NCBI GenBank assembly: GCA_030390025.1 | Contig: CM059431.1 | Span: 154,258,001-154,322,000, forward strand | Reading direction: 5' to 3' | Length of the DNA: 64,000 nt | Source of the DNA: Squalus acanthias | Lineage: Eukaryota | Part shown: in pieces, positions 1 through 64,000 of the stretch | Position numbering within the stretch: position 1 is the first letter of the stretch | Layout: every line of letters starts with the position of its first letter | Made by a program: the position numbers and the translations under genes | Notes under the pieces: model-generated | What the model saw: only the letters and a program-made list of their open reading frames with translations | Told to the model about the DNA's origin: nothing | Database searches by the model: none

Positions 1-706
1 TTCGGTCCATCACACCTATTTCGGCTCTTTGAAAGAGCTGTCTAATAAAGTGCCATGCCCCAGATATTTCCGCATAACCCTGCAAATGAGTTCTCTTCAA
101 GTACGTGTCCAATTGTCTGTTAAAAGTTCCTATGGAATCTGCTTCCAACACCCTTTCAAGTAATGCAATCCAGCTCTTAACAATTTCCTTTATGAATTAT
201 TTTAAATGTATGACCTCCAGTTACCTACAGACATGCCAGAGCAAATTTTTTCTCTCTACCTGCTCTATCAAAACCCTCATGATTTCGAATACCTCTATTA
301 GGTTGCTCCTTACCATTCTCTGCTCTAAGGAGAACCATCCAACCTTCTCCAATCTCCACATAACTGAAGTCGCTCATCAGTGGTATCATCCTGGTATGCC
401 CCTTTTTGTACACTCTCCAGACCTTTGACATCCTTTCTAAAGTTTGCTCCCCAGAATTGTACAAAATACAAAATATTCCAGCTGAGGCCAAACCACTGAC
501 TTCCTTGTTTGTGTATTCAATGCCTTTATTTACAAAGCCAGGTATCCCATACGGTTTTTAATCACCTGCTCAATTTGCCCTGCCACCTTCAAATATCTTT
601 GAATATGCAACACAGGTCCCTCTGCTCTTGCACCTCTTTAAATAAATACCATTTCGATTATACTGCCTCGCCATTTTGTTTCTCCCAAAGTGCATCACTT
701 CACAGT
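1..706 (-). mobile_element. CR1 LINE 3' fragment, degraded
   Basis: Minus strand gives degraded CR1 ORF2 C-terminal sequence (TRMIP..DFSYVE) and a CR1-type 3' UTR. Confidence 0.7.
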
Positions 707-738
707 TAAATGTATGACATTTAATAGCCTCTGTCATA

Positions 739-1148
739 TAGAAACATAGAATCTAGGAGCAGGAGTAGGCCATTCGGCCCGTCGAGCCTACTCCGCCATT
801 CAATACGATCATGGCTGATCACCCAAATCCAGTACCCTGTCCCTGCTTTAATCCCCACAGTACACATATCCCACCCTACCCCCGTAACCCCACGTATTTA
901 ATTCCCCCTAACATATCCCAATATCTCCACATATTTAATCCCCCCTAACACTAAGGGTCAATTTATCATAGCCAAATCAACCTAACCCACACATTTTTGG
1001 ACAGTGGGAGGAAACCGGAGCACCCGGAGGAAACCCACGCAGACACGGGGAGAATGTGCAAACTCCACACAGACAGTCACCCGAAGTCAGATTCGAACCC
1101 GGGTCTCTGGCGCTGTGAGGCACCAGTGCTAACCACTATACCACCGTG
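739..1148 (-). mobile_element. tRNA-derived HE1/V-SINE-like SINE with CR1-derived tail
   Basis: Reverse complement has an A/B-box head (GGTTCGAATC), the V-domain core GTGTGGAGTTTGCACATTCTCCCCGTGTCTGCGTGGGTTTCCTCCGGGTGCTCCGG and a CR1 3' tail; close match to the copy at 18506-18951. Confidence 0.9.
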
Positions 1149-1399
1149 TCTACCCATTTCACCAGTCTGTTTTCATGCTCCTGAAGTCCACTGCTATCAT
1201 GTTAACTATTTACTACGTTTCCCAGTTTTTTATCGGCCGCAATTTATATATTAACAGAAAAGCAATGTTCCTAATTTCGACAATTGTCGCACCCCACTGC
1301 ATACTTATCTACAGTCAGAAAATAAACATTATTTCAATAATAATCTCCGCCTCTTATCCCTCAGCTAATTTGGTACCCAAGTTTCCACCCTCCTTGAAA

Positions 1400-2635
1400 T
1401 ACTGAGTGCTCCTATTTTCCGAATAAGTCTGATACGAGGTTCTTCAGCAAATGCCTTTTGAATGTCCAGAGATACAACATCTACTGCACTACCTTCATCA
1501 GCCCTCTGTGTTAATTCATCAAAGAACTTAATCAGGTTAGTCAGACACGATTTGCCTTTAACAAATCCGTGCTGGCTGTCCCTTATTAACCCATGCTTCC
1601 CGAAGTAAGAATTAATGTCCTTTCCCCCGGTCTTTAGTTGTATTCCCAACACTGAAGTTGACTGACTGAACTGATTTACCCTTCTCACATTTTTGAACAA
1701 GGATGCAACGTTTTTGCAATCCGATAACCATCTGGCACCTCTCCAATTTAAAGATGACGGTTAGTGCTATTGCTAACTCACTCCTAGGTCCCGTCAACAA
1801 GCTGGGATGCATCCCATCTCGACCCGCTGAATTTCTGATTTTAAGTGATGCCACCGCATTTCTACCTACCTTTATCCTATCCAATAGCCTATCTAATAGC
1901 AAGAGAGCTCGCTCGTCTGCTCCACCATTATCTTGTTCCTCCTCTTTTGTGAAGACAGATGCAAAGTACTCATTCAGACCACCTTCTGATTCCTGAGGAC
2001 ATTTTCCATTCTGCCCCTAAAGGGCCCCACCATTCTTTAAAGTAAACTTTTACTTTTTATATGTTTAGAAAAGTGTTTGGGTTTCCTGTTATGTTACCTG
2101 CTAATCATTTCTAATACGCTCTCATTGCACTTTTGGAATTCATGTTCATACACCCTGCACTATATGTATTGTACCTGGTTTTCGATTGCATTCTGCACCT
2201 GATATTTGTCATAAACATCCTTTTCCTGTTTTATTTTAAGCTCTATTGCTTTTGTCATCCATGGAGCTCTAGCTTTGAAAGCTCATGCTTTCTTCTTTGT
2301 GGGAAGATGCTTGGTTTGTACCCGAACACTCTCTGCCTTAAAGGATTGCCATTGCTTATTTAATGTTTCTTCAGACAGTTTTGTTTCCAGTGCACCTGTG
2401 CCAGTTGCCTCCTCAAATCAATGATATTGACCCTGTTCCAAATGGTTTTTTTCACTGTTGATTTTTCTTTGACCCATCATATAACTTCTGAAAAACGTAA
2501 TTATTTGCCAGATAATCTTCCACTTAAACACAATCCGATCTTGTCCTACTTCTAACCAAGAACTGTTTCCTTCCTCGTTGGGCTAGAAACATCTCGATTA
2601 AGAAAGTGTTCCTGTACTCATTTTTGTAATTCTTC
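1400..2635 (-). mobile_element. CR1 LINE ORF2 fragment, degraded
   Basis: ORF 1365-1700 contains [19 protein letters not shown] and VDVVSLDIQKAF. Confidence 0.85.
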
Positions 2636-4684
2636 AGTGTTCAACTTGAAGAAGAGGAGGAAAGGAAGGGCAAAGGGCCAATTAGGATTGTTGAAGGTGG
2701 GGCACTGAATAAATGGTTGAGGAGAGTGTTAGGGACGGAGGAAGATTGTAGAGCTGCAGGCGTTTACAGGTGCAATGTGATATTCAGGCATTGAGCAGGT
2801 GGAATCAAAATACATCTGTGGAAGGGAAGTTACGGCAGAATAAGACATAGAGCTGATGGGAATGGAAACCGGGGAAGAAAGAAAAATGGATCTGGCTGCG
2901 AAGGGAAGCAATCATTAAAAGTAAGGAGTCGAATAAGCGAGAGCAACAGACAGGTAAAAGGCAGGGATTTCAGGCACGAAGCAGGGGGAGCCGGAAACAG
3001 ACTGGGAGCAGCAGCACAGAGAAGCAGGAACTCACAATAAATTGAATCCGTTGGCAAACAGTTAAAAGAAAGATTAAATTAAAATGGGATACTACATCAC
3101 CAGCAATACAAGTTAACAGGCCGATGAAGCGGAGTTTAACCCACACATTTGCTCAGTAGTTCCAGTACGTGAAACCTGGAGCCTGATAACCATGGGTTCG
3201 ACCAACCTGATAAAGACCCAAACTGTTACTCATTAACTAGAGACTATTTGCCGGAGATTATAATCATCGATTTTTGTCCCTCCCTAGCTCTTCCCTTTCA
3301 AAGTCCTTTAATACGTATTTTTATGGTGAGTAATTAAATTAGATCCCGGCTACAGAACCCGGTTTCACTGTGGGGTCTTCTGAACAGCAGATGGAAGAGC
3401 TAGGATAAAATGTATTCATTGTTACCACACAGAGGATTAATGACTTTGCGTAAAAGTTGAATTATTTCAATTTGCCTCAGACCATTTGTGATTCAGATCG
3501 AGACGTGCAACAGGGATCAGGGCGGGGAGGGATTGTAATGATCAGGCTGATCTTGACTGAACGTTGTGTTCATGACTGCGTTGTGCAACTGACCTTCAAC
3601 CAGGGTGTGTTCATCAACCGCCAGAAACCACAACCCTAATTAACCCAGAATCTCTGGAACTACACAAAGGAAGCGCAGCACGAGGAAAGGTCGTGGAATA
3701 TTCTGAGCACAATTATGGTGTTTTAATTCAGCGAAATTGCCGTTTATTTGTGTAGTAGTGCAAAGAAAATTGGCCCGGATTTTGCGCTCAGCGGCGAATG
3801 ATCGGCGCTCACTGTTCATTTTGATAACAGCGGCCCACAAAATTTTAGCCGGCTATTCCTCTGCAGCTTGCGGTAATTAGATATCTATTTGAGCGCGGCG
3901 TCCTCTCCTAGGGGACCTGGGACCTCTGTGGACAGGGCGAGGAACAGCGTGTCTCCTCAATTAAACATATTGATAAATCCTTACTGAGACACCCAGAGTT
4001 TAAACAAGGAAGTGAAAATTAGAACATTTAATTGAATTTAAAATCATGTGCAGAAACCGAAATAAAGAGAAAGAGAGTGAACATAAGTTCCAATTAACAG
4101 AGAGATAAAAGAAACAGAAAGTTAAATTGAGGTTTTTTTTAAATCTCCAACAATAATTAAAATGTGAAGGAATGCGACTCCACACTTGTGAAAGTAAATT
4201 GTCAATGCCCGTGATGTTGTTTACTACTCCGTGAAACATTCACTTACAGTTAAGTGAACATGCCTTAACTTTTCTGGCGTGTTTATTGTGTATCTAGTGT
4301 GCAAGTACCATTCATGTTGAATCTATCAGCGGTTTACCGGTGCAGCGAAACTTGTGGTGGAGTTGGCGAAACCGTACAGCAACTTCCCTATTTCCACGTG
4401 TGCGGACTCTGTAGGTTGGTGTCCGACTTACTCCATAATATTGATGAGTGCTGATAGTCTCACTGCTATTTTTACCGGAAAAGCATTTGTACTGTTAACC
4501 TAACAATAGTGGATCAGGTATCAATTATTTTTGACGAAAAATTAATTTATTGACAGTTGAGTCAATTAACAGAATAAAACTTGCAAATGCAATCTCACAC
4601 GCTAAATGCCTGCTGCTGTAAAATAGTATTCAAGTATATTTGTCGTTTATATCAGGTTTAGAATCAAAGCGTTAGAATTCGATA

Positions 4685-5270
4685 TCATAGAATCATGCAG
4701 AATGCGACCATTCGGCTCATCGAGCCTGTGTCGGCTCTTTGAAAGAACAATCCATTTAGTCTCACTCATCTTCACTCTTGATATAGTCCTACGATGCTCT
4801 ACCCTTTGAGTATTTATTCAGTTCGCTTTTGAAATGTTCTACTGAACCTGCTTCCATCACAATTTCAGGCAGTGCATTCCAGATCATAATGAAATAAACT
4901 CCTCATTTCACTTCTGTCTCTTTTGGCAATTACATTAAATCTATGTACTTTGATTGCCGACTTTGCTGCCAGTGTAAATAGATTCTCCTCAATTATTCTA
5001 TCAAAAAAGTGATTATTTTGAACGCCTCTATTAAATCTACTCGTAATATTCTCTGCTCAAAGGAGAACAATCGCAGCTTCTCTAGTCTCCCCATGTAACC
5101 TAAGCCCCGAATCTCTGGTACCATTACAGCAACTGATCTCTGCACACTCCTCAAGGCCTTAACAGCAGTCCCAAAGTATGGTGCCCAGAATTGGAAATAA
5201 TACTCCACCTGAGGCCAAACCGGTGATGGCTAAAGGTTTATCATAACTTCCCTGGTTCTGTGCTCTATGG
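4685..5270 (-). mobile_element. CR1 LINE 3' fragment
   Basis: ORF 4993-5208 EYYFQFWAPYF...LEKLRLFSFEQR; CATAGAAT-type tail near 4685. Confidence 0.8.
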
Positions 5271-8048
5271 GTAAAACTGTGGCAGATGTGGGAAAGTGAT
5301 GCCATACACTTTGGTCCCAAGAAATATAGATCAGATTATTTCCTACATTGCGTGAATCTAGGAACTGTGGACCAACAGAGAGGTTTAGGGCCCAAATACA
5401 GACATCACTAAAAGCTAGTGGCCAGATATAAAAAGATAATTAACAGTCAAATGGAATGTTCCCATTTATCAGGGTGACTCAACCGTGGCTAACAAGGGAA
5501 ACGAGGGATAGCATAAGATTCAAATAGAGGGCATATAAATTGGTCAGAAAAAGCGGTAACCCTGGAGATTGGGAGCAGTTTAGGATTCAGCAAAGGAGGA
5601 CAAAGGGATTAATTAAGAAGGGGAAAATAAAATATGAAGGTAAGCTTGCTTGAACATAAACACTGACTGTAAGAGCTTTTATAGATATGTGAAGAGAAAA
5701 AGATTAGTGAAATCAAGTGTAGGTCCCTTGAAGTCAGAAGCAGGGGAAGTTATAATGGGGAACAAAGAAATGGCTGACCAATTAAATGCATATTTTGGTT
5801 CTGTCTTCAAAAAGGAGGACACAAATAACCTCCCAGAGATGTTGGAGAACATACGGTCTGATGAAAGGGAGGAACTGAAAGAAATCAGTATTTGCAGGGA
5901 AATGGTGTTAGGGAAATTGACGGGATTGAAGGCCGATACATCCCCAGCGCCTGATAATCTACATCCTAGGGTACTTAAGGAAGTGGCCCTATAATTAATA
6001 TATGCATTGCTGATCATCTTCCAACACTCGATGGAATCTGGAACTGTACCTATGGATTGGAGGGTAGCTAATGTTGCCCCACTATTCAAAAAGGGTGGTA
6101 GAGAGAAAGCGGGGAATTACAGACTGGTATGCCTGACATCGGTAGTGGGGAAAATGCTAGAGTCCATAATAAAGAATGTAATATCTGAGCACTAGAAAAA
6201 CAGTGACAGGATCGGACAGAGTCAACATGGATTTACAAAAGGTAAATCGTGCTTGACTAATCTACTGGAATTTTTTGAGGATGTAACTGGGAAAATAGAT
6301 AAGGGAGAACCAGCAGATGTGGTGTATTTGGACTTTCCAAAGGCTTTCGGGAAGGTCCCGCATAAGAGATTAGCGTGTAAAGTTAAGGCACATGGGATTT
6401 GGGGCAAGATATTGACTTGGACAGAGAACTGGTTGGCGGACAGAAAGCAGGGAGCAGGAATTAATGTGTCTTTTTCCGAGTGGCAAGCAGTGACCTGTGG
6501 GGTACCGCAGGGATTTGTCCTTGGACCCCAGCTATTCACAATATACATTAATGATCTAGATTAGGGAACTACATGTAATATCTCCAAGTTTGCAGATGAC
6601 ACAAAGCTGGGTGGGAGTGTGTGCTGCGAGGAGGATACCGAGAAACTGCAGGATGATTTGGACAGGTTGGGCAGTGGGCAGAAGCGTGGCAGATGCAATA
6701 TAACGAGGATAAATGCGACGTTATCCACTTTGGTGTCAAAAACAGAAAGGCAGACAATTATCTGAATGGCAATAGATTGGGAGAAGGGGAAGTGCAACGA
6801 GACCTGGGTGTCCTTGTGCGCCAGTCGCTGAAACTAAGCATGCAGGTGCAGCAGGCGGTGAAGAAGGCAACTGGTATGTTGGCCTTCATAGCGAAAGGGT
6901 TTGAGTATAGGGACAGGGATGTCTGCTGCAGTTGTAGTGTTATGAGACCACACCTTGAGTATTGTGTGCAGTTTTGGTCGCCTTATCTGAGGAAGGATGT
7001 TCTTGCCATGGAAGGAGTTCAGCGAAGATTCACAAGGTTGATACCTGGGATGGCAGGGGTGACATATGACGAGAGATTGGGTCGATTGGATTATACTCGC
7101 TGGAGTATAAAAGAATGAGAGGGGATCTCATCGAAACATATACAATTCTGACAGGAATGGACAAACTTGATGCCGGAAGAGTGTTACCGATGGTCGGACA
7201 GTCCAGAACAAGGGGTCATAATCTAAGGATCACGGGTAAGCCATTTAGCACAGAAATGAGGAAGAATTTCTTCACCCAGAGAGTGGTGAACCTGTGGAAT
7301 TCTCTACCACAGAAGGTAGTTGAGGCCAAGTCATTAAATATATTCAAGAATGAGTTAGATATATTTCTTAAGGCTAAAGGTATCAAGGGATATGGGGAGA
7401 AGGCAGGTACAGGGCACTGAGTTTGGATGATCAGCCATGATCTCATCGAATGGCGGAGCAGGCTCGAGGGGCAGAATGACCTACTCCTGCTCCTATCTTC
7501 TATTTTTCTATATCTCAAGAGGTCTGGAATACATAGGGTTGGAACTTATTTTATAGTTCTACAGAGCTCTGGTTAGACCCTATGTTATTGTGTTCAGTGC
7601 TGGCAACATGAGGACAGATTGCAGGGACTAGCTTTGTATTCTCTTGATTTTAGAAGATTAAGTGGTGATCCAATTGAGCTGGTTAAGATGATTAAATGAT
7701 TTGAATGATCAGCTGGACATAATCTATTTCCTCTGGTGGAGGAGTCCAGAACAGCGGGGCAGAACCTTAAAATTAGAGCTAGGTCGTTCAGCATGATGCC
7801 AGTAAATGCATCTTCACACAAAGTGTTGTGGAAAGAATGGAACTCTCTGCCCAAAAAGATTATAAGGTTAGGTCAATTGAAATTTTCAAAACATAAATTG
7901 TAAGATGTTTGTTAGGTAAGGTTATTAAAGGATATGGAACTGGAACCAAGGAGGGCGAAATATACTTGATATACAGATCAGCAATGATCTAACTGAATGG
8001 CGGGGAAGGCCCGAGTAGAGGAATGGCTTACTCGTACTCCCATGTTAT
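5271..8048 (+). mobile_element. Older CR1 3' fragment split by a younger CR1 (pieces ~5271-5471 and ~7517-8048)
   Basis: Sequence ...GGAATGTTCCCATTTATC resumes as TCAAGAGGTCTGGAATAC after the insert and runs to a CR1 3' UTR. Confidence 0.7.
5472..7516 (+). mobile_element. CR1 LINE, 5'-truncated, ORF2 disrupted
   Basis: Consecutive ORFs with PLFKKG, NYR.V.LTSVVGKMLE, YLDF.KAF, GVPQG, IYINDLD, LEYCVQFWSP and GIKGYGEKAG, then the CR1 3' UTR. Confidence 0.95.
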
Positions 8049-8581
8049 ACACATCTCCCGATTTTCTTTTCTCGGTGCACTTCTTTTGCATCCCACAGAA
8101 GTCGAATTTCACCCCATATCTTTATTGTACTCTAAAATAGCAATCTGTAAATTGGGGATTCTCCTAATTCATCTACAGTTATAACATATCTTCCAGCCAT
8201 TGCTGATGTCAGCAGTTCACTTTTCTATTGGCTTTCTATCCCATCGAAGACCTATCCCTGTTATTCTCCGATCCGGTTCAAATGTTATTACATTTACAAA
8301 TTTCGTGTCATTTGCAAACTGTAAATTGATGCTCTGCATACCCAAGTCCAGCTCAGTAATATGTATCAAAAAGTGCAGCGGTCCTATTACCGGCCGTTGG
8401 AGGATACTTATTCATTCCTCCTGTCTGAAAAACAATCATTTACCTTATCTCGCTGCTCTCTGTCCCTTAGCTGAATGCCTGCCCGTTTTCTACTGTTACT
8501 TTAATCGCATGGTCTTCAATTTTGCTACGAAGTCTATTATGTGGTACTTTGTCTAACGTCTTTCGAAACCCAATATGCACA

Positions 8582-9730
8582 ACATAAGAACATTAGAACA
8601 TAAGACGTAGCAGCAGGAGTAGGTCATTTGACCCCTCGAGCCTGCTCCGCCATTCAATAATATCATGGCTGATCTGATCTTGGCCTCAACTCCAATTCCC
8701 TGCCCGCTCCCCATAACCCTTGACTCCCTTACCTTTTAAAAATCTGTCTATCTCCACCTTAAATATATTCAATGACCCCGCCTCCAAAGCTCTCTGGGGT
8801 AGAGAATTCCAAAGAATCACGTCCGTCTGAGAGAAGAAATTCCTCCTCATTTCCGTTTTAAATGGGTGCCCCCTTTTTCTGAAATTATGCCCCCTAGTTC
8901 TAGATTCTCCCATGAGGGAAAACATTCTCTCTGCATCTACCCTGTCAAGCCCCTTCAGAATCTTATATGTTTCAGTAAGATCCGCTCTCATTCTTCTAAA
9001 CTCCAATGAGTATAGGCCCAACCCACTCAACCTTTCTTCATAAGACAATCCCTACATCTCCGGAATCAACCTCGTGAACCTTCTCTGAACTGCCTCCAGT
9101 GCAAGTATATCCTTCCCTATATAAGGAGACGAAAACTGTATGCACGACTCAAGGTGTGGTTTCACCAACGCCCTGTAAAGTTGTAACACGTCTTCCCTAC
9201 TTTTATACTCCATTCCCTTTGCAATAAAGGCCAACATTCCATTTGCCTTCTTAATTACTTGCTGTACATGCACCCTAACTTTTTATGATTCATGTACAAG
9301 GACACCCAGAGCCCTCTGTACCTCAGCATTATGTAATCTCTCCCCATTTAAATGATAATTTGCTTTTTTTATTTTTCCTACCAAAGTGGATAACCTCGCA
9401 TATTCCCATTTATACTCCTTCTGCCAGTTTTGTGTCCACTCACTTAGCATATCTATATCCCTTTGGTGATTCTTTGCGTCCTCCACACAATTTACTATCC
9501 CACCTATCTATGTATCATCAGGAAATTTGGCTTATTACACGCGGTCCCTTCATCCAAGACATTAATATAGAGTGTAAATAGTTGAGGCCACAGAACTGAT
9601 CCCTGCGATACCCCACTAGTTACAGTTTGCAAACCTGAAAATCACCCATTTATCCCGACTCTCAGTTTTATGTCAGTTAGCCAATCCTCTATCCATGCTA
9701 ATATATTACCCCCAACCCCGTGAGCTCTTC
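8582..9730 (-). mobile_element. CR1 LINE 3' part, inserted in an older minus-strand CR1 (~8280-8581)
   Basis: ORFs 8686-9486 (LYSLEFRRMRADL, LWNSLPQ, KGYGERAG); CATAAGAA-type tail at 8582. Confidence 0.9.
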
Positions 9731-9887
9731 CACATCAACCACAGTGCCCTCATAAATCCTAAAATCAATAAAAATAATTTCCTGACAGTGTTTAGAACTC
9801 GAATTTAGGCTGTGAAAGAGCCGAATCCTAACCATGAGACCACGAGGAAACGTTTGCCTTCTGTCATCCTTTAATTATTGTTTTCTA

Positions 9888-10585
9888 TCATCGAATGGTT
9901 ACTGCATGGAAGAAAGCCATTCGGCTCGTCAAGCCCATGCCGGCTCTCTGCAAGAGCACTTCAGCTTGACCCACACCCCCGCCCGTTCTCCATAGCCCTG
10001 CAAATGTATTTCCTTCAGATACTTATCCAACTCCCTTTTGAAAGCAGTGATTGAATGTGCCCCCACCACCTGTTCAGGCAGTGCATTCCAGATCCTAACC
10101 ACTCGCTGCTTAAAAAAGTTTTTTTTCTTACGTCGCCTTTGGTTCTTTTGCCTATCACCTTAATTCTGTGTCCTCTGGTTGTCGACCCTTCCGCCAATGG
10201 CAACAGTTTCTCTCTATCTTCTCTGTCCAGATTCCTCATGATTTTGAGCACCTCAATCAAATCTCCTCTCAGCCTTCTCTGCTCTAAGGAGAACAACCCC
10301 AGCTTCTCCAGTCTATCCACGTAATTGAAGTCCCTCATCCCTGGAATCATTCTCGTAAATCTTTTCTGCACCCTATCTAAGTCCATCACATCCTTCCTAA
10401 AGTACGGTGCCCAGAACTGGACACAATTCCCCAGTTGAGGCCGAACCAGTGTTTTATACATTTTCATCATAAATTCCATGCTTTTGTACTCGATACCTCA
10501 ATTCATGAAGCCCAGGATCCGGTAAGCAGTTTACCTGCTTTCTCAACCTTTTCTGCCATCTTCAACGATTGGTGCCCAGATACCC
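9888..10585 (-). mobile_element. CR1 LINE 3' fragment
   Basis: ORF 10015-10479 CVQFWAPYFRKD...LFSLEQRRLRGDLIEV. Confidence 0.9.
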
Positions 10586-13500
10586 ATCCATGACCCCACT
10601 ACCAAACATCAAGCCACCGTTTGCAAGACTGTCACTGACCACATCTCCTCTGGAGATCTTCCCTCCATGGCTGTCAACATCATAGTTCCCCAACCCCGCA
10701 GAGCACGTTTCTACCTCCTTCCGAAGATCCACAACCCATTGTTACAGCCTGTTCTTGCCCCACAGAACTTAACTCTTCCTATCTCGACTCTATTTTTTCT
10801 CCCCTTGTCCAGTCTTTTCTTACCTATATCGCAACTCTTCCGACGCCCTCCACCACTTTAGCAGTTTCCAGTTTCCTGGCCCCAAGCGCCTCCATTTCAT
10901 TATGGACGTCCAATCTCTCTACACATCCATCCCCCACCAGGATGGCCTGAGGGCGCTCTGATTCTTCCTTGAACAAAAGCCGAACCAGTCCCCTTCCACC
11001 ACCACCCTCCTCCGCCTGGCTGAACGTGTTCTCAATTTGAAAACCTTCTCCTTTGACTCCACTCACTTCCTCCAAATTAAAGTTAATGCGATGGGAACCC
11101 GCATGGGTCCTAGCTATGCCTGCCTTTTCGTGGGGTATGTGGAACATTCGTTGTTCCAGTCCTACTCAGGTCTCCTCCCTCACCTCTTTTTCCGGTACAT
11201 TGATGACTGTATCGGAGCCGTTTCCTGCTCTCGCCCTGAACTAGAACATTTCACTCACTTTGCTTCCAATTTCCACCCTTAACTGACCTTCACATGGTCC
11301 ATCTCCGACTCCTCCCTTCCTTTCCTCGACTTCGCTGTATTCATCTATGGGGATAAGCTATCGACAAACATTTACTATAAGCCCACTGACTCCCACCCCG
11401 CTTCATGCAAGTACTCTATTCAATTCTCCCAGTTTCTCCGTCTCCACCGCATCTTCTCTAACGATATGTAGGTGTGTATTTAAATGAATATTTTGCAGCT
11501 GTGTTCACTATGGAGAAGGACTATGTAGGCATAGAAATCAGGCAGTCGGATTGTGATATACTTGAACAAATTAGCATTGAGAGGGTGGAGGCACGAGCGG
11601 TTCTAGCGGACTTAAAGAGGAGAAATCGCCAGACCCAGGACGAGATGTACCCCAGGCTGCCGTGTGAGGAAAGGGAGGAGATTGCAGGGACTATCTGGCC
11701 ACAGCGGACGTGCCTGACGACTGGATGACAGCTAACGTAGTACCATTATTCAAGAAGGGTACTCGGGATAAACCAGGGAATTACAGGCCAGTGTGCCTAA
11801 CATCAGTGGTAGGGAAATTATTGGAAAAAATTCTGAGGGACAAAATTAGTATCCACTTGGAGAGCCAAGGATTAGTCAAGCATAGTCAGCATGGCTTTGT
11901 CACTGGGAGATCATGTCTGACCAATCTGATTGAATTTTTCGAGGGGGTGATTAGGTGTGTGGATGAGGGAAGTGCAGTTGATGTAGTCCACATGTACTTC
12001 GGTAAGGCTTTTGACAAGGTCCCGCATGGGAGACTGGTCAAGAAGGAAATAACCCATGAGATCCAGGGCAATTTGGCACATTGGATCCAAAATTGGCTTA
12101 GTGGCAGAAGGCAGAGGGTGTTGGTCGAAGGTTGTTTTTGTGACTGGAAAGCCGTGTCCAGTGGTGTACCGCAGGGATCGGTGCTGGGTCTCTTGCTGTC
12201 TGTAGTGTACATTGATGATTTAGATATGAATGTAGGAGGTATGATCAGTAAGTTCGCAGATGACACGAACATTGGTAGAGTGGTAATAGAGCGGAGGGAA
12301 GCCTCAGGCTGCAGGACAATATAGACGGTTTGCTCAGATGGGCAGAACAGTGGCAAATGGAATTTAACACTGAAAAGTGTGAGGTGATGCATTTTGGGAG
12401 GACTAACAAGGCAGGGGAATACACAATGAATGGCAGGACCCTAGGAAGGGCAGAGCATCAGAGGTACCTTGGTGTGCATGTACATAGATCCCTGAAGGCA
12501 GCAGGACAGGTAGATAAGGAGGTTAAGAAGGCATATGGGATACTTGCCTACATTAGCCGAGGCATAGAATATAAGAGCAGGGAAGTTATGATGGAGCTGT
12601 ACAAAACGCTAGCTAGTCCACAGCTGGAAAACGGTGTGCAGTTCTGGTCGCCACACTATAGGAGGGATGTGATTGCATTAGAGAGGGTGCAGAGGAGATT
12701 CACTAGGATTTTACCTGGGCTGGAGCGCTTCAGCTATGAAGAGAGAATGGACAGGCTGGAGTTGTTTTCCTTAGAGCAGAGAAGGCTGAGGGGGGACCTG
12801 ATTGAGGTGTACAAAATTATGGGGGCATAGATAGGGTAGATAGAAAGGAACAGTTCCTCTTAGTAGAGGGGTCAATAACCATGGGCATAGTTTCAAGGTA
12901 AGGCGCAGGAGGGGTTTTGAGGAAAAACGTTCTCCCCCAGAAGTTGGTTGTAATCTGGAACTCACTGCCTGAAAGGGCGGTAGAGGCAGGAAACCTCACA
13001 ACATTCAGGAAGCATTTAGATGAGCACTTGAAACGCCATAGCATACAAGGCTACGGACCAAGTGCTGGAAAATTGGATTAGAATAGATAGTGCTTGATGG
13101 TCGGTGCAGACACGATGGACCGAAGGGCCTCTTTCTGTGCAGTATAACTCTATGACTGTATGACTCCAGGAACCACGATAGGGTTCTCCTTGTCCTCACA
13201 ATTCACACCACCAGCCTCCGGATTCAATGGATCATCCTCCACCAGTACCGCCTCTTGCAGCATGATCCCACCAACATTCACATCTTCCCCTCACCTCCCT
13301 TTTCAACATTCTGAAGGGACCGCTCCCTCCGCGACACCCTGGTCCACTCCTCCAGCACCCTCAACACATATTCCCCTTCCCCCGGAACCTTCACTTGCAT
13401 CCGTAGGAGATGCATCACGTGCCCTTTTACCTCCTCCCTTCCCGCTGCCCAGAGCTCCAAAAACCCCTTCCAGGTGAAACAGCGATTTACTTGTACTTCT

Positions 13501-13797
13501 TGCAATTCAGTATACTATATACGCTGCTCATGTTGCGGTTTCCTTTACATTGGGGAAACCAAGCGCAGATTGGGTGACCGCTTTGTTGGACATCTCCGTT
13601 CAGTCCGTAAGGGTGACACCGAGCTTCCGGTCGCCTGTTATTTACATTCTCCACTCCACTCTGACCTCTCTGTCCTCGCCCTTTACACTGTTCCAATGAA
13701 GCTCAACGTATACTCGAGGAACAGCACCCCAACTTTCGACTAGGCGCTTTGTAGCCTTCTGTACTCAACATCGAGTTCAACAATTTCAGACCATAAC
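10586..13797 (+). mobile_element. Penelope-like element (RT + GIY-YIG) split by a CR1 insertion (pieces ~10586-11466 and ~13165-13797)
   Basis: FYLLPKIH, AMGTRMGPSYACLFVG and FRYIDD RT motifs; YYIRCSCCGFLYIGETKRRLGDRF GIY-YIG; collinear with 34866-36470. Confidence 0.9.
11470..13164 (+). mobile_element. CR1 LINE, 5'-truncated
   Basis: ORFs 11710-12830 with GVPQGSVLG, KFADDT and VQFWSPHYR; CTATGACT tail at ~13150-13164. Confidence 0.93.
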
Positions 13798-13839
13798 TTT
13801 TGCCCATATCTTTTGCTTATTTTTTTCTCTTTCTAATAA

Positions 13840-16620
13840 CTCCACTTTAGCAATTTTTATCCTATCAGGTGTACTCGCTGCATCCTCCTTTACTATGTCT
13901 ATGGCTGCATCCTCTTCCTTGGTGAAGACAGATGCAAAGTACTCCTTCAGTACATCAGCCAGTGCCTCAGTGCATAGGTCTCCTTTTTGATCCATAATCG
14001 GCGCCACCCCTTCTCTTACTACCCTTTAACTATTTATATATGTCTATAGAAGACTTGTGGACTGCCTTTTTGTTGGCTGCCATTCTATTCTCAAATCCTC
14101 TCTTTGCCTATCTTATTTTCTGTTTCACATCTCCTCTGACCTTTCTATATATAGCCTGATTCTCAGATGTATTTGCAACCTGACATCCGTTGTACGCGCG
14201 CTTTTTCTGCTTCATCATATTCTCTATCCTTTTCATCTGCTAGGGAGCACTGACTTTAGTTGCCCTGCCTTTCCCCGTGTACCTGAACTATTTCCTCTTT
14301 AAAGACATCCCAATTTTCCATTGAAGTTTTGCCTGCCAATCTTTGTTTCCAGTTTAGCTGGGCCAGATCCGTTCTCACCCTACTGGAATTCGCCTTCCCC
14401 CAGTTAAACAGTTTTACTCTTGATTGCTCTCTGTCCTTTTCCATAGCTAATCTAAACCGTATGATACTATGATCACTGTTGACTAAATGTTCACCGAATG
14501 AAACTTGCTCCAATTGACCCACCTCATTCCCCAAAACCAGATCCAGCAATGCCTCCTCACCCATCGCGCCAGAAACATACTGATCAAGAAAGTTCACTTG
14601 AACACACTTCAGAAATTGTTCCTCTTCTCTGCCCTTAACACTATTACGATCCCAGTCTATATTAGGATAGTTGAAGTCCGGCATTATTACTACTCTACAG
14701 TTCTTGCACCTCTCTGTAATTTATTTGCTAGGTTGCTCCTCCATATCTTTGTCAGTATTTGGTGGTATATAGAATACAGTTAGTAGTGTAATGGCACCTC
14801 AATTATTTCTTAACTCTAGCCATATAGATTCTGTCCTTGACCCCTCCAGGACATCCTCCCTCTCCAGCACTGCAACATTCTCCTTGACCAATACTGCCAC
14901 ACCACCTCCTATCTTTCCTTCCCCATCTTTCCAGAAAATTATAACCAGGAATATTTAATACCCATTCTGTCCTTTTTTGAGCCAGTTCTCATTTATTGCC
15001 AAAAAATGATATTCCCATGTGACTATTTGTTCCTGCTGCTTACTTACCTTGTTGACTACGCTTCGTGCATTCACATACAAACACTGTAAACCCATCTTAG
15101 ACCATTCTGTATTCTTTCTTAGTCAGACCCCACCTAATAACTTACTATTTCTTACTTGAGTGCTCTCTGCCTCTCCCAATCCTTTGAGCAGTTTATTTCC
15201 TCTTTCTAATGTTACATCCTGGTGCCCATCCCCCTGCCAAATTGGTTTATACTCTCCCAGCAGCACCAGCAAACCTCCTTGAAATATTATTGGTTCCGGC
15301 ACTTTTGAGCTGCAAACCGTTCGCCCTATACTGGTCCCACCTCCCCCAGAACCAGTCCCAATGCATCAGGAATCTAAAGCCCTCCCACCTGCATCATCTC
15401 TAAAAGCACACATTTATCAGTGCTATCGTCCTTTTCCTGTACTCACTCGTGCGTGGCTCCGGGATTCATCCGGAGATTACTACCTTCGCGGTCCAGCTTT
15501 TTAATCGCTTTGCTAGCTCCCTGAATTCTGCCTGCAGGAACTTATCCCTCTTTCTTCCTATGTCGTTGGTAGCAAAATGGACCACGACCTCTGGCTGTTC
15601 ACCTTCCCGCCTCAGCATGTTCTGCAGCCGCTGGGTGACTTCCTTGACCTGACACCAGGGAGGCAAAATAACATCCTGGAGTCACGTCTGAGACCGCAGG
15701 ATCACCTGGTCTGCTCCCTAGCCATCGAATCCCCTACCACTATTGCTTTCTCACTATTCTTCCTCCCACCAGTACAGCTGAGCCACCCGTGGTGCCGCAG
15801 ATTTGGCTCTGGCTATACTCCCCAGAGGCACCATCGCCCTCACCAGTACTCAGAACCGAATACTGGTTGCAGAGCGAGATGCACTCAGGGGAATCCTCCA
15901 TTACCTGCCTGGTCCTCTTCTGTCTGGTGGTGACCCAGTCCCTTTCTGCCCTCACACTCTTTATCTGCGTTGTGACCACCTCCTGAAACGTGCTATCCAC
16001 GAAGTTCTCAGCCTTACGGATGCACTGCAGTGTTGCGAGCTGCTGCTCAAGCTCCAAAACCTGGATCTCGAACTCCTCCAGCTGCCAACGCTTCCTGCAC
16101 ATGTGGTTGTCCAGGACACGGGAAGCATCCTGGAGTCCCCACGTGTCACAGAAGGTGTATTACACGGATGTAATCTGCGCTGCCATGCCTTTACTTAATA
16201 GACAATTAACTAGAAACACTTACCAGCTGCACAACAACCAGCTCCTTCCCTGGTTCTGACCTAATTTTAGCTGTTCTGCAGTTGTTGCTTTTGTTGTTGT
16301 TGTTTTCGCTGGAGGTCCTCTGACTCCTCGCTACCGCCGCTGCTCCAAACTGCGCTCTCCCTGGGCACCCCACTCGAATTATACTCTGCCGCCTCGCTGC
16401 TGCCGCTCCTCTGCTCTGCGCTCTCTCTGGGCCGCCCGCTTGATTTATACTCCACCTCCTGCTGTCCTCTGAGGTCACTCCTTTTTTTTTAAATCACAGC
16501 TGAGCTCTTTTTATGCCAACGCGTCTGCTGCCACCGCTCCTGCTCAGGCCTGTGCTGTGTCCTGGGCCTTTTCCGGTGCTCCTTTTAAGCTACCGCCTCT
16601 GCTTCCGCCGCTCCCGCTGT
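13840..16620 (-). mobile_element. CR1 LINE 5' half: GC-rich 5' UTR, ORF1 (Zn-finger/coiled-coil plus esterase-like) and APE part of ORF2
   Basis: ORF 15740-16102 (CRK..QL...LELEQQLATL), ORF 15466-15666 (QPEVVVHFATNDIG), ORF 14256-14684 (DFNYPNIDW, LLDLVL, SDH). Confidence 0.85.
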
Positions 16621-17194
16621 ATTGTAAATTTGTCGTGCTTGGGTACGCATTGGTCCATTGCGTTCCTATAAGTAAATCTATAATACCTCCGCTCACCTAA
16701 GCTATTCAATCCTGCCAAGCCAATTCTGACAATACTTTATCAGTGTTTTCAGTTGGCCTCCTTTATTTTAATAAAATGAGTAATCCAGCAGTCTTCCATT
16801 TACGCTAGAAACCCTTCCCTGTCTTACGAATATAAATTTTATTGTGCCTGTCAGCTTCTGGTAAATTTAAATTTCGAACTGATATCGTTGGTCCCTTACT
16901 AGTCACCTTCCTTACTTAATCTGTATTAATGCTTTTGTCATGGCCTTGGTGTCTGCAACCTATTCCCAGTAATAGCTACTTCTGTAACTACCTATTGATT
17001 CTACCTAAAATATTCTGCATCTGCTTTTCCATGTTATATATAATTTCTCAATACTGGAGACTGCATATACTGCCACACCACCTAATTTTCTCCTGATTCC
17101 GACCCTTCTAAACAATTCATATCCATATATGTAAACCATTGATTCGGACCATTCCACCATGTCTCCATGATGCTAATAATGTCCCATTGTTTTA

Positions 17195-17980
17195 TTCGCT
17201 ATGGGACCTGGGCGTCGCTGGCAAGGCCAGCATTTATTGCTCATTCCTCGTTTCCTTTGAGAAGGTGGTGCAAGCCGCCTTCTTGAACCGCTGCATTCCG
17301 TGTGTTGAAGGTATTCCCACAGTGCTTTTAGGGAGGTCGTTCAAGTATTTTGACCCAGCGACTATGAAGGATTGGAGATTTACTTCTCAGTCAGGATGGT
17401 GTGTGACTTGGAGGGGAACTTGGAGGTGGTGGTGTTCCCATGCGCCTGCTGCCCTTGCCTTTCTAGGTGGAAGTGGATGCGGGTTTGGGAGGTGCTGCCG
17501 AAGAAGACTTGGTGAGTTGCTGCAGTGCATCTTGTGGATGAGACACACTGCAGCCACGGTACTCCGGTGGTGGAGGGAGTAAATGTTTAAGGTGGTGGAT
17601 GAGGTGCCAATCAAGTGGCCTGCTTTGTCCTGGATCGTGTCGAGTTTCTTGTGTTGTTGGAGCTGCACTCATTCAGGCAAGTGAAGAGTATTCCATCAGA
17701 CTCCTTACTTGTGCCTTGTAGATGGTGGAAAGTCTTTGGGGAGTCAGCAGCTAAGACACTCGCCGCAGAATACCTAGCCTCTGACCTGCTCTTGTTGCCA
17801 CAGTATTTATGTGGCTGGTCCAGTTTAGTTTCTGATCAATGGTGACCCCCCAGGATGTTGATGATGGAGGATTCGGCGATGGTAATGCCGTTGAATGACA
17901 AGGGGAGGTGGTTAGACTCTCGCTTTTTGGAGATAGTCATTGCCTGGCACTTCTGTGGTGCGAATGTTACCTGCCACTTC
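17195..17980 (-). mobile_element. Second CR1/L2-group LINE family, 3' fragment
   Basis: KWQVTFAPQKCQAMTIS and KKLDTIQDKAGHLIG; homologous to 20970-21740. Confidence 0.8.
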
Positions 17981-18505
17981 ATTTTTGAAACAGACTGTGG
18001 GAAGCAGAACAGCTTGAGTCGCAAACGCAACCAATTTCTTGTGTGTATTCGGGACAGTTTTCTGTAATATGAGAACAGGCCATATTGTATTTAGTAATGA
18101 GCCTGAATTAGTCGACCAGTGGTGTCCCCCAGAGGACTGTACTGGGCCCTTAGCTTTACATTATATATATCAAATATTTTTGAGCCGTATATCTAACTTT
18201 GCATATGATACTACGTTAAGTGGCATGGTTAAGAAAGATAGACTATAAGACATCAATATTTATAGTTCTTTTCACGACATCAGGACATTCCAAAGTACTT
18301 GACAGACAATTAAGTACTTTTGAATTGTAGTTACTTTTATAATGTAGGAAACGCAAATAGTATAGATTGGAGTAGAACGTTGTAAAGGGAAAGTGAAAGA
18401 TTAAGTTGGTGAGCAAAACTGTGGCAGATAGAGTTCAATGCAGGAAAATATGTGGCCATCCACTAAGTAAGATAGAAGAGAATATTTTCTAAACGACGCA
18501 AAGCT

Positions 18506-18951
18506 ACACGGTGGCATAGTGGTTAGCACTGGTGCTTCACAGCGCCAGGGACCCGGGTTCGAATCTGGCCTTGGGTGACTGTCTGTGTGGAGTTTGCACA
18601 TTCTCCCCGTGTCTGCGTGGGTTTCCTCCGGGTGCTCCGGTTTCCTCCCACAGTCCAAAAATGTGCGGGTTAGGTTGATTTGGCTATGATAAATTGCCCC
18701 TTAGTGTTAGGGGGGCATTAAAAATATGGGGTTATAGGTATAGGATAGGAAAGGATATGTTAAGGGGAATTAAATATGTGGGGTTACGGGGATAGGGTGG
18801 GATATGTGTCGGTGCAGGCTCGATGGGGATTCTGTGTGGGAGAGCAGGGACAGGGTACTGGATTTGGATGATCAGCCATGATCGTATTGAATGGTGGAGC
18901 AGGCTCGACGGGCAGAATGGCCTACTCCTGCTCCTAGTTTCTATGTTTCTA
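18506..18951 (+). mobile_element. tRNA-derived HE1/V-SINE-like SINE
   Basis: A box TGGCATAGTGG, B box GGTTCGAATC, V-domain core, CR1-type tail ending TTTCTATGTTTCTA. Confidence 0.92.
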
Positions 18952-19108
18952 GGAACTGTGGATGAACAGAGTGATTCAGGTGCCGAAGTCGAAGCTAGTG
19001 GACAGATGGAAAAACAATGAAAATGCGAATGAGTTGTTGGACTTTATCTCAAGAGGGCTGTAATAGAATGTGTCGAAAGTTATGTTATACCTGTACAGCG
19101 CTCTGGTT

Positions 19109-20744
19109 TGTAAGGGATTTTTTTTTTTTGGTGCCGAAGGCTGCTCTGTGCGCAGCCTGGGTGCTAGTGCGTGGTTAGGCCTTGTTGCCTGTTCTGGTCT
19201 CCAGCCAGCCTGATAACACTAGACACCTGTGACTGGTTCGACCCGCTCGCCCTTACGGTTCTGACACTGGACTTAGATGCGAGAGCAATAATGCAGAGAA
19301 AACTCAGGTAGACCCGGTTGAATAGTACGAAATGGCAAATCTTTATTGCATATTATTCAAGATTACGAAATACATGTCATAAGCACAGATTAATGACAAT
19401 ACAAACTTACACATAGTTATGAAACTAGGTTTAGGGAAACGAGGAGCGCACGACACATCGAAAAAGGGGACACACATTATAATTATCCTTAAAATGAGAA
19501 CCCTCCCCTATCAATACCTGTCCTAATCTAGATCTGTAGAATCGAGACTCATGCTCACCAATCGTGACAACTCACAGAATTCAAAAACGATGCTCGGATG
19601 CTTTCGCCACAGCACCTGACCGTTCACGTGTTGATCAGGGGTCTCTGCGCCTCACTTGTTTCCTCGCTTCTGCTCCGGCTAGCAGGCTGGACCGTCTGCT
19701 GTCATGAAGATGTTACCGGCCTCGGATTTCTGATACCACTCGAAAAAGCGTCTTCCTATGCCCTACACCGGTTGCCTGTAGAACTCAAAGAAAAGTCTTC
19801 CAGGGCCAGTTGTGAAGTAGGCGATAGAATTCGAAGAAGTGGTTGATCGATTTTTCAGGCACGGTCGGGGTTTACTGACCGCGGCGGCACGTGTAGTCGT
19901 CTTCTTCTCTTCTCATCTCATCTCCTCTCGGGCCTTCGGATCCAACACCGTGTATCGACCTCTCGGGATGGTGAGCCCGCTTGCAGGCCTTCGCAGCCCA
20001 GCTCTACACAGATCTTCGCGGCAAGGCACGAGGTTGATCCCAGCGGATCAGAGTCCAGAGTCGTCGGGGGTAAAAGGAATAAGAGTTCAGCAGCCTTCCA
20101 GCGAGTCAAAGGAACAAGAGTAAGAGAGAGATGGACGTTTGGAGACTACAGTTATAGTACTGTAATTCCTTATCTCCCACCCAATCTTAATGTTCATCTT
20201 TTGTCATGTTTTGGCACTCAAACTTCTTGTATAGGGTGAGCTCAGTCTTTAATGGGTTTCGGTGGTACTTGTAACTGTCTAATACCTGTTGATATTTCTC
20301 CCATTGTGGAACCGGCCAGGAGTCTCCCTGGAGGGGTTTTAGGGGCCCCGAATTCTTGCTTTGAGTACCCGTGAACAGCTCTCTCATCGTAGAGCCGTGG
20401 GGAATTTGCGTATCAATTCCTTTGGATGGGCCCTTGATTACCCTTAATTTGTGCCTGGAAGACCGATTCCAGTACTTATGTTTAAAAATGCAAACCCATC
20501 GCGTCTTGTCTTATCTCAATATGCTGAGTACTGTCCGATCTCGCTGAAATGTTTATTGAAACGCCATCTTGTCTGCCTACAGATAGTCTAGAACATTCTG
20601 CCACGTGGACGTGGCGGCCATTTTACAGACTGCTTGTGTCCTTTTTGAAACATGACAGCATTTTGCTGAAATAAAGCTGATTATACGAAACTTTATGTCT
20701 CCTTCTCATTATTTTGAAATCCCGATAATTTTGCGAATTCTACA
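19109..20744 (-). mobile_element. Probable solo LTR (~1.64 kb) of an ERV or LTR retrotransposon
   Basis: TGTA...TACA termini; flanks GGTT/GTTT (4-bp TSD with one mismatch); interrupts a CR1; minus-strand AATAAA near 19345; no LINE or retroviral coding motifs. Orientation tentative. Confidence 0.65.
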
Positions 20745-20969
20745 GTTTAGGTCCAATCTGGGGTATTTCAATCAGATCTGGGTAGCACACCTTAGGAAGG
20801 ATATATATCGCCCTTCGAATGGCTGCAACGCAGATTCAGCAGAGTGATACCGGGTCTAAAAGTCTTAAATTATGAGGACAGTTTGCATAGATTAAGCTAG
20901 CATTCGTTTTAATATAGAAGATTCAGAGCAGATCTACCTGCGGTGTTTCATATGATTACAGATTTTTTA

Positions 20970-23860
20970 TACGTTCGTGGGATGTGGACGTCGCTGACAA
21001 GGCCGGCATTTATTGCACATCACTCATTGCCCTTGAGAAGGTGGTGGCGAGCACGGCCGTGTGGTAAAGGTACTCCCACAGTGAAGTTAGTGAGGGAGTT
21101 CTAGGATTTTCAACCAGCGGCGATGAAGTAACGGCGATATATTTCCAAACCAGGATAGTATGTAACTTGGAGAGGAACTTGCAGGTGATGGTGTTCCCAT
21201 GTGCCTGCTGCCCTTGTCCTTCTATGTGGTAGAGGCCGCGGGTTAGGGCGGTGCTGCCGAAGAGTCTTTGGCGAGTTTCCATCTTTTAGATGGTACATAC
21301 TGCAGCCATGGTGCGCCGGTGGTGGAGGGTGTGAATGTTTAAAATGGTGGATGGGGTGCCAATCATGTGGCCTGCTTTTTCCTGGATGGCGTCGAACTTC
21401 TTGGGTGTTGTTAGAGCTGCACTCTTCCAGGCAAGTGCAGGGTATTGCATCACACTCCTGAATTGTGACTTGTAAATGGTGGAAAGGCTTTGGGGAGTCA
21501 GGAGGTGAGATACTCGCCGCAGAATACCCATCCTCTGACATGCTCTTGATGCCACAGTATTTATGTGGCTGCTCCAGTTAGGTTTCTGGTCAATGGTGGC
21601 CCCCCAGGTTATTGATGGTGGGCAAGTCGGCGATGGTAATTCTGTTGAATGTAACGGGGCGGTGGTTAGACTCTCGCTTGTTAGAGATAGTCATTGCCTG
21701 GCACTTGTGTGGCGTGAATGTTACTTGCAACTTTTCAGCACAAGCCTGAATGTAGTCCAAGTCTTGTTTTATGCGGGCATAGATTGCTTCATTATCTGAG
21801 GAGTTGTGAATGGCACTGCACCCTATGAAGTCATCAGGAAACATCCCTATTTCTGACCAAATGATGGAGTGAATTTCATTGATGAAGCAGCTGAAGATGG
21901 TTCGGCAGAGGACACTGCCCTGAGGAACTCGTGAAGCGATGTCCTGGGGCTCTGATGATTGACCTCCAACAACCCCAGCCATCTTCCTTTGTGATAAGTA
22001 AAAAGAAAGAAATGCTTGCAGTTATATAGAGCAATTATCGGTCACCGGACATCTGAAAGCGCTGCAGAGCCAATGAAGTATAGTCACTGTTGTAATGTCG
22101 GAAACGCGGTAGCCAATTGCACATAGCCAGCTCCCACAAACAGCAATGCGATAAAGAACAGATAATGTTTTTTAGTTTTGTTTATTCAGGGATGAATATT
22201 GGCTAGGATACCGGGGATAATTCCCCTTCAGTTCTTCGAAATAGGGCCATGGCATTGTTTACGTCCACCTGAGTTTAACGTCTCATCTGAAAGACGACAC
22301 CTCCGACAGTGCAGCACTCCCTGATGTGTCAGCTTAGATTTATTTGAATCAGAGTCGAGTGTGCTACCCTCGGAGCCAACACTGACACTGGTAGGACTCC
22401 AGCCATTGGAGAATTTTCCCCCTGATTCCCATTGACTTCAGTTTCACTCGGGCTCCTTGATGCGACACCCATTCAAATGTTGCGTTGATGTCAAAGGCAG
22501 TCATTTTCACCTCACCTCTGGAATTCAGCTCCTTTGTCCATGTTTGGACCAAGGATGTAATGAGGTCTGGAGCCGAGTGGTCCTAGCAGAACCCAAACTG
22601 AGCATCAGTAAGCATGTTATTGATGAGTAAGTGCCGCTCGATAGCACTGTCGATGACACCTTCCATCACTCTGCTGATGATGGAGAGCAGACTGATGGGG
22701 CGGTAATTGGACGCATTGGATTTGTCCTGCTTTTAGTGGACAGGACACACCTGGAAATGTCCCAATTGTCGGATAGATGCAGTGTTGTAGCTGCACTGGA
22801 ACAGCTTGGCTAGAGGCGCGGCTAGTTCTGGAGCACAAGTCTCCAGTAAGACAGTGCGGATATTGTCGGGCCCATAGCCTTTGCTGTATCTAATGCGCTC
22901 AGTCGTTTCTTGATATCAAGTTGAATGAATCGAATTGTTTGAAGACTGGCTTCTGTGATGATGGGGACCTCAGGAAGAGGACGATATGGATCATCTATTC
23001 GTCACTTCTGGCTGAAGGTGGTTGCAAACGCTTCAGCATTGTCTTTTGCACTCACGTGCTGGGCTCAATTATCAGTGAGGGTGGGGATGTCCATGGAGCC
23101 TCCTACTCCCGTTACTTGTTTAATGGTCCACCACCATTCACTACTGGATGTAGCAGGCCTGCAGACCGTTAATCTGATCCGTTGTTTGTGGGATCGCTTA
23201 GCTCTGTCTATAGCATGCTGCTTCTGCTGTTTAGCATGCATGTCGTCTTGTGTTGCAGCTTCCCCAGGTTGGCCTTCATTTTTAGGTAAGCCTGGTGCTG
23301 CTCCTGGCATGCTCTTCTGCACTCTGTGTTGAACCAGGGTTGGTCCTCTGGCTTGATGGTAATGGTAGAGTGAGGGATATGCTGGGCCATGAAGTTTCAG
23401 ATTGTGGTGGAATACAATTCTGCTGCTGCTGATGGCCCACAGCGCTTCATAGATGCCCAGTTTCGAGCTGCTAAATCTGTTCTGAATTTACCCCATTTAG
23501 CACAGTGGTAGTGTCACAGACCACGATGCAGGGGGTCCTCAGTTTGAAGACAGGGCCTCATCTCCACAGTGACTGAGCAGTGTTCAGTGTTACCAATGCT
23601 GTCATGGATAAATGCATCTGCGACATGTAAATTGATGAGGATGAGGTCATGTAGGTTTTTTCCTCGTGTTAGTTCTCTCACCACCTGTTGCAGGCCCAGA
23701 CACGCAGTTATGTCCTCAGCGTTCGGCCAGCTCGGTCAGTAGTGGTGCTACCCAGCAACTCTTAGCGATGAATATTGAAGTCCCCCACCCAGAGTACATT
23801 ATGTGCCTTTGCTATTGTCAGTGCTTCTTCCAAGTGATGTTCAAGATGTAGGAGCGCTGA
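20970..23860 (-). mobile_element. Second CR1/L2-group LINE family copy, split by a SINE
   Basis: VPQGSVL..IFSCFINE, LSTIYKSQFRSVMQY, AFDINATF, QPWFNTEC; reading WLESY resumes across the SINE. Confidence 0.85.
22000..22388 (-). mobile_element. SacSINE1/DeuSINE-like SINE
   Basis: Shares the GCTCCCACAAACAGCAATG, CTCCGACAGTGC and L2-like tail blocks with 55308-55745 and 57405-57835. Confidence 0.7.
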
Positions 23861-24613
23861 TTAAAATCAGAGCTAAGTCGGACAGGGGTGATGTCAGGAA
23901 GCATCTGTTGAGAAATGGTCAATTGCAAATTTAATAACAGAGATTATTGAACGCAGGCGTGTAGATGCATTTAAGATAAAGATCAATATGATCTAATTGA
24001 ATGGCGGGAAAAGCTCGCGCGCCTTAATGGCCTATTTCTATTCCTATGTTCGTATCCTCTTTCTCCTTGCATTTGCAAGTGTCCCAAGCAGTATTTCACA
24101 AAATACTACATTCGCTTAAGCTTCCTTCCTAATACCCTAAATTAGCATAAAGGACCTATGGTCTATTTTACCTTTTATTCGTTCCCAGATTTACACAAAA
24201 ATTCGTTCCTCCGCTGCTCCCTGCAGCTGTTTGCCAACCTGGGATGTTTGATCGTCAATCCGGGCGACCAGGTGGTAACCCACTATTCGGCTTTCTCGTT
24301 CCGATTACCACAAAGTAATAGCCTCGAATTTCGTTTCGTGTGGGAAACTGAATATCAGGCGCTGATCCGATAGCGCCTGTTTCGAACCACCACCCGAGGC
24401 TAATTTCGAACTCGACATCTGTACACCGAATATACGAATCTCCAATTGCTACAATCTTGTCAGCTACTCTTTCTATATTTTCTTCTTCCCTTAGAGTCTA
24501 CTAGATTTACACTTTGCAAGGTAATTCCTACCCTGTCACAGCGAACCTTTGATTCCCCACATCAAGGGGGTCATATTAATTTTGGGTGATGGTGTAACGT
24601 TGCAGATATTGGG

Positions 24614-24696
24614 CTAGAAATTCGTCTGGGGCGGTGGCTCAAAGCGGGTGGTATCGGATCAGTCGTTTCTCTCCACCGCCCGAGAAGAATTTCTAG
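24614..24696. repeat. Short imperfect palindrome (MITE-like hairpin)
   Basis: Arms CTAGAAATTCGTCTGGGGCGGTGG and CCACCGCCCGAGAAGAATTTCTAG. Confidence 0.75.
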
Positions 24697-24741
24697 GTCA
24701 TTGACTTACAATTACCCCTTTCTCCAATTATTTCCATGGGA

Positions 24742-25562
24742 TGATGTGGAGATGCCGGTGTTGGACTGGGGTGGACAAATGTGAGATGTCGCACAACACC
24801 AGGTTATAGTCCCACAGCTTTATTTGAAATCACATGTTTTCGGAGCGCTGCTCCTTCGTGAGGTGAAGTGAAGAGATGCATATAGGCACAGCATATATAG
24901 TCAGAGAACACTGCCAGATGATTACAGTTAATCGTTCTATCAGCCCTTTATCACAACTCGGCAGAGAGATAATCACGGCAATCACAGGTGTCGATGGTGT
25001 CCAAACAGGTCAGTCAGGAAAAAATTACATCAGAGACAATGAGGTGGGGTCACAAGGGGTCAATTGTGGCAGATGCTGGGGTCTGTATGGAAAAGAAAAA
25101 ACGTTCGTTGCTGGAAATCACAGCAGGCCCGGCCGCATCTATGTAGCGAGAACAAGCCAACGACGACTCGAGTCTGGATGACTCTACGTCAGGTGGGGTT
25201 AAATGGAGCGTGACATGAACCCAAGATCCCGGTTGAGGCCGTCCTCATTGGTGCAGAACTTGGCTATCAGTTTCTGCTCGACGATTTTGCGTTGTCGTGC
25301 GTCGCAAAGGCCGCATTGGAGAACGCTTACCCGAAGATCGGAGGCTGAATGTCCTTGTCTGCTGAAGTGTTCCCCGAATGCCGAGGTGTGATAAAGGGCA
25401 GTTAGAAAGATTAACTGTAATCATCTGGCAGTGTTCTCTCACTATATATGCTGTGCCTATATCCATCTCCTCACTTCACCTGACGAAGGAGCAGCGCTCT
25501 GAAAGCTTGTGATTTCAAATAAAGCTGTTGGACTATAACCTGGTGTTGTGCGACTTCTCACA
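24742..25562 (-). mobile_element. Penelope-like element remnant with ~180-bp inverted terminal repeats and 13-bp TSD
   Basis: TSD TATTTCCATGGGA at 24729-24741 and 25563-25575; inverted repeats ~24779-24961 and ~25381-25563; minus-strand GIY-YIG C-terminus FGEHFS..GHSASDLRVSVL..EQKLIAKF..GLNRDLGF. Confidence 0.88.
25477..25511 (+). ncRNA. Minimal hammerhead ribozyme motif in a Penelope-like terminal repeat
   Basis: CAC-CTGACGA-AGGAGC-AGC-GCTCT-GAAA-GCTT-GTG: CUGANGA and GAAA cores around a hairpin. Confidence 0.75.
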
Positions 25563-26358
25563 TATTTCCATGGGAGCTCAACTAATGTTGATAACCAGGA
25601 ATGACTGCTCATAATATTCCTGTCCGTGACCGCTGGCCCACTTTCGAGCAGAATCCCACCCTCATCCTTTAAGTTACGGGACTTTTCTCCTACACTGACC
25701 TCATCGTGTTGTTCTCTAGTACTTCATCTACAAAAACGACTTCCGAATGTTTTGATGCGTGACCAGCCGTTCACTAAGGCTGAAGACTTTGAGCCTTCAA
25801 TACTTCGATCAGCTTGCAGTTGTTGCAGGCAAACCTTCCAGAAGCTAGTCCTGGAAGACAAATTTTTCAGGACTTCTACAACTGGGTTTGTCTTTGTATT
25901 CCATTGACAAAGACAAACCCGCTTCAATTAATTCTTTGAATTCACCGTCACCTTTTAAAAAAATGGTTTGCTGCTGTCCCTCGGTTAATTTACTGAGCAC
26001 CACCTTCCCCCTCCGCAGCTCATTTCAACGAACCCCAATTCCCCGTATTATCTAAAATATAGATATAATTCAACATTGATGTGGTACGTAATCCCTAACC
26101 CGACTCACTCTCCCTAACGTTGCTTCAGTTGTCATCCTGATTGATCTGTCAATTGAATTATTAGGCTGAAGCAAGTTGCAGAAAAAATAATGAACACAGG
26201 CAATTTATCACATACGTACGCAGATGAGATCAGTACAATAGTGGGAAATGATCTTGGCTCAGAAGTTCCAGATGTAGAATCAATTTGGGTGGATGTCAGT
26301 AATAGTAAGGGAAATAAGGCACTGTTAGGAGTAGTCTATAGGCCCCCTAACAGTAGCT

Positions 26359-28964
26359 TAGAAGCATAGAAGCATAGAAGATAGGAGCAGGATTGGCCAT
26401 TCGGCCCCTCGAACCTGCTCCGCCATTTAATGAGATCATGGCTGATCATCCAAACTCAGTACCCTGTCCCTGCTTTCTCCCCATATCCCTTGATCCCTTT
26501 AGCCTTAAGAAATATATCTATCTCCTTCTTGAATATATTTCATGAATTGGCCTCAACTGCCTTCTGTGGTAGAGAATTCCACAGGTTCAGCACTCTCTGG
26601 GTGAAGAAATTCCTCCTCATCTCAGCCATAAATGGCTTACCCCTTATGCTTAGACTGTGACCCCTGGTTCTGGACTCCCCCGCCTTCGGGAACATCCTTC
26701 CTGCATCTAGTCTGTCTAGTCCTTTTAGAATGTTATATGTTTCAATGAGATCCCCTCTCATTCTTCTAAACTCTAGCGAATATAAGCCTAATAGATCCAA
26801 TCTCTCTTCATACATCATTCCTGCCATCCCAGGTAGCAGTCTGGTAAATCTTCGCTGCACTCCCTCAATGGCAAGAACATCCTTTCTCAGATAAGGTGAC
26901 CAAAACTGCACAAATTACTCAAGGAGTGGTCTCACCAAGGCCCTGTACAACTGCAGCAAGACATCCTTGCTCCTGTACTCTAATTCTCTCGCTATGAAGG
27001 CCAACATACCATTTGCCTTCTTAACCGCCTGCTGCACCTGCATGCTTACCTTCAGCGACCGGTGCACAAGGACTCCCAGATTTCGTTGCAGTTCCCCTTT
27101 TCCCAGTCTATGGCCGTTCAGATAATAATCTGTCTTCCTGTGTTTGCCATCAAAGTGGATTACCTCGCATTTATCCACATTATACTGCATCTGGCATGCA
27201 ACTGCCCAATCACCCAACCTGTTCAAATCGTACTGGATTTTCTCTGTCGCGTCCTCACAGCACACACGCCCACCCAGCTTTGTGTCATCTGCAAGCTTAG
27301 AGATATTACGTCTAGTTCCCTCGTCTAGATCATAAATATATATTGTGAATAGCTGGGCTACTAGCACCGATCCCTGCGGTACCCTACTAGTTACTGCCTG
27401 CCACTCGGAAAAAAGACCCGTTTATTCCAACGTTTTGCTACCTGTCTGCCAACCAGTTTTCTACCCAAATTTGTACCTTACCCCCAATCCCATGTGATTT
27501 CACTTTGCACGCTAATCTCTTAAGCGGGACCCTATCGAAAGCCTTCTGAAAGACCAAATACACCACATCCACTGGTTCTCCCTTATCTATTCTACAAGTT
27601 ACATCCTCAAAAAATTCCAGTAGATTAGTCAGGCATGATTTACCTTTTGTAAATCGATGTTGACTTGGTCTGATCCTGTCACTTTTTTCCAAGTGCTCTG
27701 CTATTACATCTTTTATAATGGACTCTAGCATTTTGCCCACTACCGATGTCAGGCTTACCGGTCTATAATTCCACGTTTTTTCTCTACCACCTTTTTTAAA
27801 TAGTGTGGTTACATTAGCTAACCTCCAATCCATGGGAACTGTTGCAGAGTCTATCGAATGTTGAAAGATGACCAGCAATGCATCTACTATTTCTCGGGCC
27901 ACTTTCTTAAGTTCCCTAGGATGTAAATTATCAGTCCCTAGGCATTTTTTGGCCTTCAATCCCGTCAATTTCACTGACACCATTTCCCTACAAATACTCA
28001 TTTAATTCAATTCCTCACTCTCATTAGACCCTATGTTCTCTGACATCTCTGCGAGTTTATTTGCGTCCTCCTTTGTGAAGACAGAACCAAAGTATGTATT
28101 TAACTGGGCTGCCATTTCTTTGTTCCCCATTATAACTTCCCCTGATTCTGACTGCAAGGGACCTATGCTTAACTTCATCAATCTTTTTCTCTTCACATAT
28201 CTATAGAAGCTTTTACAGTCAGTTTTTATGTTCCCTGAGAACTTACTCTCATATTTCCCCCCTCTTAATTAATCCCTTTGTCCTCCTTTGCTGAATCCTA
28301 AAATGCTCCGAATCCTCACGTTTACTGCTTTTGCTGGCCTATTTATATGTCCTCTCCTTGGATCTTTTGCTATTCCTAATTTTCCTTGTTTTACTTTTAT
28401 GCCAAACAGGGATGAACAAGTTCTGTAGTTCATCCATGCGATCTTTAAATGTTTGCCATTGCCTATCCACCGTCAACCCTTCAAGTAACGCTCCCCAATC
28501 CATCCAAGCCAACTCGCGCCTCATAGCATCACAGTTTCCTGTATTTAAATTCAGGACCCTATTCTCTGAGTTAACTACTTCACTCTCCATCTTAATGAAG
28601 AATTCTATCATATTATGATCGCTCCTCCCCAAGGAGCCACGCACAACAAGATTGCTAATTAATCCTTTCTCATTACATAATACACAGTCTAAGATGGCCT
28701 GATCTCTAGTTGGTTCCTCGACATATTGGTCCAGGAATCCATCCCGTATACACTCTCGGAATTCCTCCTCCACAGTAATTTTACTAATTTGGTTAGCCCT
28801 ATCTATATGTACATTAAAGTCACCCATGATAACTGCTGTGCCATTTCTGCACGCGTCTCTAATTTCCCGTGTAATGCCATCCCCAACCTCAGCATTACTG
28901 TTTGGGGGTCTGTATACAACTCCCACTAATGTTTTCTGCCCCTTGGTATTCCTCAGCTCTACTT
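26359..28964 (-). mobile_element. CR1 LINE, 5'-truncated within the APE domain
   Basis: ORFs 26540-29028 cover APE and RT motifs; (CATAGAAG)n tail; TAGCT at both junctions (26354-26358, 28965-28969). Confidence 0.95.
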
Positions 28965-30820
28965 TAGCTACACTTTTGGACAAATATAAATCAAGAAATA
29001 ATGGGGGCTTGTAAGAAAGATACTGCAATAATATTGGGCGATTGTAATCTTCATATAGATTGGTAAAGTCACATTGGCAAAAGCAGCCTTGATGATGAGT
29101 TCATACAATGTATTTGGAAAAGTATCTTGGAACAATACCTTGTGGAACAGACCAGGGAACAGGCTATTTTAGATCTGGTAATGTGCAATTAAGCAGGATT
29201 AATTAATTATGTCATAGTAAAGGATCCTTTCGGGCAGACTGATCTTAGCAGGATAGAATTCCACATGCAGTTTGAAGGTGAGAAACCTGGGTCTGAAATT
29301 AGATTATTAAATTTAAATAAAGGCAAATGCAAAGGTATGAGGAGAGAGTTGGCTAAAGTGGACTGGGAAAATAGATTCGAAGGTAAGATGTTAGAAAAGT
29401 AGTGACAGACATTGAAAGAGCCATTTAAAGACTCTCAACAAATATATATTTCCTTGAGAAAGAAAGACATGAAGAGAAGGAAGAGCCAACCATGGCTAAA
29501 CAAGAAGTAAAGGATGGCATCAAATTGAAAGAAAAGTCATACAATGTTGCAAAGATTAGTGGTAGGCCAGACGATTGGGAACATTGTAGAAACCAGCAAT
29601 GGATAACTAAAAATAGAATATAGACTGGAAAAATCATATGAGACTAAACTATCAAGAATTATAAAAACTGACAGTAAGAGCTTCTACAAGTATATAGAAA
29701 GGAAGAGAGCAAATAAAGTAAACGTTGGTCCCTTAGAGGACGAGACTGGGAAAATAATAATGGGAAACAAGGAAACGGCTGAGACATTGAAGAAATATTT
29801 TGATTCTTTCTTCATAGCAGAGGACACTAAAAACATCACAGTAATAGTAGAAAATCAAGGGTCAAAAAGGAGGGAGGAACTTAAAACAATCACCACCACT
29901 AGACAAAAAGTGCCAGGCAAACATACGGATCTAAAGGCTGACAGGTCCCCTGGACCTGATGTCGTGCATCCTAGGGTCTTAGAAGAAGTGGCAACAGAGA
30001 TAGTGGATGCATTCATTGTAATGTTCCTAAATTCCCTTGAATCTCGAAAAGCCCCAGTGGATTGGGAAACTGCCAATATAACGCCCTTATTTAAAAAACG
30101 AGGCTGACAGAAAGCAGGAAACGAAAGGCCAGTTAGCCTAACATTTGACGTTTGCAAAGTGCACGTATCCGTTCTTAAGGAAGTAATAGCAGGGAATTTA
30201 GGAAATCATAATACAAACAAACAGAGTCAACATGGTTTTCCGAAGGGAAATCGTGTTTGACAAATCTATTAGAGTTCTTTGAGGACGTAACGAGCAGGAT
30301 GGATAAAGGGGAACAAGCAGTTGTAGTGTATTTGGATTTCCAAAAGGCATTCGACAAGGTGCCACATAAAAGTTTACTGCATGAAATAAGAGCTCATGGT
30401 GTTGGTGGTAATATATTTGATTGGGAAGAGGATTGGCTAACTAACAGAGAACAGAGAGTCGGGATAAATGGATCATTTTCAAGATGGCAATCTGTAACTA
30501 CAAGTGTGCCACAGGGATAAGTGCTGGGGCCTCAACTATTTTCAATCTGTATTAATGACTTGGATGAGGGACGCGAGTGTATCATAGTCAAATTTGCGGA
30601 TGATACAAAAATAGGTGGGAAAGCAAGTTGTGTGGAGGACGTAAAGTGTGTGCAAAGTGATATAGATAGGTTAAGTGAGTGGGCAAGAATTTGTAGATGG
30701 AGTATAACAATGGAAAATGTGAAATTATCCACTTTGGTAGGAAGAATAGAAAATAAAATAAGTGTTAAATGGAGAAAGACTACAGAATGCGGCGGTACAA
30801 TGGGATTTGGGTATTACATA

Positions 30821-33429
30821 GATACATAGAAACATAGAAGATAGGAGCAGGAGTAGGCCATCCGGCCCTTCGAGCCTGCTCCGCCATTTAATGAGATCAT
30901 GGCTGATCCTCCAATTCAGTATCCCGTCCCCGCCTTCTCTCCGTAACCCTTAACCCCTTTTGGCTGTAGAAATATATCTAATTCCCTCTTAAATATATTT
31001 AATGAGCTGGCGTACACTGCCCTCTGTGGCAATGAGTTCCACAAGTTCACCACCCTCTGAGTGAAGAAATTCCCCCTCATTTCTGTCCTAAATGATTTAG
31101 CCCTTATCCTTAAATTATGTCCTCTAGTTCTGTTCTCACCCGCCAAGGGAAACATTCCTTCTGCATCTAGTCTGTCTAGACCTGTCAGAATTTTATACAC
31201 TTCTATGAGGTCCCCTCTCAATCTTCTAAACTCCAGTGTGTACATCCCTAAACTACATAGTCTCTCCTCATAGGTCAATCCCGCCATTCCTGGTATCAGC
31301 CTGGTGAATCGCCGCTGCACCCCCTCCATGGCAAGAACATCTTTCCTCAGATGAGGCGACCAAAACTGTACACAGTACTCGAGGTGTGGTCTCACCAGTG
31401 CCCTGTACAGCTGCAGCAAGGTATCCCTGTTCCTGTATTCCAACCCTTTTGCTATGAAGGCCAGCATACCGTTTGCCTTCTTGACCGCCTGTTGCACCTG
31501 CATGCTCGCCTTCAGTGACTGGTGTACAAGAACACCCAGGTCTCTCTGTACTTCCCCCTCTCCCAATTTATTGCCATATAAATAATAATTTGCCCTCCCG
31601 TTCCTGCACCCAAGGTGGATAACTTCGCACTTGTCCACATTATAGTGCATCTGCCATTTATCCGCCCAATCACCCAGTCTGTCCAAATCGCTCTGGAGCT
31701 TCCTGGTCTCCTCCTCTGAGCCCACCCCCCCTCCTAGTTTAGTGTCGTCTGCAAATTTGGAAATGCTGCATCCGACTCCCTGATCCAGGTCATTAATGTA
31801 AATTGTGAACAGCTGGGGACCCAGGACAGATCCCTGTAGTACCCCACTTGTTACTGCCTGCCATTCAGAAAATGAGCCGTTTATTCCAACTCTCTGTTTT
31901 CTATCTGACAGCCAGTTCTCTATCCACGTCAATACTTTCCCCTTTATCCCATGAGCTTCAATTTTCCATGCTAATCTTTTATGTGCGACCTTGTCGAAGG
32001 CCTTTTGGAAGTCCAGGTACACCACATCTACTGGCTCTCCCCCATCTATTTTACCAGTTACTCCCTCAAAAAATTCCAATAGATTAGTCAAGCACGATTT
32101 ACCCTTTGTAAATCCATGTTGACTCTGTCCTATCCTGTCCCCATTTGCTAAGTGCTCCGCTATTTCATCCTTAATGATGGACTCCAGCATTTTGCCCACA
32201 ACTGATGTAAGGCTTACAGGTCTGTAATTACCTGCTTTTTCCTTACCGCCCTTTTTGAATAGTGGGGTAACGTTAGCTACCCTCCAATCCATGGGCACTG
32301 TTCCCGAGTCTAATGAATTCTGAAAAATCATACTTAGTGCATCCGCTATCTCTAGGGCCACCTCCTGCAGTACCCTAGGATGCATGTTATGAGGCCCTGG
32401 GGATTTGTCCGCCTTCAATCCCTTTAGCTTCCTTAACACCATATCCTTAGAGATATTGATTTGCGTCAGTTCCTCCTTTGCCAATGTCCCTATTTTTCCC
32501 GATATCCCAGGGAGGTTTTTTGTGTCTTCCTTCGTAAAGACTGACCCAAAGTATGCATTTAGTTGGTCTGCCATTTCCTTATTTCCCGTTATATATTCCC
32601 CCGTATCTGACTGCAATGGACCAACTTTGGTTTTCACCAGTCTTTTCCTCTTGATATACTTATAAAAGCTTTTGGAGTTAGTTTTTATATTTTCTGCCAG
32701 CTTGCTTTCGTAAGCTATTTTGCCCCTCTTGATTAAGCCCTTTGTCCTCCTTTGCTCTATCTTAAACTGTTCCCAATCTTCCGCTCTGGCGCTTTTTTTG
32801 GCTATTTTATACGCCCTATCTTTGGATTTTATGCTGTCTCTAATTTCCCCTGTTATCCACGGTTGAGTCACCTTTTTAGATTTCCTTTTATGCCAGATTG
32901 GTATAAACAATTTTTGCAATTTTGTCATTCTATCTTTAAATGCTTGCCATTGTTTATCTACCTCCAGTCCTCCCAGGAACGTTGTCCAATCAGACCTACT
33001 CAGTTCCCGTCTAATGGCATCATAATTCCCCTTGTTTAAATTCAGGGCCTTAGTCTCTGAGTCAATTTCTTCGCTCTCCATTTCGAGTGAGAAATCGATC
33101 ATGTTATGATCGCTCTGACCCAAGGGTCCCCGTACAACAAGATTACTAATTAGTCCCTTCTCATTGCACAGTACCCAGTCCAATATAGCCTGTTCCCGAG
33201 TTGGTTCCTCGACATATTGATCCAGATAACCATCCCTTAAACACTCAAGGAATTCCTCCTCCTCATTATTTTTACTGATTAGGCTAGTCCAATCTATATG
33301 TAAGTTAAAGTCACCTATGATGACAGCTGTGCTCTTATTGCACGCTTCTCTAATTTCCCTCATGATGCCCTCCCCAACCTCTATTTTACTATTTGGAGGC
33401 CTATATACCACTCCTATTAATGTTTCTCG
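30821..33429 (-). mobile_element. Young CR1 LINE, 5'-truncated
   Basis: CATAGAAACATAGAAG tail; TACATA at both junctions (30815-30820, 33430-33435). Confidence 0.95.
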
Positions 33430-33441
33430 TACATAAAACAC
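30916..33441 (-). CDS. CR1 ORF2 (partial APE endonuclease plus reverse transcriptase), uninterrupted 841 aa
   Basis: GVVYRPP, GDFN, SDH, QHGF, YLDFQKAFD, QGSVLGP, KFADD and LEYCVQFWSP with no stops; first few residues come from the flank. Confidence 0.93.
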   Translation of the reverse strand: MFYVRETLIGVVYRPPNSKIEVGEGIMREIREACNKSTAVIIGDFNLHIDWTSLISKNNEEEEFLECLRDGYLDQYVEEPTREQAILDWVLCNEKGLISNLVVRGPLGQSDHNMIDFSLEMESEEIDSETKALNLNKGNYDAIRRELSRSDWTTFLGGLEVDKQWQAFKDRMTKLQKLFIPIWHKRKSKKVTQPWITGEIRDSIKSKDRAYKIAKKSARAEDWEQFKIEQRRTKGLIKRGKIAYESKLAENIKTNSKSFYKYIKRKRLVKTKVGPLQSDTGEYITGNKEMADQLNAYFGSVFTKEDTKNLPGISGKIGTLAKEELTQINISKDMVLRKLKGLKADKSPGPHNMHPRVLQEVALEIADALSMIFQNSLDSGTVPMDWRVANVTPLFKKGGKEKAGNYRPVSLTSVVGKMLESIIKDEIAEHLANGDRIGQSQHGFTKGKSCLTNLLEFFEGVTGKIDGGEPVDVVYLDFQKAFDKVAHKRLAWKIEAHGIKGKVLTWIENWLSDRKQRVGINGSFSEWQAVTSGVLQGSVLGPQLFTIYINDLDQGVGCSISKFADDTKLGGGVGSEEETRKLQSDLDRLGDWADKWQMHYNVDKCEVIHLGCRNGRANYYLYGNKLGEGEVQRDLGVLVHQSLKASMQVQQAVKKANGMLAFIAKGLEYRNRDTLLQLYRALVRPHLEYCVQFWSPHLRKDVLAMEGVQRRFTRLIPGMAGLTYEERLCSLGMYTLEFRRLRGDLIEVYKILTGLDRLDAEGMFPLAGENRTRGHNLRIRAKSFRTEMRGNFFTQRVVNLWNSLPQRAVYASSLNIFKRELDIFLQPKGVKGYGEKAGTGY

Positions 33442-34865
33442 AAAAAGTTAACATGCACGTGCAGCATGTAATTAGGAAGGCAAATTGAATGTTGGCCTTT
33501 ATTTCAAGTGGGATAGAGTATAAAAGTAGAGAAGTTTTGCTACAACTGTACAGGGCGCTGATGAGACTATACCTAGAGTACTGCGTACAGTTTTGTTCCC
33601 CTTATTTCAGGAGGGATTTACTTGCATTGGAGGCAGTTCAGAGAAGATTCAGTAGGTTGATTCCTGGGTTGCATTATGAGCAGGTTGGGCCTGTACTCAT
33701 TGGAGTTTAGAAGATTGAGAGGTGACCTTGTTTAAAAATATAAGATTCTGAGGGAGTTGGACAGGGTAGATGCTGAGAGGATGTTGCTCCTCGTGTGGGA
33801 ATCTAGAATGAGGGGGCATAGTCTCAGAATAAGGGGTCACGCATTTAAGAGGAAGATGAGGATGAATTTCTTCTCTCAGAGTGCCGTGAATCTTTGGAAT
33901 TCTTTACCTCAGACAGCTGTGAAAGCTGAGTCATTGAATATATTCAAGGCTGAGATAGACAGATGTTTGAGCAACAGGGTCGTCAAGGGTTAGGGGAACG
34001 GGCAGGAAAGTGGAATTCAGGAGAAAGTCGCATCAGCCATGATCTCATTAAATGGCGGAGCAGGCTCGAGGGACCGAATGGCCTGCTCCTGCTCCAATTT
34101 CTTATGTTATTATGATCTTATGTGTCCTTGTAGGAGTTGACAGTGCCTACAATCTATGTCGATCACACGGTTGAATGTTATGCCTTAGGCTCAAAGCCTG
34201 ACCAAACAAAGGAAGATTGTTTGCCCACACTTATCAGCTAAAACCTCACTTGCTGGAATATCTTCCAATCCATTTTACTCTTTAAACCTACTGTTGCTTT
34301 TCAGTGAATTTTATATTAATAAAATAAAGCAGGCCTACCTTCTGATTACACTTTCAAACTTCCAATAGAACGTTCTTCAATTAACATGCAAAAGCTAAAA
34401 TTTAACATTACTACGACATAAAAATTAACCCTTTCCCTACATTCCTCTCTTCATCTGCGTGCACTCGCATGTACAACCCTATAAATTATCTTTAAGACAC
34501 AAGCCGAATTCAAGTGGTCAGTCAGCACCAGCCACACAATATCTATTGAACACCTGAATAATGACCAGATTATATAAATTCTACAGTTCTCTCTCTGCTG
34601 TGCTTTCGACTAGAGATCAACATGGTAAGCTGGTTCATACATAGGTGCGACTGAACACCCTCTCTCAGGGCACATGCTTACCCACTTCATTCTGCTCTAG
34701 AAACTGTCACACAATAGAAGGGAGGCAAATGATAAATGCTAAAGTCTCACCACACTGCCGACACTGCCACTATGGATCAGGTTGCGGACGACGTCACAGA
34801 AAGCTATTCAGCTGTCAGGATCAGAGATGCCTAAGCCAGGCACTTGGCATACCATATTGAACTAT

Positions 34866-36892
34866 GAGGCCGCCAACCTCATAGTTCCGCAACCCCGCAC
34901 AGCCCGCTTCTGCCTCCTTCCCAAGATCCACAAACAGGACTGCCCTGGTAGACCCATCGTTTCAGCCTGTTCTTGCCCCACGGATCTTATCTCTTCCTAT
35001 CTCGACTCTATTTTTTCTCCACTTGTCCAGTCTCTTCCCACCTACATCCGCAACTCGTCTGCCGCCCTCCGCCACTTTAACAGTTTGCAGTTTCCCGGCC
35101 CAAAAGCCTCCTTTTCTCTGTGGACGTACAATCCCTCTACATTTCCATCCCCCACCAGGATGGCCTGAGGGTGCACCGCTTCATCCTTGAACAGAGGCGC
35201 AACCAGTCCCCATCCAACGCCACCCTCCTCTGCCTGGCTGAACTTGTTCTCACATTGAAGAACTTCTCCTGTGTCTCCACTCATTTCCTCCAAATCAAAC
35301 GTGTTACTATGGGTATCCGCATGGGTCCTCGCTATGCCTGCTTTTTCGTGGGATATGTGGAACACTCTTTGTTCCAGTCCTCACCTCCCTCAGCTCTTTT
35401 TCCAGTACATTGACGACTGTATCGGTGCCGTTTCCTGCTCTCGCCCTGAACTAGACAATTTCATTCACTTTGCCTCCAAATTCCACCCTTCCCTCACCTT
35501 CACATGGTCCATCTCCTAATCTTCCCTTCACTTCCTCGACTTCTCCGTCTCCATTTCTGGGGATAGGTTGTTGACCAACATTCACTACAAGCCCACTGAC
35601 TCCCACAGCTACCTGGACTACACTTTCTCCCACCAAGGCTCGTGTAAGGATCCTATTCCCTTCTCCCAGTTTCGCAGTCACCGCCGCATCTGCTCCGACG
35701 ATACCACCTACCATGCTTCTGCCATGTCTTCCTTTTCCTCAACCGAGGATTCCCCTCTACCGTGGTCGACAGGGCCCTGGACCATGTCCGTTCTATCTCC
35801 AGCACTCTGCCATCACCCCAGTCCCTCCCTCCCAGAACCACGATAGGGTTCCCCTACTCCTCACCTTTCACCCCACCAGCCCCCACATTCAACGGATCAT
35901 CCACCGCCATTTCCGCCACCTCCAACGTGTTCGCAACACCAAACGTATCTTCCCCTCACCTCCCCTTTCAGCATTCCGTAGGGGCCGCTCCCTCCGAGAC
36001 ATCCTAGTCCAATCCTCTATCACCCCCAGCACCCCTTCCCCTTCACCCGGCACCTTCCCGTGCAAGCGCAGGAGATGCAACACCTGCACTTATACATCCA
36101 CCCTTCCCACTATGCAGTGCCCCAAACACCCCTTCCAGGTGAAACAGCGATTTACTTGTACCTCTTGCAATCTAGTCTACTGTATTCGCTGCTCACGATG
36201 TGGTCTCCTCTACATTGGGGAGACCAAAGGCAGATTGGGTGACCGCTTTGCGGAACACCTCCGTTCAGTCCTTAAGGGTGACCCCGAGCTTCCGGTCGCT
36301 TGTCATTTTAATTCACCTCTCCACGCCCACTCAGACCTCACCGTCCTCGGCCTCTTGCATTGTTCCACGGAAGCTCAGCGTAAGCTCGAGGAACAGCACC
36401 TCATCTTCCGATGAGGCACTTTATACAGCCTTCCGGACTCAATATCGAGTTCTACAATTTCAGATCATAACCTCGGCGCCTACCACATATATATACATTT
36501 TATCCACCGTTTTAGTTTGTGCCTTTTCCCTTGTTTTTCTCTTTCTCCCCTCACGGCAGCTGTCTCTCATTTTGCCAGCATTTCACACTTTACACTTCTG
36601 AGCCACCTTTTGTTTCTTAACCTGTCCTATTACCATCTCGTCTTGCCTTGAGCATCTCTTAATGTCTCTACTTACCATGGACCACCCCTTTTGTTCTTTT
36701 ATTCCTCCCCCCAGCCTCCCCCTTGCTTTTTTATTTGTTTCATTTCCTGCTTTTTCTCAGTTCTGACGAAGGGTTTTCGAACTGAAACGTTAACTCTGTT
36801 TCTGTCTCCACGGATGTTGCCTGGCCTGCTGAGTTTTTCCAGCGTTTTCTGTTGTTGTTTCAATTTTCCAGCAGCTGCAGTATTTTGCTATC
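34866..36892 (+). mobile_element. Penelope-like element, 3' part (RT, GIY-YIG, terminal repeat)
   Basis: LLPKIHK..PGRPIVS, MGIRMGP, QYIDD, HYKPTD, VYCIRCSRCGLLYIGETKGRLGDRFAEH, RKLEEQHLIF. Confidence 0.93.
36758..36798 (+). ncRNA. Minimal hammerhead ribozyme motif at the Penelope 3' end
   Basis: CAGTT-CTGACGA-AGGGTTTTCGAACT-GAAA-CGTTAACTCTG. Confidence 0.65.
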
Positions 36893-37345
36893 GTATGAGA
36901 GTTTATCTTCCTTTTCTCTTGTCGTCTCTTCATCAGTCATGCCTTTCTAACTCTCACTGACTTTTGAACGAGATAACCTGCTGTTCCATTGAGTGGCCAC
37001 TGGTATGCTCGTGCTTTCCTTAAAACTATATCCTAACATTTGCCACTCTCCCCTTTTACTCGGTTCAATAAAAGACTCGGTCACTGGTGCGAGACACACT
37101 AGCGATGAAAACCTGATCACAATAGGGGGCCACTTGCTCTTATGCTGCAAATCCCCAGCATCGAAATTTGAATCTCATGTGTAAGTGTGAGGGAACTGCA
37201 CTGCGAAGATTGAATGTGCAGAGTTGAGCAGCAGCTGGTGGATGTTTCAAGGCAGGCAAATAGAGTCATTAACTGGAAGGTCACATCTCGTACTCGGTCT
37301 GCTGAACAGATGCAGATTTCGGAGCCCAGCATTTAAGAGAAATAT

Positions 37346-38099
37346 TGGGCCTGAATTTGCGGTCGTAGGCTTCCCACGGCCGAAGGCCTCTGAACCATAA
37401 TAAAAGTACCAACCTACCTGATGGTTCCGGAGTTGCGGACACTTGCACTCCTGGTCTTCTAGGCGTACACATGCGTAAAGTTTCACGCATCCTAGAGGCG
37501 CACGCGGTTCCCATGCACCCCTGGGATCATGTGGGCCAGGCCAGACAATCAAAAAGGGGATCCCCATTATGCTCATGGTGATTCCATTTACTTACGTAAT
37601 CCCTATAAGCATGAATAGAGATCCCCTAAAAAACACAACAACACACCAGTTAAATAAAAATAAATCATTACATGTTCAAAATTAATTAATGTGCAATTAA
37701 ATTAAGCAATAGAAACAATTACATTTTTGAAAATAACTGTCAACGTTTTAAAGGGGCTAAAATAACCTGTAACTAATTTTAAAGATTCTTATGTTTATAT
37801 AATTAAATATATATATTTTAATATTTATTTAAACTCTTACGCTGGTTAAAGAAGGCCCTACGCCTGCTTTTCCGAGGCTTAAGCGTTTCTCGGGCATTTG
37901 CTGCGCAGCAGTTGGGTAAATAGCCCAAACCTGCGCTGGCGAATATCCATTTCCCGGAAATGCGGATGATCTGTCAAGCTGAAACCTGACAGATCGCAAG
38001 TTCCGGGTTTTCGCGCATGTGCATCGCATGCGGAAACCCGGAAATTGTGGGACAATTACGGCCACGTACGCTGACATAGGCTCCGGAAAATCCGGGGCA
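37346..38099. mobile_element. Non-autonomous DNA transposon (MITE-like)
   Basis: Imperfect terminal inverted repeats GGGCCTGAATTTGCGG and CCGGAAAATCCGGGGC; AT-rich centre; internal hairpin 37997-38047. Confidence 0.55.
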
Positions 38100-38329
38100 T
38101 TATTTCTGTGCAGCAGCAATAGCTGATTGTTAATTTAATCCCGATATTATTAGTCACTTTAAGCGATTCTTTGCAAATTCCTTCTGCCATGTTATACTTT
38201 CTTGAACCACTTTATATCCCTTATAATAACACCTTTCCCCTGAAGATGTTACTCAATGCCTCGTATACCACAAATGAATGGCATAGTCTTAGCAAATATA
38301 TAGCTTATTTAAAATAGAAAAAATGTTGA

Positions 38330-38950
38330 ACGCACGTCAGAGAATGGTACGAAAAATAGAATGAGAGTAAAAAGGAGCTTTTACAGCCGGTGGCCAAAAG
38401 ATTGGCAAAAGAGGAGGATTTATAAAGTGACAGAAAGGAGGATAGGGAGGTGGAGAAGGGAAGAAAATACCTGAGAGTGTCGGCCTACGCGGCTGAAGAC
38501 ACAGGAACGTTTAGGGACCTTGGAGAGAACAGCACGCGGTTTAAACAATTACATTATCAACGAATTTGTTGGGCCATGGAACTGACTGTGCACACGAGGA
38601 CGGAATCAGGGGAACGGAGAGTTTTACGTGGGAAGTTGTGTTGCAGAATATTGCAGTGATAGGGAAGCGTGAAATTATATTCTGATTTAAACAAGAGGAT
38701 GAGAAATTTAAACTTCAGAGGCTAGAAGACTAGGTGCTCATGTAGGTCAACGAAGACCCGGTAATAAGAGAGAGCTGATCTGTGTTAAGATACGACCAGT
38801 AGAGTTTTGGATGAATTAACTCCTCTGGAGGGTAATGGATGGGAGGGTGCTAACAGAAGCATTATAGTAATGGTGTCTGGAGGTGACAAAGGCATGATTT
38901 ACTGTTTGAACGGAAGGTGGGCTGAAGTTTGGACCGTTTCAGAAACATGC
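38330..38950 (-). mobile_element. L2 LINE fragment, highly degraded
   Basis: Patchy similarity to L2 copies at 40730-41180 and 42150-43512. Confidence 0.5.
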
Positions 38951-39671
38951 GAGCGGCAGAAACCTGATTGTAAGGATCAGCAATCTGTTGAAGGAAGAAG
39001 TCTACAGATTTGTGAGACGATATCACGTCCAGTGATCATGGAGAGAATAACACGCGGATTAAACAATTAAACAACGAAATAAGTTATAGAAACGCTAAGT
39101 AGCCTTCGATTCCTGCCTGTGCTTTGGAAACGAAATGAATCATATGTCAAAATAGTTTTAAGAATTTGTTACTTATGATTGTTATTGAGCATACACGTGA
39201 GTGCAGGCAATACCGGATCATAATAAGTGTAGTAAAATATGAACGTGTGAGGTTCTGAAACTATTTATGAAAATGTGTCCAGCTGGCAACTTTCAGTCAT
39301 AACAAGTCTACGAATATTGCTGTTGAGTATCTGAATCTTTGTTTTTGTAATAGAGCTTCTCCGTGTGGTGACATCATGGCTGAGAACCCTAATGTGGGAT
39401 CCTGGAAATAAACAACCATCAAGGCAAAGATATGGCGCTCCCGTAGTTAGAATCAACTGGACGATGTTAATGTGTCCGAAATGAATGAACATCGGCGGAA
39501 ACAGTTAGGCGACCAATAGCATGATACCGCAAAAGGAATAGTCATCAATTACCGTGATTTGATCACGAACAATAAGACTCCGAAAGCAAACTACGACAGG
39601 CATAATACCCGTACAGGAACTGACAGAACCAATCGACAGCTGGTGATGCGGTTAAAAGCCTCAACACAGAA

Positions 39672-39912
39672 ATGGAACAAAGGTTTCATACCAGGACCGA
39701 ATCTCATGGCAATATATCTACAAAGAGCAGCCCCGTCAGTGCCAAAATTGAAAGGTCTAAACAGGAACAAGAGCAAAATACTCCGACAGAAACTCTGCGC
39801 AGCACGGATAGTTACAGTGCCATCAGCCAGACACACAGAGTGAATGTAGATCTACATCCGGGGCTGGAAGAAAAATCTCCCGGCGGATATGACAGACGCG
39901 TACGCACATCCG
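39672..39912 (+). CDS. Putative first coding exon (A1) of an NLR-type death-fold gene or pseudogene
   Basis: Kozak-like gaaATGG; MEQRFH...SPGGYDRRVRTS; donor G|GTGAG (phase 1) conserved in paralogous exons ending 50681 and 53343; upstream acceptor at 39352-39353. Confidence 0.6.
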
Positions 39913-40430
39913 GTGAGATTACTCTTTGCGTTGAAATTGTAAACCGCCCGTATTTAAACATAATCCAGCAAACCTCAATCTGTGTTTTCAGTCTCTTCTC
40001 ATTCTGTGGTGAATTCCCACTGATCTGAAACTGTAAACTCTTTTATCATCATATTGTGGTAAATTATAATGTGAATGGTACAGAAATCTTCACATTTCAT
40101 TCTTGTAATCATACCAAATCTTACACTCAATCTTGTTTCATCCATGTTTTCTGAGGTGAGATATGTATGACGCCTCGGCTTTTGGTTAACTTGAAAAATC
40201 ACCGACCACTTTGCCTGTGTTCTTGAATTATATAAATTCACTATTATAACTGTTAAATGCAACTTTATTGAAAACAAGTGTCAGCCGCATCTGTTTCTTC
40301 TATCTCTCGCTGATCCCTTGCCAAAACTGTTCCTAAAACTTCATAAATATATTACTTATCGACAAAAGTGCAGATTACAGTTATTGTGGCATTCAGGATT
40401 ATTCCTTTCGCGTTCCTCGCTCGACTGTAG

Positions 40431-40596
40431 ATGCTGGGGCACAAATCGAGGACGTTCTGGACAGTTTCAGAGACGTTGAACTCCGTAGAATCACATATTT
40501 TACCATCGGAGATTGGAAGAAGCTATTGAAGAAATTGTTGATAGTGTTGTCTTGACGTTATTGATTGAAGACATCATTGATGACAGCGAATATCAG
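40431..40596 (+). pseudogene. Exon B1: first half of a CARD-like death-fold domain, with a 1-nt frameshift
   Basis: ctgtag|...CAG|gtacat; reads DAGAQIEDVLDSFRDVELRRITYF-YHRRLEEAIEEIVDSVVLTLLIEDIIDDSEYQ if one T is restored in the T-run 40498-40501. Confidence 0.7.
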
Positions 40597-40729
40597 GTAC
40601 ATTAGATACCAGGGATTAGGTCATTTAACGATTTCAAACTGAAATGTGAAAGAATATTCAGAATCAAAGGGACATTGCAATTCAGTTCCGGGATTTTGGG
40701 ATCCACTGCAATCGTTTCGTTACCGAACA

Positions 40730-41180
40730 GCAACATTAACTTGCATTTATATAACGTCTTTAACGTCCCACGACGCTGCACAGGAGAGTAATCGACAAAA
40801 AAGATGACACCGAGCTAAAGAACATTAGGACAGGCGACCAACCGCTTGGCCAAAGAGCTAGGTTATAAGCAGCATCTTAAAGTAATAGAGTTCGTCGGAG
40901 AGGCAGAAAGCTTTAGGTAGGGAATTCCTGAGGTTAAAGACCAGATTCTGAACGCACGACAGCAGGTGGTGATGCGAAGGAAGCAGTGGATGCACAAGAG
41001 GTCAGAGATTTAGGAATATTCTTTTCTCGGAGGGCTCTAGGGCTGTAGGAGTTTACAGAAATAGTGAGTGTCAAGGCCAAGGAGCGATTTCAAAAAGAGA
41101 ATGAGAGTTTTAAAATCTAGCCTTTTGTAGACCGGGAGCCAATGTAGGTCAGCGAGCAGAGGGGGCGTGGATGAACCGGT
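40730..41180 (-). mobile_element. L2 LINE 3' end
   Basis: AACTTGCATTTATAT tail; ORF 41037-41264 TPPLLADLHWLPVYKRLDFK. Confidence 0.8.
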
Positions 41181-42149
41181 TCTAAGATTCATTTTCAATG
41201 CTGAAGATCTGTTTATGTAACATTTCCTCATAAACATGATATTTGGAAGTAGGCTGGTCGTCATTCTCTGTATGACTTCTAGGTCTTGGATGTTTCCTCT
41301 TTGCTTCGATAATCAGAACTGAATCAGGTACCCGAATTGTGGCCTCGCCATAATGCATTTCAGCGTCTGCACGACAGTCTCAGAATTCTTATTTAGTTAA
41401 ATAAATTAGCAGGCTCGTTGCTTTACGGATAGCCATTAGGCGATATTTTGGCATGGTGGCAAGTGGATTTTTGGCGGTCATGTTCCATGCCAAAGCTGCG
41501 TGTTGGTAAATTGTACACCGTTGTGTATGTGCAGTTACTTACTGTGAATGTAAATTCCTGATATGTGGTCCCAGGAGTTCGACTCCATCTAGGTTCTGAA
41601 TTTTTCCCTGTTGTCATGTTGAGACTATTAGCACTCCAAGATCTCTCCGTCTCACCCCGCCACCCTGCAAGTTACAGGCCATCAATTGAATATCTGTTTA
41701 ATTTCCAATCTGCCCATCTCGCAACAATGAATTTCACCTACAAAAATGCTATCCATATTCTGAAGTTCCACGGCTGCCTCATCCATCTCAACGCTAACTC
41801 CTAATGCAATATGATTTTTCGAATTTTGATCAATTTACTTTGCATTTCACCATTCAGGTAGTTTATACTAAATAGAATTAGTAGCAGGTGATAAAGATCT
41901 TTAGAATACTTCAATCAATTATTCTACCCTAAAATCACTCACCTTACTCGTGTGATTGATTCCTCCGTTTCACACAATTGCTTATCAATTACAAGATCCA
42001 GCAGATAGCTTGTGAACGTGGTTTTCATGTGAAAATTGAAGGGAGGTTTAAAAATAGTAAAACTAACCTATCATCGGGCTCCCATCGTGGGCTTCCTTAC
42101 ACTGGTCAGTAAGGTTAGCAGACAGAAATTCACTCCTTTGAAAATAATT

Positions 42150-43512
42150 GCCCAGGTTATACTCGTGTTGTCGCCTCCCAAATCCATATCCATCTTTCCA
42201 GCAACATCATTTTGAACACCTAGTGTCGGGATTCTGCCCCTGCCACAGTATTGGAACGGTCCACAACAAAGTTACAAATAACATCCTATGTGACTGTTCC
42301 CTCTGTGAACTATCCTCCCTCAATTGTCTCGACATCTCTGCAGCCTTTGACACGGTTAACCATACCATCGTCTCCAGTGATTCCCCGTCGTTGTTCAGCT
42401 GGGTGGGACAGCCCTCACCTGTTTCCATTCTTATCCATCCAGTCGAAGCCAGAGAATCTCCTGCAATGGCCTCTCTTATCGATACAGCACCGTTACCTCT
42501 GGAGTACCCCAAGGGTTCTTCGTTTCCCCACACTTTTTTCTCAACTACATGGTGTCACTTGGTTACATCTTACGAAAGCACAATCTCAGTTTCCACATGT
42601 ACGCTGATGACACTGATTTCAACCTCCGCTCCACCTCTCTCAACCCCTCCAAAGACACTGCTTTGTCTCTCTACTTGTAAATCTGCCAATATGGGATGTG
42701 CAAAAAAGGTCCTCCAATGAAATATTAGGAAGACTCGGTGCCTTGATTCCCCGTAACAAAATCCTTTCCCTAGCCACCGTCTCCTTCCCTGTCGCTGGCC
42801 ACTGTCACAGGCTGAAATAGGCTTTTCGCAACCTTGGCGTCGTGTTAGATCCTAAGTTGAGCTTCCGACCCCATAGCCAAGACGACTGCCTCTACCTCAG
42901 TAAGATGCCTTTTCCTCCCGCCGCAGCCCAACAGCTGCTGGAAAACTTATCCATAATTTTTATTACCTTCAGATTTGAACATTGCAATGCTCTCCTGGCC
43001 GCAACCCCAAATTCCATACTCCTTAAACCTGAAGTTATCTCAAACTGTTCTGCCCGTAGCCTAATTCGCAAGAATCCCGTTCACCCCACTGCCTGCTGAC
43101 CTACATTTACTCCTGCTCCTTCAATTTAAAATTCTCATGGTACAGTTCAAATCATTCCCGTGTCTAACCCCTCTCCTCTCAACAACACCGTCCTTCTACC
43201 GTCCGAGTTCTCCGCTAATCTCCAATCCTGTTCTGTTGTGCATCAACGAATTCCATCCCCCCACCATTGCTGGCCGTGCCATTAGCTGCCCAGGGCCAAA
43301 TCTCTGGAATTCCTTCCCTAACCGTCTCCGCCTCTCCATCTATCTCTCCTCCTTTAAGGCGCTCCTTAAAACCTAACTCTTTGATCAAACTTTTGGTCAC
43401 CTCTCCTAGCATGCCCTAATGTTGCTCCTTGCCGAATGACTCTGATTCCTGTGACGTGCCTTGGAATGTTTTATTGCGTTAAAATCACTTTATAAATGCA
43501 AGTTGTTGCTGT
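42150..43512 (+). mobile_element. L2 LINE RT to 3' end, degraded
   Basis: SGFCPCHS, KVTNNIL, LDISAAFDTVNH, GPNLWNS, SFKALLKT; tail TATAAATGCAAGTTGTTG. Confidence 0.85.
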
Positions 43513-44163
43513 TCGTAATACTCGCAGTTTTGTTTACCCAAGTGATGGATTCAAATACGTTTACAATTTGTTATTGTTTTGAATTAGTGGTTCAATCCTA
43601 TCTTGCTTTCAGTCCACTGCTGCCTCTCGTATTGAATCGCTTCCTCCTTGAATGTCATTTCTTTCGAGTTTGCATTCTCTTGGTGTGGTGCATCATATTC
43701 ATTCCATGAAATATTTGTTTCATTAACGATCTATTCCGTGCTAATCATGTTACACGTCGTTAAATTCCGCTTCAGCATTATTTGGTGAGTGAATGGTTCA
43801 ATCGATGTATTGATTTATTGGTCTAACCGCCCATCAATCTATCTGTCTATCGATCTATTGATGTAGATATGACATGAAATCATGTAAAATAAAAATGTAG
43901 GGCAAGAAAATAACTGCAAATGCTTGAAAGCTGAAATTAAAACAAAAAAGCTCTCGACATATCGTCATGAATTGTTGTTAGCTCAACTACAGGGTGTGTC
44001 TATTACTAGCTGATTGAGTAAAATAAATAGCCATTGCATACGGAAGTGGAATGTCTGCATGTGAAACAACTGCTCTGGAAATATTCGTCTTACAAGTTTT
44101 ATGCATACTTGATGTGGTGCACCTCAAGATGTTGGGTTGACTCTTTCTGCATTTTGAATCCAG

Positions 44164-44329
44164 CAAGTCAGGGAACTAACGGAAAAACAACAGAGGAACA
44201 AAGCTTCCAAATTCCTTTTAGATAAAGTGATCAGAGATAAAGCACTGAGAGCAGTGTCGGAAATATTTGCGAACAAGTATGGTGGGACGCCAAAGCTGAG
44301 AGAAATACTGGAAGAAATACAACGAAATG
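44164..44329 (+). CDS. Exon C1: second half of the CARD-like death-fold domain
   Basis: Pyrimidine-rich tract then atccag|; open frame QVRELTEKQQRNKASKFLLDKVIRDKALRAVSEIFANKYGGTPKLREILEEIQRN; G|gtatta; phase 0 to 1. Confidence 0.75.
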
Positions 44330-44589
44330 GTATTAATTACTTCATTTGCACTGCATTTAACCGTTTAAATATATTTCCTAAATACCACGTGTAGTATTCT
44401 ATTGATGGTAAATCAGAATCATACATTTCTCAACAGGTTTCAATCTGCAATATAAAAAAATCTGCAGCCAAATACCGGCAAAAAAACCGCGTTATTTAGA
44501 AGGTACGTGGTGTTTAAACATTTCATGTTCAATTAAACCGCTCTTAAGTTAATATTAAAGAATATAATATATATATGGACAGAATATAA

Positions 44590-47035
44590 AAAAAACAGCA
44601 AAGAATGAATTAAAGATTAATAAGGAGAGAAAAATTTGCGTACGAGAGAAAGCTAACTAGAAATATAAAAATATATAGTAAGTGTTTCTATATATATTTA
44701 AAAAAGAAAAGAGTTAACAAAGTGAGCGTTGGTCCTATACAAAGTGAGTCTGGGGAATTAATAATGGAAAATAAGGAGATGGCAGTTGAATTGAACAGGT
44801 ATTTTGCATCGGTCTTCACTATAGACGATACAAGTAACAGCCCAGAAATGGCTGTAGATCAGGAAATGGAAGGGAGGGAGGAACTCAAGAAAATTCTAAT
44901 CACCAGGGAAGTAGTACTGAGCAAATTGTTGGAGCTGCGGGCTGACAACTCCCCGGGTCCTGATGGACTTCATCCGAGAGTCTTACAATAAGTCGCTAGT
45001 GAGATAGTTTATGCGTTGTATTTAATTTTACAAAATTCCCTAGATTCGGGAAAGGTTCCTTTCGATTGGAAAATAGCGAATGTTACTCCTTTATTCAAAA
45101 AAGGAGGTCGACAGAAAGCAGGAAACTACAGGCCAGTTAGCTTAACATCTGTCGTAGGGAAGATGGTAGAAGTTATTATTAAAGACGTTATAGCAGGGCA
45201 TGCAGTAAAGTTCAAAGTAATAAGGCAGAGTCAACATGGTTTTGTGCAAGGGATATCATGTTTAAACAATTTATTGGAGTTCTTTGAAGAAGTAACATGT
45301 GCTGTGGATAAAGGGGAACCGGTGCATGTACTGTACTTCAATTTCCAGAAAGCATTTGATAAGTTGCCACATCAAAGGTTATTGCGGAAAATAAAAGCTC
45401 ATCATGTAGGGGTAACATATTGGCATGGATAGAAGGTTGGCTAGCTAACAGGGACCAGAGCGTATGCATAAATCTGTCATTTTCTGATTGGCAAGATGTA
45501 ACGAGTGGTGTGCCACAGGGATCAGTGCTGGGGCCTCAACTTTTTACAATTTATATAAATGACTTGGATGAAGGGACCGAAGGTATGGTTGCTAAATTTG
45601 CTGATGACACAATGATAGGTAGGAAAGTAAATTGTGAAGAGGACATAAGGAGGCTTCAAAGGGATATAGATAAATTAAGTGAGTGGGCAATGATCTGGCA
45701 AATGAAGTATAATGTGGGAAAATGTGAATTTGTCCATTTTGGCAGGAAGAATGAAAAATAAGCATATTATCTAAATGGTGATAGATTGCAGAGATCTGAG
45801 ATGGAGAGGGATCTGGGTGTCCTCGGCATGAATCGCAAAAGGTTAAAATGCAGGTACAGCAAGTAATTAGGAAAGCTAAAAGAATGTTATCGTTTATTGC
45901 GAGGGGAATTGAATACAAAAGTAGGGAAGTTATGCTTCATTTATACAGGGCATTGGTGAGATGACATCTGGAGTACTGTGCACAGTATTGGTCTCCTTAT
46001 TTAAGGAAGGATGTAAATGCGTTGGAAGCAGTTCAGAGAAGGTTTACTAGACTAATACCTGGAATGGGCGAGTTGTCTTATGAGGAAAGATTGGACAGGC
46101 TAGGCTTCCATACGCTGGAGTTTAGAAGCATAGAAGCATAGAAGCATAGACGATAGGAGCAGGAATAGGCCATTCGGGCCCTCGAGCCTGCTCCGCCATT
46201 TAATGAAATCATGGCTGATCATCCAAATTCAGTACCCTGTCCCTGCTTTCTCCCCATATCCCTTGATTCCTTTAGCCTTATGAAATATATCTATCTCCTT
46301 CTTGCATATATTTAATGAATTGGCCTCAACTGACTTATGTGGTAGAGAATTTCACAGGTTCACCACTCTCTGGGTGCAGAAATTCCTCCTCATCTCAGTC
46401 CTAAATGGCTTACCCCTTATCCTTAGACTGTGACCTCTGGTTCTGGACTCCGCCGCCATCGAGAAGATCCTTCCTGCATCTAGTCCGTCTAGTCCTGTTA
46501 GAATTTTATAAGTTTCAATGAGATCCCCTCTCATTCTTCGAAACTCTAGCGAATATATGCCTAATCGACCCAATCTCTCTTCATACGTCATTCCTACCAT
46601 CCCAGGTATCAGTCGGGGAAGAATAAGAGGTGACTTGATTGCAACATATAAGATCCTCAGGGGTCTGGACAGGGTGGATGTGGATAGGATGTTTCCTCTT
46701 GTGGGAGAATCTAGAACTAGGGGTCATTGTTTTCAAATAAGGCGTCGCCCATTTAAGACAGAGATGAGGAGAATTGGTTTCTCACAGAGGGTCATGAGTC
46801 TTTGGAACTCTCTTCTTCAGAGGGCGGTGGAAGCAGAGTCTTTGAATACTTTTAAGGCAGAGGTAGATAGTTTCTTGGTAAGCAAGGGGGTGAAAAGTTA
46901 TCGGGTGCAGACAGGAATGTGGAGAAATCGGATCAGCCATGATCTTATTGAATGGCGGAGCAGGCTCGAGGTGCCGGGTGGTCTACTCCTGCTCCTAATT
47001 TGTATGTTCGTATGTATGTATGTATGTTCGTATGT
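44590..47035 (+). mobile_element. CR1 LINE split by an antisense CR1 3' end
   Basis: ORFs 44722-45761 with RT motifs; resumes ~46618; (TATG)n tail. Confidence 0.92.
46123..46613 (-). mobile_element. CR1 3' end (~490 bp)
   Basis: (CATAGAAG)n tail; ORF 46352-46600; highly similar to 26359-26840. Confidence 0.92.
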
Positions 47036-47261
47036 AACGATATTGGAATTATATATCGCGTCTCGTAACCTCATTGGTTACCACAATGCCATATATATAT
47101 AATATATAATATTATATTCATAATGATTACTAATTTTTCAACTTTTCCTCTTGGCTTTACTAATTATTTAATGCAGTGGAAGAGATTTCTAAAAACGTCT
47201 TCTGAAGTATCGCCTGTTATTATAACTACTCCACTGTTTTAATTCCACCTGTATTTTATAG

Positions 47262-47431
47262 TGGATGATATTACTGGAGTTGCACCAACTGTATCGATAG
47301 ACACTGTCACTCGACAATCCAAAGCTACAGAATTGTTTCGGTATAGAATATTTGAAATTATTGAAGATTCTGTGGCTGCTATCAGTAAAAATCTGCCTAA
47401 TATTAATGTTTCCGTTCGAATAGAACTTGAG
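47262..47431 (+). CDS. Exon B2: duplicated death-fold first half
   Basis: tattttatag|TG...GAG|gtatgg; 170 nt; phase 1 to 0; DDITGVAPTV...TELFRYRIFEIIEDSVAAISKNL...IELE. Confidence 0.65.
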
Positions 47432-48282
47432 GTATGGCTGACATAAATTGAACTGGACCTAGTGTATACTAATGTAGAACTGATTAGTCTTCTATTGTTT
47501 AAATATAAGAAAAAAATTTTACGCTTTCTTGTCCTGTCTTTTCTGAAGTAGCCGTGTTTCACTGAGTAATCGTTACATGGGACACCGCTCCCTCTACGAC
47601 ATTTTACATGAGCGAAAAGGATGATTGCTGAGATTCCCACTTCCTTAACTAATGTCTGCTCGGGTGCATCGCAGATGCTAATTTTGACAGTTTTTCTCCC
47701 CGCACAATATGCGGAGGCATCTCAGTGATTCGGGATCAGCACTGTTCTGAAAGTGCTATTTGATCGACTTCCGTGTTCATCACCAACAGCCACTGCACTT
47801 CGATATTCAGGAATATCGGATTTACTGGAAGCTGTGGAATATATTAAGATATTCAGGAAGATCTCTTTTCAGATCAGACCGCATTAATGCTCGTTGTTTT
47901 TTTCTCCAGAATAACTTTGAGCAAAGCGTCAATCATAGTTCTGTCCCTTATTTTACTAGAATAGGGATATGTCCTTTCGGCCGACTAACTTAATAACCCC
48001 TTGGTCATGTCCCTCCCCTCCAGGCCCAACACTGAGACTGGATCTGCCTCCTTTCCTCTAGACCCAACTCTTACCCTGAATGTGTAGCTGCACCTCCAAT
48101 CAGAAGTCTTGCATTATATCTGCATTCTCGCTGCTAATCACGAACTGTTAATTGCATTCCAGTCGCCACCCCAATCTTCAATCTTATTCTGTTACGCCCA
48201 CTACTCTCCGACTTGCTTCCAATGTTGCACTTTCCTTGGCTTCAGGATGTATCTACTTAAATCGAGATATCCTCTGAAGGTT

Positions 48283-49782
48283 CTCCAGTGTGTACATCCC
48301 TAAACTACATAGTCTCTCCTCATAGGTCAATGCCGCCATTCCTGGTATCAGCCTGGTGAATCGCCGCTGCACCCCCTCCATGGCAAGAACATCTTTACTC
48401 AGATGAGGCGACCAAAACTGTACAGAGTACTCGTGGTGTGGTCTCACCAGTGCCCTGTACAGCTGCAGCAAGGTATCCCTGTTCCTGTATTCCAACCCTT
48501 TTGCTATGAAGGCCAGCATACCGTTTGCCTTCTTGACCGCCTGTTGCACCTGCATGCTCGCCTTCAGTGACTGGTGTACAAGAACACCCAGGTCTCTCTG
48601 TACTTCCCCCTCTCCCAATTTATTGCCATATAAATAATAATTTGCCCTCCCGTTCCTGCACCCAAGGTGGATAACTTCGCACTTGTCCACATTATAGTGT
48701 ATCTGCCATTTATCCGCCCAATCACCCAATCTGTCCAAATCGCTCTGGAGCTTCCTGGTCTCCTCCTCTGAGCCCACCTCCCCTCCTAGTTTAGTGTCGT
48801 CTGCAACTTTGGAAATGCTGCATCCGACTCCCTGATCCAGGTCATTAATGTAAATTGTGAACAGCTGGGGACCCAGGACAGATTCCTGTGGTACCCCACT
48901 GGTTACTGCCTGCCATTCAGAAAATGAGCCGTTTATTCCAACTCTCTGTTTTCTATCTGACAGCCAGTTCTCTATCTACGTCAATACTTTCCCCTCTATC
49001 CCATGAGCTTCAATTTTCCATGCTAATCTTTTATGTGAGACCTTATCGAAGGCCTTTTGGAAGTCCAGGTACACCACATCTACTGGCTCTCCCCCATCTA
49101 TTTTACCAGTTACTCCCTCAAAAAATTCCAATAGATTAGTCAAGCACGATTTACCCTTTGTAAATCCATGTTGACTCTGTCCTATCCTGTCCACATTTGC
49201 TAAGTGCTCCGCTATTTCATCCTTAATGATGGACTCCAGCATTTTGCCCACAACTGATGTACGGCTTACAGGTCTGTAATTACCTGCTTTTTCCCTACCC
49301 CCCTTTTTGAATAGTGGGGTAACGTTAGCTACCCTCCAATCCATGGGCACTGTTCCCGAGTCTAATGAATTCTGAAAAATCATACTTAGTGCATCCGCTA
49401 TCTCTAGGGCCACCTCCTTCAGTACCCTAGGATGCATGTTATCAGGCCCTGGGGATTTGTCCGCCTTCAATCCCTTTAGCTTCCTTAACACCATATCCTT
49501 AGAGATATTGATTTGCGTCAGTTCCTCCTTTGCCAATGTCCCTATTTTTCCCGATATCCCAGGGAGGTTTTTTGTGTCTTCCTTCGTAAAGACTGACCCA
49601 AAGTATGCATTTAGTTGGTCTGCCATTTCCTTATTTCCCGTTATATATTCCCCCGTATCTGACTGCAATGGACCAACTTTGGTTTTCACCAGTCTTTTCC
49701 TCTTGATATACTTATAAAAGCTTTTGGAGTTAGTTTTTATATTTTCTGCCAGCTTGCTTTCGTAAGCTATTTTGCCCCTCTT
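48283..49782 (-). mobile_element. Internal CR1 RT fragment lacking both ends
   Basis: Same-length match to 31231-32730 with scattered substitutions; no 3' UTR or tail. Confidence 0.93.
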
Positions 49783-50575
49783 AGAAGCGCAATTTACCTA
49801 TATTCCAGCTTTCCTATGTGTACGGGACTTACATTTATTGATTGTGCTTCAACTGTCCTGCACATGTTCGTGCTGCGAATCCTGATCATCTCTGCGCAGA
49901 GTTGCCTCATCAGATGTGTGTGAATTTTACTTTAAAACTAGCCCATCCCGATGATCCATCTTCTCTTGAAGAGAAAATCAGACTTTTGGGATCATTTCGA
50001 CTACAGCTTTCGGAATCTCATCTTATCAAACAATTTCCTTGCCTTTCTTCTCTTCGGTTTTGCTTTATGATAGGCATTACTATTTATGTCTACCTTAACT
50101 GTCGTACCACCGCCTTGGGGAAATACCCTTTGTTTAATCCCTCGCTGTATAGTGCACCTTTCCTCATATCTCCATGTTCATCCTGTATCTTAAAAAGGTT
50201 ATCTAGTTTGCTCTTAAAATTTCCCAATTTCTAATTTAGGATAGAGCTATTAAATAATTTGTTAATCCTGAATTCACGCATTATCTTGCTCGCCAGTCTC
50301 ATACAATCATGGAACAAAACAGTACAGAAGATGGCCTGTCGGCCAAAATGCCTTTGCTGGCTCTTTGAACGTGTGATCTAATTAGCTTCATTGCAACAGG
50401 TCTTTAAGTTTCCGCTCGATTTTATGGCCAACAATCACCTCGAATGTATATTGGGAAACAAAAATAACCCGGACCTATTACAGATGCTTCCCCCAATTAA
50501 ACTTGGTCGTTATGCCCGTGCGAGCTCATTTATTTACAATACAACTGTGTGATTGAATGATCATTTTCTTTTCAG

Positions 50576-50681
50576 CAATGTGGACAACTTTGGGGAAAGA
50601 CTCACAGAAAGGAAGCTGCTAACCTCCTTCTCGAAACGCCGATAGAACCAGGCGGATATGGCAGAAGTACAGACACATCCA
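50576..50681 (+). CDS. Chimeric exon (C-type 5' part plus A-type 3' part)
   Basis: ttttcttttcag|QCGQLWGKTHRKEAANLLLETPIEPGGYGRSTDTS A|gtgaga; 106 nt; phase 0 to 1; no stops. Confidence 0.65.
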
Positions 50682-51775
50682 GTGAGAATAGTCTTTGTGT
50701 TGAACTGATATATCCGCTTGTCTTTAAATTCAATCCAGTGAACCTCAATCTGTGTTTTCAGTATCTTCTCCTTTGTTGTGGATTCCGACTTATCGGAGAC
50801 TGTTAACTCATATCTATGACATAGAGGTAAATTATACACTAAATGCTAAAAAAAAAGGTTAAGGATTCTCGTCTTGTCCCTCTGCAAAATTTACACTCAA
50901 CCTTGGTTCAAACATGGCTGTCCGTTTGTTTTCTCGGCGAAACTGACTGTGACGTCTGAATTTCTGGTTAACTCGATCCATCTAACCGGCGGTTGTAAAA
51001 GGATCCTCTGCTGACTGCCAACAAAAGATAAGTTTAAAAAAATATACTTACCTGAATGTGGAGCCAATAATTTCAGGAGTTCCCCACTTGGTTCCATCTT
51101 AAAACTATGAGACATTGTCCGTCACTAAACCGATTGCGTCTCTCACTCTCCCTTTCGTTGCCTCCCTCCCTCTTCTAGCGGTCAACCCCTCCCTCCCTCT
51201 GCCGACCACTTCCCTCCCGCCCTCACCCGATAGTCCCTCCTTCCCGATCACTTTCTCCTCTCCCAGTCGCCTGTGCCGAGAGAGTCGACGTTTAAATTAT
51301 CAGCACCAAGCAAGCTGCCTCGGTAGACTCAGCAGGTGGCTGCACATCGCCGCTCTGATGTAAACGAGGCCCGGGGCCTAATATAGAGTGCGTCTCAGGC
51401 CAACCCTTTACGGTGCAGGGGTCGTTACCAGCGGTAAGTTTGGCTTCGTGTGTAAAATGTACGATAGCCAATGAAAAATACTAGCAAATGTAATTAATGG
51501 AAATAAAAACCTTGAGATATGTAAATGTTGCTGCCTATTTCCTTTACCAGGTTTTGAATTATGTCCCAAAGTCACAATTACAGACCCTCGACCCCCACCG
51601 CCCATTTCACGCTGCCGGCACAAACCAATTCCTAGGCCAGTGTCGATAATTTCACTGATTGTGCTTTAAGCCTTCACCCTGCCGTGTGCTTATGGTGATG
51701 CAGCGGCTGCATGCAGTAACCTGCCGTGTATCCCATTGCACCAGAGTACAGTTTAACAATCAATAAATAAAATAA

Positions 51776-51872
51776 GCAGATAGACAGATGAATATATTGA
51801 AAACAGACAGATTGATAGAGAGACAGAGAGACAGCCAGACAGCGAGACAGGTGGACAGACAGAAATACAGAT
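51776..51872 (+). repeat. Degenerate (GACA/GATA/GAGA)n simple repeat
   Basis: Visible in sequence. Confidence 0.75.
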
Positions 51873-52021
51873 ATATTCATATTGATTATTAAGTATTTGA
51901 CATTCCCTCTTCGTTTTATGGATTATTTTGTTGCAGTGCAAGAGATTTCTAAGTACATCTTCCAAATATCGTCCTTTAATGTAACTACTCCGATATATTT
52001 TGTTCCACTTGTATTTTATAG

Positions 52022-52191
52022 TGGATGATATTACTGGAGTTGGACCAACTGTATCGCCAGACGCTGACACTGATAAATCCAACAATACCGAATTGTATCG
52101 GGATAGAAAACTTGAAGGTATTGAAGAGTCCATGGACGGTGTCAGTGCAAATCTGTTTAATAAATATGTAGTCTTTCGGAAAGAATATGAG
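52022..52191 (+). CDS. Exon B3: duplicated death-fold first half
   Basis: tattttatag|TG...GAG|gtatgt; 170 nt; DDITGVGPTV...TELYRDRKLEGIEESMDGVSANL...KEYE. Confidence 0.68.
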
Positions 52192-53216
52192 GTATGTTTG
52201 ACATAAATGGAACAGGACCTCTCTTAATCTATGGTAGAAATGTTACATGAGGAAAACGTATGATTGCCAAGATTTCCACTGCCTTACCTAATTTCCTCTC
52301 GGCTGTGTATCAGACGCTAATTTTGATCGATTATTCTTACACCGAAAATAACGCAGAGGCCAGACAGTGAACTGGATCCAGCACTGCTCTGCAAGAGCAA
52401 AGATTAATTTTGAAAGAATTAAGATACATCATGTTGGCCGAGTAACTAAATAATCCCTTGATCATGCCCCTTCCTCCATGCCCAACAGTTAGACTGCATC
52501 TGCTTCCTCACCTCTAAAGCCAACGCTTACATTGCTTTTATAGCTTCGCCTCCAAGCAGACGACTCCGATTGTATCTTCACCCTCGGCTCTAATCACCAA
52601 CGGATATATTGCATGTTAATAGTCACTACAATCTTTATCTTATTCAGTTTCGCCCGCCACTCTCCGACTTACTTCCAGTTCCATCATTCTTGCCTCCGTA
52701 ATTTGGGGCCATGAATCTACTTAGATCGAGATTTAGTCTAATGTATTGAATTCGAAATTTACCGAGGCTCCCAGGTTTTCTACGGCTAGTGGATTACATG
52801 TATTGATTATGCTTCAACTCTCCTGCCCCTGTTTGTGCAGCGACTCCTGCTCACCTCGGCTCAGAGCTCCCTCATCTGACTTGGGTGAATTGGACTTTAC
52901 AAACTCTCTTAGCCGGATTATACAAGTAATTGATTTCTTAAAGAGAAAATCAGACTTTTGCGATTACGTCGGCATCATTTTTAATTAATTCACCATGTTA
53001 AATAACTTTATTATCGGTATTGCCTTTGTTGATTTCGCTTTTGCGATTATGATGGACGCCACAATATATGTCTACACTATCTGGCGTACCTCCGCCCGGG
53101 GACTCTCAATGTATCATTGTCTGTTGCTGCACCGGCTCGGGAAATTTGTGGCTCATACAGTTCAGTAACCGGAAAATCAGCTCTATTATATCTAATCATA
53201 TTTTTGCTATAATCAG

Positions 53217-53343
53217 AAACAACAGGAAAATGCTCCAGCAGAAACTTTTATAATCACGGATACTTACAGTGACATCAGCCTCACTCACACAGTAAATTAA
53301 GATCTAGGAGCCGGCGGATATGACAGAAACGCGCAGACATCTG
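53217..53343 (+). pseudogene. Exon A3 (paralog of A1) with in-frame TAA at 53298-53300
   Basis: taatcag|KQQENAPAETFIITDTYSDISLTHTVN*DLGAGGYDRNAQTS G|gtagga; aligns with A1 EQEQNTPTETLRSTDSYSAISQTHRVN...GGYDRRVRTS. Confidence 0.6.
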
Positions 53344-53844
53344 GTAGGATTACTCTTTTATTTGAACTGATATATCCAACAATGTTTGTATGCATCCAGT
53401 AAATCTCAGTTTTTAGTCTCTTCTCATTCTGTTGTGGATTCTGACATATCTGAGACTTTTAACTCATGAACTGCAACAACAACAACGTGCATTTATATAT
53501 CGCCTTTAACGTAGTAAAATGTCCCAAGGCGCTTCACTGGAGTATTATATATACCATTGAGGTAAATTATACACTCAATGCCACAGAAAGCTTCAGACTT
53601 TACGTCTTGTCACTCTGCCCGATTTTGCAGTCTACTTTATTTCAAGGCGTTCCGCTTGCTTTCTCCGTTAAAGTGTCTGTGACGGCTGAAGGTACGGTTA
53701 ACTCGTTCTATCTAACACCCTGTCGATAAAGGGACCTCTGCAGTCCACCACCAAATGAAAGGTTTTAAGAAACAAATAATTCCTGTATGTAGAGCCAATG
53801 ACATCAGTAGTAGTAGCGATAATGGGTAGGTACCCAAATTGGCA

Positions 53845-54540
53845 GGAATTTGGGGCCTAAACTATTCATAGTATTTATTAACGACTTAGATGATGGCATA
53901 GAAAGTGACATATCCAAACTTGCCGATGACACAAAGATAGGCGGCATAGTAGGCAGTGTAGATGAAAGCATTACATTACAAAGGGATATCGGTAGATTAG
54001 TGAAAGGACGAAACGGTGGCAAATGGATTTCAATGTAGGCAAATGAGAGGTCATCAACTTTGGACCTAAAAAAGATAGAACAGGGCACTTTCTAATTGGT
54101 GAAAAGCTAAAAGCAGTGGAGGTCCACAGATATTTGGTGTCCAGGTTCATAGATTATTAAAATGTCATGACCAGGTACAGAAAATATTCAAAAACGCTAA
54201 TGGGATGCTGATCTTTATATCCAGAGGACAGGAATACACGAGGGTAGAAGTTATGCTGCAGCTGTACAAAGCCCTGCTTAGACCACACCTGGAGCACTGT
54301 GAGCAGTTCTGGGCACCACACCTTAGGAAGGATATATTGGCCTTGGAGGGAGTGCAGCGTAGATTTACCAGAATGATACACAGACATCAAGTGTTTAAGT
54401 TACAAGGAGAGATTACACAAATTAGGGTTGTGTTTCATAGAATTTAGAAAGTTAAGGGATGATCTCATCGAAGTGTTCAAGATATTATGGGGAACAGAAA
54501 GGGTACATAGAGAGAAAGTATTTCCCTTGGTTGGGAATGC
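53845..54540 (+). mobile_element. CR1 fragment
   Basis: FINDLDDG, KLADDTK, LEHCEQFWAPHLRKD. Confidence 0.88.
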
Positions 54541-55307
54541 CAGTCGTGTTGGTTAAATGTAATACATTATTAAAAGATAACGAGAAGTTGATATTTTCCC
54601 CTCCCCATATTTCTCGATTAACTGCAGTCAAATTCTAACACAAGTCGGTGATTCACTACTCATGAGTATCCATCCATAACTCAGTGGACTTATTGGGAGC
54701 GCTATTTGTTTGAAATAAACAAGATGAAGTTAATGATTGAGTGAACATGGTGGGGTAATTTTAACTTAATCCGATGTTGTAAAACTATCGGATAATGAAC
54801 TGGCCGCCGATGTAACGGAAAATTGTGCAGAGTTTATAATGGGCGGCCTATTCGATATCATTTGTTTTACACCATTCCCGGAGCAAAATAAGCTGATTGC
54901 AGTTGCTGGACGGAAGTGAGAAATAACGTGGATAATGCGTATCCTGCAGTCCTTTGAAATCTACGCCGAGGTTGCGAAGCCTAATATTACACGCCGGTCC
55001 CAAATGTTGCACATTTGCAGACCTTGAGAGGAGCATGTTTCAGTTCCAAGAAACACAACTAGATGGTCCTTGCAATTCTTTAATTGATAGTACCATTGTT
55101 TGTTTTCCTTACCTCAGCTTATAGACTTTTAATAACATGCAAATACCAAGTGTTGCCTCTGTTTTACATTGTGTTGCAAACAACGTGTAGTTATGAGCCG
55201 CCCTATTCAAAAACTTCAGTAATTTACTTCAGTGAACCAAGATTAGATCCTAATTATCTATGTAAACCTTGAAAAATTAATCAAAAACACAAAGGGAAAA
55301 AAATTGA

Positions 55308-55745
55308 TGACTTCCATTCAAACAGCACCTTTCACGACCTCAGAATGTCCCAAAGCGCTTTGCAGCCAATGAAATAATTTTGAATGGTAGTCACCTTTGT
55401 TATGTAGGAATCATGGCAGCCAAAATTGAGCACAGCCAACTCCCACAAACATCAAAGTGATAATGACCACATCATCTGCTTTTTGTGAGATGTTGATTGA
55501 GGGATAACTATTGTCCAGGACACCGTGGATAAGTCCGCTGTTCTTCGAAATATTGCCGTGGGATCATTTACGTCCACGTGACAAAGCAGACGTGGCTTCT
55601 GTTTAATGTCTGCATCTGAAAGCCGGCAGCTCCGACAGTGCGGCACTCCCACAGTGCTGTCCTGGATTTTGTAATCAAGTCTCCGGAGTGGGACGTGAAC
55701 TCACAACCTTCAGATTCACATGCGAGAGTTATACCCATTGAGCCA
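55308..55745 (-). mobile_element. SacSINE1/DeuSINE-like SINE
   Basis: Minus-strand tRNA-like head GGCTCAATGG...GTTCACGTCCCACTCC, shared core, L2-like tail. Confidence 0.75.
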
Positions 55746-56139
55746 GTGTAGTGAAAGTGCATGAAACTTCCTCGATCCGTGAAATAGACTTTGAATTATT
55801 TTTGATGCCCTTAATGCAACAGAAAGATTCATAATTCATAGAGTTATAGAGTAATAGTTATAACTGCACAGATGGAGGCCATTCGGCCCAACGAGTCCGT
55901 GCCGGCTCTCTTTAGAGCAATCCAGCCAGTCCCATTCTCCCGCTCCATACCCGTAGCACTGCAATTTATCTCCCTCAAGTGCCAATCCAGTCTCCCCTTG
56001 AAAACATTCATGTTTGTGTCGGAAGCCCGGGGAGAGTTAGCCATTTGTATTTGGGACTAGCGCAGTGTTGTCACTAACATTTCAATGTCTTGTCCCTCTG
56101 CCAAATAGTGTACTCAACCTTGGTTCAAACATGGCAAAA

Positions 56140-57275
56140 ATGAGAATCCCGAATGCTGTGTTACCGACTTAAGTGATATCTCGTGCCGGTTGGGGAGTAA
56201 TTTGGAAAGGGAGGGCATAAGTGTGACAAAGACCAGGGTAATAGATTGGAGCAAAGCTGATTTTGAGATGTTGAGAATAGAAATTGAGTATTTAAAATGG
56301 TCAACGATATTGGCAAACAATGATGCAGAACAGCCATGGGAAACAGTTAAAACGATGTTCAACAGAGTTCAGAAAATATATATTCTGCTAAAAAAAACAA
56401 GAAGAAGCTGAACATTACTCAGACACTGTGGATGAAAAAAAGCCTTAAGGGAAAAACTGGGGGTAAGGAAAGGCATACATTAAGTTCATGGACAGCAGCG
56501 GAGAGCACGATAAGGGAGAATATGAAGAGATTAGGAGAGAAGTCAAAGAATAATTAGGAAGGCAAAGAGGAACTATGAAATTACGTTATTAAGTAACATA
56601 AAAGAACATAGTAAAATATTGCACAGGGACATCAACTAAAAAGGACATTCAGGATGGGAATAGGGCAACTAAGTGCTGAACACTATAATACCATTGGCAG
56701 CGATAGAGAGATGGCAGAATTATTAAATAATTACTTTGCTTCGGTATTTATCAGGCAGATAGAGCAGGTAGACATAACATCGGATGATGAGATTAGTAAT
56801 GATATAACTGCATTAATATAAAACGAGGAGATAGAATAAATAAACTAGTGAAACTCAAAAAGGAAAAAAAAAACTGTTCCAAACGGATTACATCTGCGCA
56901 TTTTAAAAGAATCTAGGGAAGAGATAGCACAGGCATTACTACGCATATTTAAGAATTTGTTAGAAAAAGCACTGGTGGACAACTAACATAATACATATAT
57001 TTAAGAAGGGAGATAGAGCATGAGACGGAATTTCTTTATCAAGAGAGTGGTGAGAATGTGGAACTCGCTACCACTGGGAGTCATGGAAGCGAAGAGTATC
57101 AATGCTTTTAACAGGTGTTTAGATAAGCATATGAGGTAGAAGGTAATAGAGGGTTATGCTGATAGAGTTATGAGGAAAGACGGGAGGTGGCTGGACTGGA
57201 GAATAATCGCCGTCAAGGACTGGTAGGGCCGAATGGCTTGTTTATGCGCTGTATATCGTATGTAATCCTATGTAA
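56140..57275 (+). mobile_element. CR1 fragments (post-APE region joined to a 3' end)
   Basis: ORF 56190-56411 DWSKADFE, homologous to 63050-63560; 3' end from ~57020. Confidence 0.75.
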
Positions 57276-57404
57276 TAGCTGTCCATTTGCTTTTTCTGGC
57301 AACGTCTCTGTGACGTGTGAACCTCTGGTTAACTTGATACATCTAATCCAAAACAACGGCTCCACTGTAGGAGGTTGGTATTGGAAAAAAATCTGTATCA
57401 ATGA

Positions 57405-57835
57405 CAAAAGAAAGAAAGATTTGCATTTATTTAGCGCCTTTCATGACCACAGGACGTCACAAAACGCTTTACAGCCAATTAAATACTTTTGAAGTGTAGT
57501 CACTGTTGTATTGTAGGAAACGTGGCAGCCAATGCAAGCTCCCACACACAGCAATGTGATAATGGCCAGGTAATCTGTTTTAGTGATGATGATTGAGGGC
57601 TATATAATGGCCAGCCCATCAGGGATAACTCCACTTCTATTCTTCGAAATAGTGTCATTGCAACTTTTACGTCCACCGAAGAAAGTACAGTTTAAAGTCT
57701 CATTTGAAAGACGGAACCTCCGACAGTGCAGCACTCCCTCAGTACTGCACTGGAGTGTCACCCCAGCAATTGAGCTCATGTCTCTGCACTTAGAGCTGAA
57801 ACCACAACCTTCTGACTCAGAGGCAAGTGTGCTAA
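57405..57835 (-). mobile_element. SacSINE1/DeuSINE-like SINE
   Basis: TTGCATTTATTTAGCGCC tail and core shared with 55308-55745. Confidence 0.75.
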
Positions 57836-58371
57836 GGATGGCTAAAATAACATAGATGCTCTTCTTAACCATATGCTGCAAACTCCGACTTTCCACGATG
57901 GAACTGCCCACACATTCTGAAGCGCATTCTGTGTCAGACTTTCTAGTTGTAACTATCAGGAAAGAGTGAAGGGAGAAGCCTCAATTATGACCTATAATAT
58001 GTCTTTATTGTTATGAACGGCTTGGATAGGGTAGACGTTAAAAAATATTTTCAGTTCTGGGAGAGTGCAAAGCTAGATGCTATAAATATGATATAGTCAC
58101 GAATAAGTCCAGTTGGGAATTCAGCAGAAACATCTTTACTCAGAATGGTGAGAATGTTGTACTCGCTGCCACACTGAGTGGTTTAGGCGATTAGCATAGA
58201 TGCACTAACGGGGAAGCTAGGTTATTTCACAGGAGAGAAATTAAGAGCAGGATATGTTGATAGGGTGCGATATCTTAGATGGGAGAAGTTCGTGTGGAGA
58301 ATAGACACCGCCATAGATCTGTTGGGCTGAGTGGTCAATTTTTGTGTTGTAACATTCTATGAAACTATATT

Positions 58372-59150
58372 AGAATCATAGAAAGTTACAGCAAGGAAGG
58401 AGGCCTTTTCGTACACCGTGTCCGCGCCTGCCAAGAAAGAGCTATTCAGCCTATTCCTACTTCCCAGCTCTTGGTCCGTAGCCCTGCAGGTTACAGCATC
58501 CCAAGTGCACATCCAAGTACTTTTTAAATGTGGTTAGGGTTCCTGCCTCTACCAGCCTTTTAGGCAGCGAGTTCCAGACCCCCACAACCCTCTGGGTGAA
58601 GAAATTTGCCCTCAAATCCCCTCTAACCATGCCACCAATTACTTTAAATCTGTGCCCCCTGATTTTTGACCCCTCTACTTAGGGAAATAGGCCCTTTCTA
58701 TCACTTTATCCAAGCCCCTCATAATTTTATACACCTCAATAAGTTCTCCCCTCAGCCTCCTCTATTCCAAGGAAAACAGAACCAGCCTATCTAGTCTTTC
58801 CTCATAGCTAAGATTCTCTACTCCCGGCACAATCCTTGTAAATCTCCTCTGTTCCCTCTCTAGTGCAATCACATATTTCCTGTAATATTGTGACCAGGAC
58901 TTCACGCAGTACTCTAGCTGAGGCCTAACTAGTGTTTTATAAACTTGAAGCATAACCCCCCGCTCTTGTATTCTATGCCACGCCTAATAAAGGCAAGCAT
59001 TCCGTATGCCTTCTTAACCATCTTCTCTACCTGGCCTGTTACATTCAGGAATCTGTGGACATGCACTCCAAGGTCCCTTTGTGTCCTACCATTTAATATG
59101 CATTCACTTTCCTTGTTTGCCCTCCACAAATGCATTACCTTACACTTCTT
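58372..59150 (-). mobile_element. CR1 3' fragment
   Basis: ORFs 58762-59135 (LVRPQLEYCV, LFSLE). Confidence 0.88.
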
Positions 59151-60236
59151 ATTCTAGGTATTTTCACCAGATATGGCGGTGATACATTCGGAGTCAATTT
59201 TTGGCCTCAATTCGGAGTTATGCTGCTCTTTGGTATCAATGATCGTGGTAAAATGTCATTTGTTGATGTAAAGGTAACAACAGTTTAATTCTTTTTGTGT
59301 AAAGCTGCTTACATTTGGCCTCTGATAATCTTATACCGCAAAGGTATGTCTAAAAGTAGTAATATTTACACAATGTAATCTGAAAGTGGGATTTGTAAGC
59401 AGGAAGTATCCAGGATATGTGACTAATCATGAGCTGAGAGTGGTGCAGTTCACAATGTTGAGGATGACCACGCATTTAAAACAGAAACGACTTCACAATT
59501 AGCACCGTCCACATACTTGAAAAAGAGCCACGCTGAAGTAACGTTGTTTCCTTTGAAGAAAAGTTTTGAACGGGTGGCAGTAACGTGGATACAATAATAG
59601 GGTAATTAGGAGAGGATCACGGGACTCAATTTACAACGAGATGGATGCTGCAATGGAGACAGTTCGTGCAGTAGAAGGGTGAGATGACATAGAGTGAACT
59701 GTTTTCTTCAAAGAAACTGATGATGTGCGGCATAATGAAATATAAACACAAACAGGCCATTTAAATTAGAATTTGAGAGAGAGGTGAAACACATTAGCAG
59801 AGCAAATACCAGAAAAATACAAATAGCCTGAATCGCTACCCTTAACTCCTTCTCTCTGTTTTTTCTGATTTATAGCCTGTTTGTTATCCAATCTGCTACT
59901 TGACCCCTGAATTCAAATGCTCTGAAGCCATGAGTCTTCTATGCAGTACCTTATTGAAGGCCTTTTGAAAGTCCATATGTATTACATCCACTGCATTACC
60001 CCTGTCTTTTCATTCTGTTACTTCTTCGAATAATTCACTAAGGTTGGGTAAGCATGACCTTTTCTTCCGAAATCTATGCTGACCAACTTTTTAATTATAT
60101 ATTCGGTTTCTAGATGTCTTTTCTATGACTTATTTGAGTAAGAATTTAAATATAATTCCTACCACCGAGTTAAGCTAACCGATCTATAGTTCCATGGATT
60201 TGTTCCAGCTGCTTTAAAAATTTAGATTATTTGTCA

Positions 60237-63200
60237 CTATACATCGGATTACATAGGATATACGGCACAGAAGCAGACCATTCGGCCCAATCAGTCCATG
60301 CCGGCGTTTATGCTCCACTCGAGCCTCCTCCCTTCTTGACTCATTTAAATCTATCAGCAGAAACCTCTATTCCCTTCTTCTTCATATACTTGTCTAGCCT
60401 CCCCTTAAATGCATCTATAATTTTCGCTTCAACCACTCCCTGTGGTAGCATGTTGCACATTCTCACAACCATTTGGATGAAGACATTTCTCCTGAATTCC
60501 CTATTGGATTTCTTGGTGACTATCCTATATTAATGGTCTCTAGTTTTGCTCTTCCCCACAAGTGGAAATATTCTCTCTGTATCCACTCTATCAAAACCTT
60601 TCATAATTTTAAAGACCTCTATTGGATCACCACTCAGCTTCCTTTTTCAAGAGCAAGGAGACCCAGCCTGTTCATTCTTTCCTGTAATGTATAAACTCCC
60701 ATTTCTGGTATCATCCTTGTAAATCTTCACTGCACCCTCTCCAGTGACTCTATATCCTTTTTATAACATTGCGACCAGGACTGTACGCTGCACTCCAACT
60801 GTGTTCGAACCAAGGTTCGATACAGGTTTAGCATAACTTCCCTCCTTTTCAGTGCTATACCTCTAGAAATAAACCCTAGTTCTTGGTTTGCTTTCTTATG
60901 GCCTTACTAACCCGTGTCGCAACTTTTAGTGATTTGTGTATTTGTACTCCCTTTGTTCCTCTATCCCACCGAGACTCGCACACTCCAAGTAATAATTGAC
61001 CTCCTTATTCTTTCTACCAAAATGTAATACCTCTCATTTATCTTTGTTGAATTTCATTTGCCAATTATATGTCCATTCTGCAAGTATATTAATGTCCTCC
61101 TGTAATTTGTTGCAGTCCTCCACAACATTGACTATCTTCCCACAATTTGGTGTCATCCGCAAATTTAGAAATTGTGTTTTTGATTCCAAAGTCTAAATCG
61201 TTAATATAAATTTTGAAAAATAGTACAGCCAGCACATATCCTTTTGGAACACTTCTACCCACCTCCTGCCACTATAAATAACTACCATTTACCCCTACAC
61301 TTCGCTTCTGTCTTGAAGCCAGCTAGCTATCCATTCTGCTACTTGTCCTCTGACTTCGCATTTTTTAACCTTGTTCATCAGTCTATAATGGGGTAGTTTA
61401 TCGAAGGCCTTTTGAAAATCGAGATAAATTACATCTACTGCATTACCATTGTCTACTCCCTCTGTTACCTCTTCAAAAAAATCAATGAGCTTGTTCGAGC
61501 AAGACTATTCATTACTACATTTTTGGTTGCTAGATGCTCTTCTATTTTTTCCATTAGTAGGGATTCCAATATTTTTCCTGACACCGATATTAAGATGACT
61601 GGTCTATAATTCCCTGGACATGCTCTATCTACCTTCTTAAATATAGGTCTTACATTAGCTATGCACCAGTCATTTGGCACTTCATCTTTGTCGAATGAAT
61701 TAGTAATGCCTCTGCTATCTATTCCATAGATTATTTTAAAATGCTTGGATGCAATCCATCCAAACCAGAACATAGAACATAGAACAGTCCAGCACAGTAC
61801 ATGCCCTTCGGCCCTCGATGTTGTGCCGAGCATTGTCCGAAAACAAGATAAAGCCATCCCACTCCCTATCATTCTGGTGTGCTCCATGTGCTTATCCAAT
61901 AACCGCTTGAAAATTCCTAAAGTGTCCGAATCAACTATCACAGCAGGCAGTCCATTCCACACCCCAACCACTCTCTTAGTAAATAATCTACCTCGGACAT
62001 CCTTTTTATATCTCCCCCCATGCACCTTATAGTTATGCCCCCTTGGAACAGCTACATCCACCCGAGGAAATAGTCTCTGAAATCCACTCTATCTATCCCC
62101 CTCATCATCTTATAAACCACTATTAAGTCGCCTCTCATCCTCCTCCGCTCTAAAGAGAAAAGCCCTAGCTCCCTCATCCTTTCCTCATAAGACTCCCCCC
62201 CAAACCAGGCAGCATCCTGGTAAATCTCCTTTGCACTCTTTCCAATGCTTCCACGTCCTTCCTATAGTGAGGTGACCAGAAATGCACACAATATTCCAAA
62301 TGTGGTCTCACCAAGGTCCTGTACAGTTGCAGCATAACCTCACGGTTCTTAAACTCAAACCCCTTGTTAATAAACGCAAACACACTACAGGCATTCTTTA
62401 CTGATCTATCCACTTGAGTGGCAACCTTCAGAGATCTGTGGATATGAACCCCCAGATCTCTCTGTTCCTCCACGTTCCTCAAAACCCTGCCGTTGACACT
62501 GTAATCCTTATTCAAATTTGCCCTACCAAAATTAATCACCTCGCATTGATCAGAATCAAATTCCATCTGCCATTTTTCGGCCCAGCTCTGCATCCTTTCA
62601 ATGTCTCTTTGCAGCCTACAACAGCCCTCCACCATATCCACTACTCCACCAATCTTGGTGTCATCAGCAAATTACTGATCCACCCTTCAGTCCCCTCCTC
62701 CAAGTCATTGATTAAAATCACAAACAGCAGAGGACGCAGCACCGACCCAAGTGGCACACCGCTGGTAACTGGTCTCCAGTCCGAAAATTTTCCATCCACC
62801 ACCACCCTCTGCCTTCTATGAGATAGCCAGTTACTTATCCAATCGGCAAAATTTCCCTCTATCCCACAACACCTTACTTTCTTCATGAGCCGACCATGGG
62901 GAACCTTCTCAAACGCCTTACTAAAATCCATGTATACGACATCAACTGCTCTACCTTCATCTCGACACTTAGTTACCTCCTCAAAGAATTCAATCAAATT
63001 TGTTAGGCATGACTTACCCTTCATGAATCCGTGTTGACTATCCCGGATTAATTATTTAATATTTCTACGTCTCGTTATCGTTACCTGTGCTATTAGCCTG
63101 TCTATACGTTAAAGGCCCTATTCCCATCCCAACCTTCCATTTTTATTGATGTGCCTCTAAAATATTTTAATATTTTGATTCATGTTCCTTGATAATTTAA

Positions 63201-64000
63201 TTTCATAGTTCCTCTTTGCCTTGCTAATTGTTTTTTTGACATCTCACCTAATCTCTTCATATTCTCCCTTATTATGCACTACCCTGCTGTCCATGTAGTT
63301 AATGTATGCCTCTTTCCTTACCCTCAATTGTTCCCTTATTGCTTTATTCATCCATGGAGTCTCATTAGTCTTTAATTTGTTCTTTCCTTTTAGCGGAATA
63401 TATTGTTCCTGCATTCTGTTAAACACCGTTTTACATGTTTCCCATTGCTGTTCTACATCGTTATTTGCAAATATTGTTGCACCTTTTATTTTCCCTCGTT
63501 CTATTCTCAGCCCCCGAAATCAGCTTTTCTCCAATCTATTACCCTGGTTTGCGTCATAATTATGTCTTTCTCGATTATCATCTAAAAGCGTATTAGATTA
63601 TGGTCACTGTTGTCTAGATGTTTCCCCGACTTTTCCTTCTCTTATCTGCTCTGGTTCATTCCCCACTACTAGATCCAATAGCGAATCCTCCCTTGTTCGG
63701 CTTTTTACATATTGGGTTAGAAAGGTGTCCTGTACACATAGTATGAACTCCATTCCCTTATCCCCTTTACCTACCTCTTCTGTCCAATTAATATCGGGGT
63801 AGTTGAAATCCCCCATGATTGTTATTCTAAGTGTTTTACTAATTTCCCTAATTAGACTGCATATTTCTTCCTCCACCTTCCTTCCACTATGAGGTGATCT
63901 GTAGACTACACATATTAGTGTGATTGCTCCTTTATTAGCTTTTATCTCTAACCATTTGGATTCTATATTTTTCTTGCTGATAGCTGTCTCAATTTTTTTC
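60237..64000 (-). mobile_element. CR1 LINE split by another CR1 (pieces ~60237-61766 and ~63050-64000)
   Basis: 3' tail at ~60240; NYRPVIL at ~61600; APE motifs GDFNYPDINW and LLDLV in ORF 63604-63876. Confidence 0.85.
61767..63050 (-). mobile_element. CR1 LINE, 5'-truncated in RT
   Basis: (GAACATA)n tail at ~61767; ORFs 62174-63024. Confidence 0.9.

Follow-up and report, generated by a model that had tools for sequence, protein, structure and literature searches.

Seven plus-strand exons lie at positions 39672–53343 of a 64,000-nt stretch of the Squalus acanthias genome (GCA_030390025.1, CM059431.1:154,258,001–154,322,000; hereafter the window). An earlier note had read them as tandem CARD-like modules without a NACHT exon, belonging either to a CARD-only regulator or to a decaying NLR paralogue. 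Which of these are they? Our analysis makes it very probable that they are the front part, now disabled, of a shark CARD-NACHT-LRR locus, likely joined from three paralogous segments and likely without a working protein product.

Results

A CARD profile was built from 107 domains of 97 shark and ray NLRs. Exons B1 (40431–40596) and C1 (44164–44329), read together with an X at the break in B1, scored 87.7 bits against this profile (shuffle maximum 6.9) and represent, as proposed earlier, the N-terminal CARD-type death-fold domain that shark NLRs encode in two exons. B1 corresponds to the first half of the domain (42.8 bits) and C1, which is open, to the second (33.3 bits); identity to shark NLR proteins was up to 62% in a stretch of B1 and up to 42% in C1. 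Alignment with paralogues revealed a 6-nt in-frame deletion in C1 and a Trp to Ser change at a family-conserved site.

The other exons were matched to the same profile. Exons D1 (47262–47431) and D2 (52022–52191), called B2 and B3 in the earlier note, are both open and gave weak matches to the CARD first half (8.4 and 14.7 bits), in agreement with the proposed descent from a B exon. The D1 score was reached by none of 200 shuffles, and polar residues occupy former core positions of D1. Exon X (50576–50681; 6.2 bits alone) starts as expected for a C exon and is a chimera: a C-type acceptor and the first 20 codons are fused near 50635–50650 to an A-type 3′ end and donor. Exon a3 (53217–53343; formerly A3) is a short copy of the exon A 3′ end with a TAA at 53298 and an intact GT donor; it has no similarity to the shark NLR CARD profile, its score and that of A1 being no better than shuffles. 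D1 and X together span profile positions 22–84 of 117 (23 bits), while D2 and a3 span positions 23–61, with no C-half match in a3. Since D1 and D2 are decayed first halves, X retains 20 C codons and a3 lacks a CARD match, there is no tandem of complete CARDs: the only complete death-fold domain among the seven exons is B1+C1.

When compared with 120 shark NLR proteins, D exons matched solely as weak CARD halves and the A exon had no match. An intact A exon also found no match among 1.84 billion cluster representatives, nor in the Atlas. No match was returned by Pfam searches of single window exons or by searching proteins with exon C1 or D1 on its own, the latter approach being weak by design.

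Relatives of the domain were found in Mustelus asterias (P0002, 3 CARD-type repeats), Scyliorhinus torazame (P0090, 5 repeats, and P0004), Heterodontus francisci (P0003–P0008) and Cetorhinus maximus (P0094). The six-helix CARD fold was seen in a model of P0094 residues 19–135 (pLDDT 89), that is, in a relative and not in the window peptide. The top structural matches of this model were the CARDs of NLRC4, SP100, ARC and NOD1 (rmsd 1.6–3.0, 80–96 residues aligned), with Z of 11.4–11.6, values below 13 calling for caution with helical bundles. Foldseek with the same model gave a best E of 0.46, CARDs leading. Pfam CARD was above cut-off in P0090, below cut-off in P0004 and absent from P0002 and P0094.

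The seven segments, 241, 166, 166, 170, 106, 170 and 127 nt long, had been described as bounded by canonical AG/GT edges. GT follows all seven and AG precedes six; the exception is A1, where the ATG at 39672 is internal to the exon and is not an exon edge. The segment 39672–39912 is the open 3′ part of a longer A1 (39348–39912), the low-complexity N-terminal exon of this NLR subfamily, which is open in four of five aligned paralogues. The phases are indeed compatible across all seven segments after addition of one base in B1, as expected by descent, since all modules of the family are exons of phase 1-0 or 0-1.

With this base added, the segments splice to exactly 367 aa; the earlier note, restoring a T, had given about 367. 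As assembled, one base is absent after 40495, creating an in-exon stop, and the product is 121 aa long, ending after ~23 CARD residues. The missing base is not a homopolymer T. The column just before the B1 T4 run holds G or T in four of five paralogues and C in the fifth; since the extra base of the paralogues sits in this column, the T4 run is of expected length. The paralogue alignment thus disfavours a homopolymer slip as the cause of the deletion seen in the assembly. At its other end the 367-aa model stops at TAA 53298 inside a3, where the nearest copy has GAA. Judged by these sequences, the a3 stop is a nonsense change (GAA to TAA) within an internal-type exon that keeps a live GT donor.

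Exon A1 is damaged too. Counting from its family start codon, at 39376, codons 12, 25 and 48 are stops (39409, 39448 and 39517); a frameshift lies near 39630, and comparison with paralogues shows the acceptor changed from AG to TG. The codon-12 stop is common to one paralogue (TAA here, TGA there) and may be ancestral or independent. The window exons carry three stops, one frameshift and a lost acceptor in A1, one frameshift in B1 and one stop in a3.

Some observations speak against a locus that was simply dead. The spread of these lesions is uneven, four of six lying within codons 1–99 of 481 (p ~0.02, post hoc). The neutral chance of zero stops in the 3′ part of A1, B1, C1, D1 and D2 is ~0.04, and both the C1 deletion and the X junction keep the frame. 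Such unevenness and frame keeping suggest that the frame from 39672 may have outlived the original start, and it may have been used for a time after that start died. The dN/dS of B1+C1 was 0.81 in the window lineage (9 N, 3 S) and 1.1 and 4.1 in two of three paralogue lineages, a measure that does not discriminate.

The concentration of lesions upstream of 39672, and the single base needed for a 367-aa frame, could speak for a COP-like decoy: using the internal ATG, the locus would have continued as a protein of CARD plus spacer, lacking NACHT and truncated by the a3 stop, which functioned until recently or still does so in alleles that lack the B1 deletion. This reading is in keeping with hexamers of the polyadenylation type (54156, 54569 and 54714) and with three further front units of the cluster that have no NACHT. 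However, the frameshift in the sole complete CARD is not at a homopolymer, the closest open paralogue has CCG in place of the ATG at 39672 and another has ATA, the a3 stop arose in an exon of internal type whose donor is intact and which is followed by more family exons, so that no dedicated gene end follows the CARD, and the A exons of the other front units are broken too. We consider such a decoy very unlikely.

A transcript skipping B1 and C1 is also very unlikely. Joined without any added base, exons A1-D1-X-D2-a3 stay open between 39672 and the a3 stop, and would give a spacer-like product of ~256 aa with no complete CARD; a non-coding RNA belongs to the same possibility. This openness, however, follows from common exon phases and descent from working genes, nine ATGs precede 39672 in A1 (one starting a 65-codon frame that overlaps 39672), and the exon set occurs in none of 13 paralogous regions. 

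For 39340–40620, no RNA run was listed as containing the sequence. Three same-species runs, presumed to be RNA and available as contigs, cover the repeat-derived parts of 39300–53400; their depth is zero in the bins with the A1 start, C1, D2 and a3, and no exon-exon joint is among the 15 of 53 joints listed. These observations speak neither for nor against expression.

The 120 shark NLR proteins were used as queries in a search for NACHT and LRR exons. In accordance with the earlier note, the window contains no NACHT exon; neither NACHT nor LRR was found at E<0.05 in bases 1–78,600 of the window plus downstream DNA (positions counted on from window base 1). Beyond lie, on the plus strand, five spacer exons (A4 at 78646, D at 80505, a at 81968, D at 82942 and a at 84656), three CARD half-exons, one NACHT exon and two LRR exons, also broken. 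The half-exons are B′ at 112550, with a frameshift, C′ at 116615, with its donor changed from GT to GC, and a second B′ at 140245, after which no C′ was found before the NACHT exon. The NACHT exon, 81 kb past the window edge, is split (144883–145732 and 150492–151375) by a 4.8-kb insertion with a LINE ORF and has frameshifts and stops; it is 56–63% identical to the closest seven annotated shark NLRs. The LRR exons follow at 153680 and 154049. For genes of >100 kb, a missing NACHT can thus be a window-edge effect. A membrane-anchor terminal exon was also sought between a3 and A4; none of the hydrophobic candidates (four on the plus strand, one on the minus strand) matches the three hydrophobic segments of shark NLRs, leaving such an exon unsupported.

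We compared 13 paralogous regions. Ten reach a same-strand NACHT exon, two run without NACHT into the next A-initiated unit, which has one, and one is still in CARD exons at the end of the examined DNA. One of the 13, at C7:155.894–155.841 Mb, shares the exon order of the window locus (A-B-C-A-D-a-D-a-D-a-B′-C′-NACHT-LRR-LRR); its NACHT exon is open (1722 bp), as is everything from its second A exon to the LRRs. A further open paralogue lies at 155.43–155.52 Mb. The open relative with the shared exon order, together with exon phases under which A1 to a6 could be spliced on to B′ and C′, would be compatible with a giant multi-CARD NLR that works and only looks damaged through errors of assembly. 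More than 10 separate errors would be required, including substitution stops, the missing C′ exon and the 4.8-kb insertion. The assembly contains at least 95 NACHT matches, and most of the 95 scored lie in long open frames. The giant gene is therefore extremely improbable.

Within the window, the locus is colinear with A-B-C-NACHT paralogues up to a junction at 44563–47110, where a LINE-derived block lies (44564–47110, no strand assigned), and from there on with a different type of paralogue; in the A-B-C-NACHT paralogues, the NACHT exon begins ~400 bp after the end of colinearity. The second mosaic junction is that in exon X, at 50635–50650. From its sequence, the locus is likely an NLR pseudogene of mosaic make-up, within a cluster that spans several megabases.

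In D exons of the cluster as a whole, a stop was found in 1 of 18 copies against 11.4 expected. The test used 18 of 20 collected copies, two with deletions being dropped, left out two further diverged copies, one apparently truncated, started from natural exons and ignored indels and gene conversion. The decayed CARD half-exon has likely been kept open and reused as a spacer.

Discussion

The locus has the N-terminal two-exon death-fold, the same-strand NACHT and the following LRRs of the shark NLR family and lacks the intact reading frame of a functional member. The stops and frameshifts in A1, B1, a3, B′ and NACHT make it a pseudogene of that family, and of the two readings offered earlier they support the decaying paralogue. 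The CARD-only regulator does not agree with a frameshifted sole CARD, a lost start in the first exon and a nonsense stop in the last, nor with the NACHT and two LRR exons downstream in the order of the paralogue.

In the pseudogene reading, unequal recombination in the tandem cluster would have joined the three segments. A single transcript may once have run from the seven exons to the downstream NACHT, as phases allow; alternatively, the seven may be an orphan head before a second gene whose first exon is the next A. The A and D-a exons of working relatives would encode an extended N-terminal spacer, polar and probably disordered, while the CARDs would recruit a CARD-bearing partner, and NACHT and LRR would sense and oligomerise by the established NLR mechanism.

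As a dead copy, the locus is of value mainly for annotation, and it illustrates how an NLR cluster of a shark turns over by birth and death and shuffles its exons. Of more specialist interest, cluster-wide, is a CARD first-half exon that appears to have been copied, lost its core hydrophobics and stayed open as a repeated spacer preceding one to many true CARDs; this would be a clear case of a domain half-exon turned linker. Were the decoy real, sharks would have a CARD-only regulator of inflammasomes derived from an NLR; it would be one among several NACHT-less front units, and would have arisen independently of primate COPs.

The same two-exon CARD-type domain is found in elasmobranch NLRs annotated as 'NACHT, LRR and PYD domains-containing protein 3/12-like', and 5 of 97 domain-bearing proteins already have tandem CARD repeats. 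Compared with these NLRs, the window copy is broken and its A exon is without counterpart in the 120 proteins. In the whale shark, an NLRP-related family is expanded and rapid birth-and-death turnover has been proposed (PMC8455134); the likeness to the NACHT matches counted here is at the level of lineage-specific NLR expansion in cartilaginous fish, and the sections of that account consulted do not describe N-terminal exons. Among the papers listed for shark NLRs, none dealt with these N-terminal exons. Human CARD16, CARD17 and CARD18 and the PYD-only POP1–4 arose through duplication of exons next to the cluster of their parents (PMC7555848). The CARD of COPs is intact and expressed, whereas the window locus has no evident terminal exon and, given the B1 frameshift, no intact single death-fold domain. 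A partial domain can nevertheless act, since POP4, which is pseudogene-encoded, holds just two helices (PMC7555848).

Domain content of the exons

A profile was built from 107 N-terminal domains, carried by 97 proteins out of a set of 120 NLRs from sharks and rays, with 200 shuffles as control. Among the exons of the plus-strand model at 39672..53343, B1+C1 (the two halves of a CARD-type domain) scored 87.7 bits, D1 (47262) 8.4, D2 (52022) 14.7 and X (50576) 6.2, each above all 200 shuffles. B1+C1 can thus be taken as the two-exon N-terminal death-fold domain of shark NLRs, as had been proposed. Low-complexity exon A1 and its short 3′-end copy a3 scored at shuffle level. The domain of the annotated Cetorhinus maximus NLR P0094, a relative rather than the window peptide, was modelled as a CARD fold (pLDDT 89), with a best Z of 11.6 to the NLRC4 CARD and other CARDs tied. 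Foldseek returned no significant match for this domain, with CARDs leading the ranking, and Pfam CARD exceeded its cut-off in one of four full-length relatives. The family domain is predicted to fold as a CARD.

Based on the profile scores and this fold evidence, D1 and D2, which keep 9 of 14 hydrophobic core positions compared to 12 of 14 in B1, are assigned as decayed CARD first halves. On its 5′ side, X matches bona fide C-type exons of four other loci in the cluster over the acceptor and first 20 codons, whereas its 3′ end matches A-type exons; judged from sequence, X is a C/A chimera. In place of the tandem CARD-like modules described in the earlier note, the seven exons are predicted to contain one complete CARD, and that one is frameshifted.

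Lesions of the seven-exon model

GT donors were found at all seven segments and AG acceptors at six, so the canonical edges claimed for the model hold except at the 5′ edge of A1 (39672). The 367-aa splice product was reproduced with one base added; as assembled, it is 121 aa. Paralogue alignment places the absent B1 base just before a T run, the homopolymer itself not being shortened, which corrects the "one T restored" of the earlier note. In this family, the start codon of exon A corresponds to position 39376 and the exon itself starts near 39348, so the ATG at 39672, taken as the start, is internal. The upstream stretch of A1 carries three stops, a frameshift and a lost acceptor; unlike this copy, exon A is open in four of five aligned paralogues. 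The model's last stop is a GAA>TAA change within a3, an exon that retains its donor. Non-coding blocks upstream of A1 (38087–39415) are colinear with five paralogues at 67–77% identity and probably represent a promoter or 5′ UTR exon.

Four of six lesions fall in the 99 of 481 codons upstream of the 39672 ATG (p about 0.02, post hoc), which counts against a simple pseudogene and might be expected if the window exons encoded a NACHT-less CARD-only regulator or decoy, the reading favored initially. However, with the sole complete CARD frameshifted and the last stop lying in a donor-bearing exon, such a product is unlikely. The neutral probability of zero stops in the five downstream open stretches is near 0.04, which likewise speaks against a simple pseudogene. 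Possibly the frame beginning at 39672 persisted after loss of the original start; alternatively, the segments may be recent derivatives of working genes. On B1+C1, dN/dS is 0.81 along the window lineage (9 N, 3 S) and 1.1 and 4.1 along two of three paralogue lineages, values that favor neither reading.

DNA beyond the window

Positions above 64,000 are counted on from window base 1 into adjoining DNA. A comparison with 120 shark NLR proteins at E<0.05 found no NACHT or LRR remnants in bases 1–78,600, confirming that the window has no NACHT exon. All downstream exons lie on the plus strand: an open A4 (78646, 178 aa), two D-a pairs that extend to 84778, a frameshifted B′ (112550), a C′ with a GC donor (116615) and a second B′ (140245). 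After these come a NACHT exon, which starts at about 144880 and contains frameshifts, stops and an insertion of 4.8 kb, and a pair of LRR exons. By sequence comparison this NACHT is closest to shark NLRs. With lesions in A1, B1 and a3 and these broken exons on the same strand, the suggestion of a decaying NLR paralogue is supported. The exons are real and probably form the mosaic, pseudogenised 5′ half of a shark NLR locus.

The window spans C7:154,258,001–154,322,000 of a 3.7-Gb genome in which at least 95 NACHT matches were scored, many of them on the same contig (C7). Most long open frames in the window are of a type we take to be LINE, including an 843-codon minus-strand endonuclease/reverse transcriptase frame (30916–33447) with a near-identical partial copy inside the D1–X intron (48253–49797). 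Between a3 and A4, in the segment just past the window (L009:1986–6023, minus strand), frames of 545 and 800 codons are presumably of LTR-retrotransposon class.

Paralogues and probable mosaic origin

Ten of 13 paralogous regions reach a NACHT exon, two run into the next A-initiated unit, and in one the DNA covered ends while still in CARD exons. The paralogue at C7:155.89–155.84 Mb shares the layout of this locus, A-B-C-A-(D-a)x3-B′-C′-NACHT-LRR-LRR; its first A is broken, its second lacks the ATG and usual acceptor, and the remainder is open. A candidate intact many-CARD receptor, predicted from sequence, lies at C7:155,427,734–155,521,500; it combines four D-a repeats and roughly nine CARD modules with an open 1728-bp NACHT and two LRR exons. 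Front units at C7:154.777–154.821 and 155.590–155.622 Mb, with a broken A, three CARD-type modules and no NACHT of their own, precede the next A-initiated NLR by about 40 kb, as in the window. Tandem open 177-codon exon A copies head NLR loci at 154,865,069–154,867,232 (two) and 155,664,467–155,668,285 (three), and one paralogue has a partly inverted exon A (158,200,248–158,200,647).

Bases 38,000–44,563 are colinear with simple A-B-C-NACHT genes, whose NACHT exon begins about 400 bp past that point; a LINE block follows, before the second colinear segment. Bases 47,110–50,647 match the D-C unit of another paralogue type, and 50,650–54,083 match a-D-a units, followed elsewhere by B′. These colinearity switches suggest that the window is a mosaic of three paralogous segments, for which unequal recombination plus deletion would be the simplest source. 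Since each module is an exon of phase 1-0 or 0-1, shuffling preserves frame without selection, and matching phases are no proof of a new working gene. In the C1–D1 junction block, two oppositely oriented LINE pieces form an imperfect inverted repeat (46154–46997, 64% over 861 bp).

D exons as a proposed spacer

Across C7:154.3–158.2 Mb, D exons (including 47262 and 52022) and short A-type exons follow one another in alternation, forming a repeated array that would act as a spacer. Among 18 equal-length copies across the cluster (two with deletions were dropped), one carries a stop, whereas neutral evolution along their tree would predict 11.4; none of 1,700 simulations gave one or fewer. AG/GT edges are kept in 17 of the 18, with a mean dN/dS of 1.1. 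This pattern fits a module that is held open while its sequence is free to vary, as a spacer would be. No exon A relatives were found outside the Squalus acanthias genome among 120 shark and ray NLR proteins, a cluster-representative library and Atlas, and our search of the shark NLR literature found no paper on these N-terminal exons.

Comparison with known systems

CARD-only proteins (COPs) are described in PMC7555848 as intact, expressed single-CARD proteins born by exon duplication. In contrast to COPs as described there, the window locus has neither an intact domain nor a dedicated gene end. The PYD-only protein POP4 is presented in the same source as a pseudogene fragment that can act. 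For whale shark, PMC8455134 reports an expansion of NLRP-related genes and proposes that they turn over rapidly. Among annotated shark NLRs, tandem CARD-type repeats before NACHT are already present in 5 of 97 proteins.
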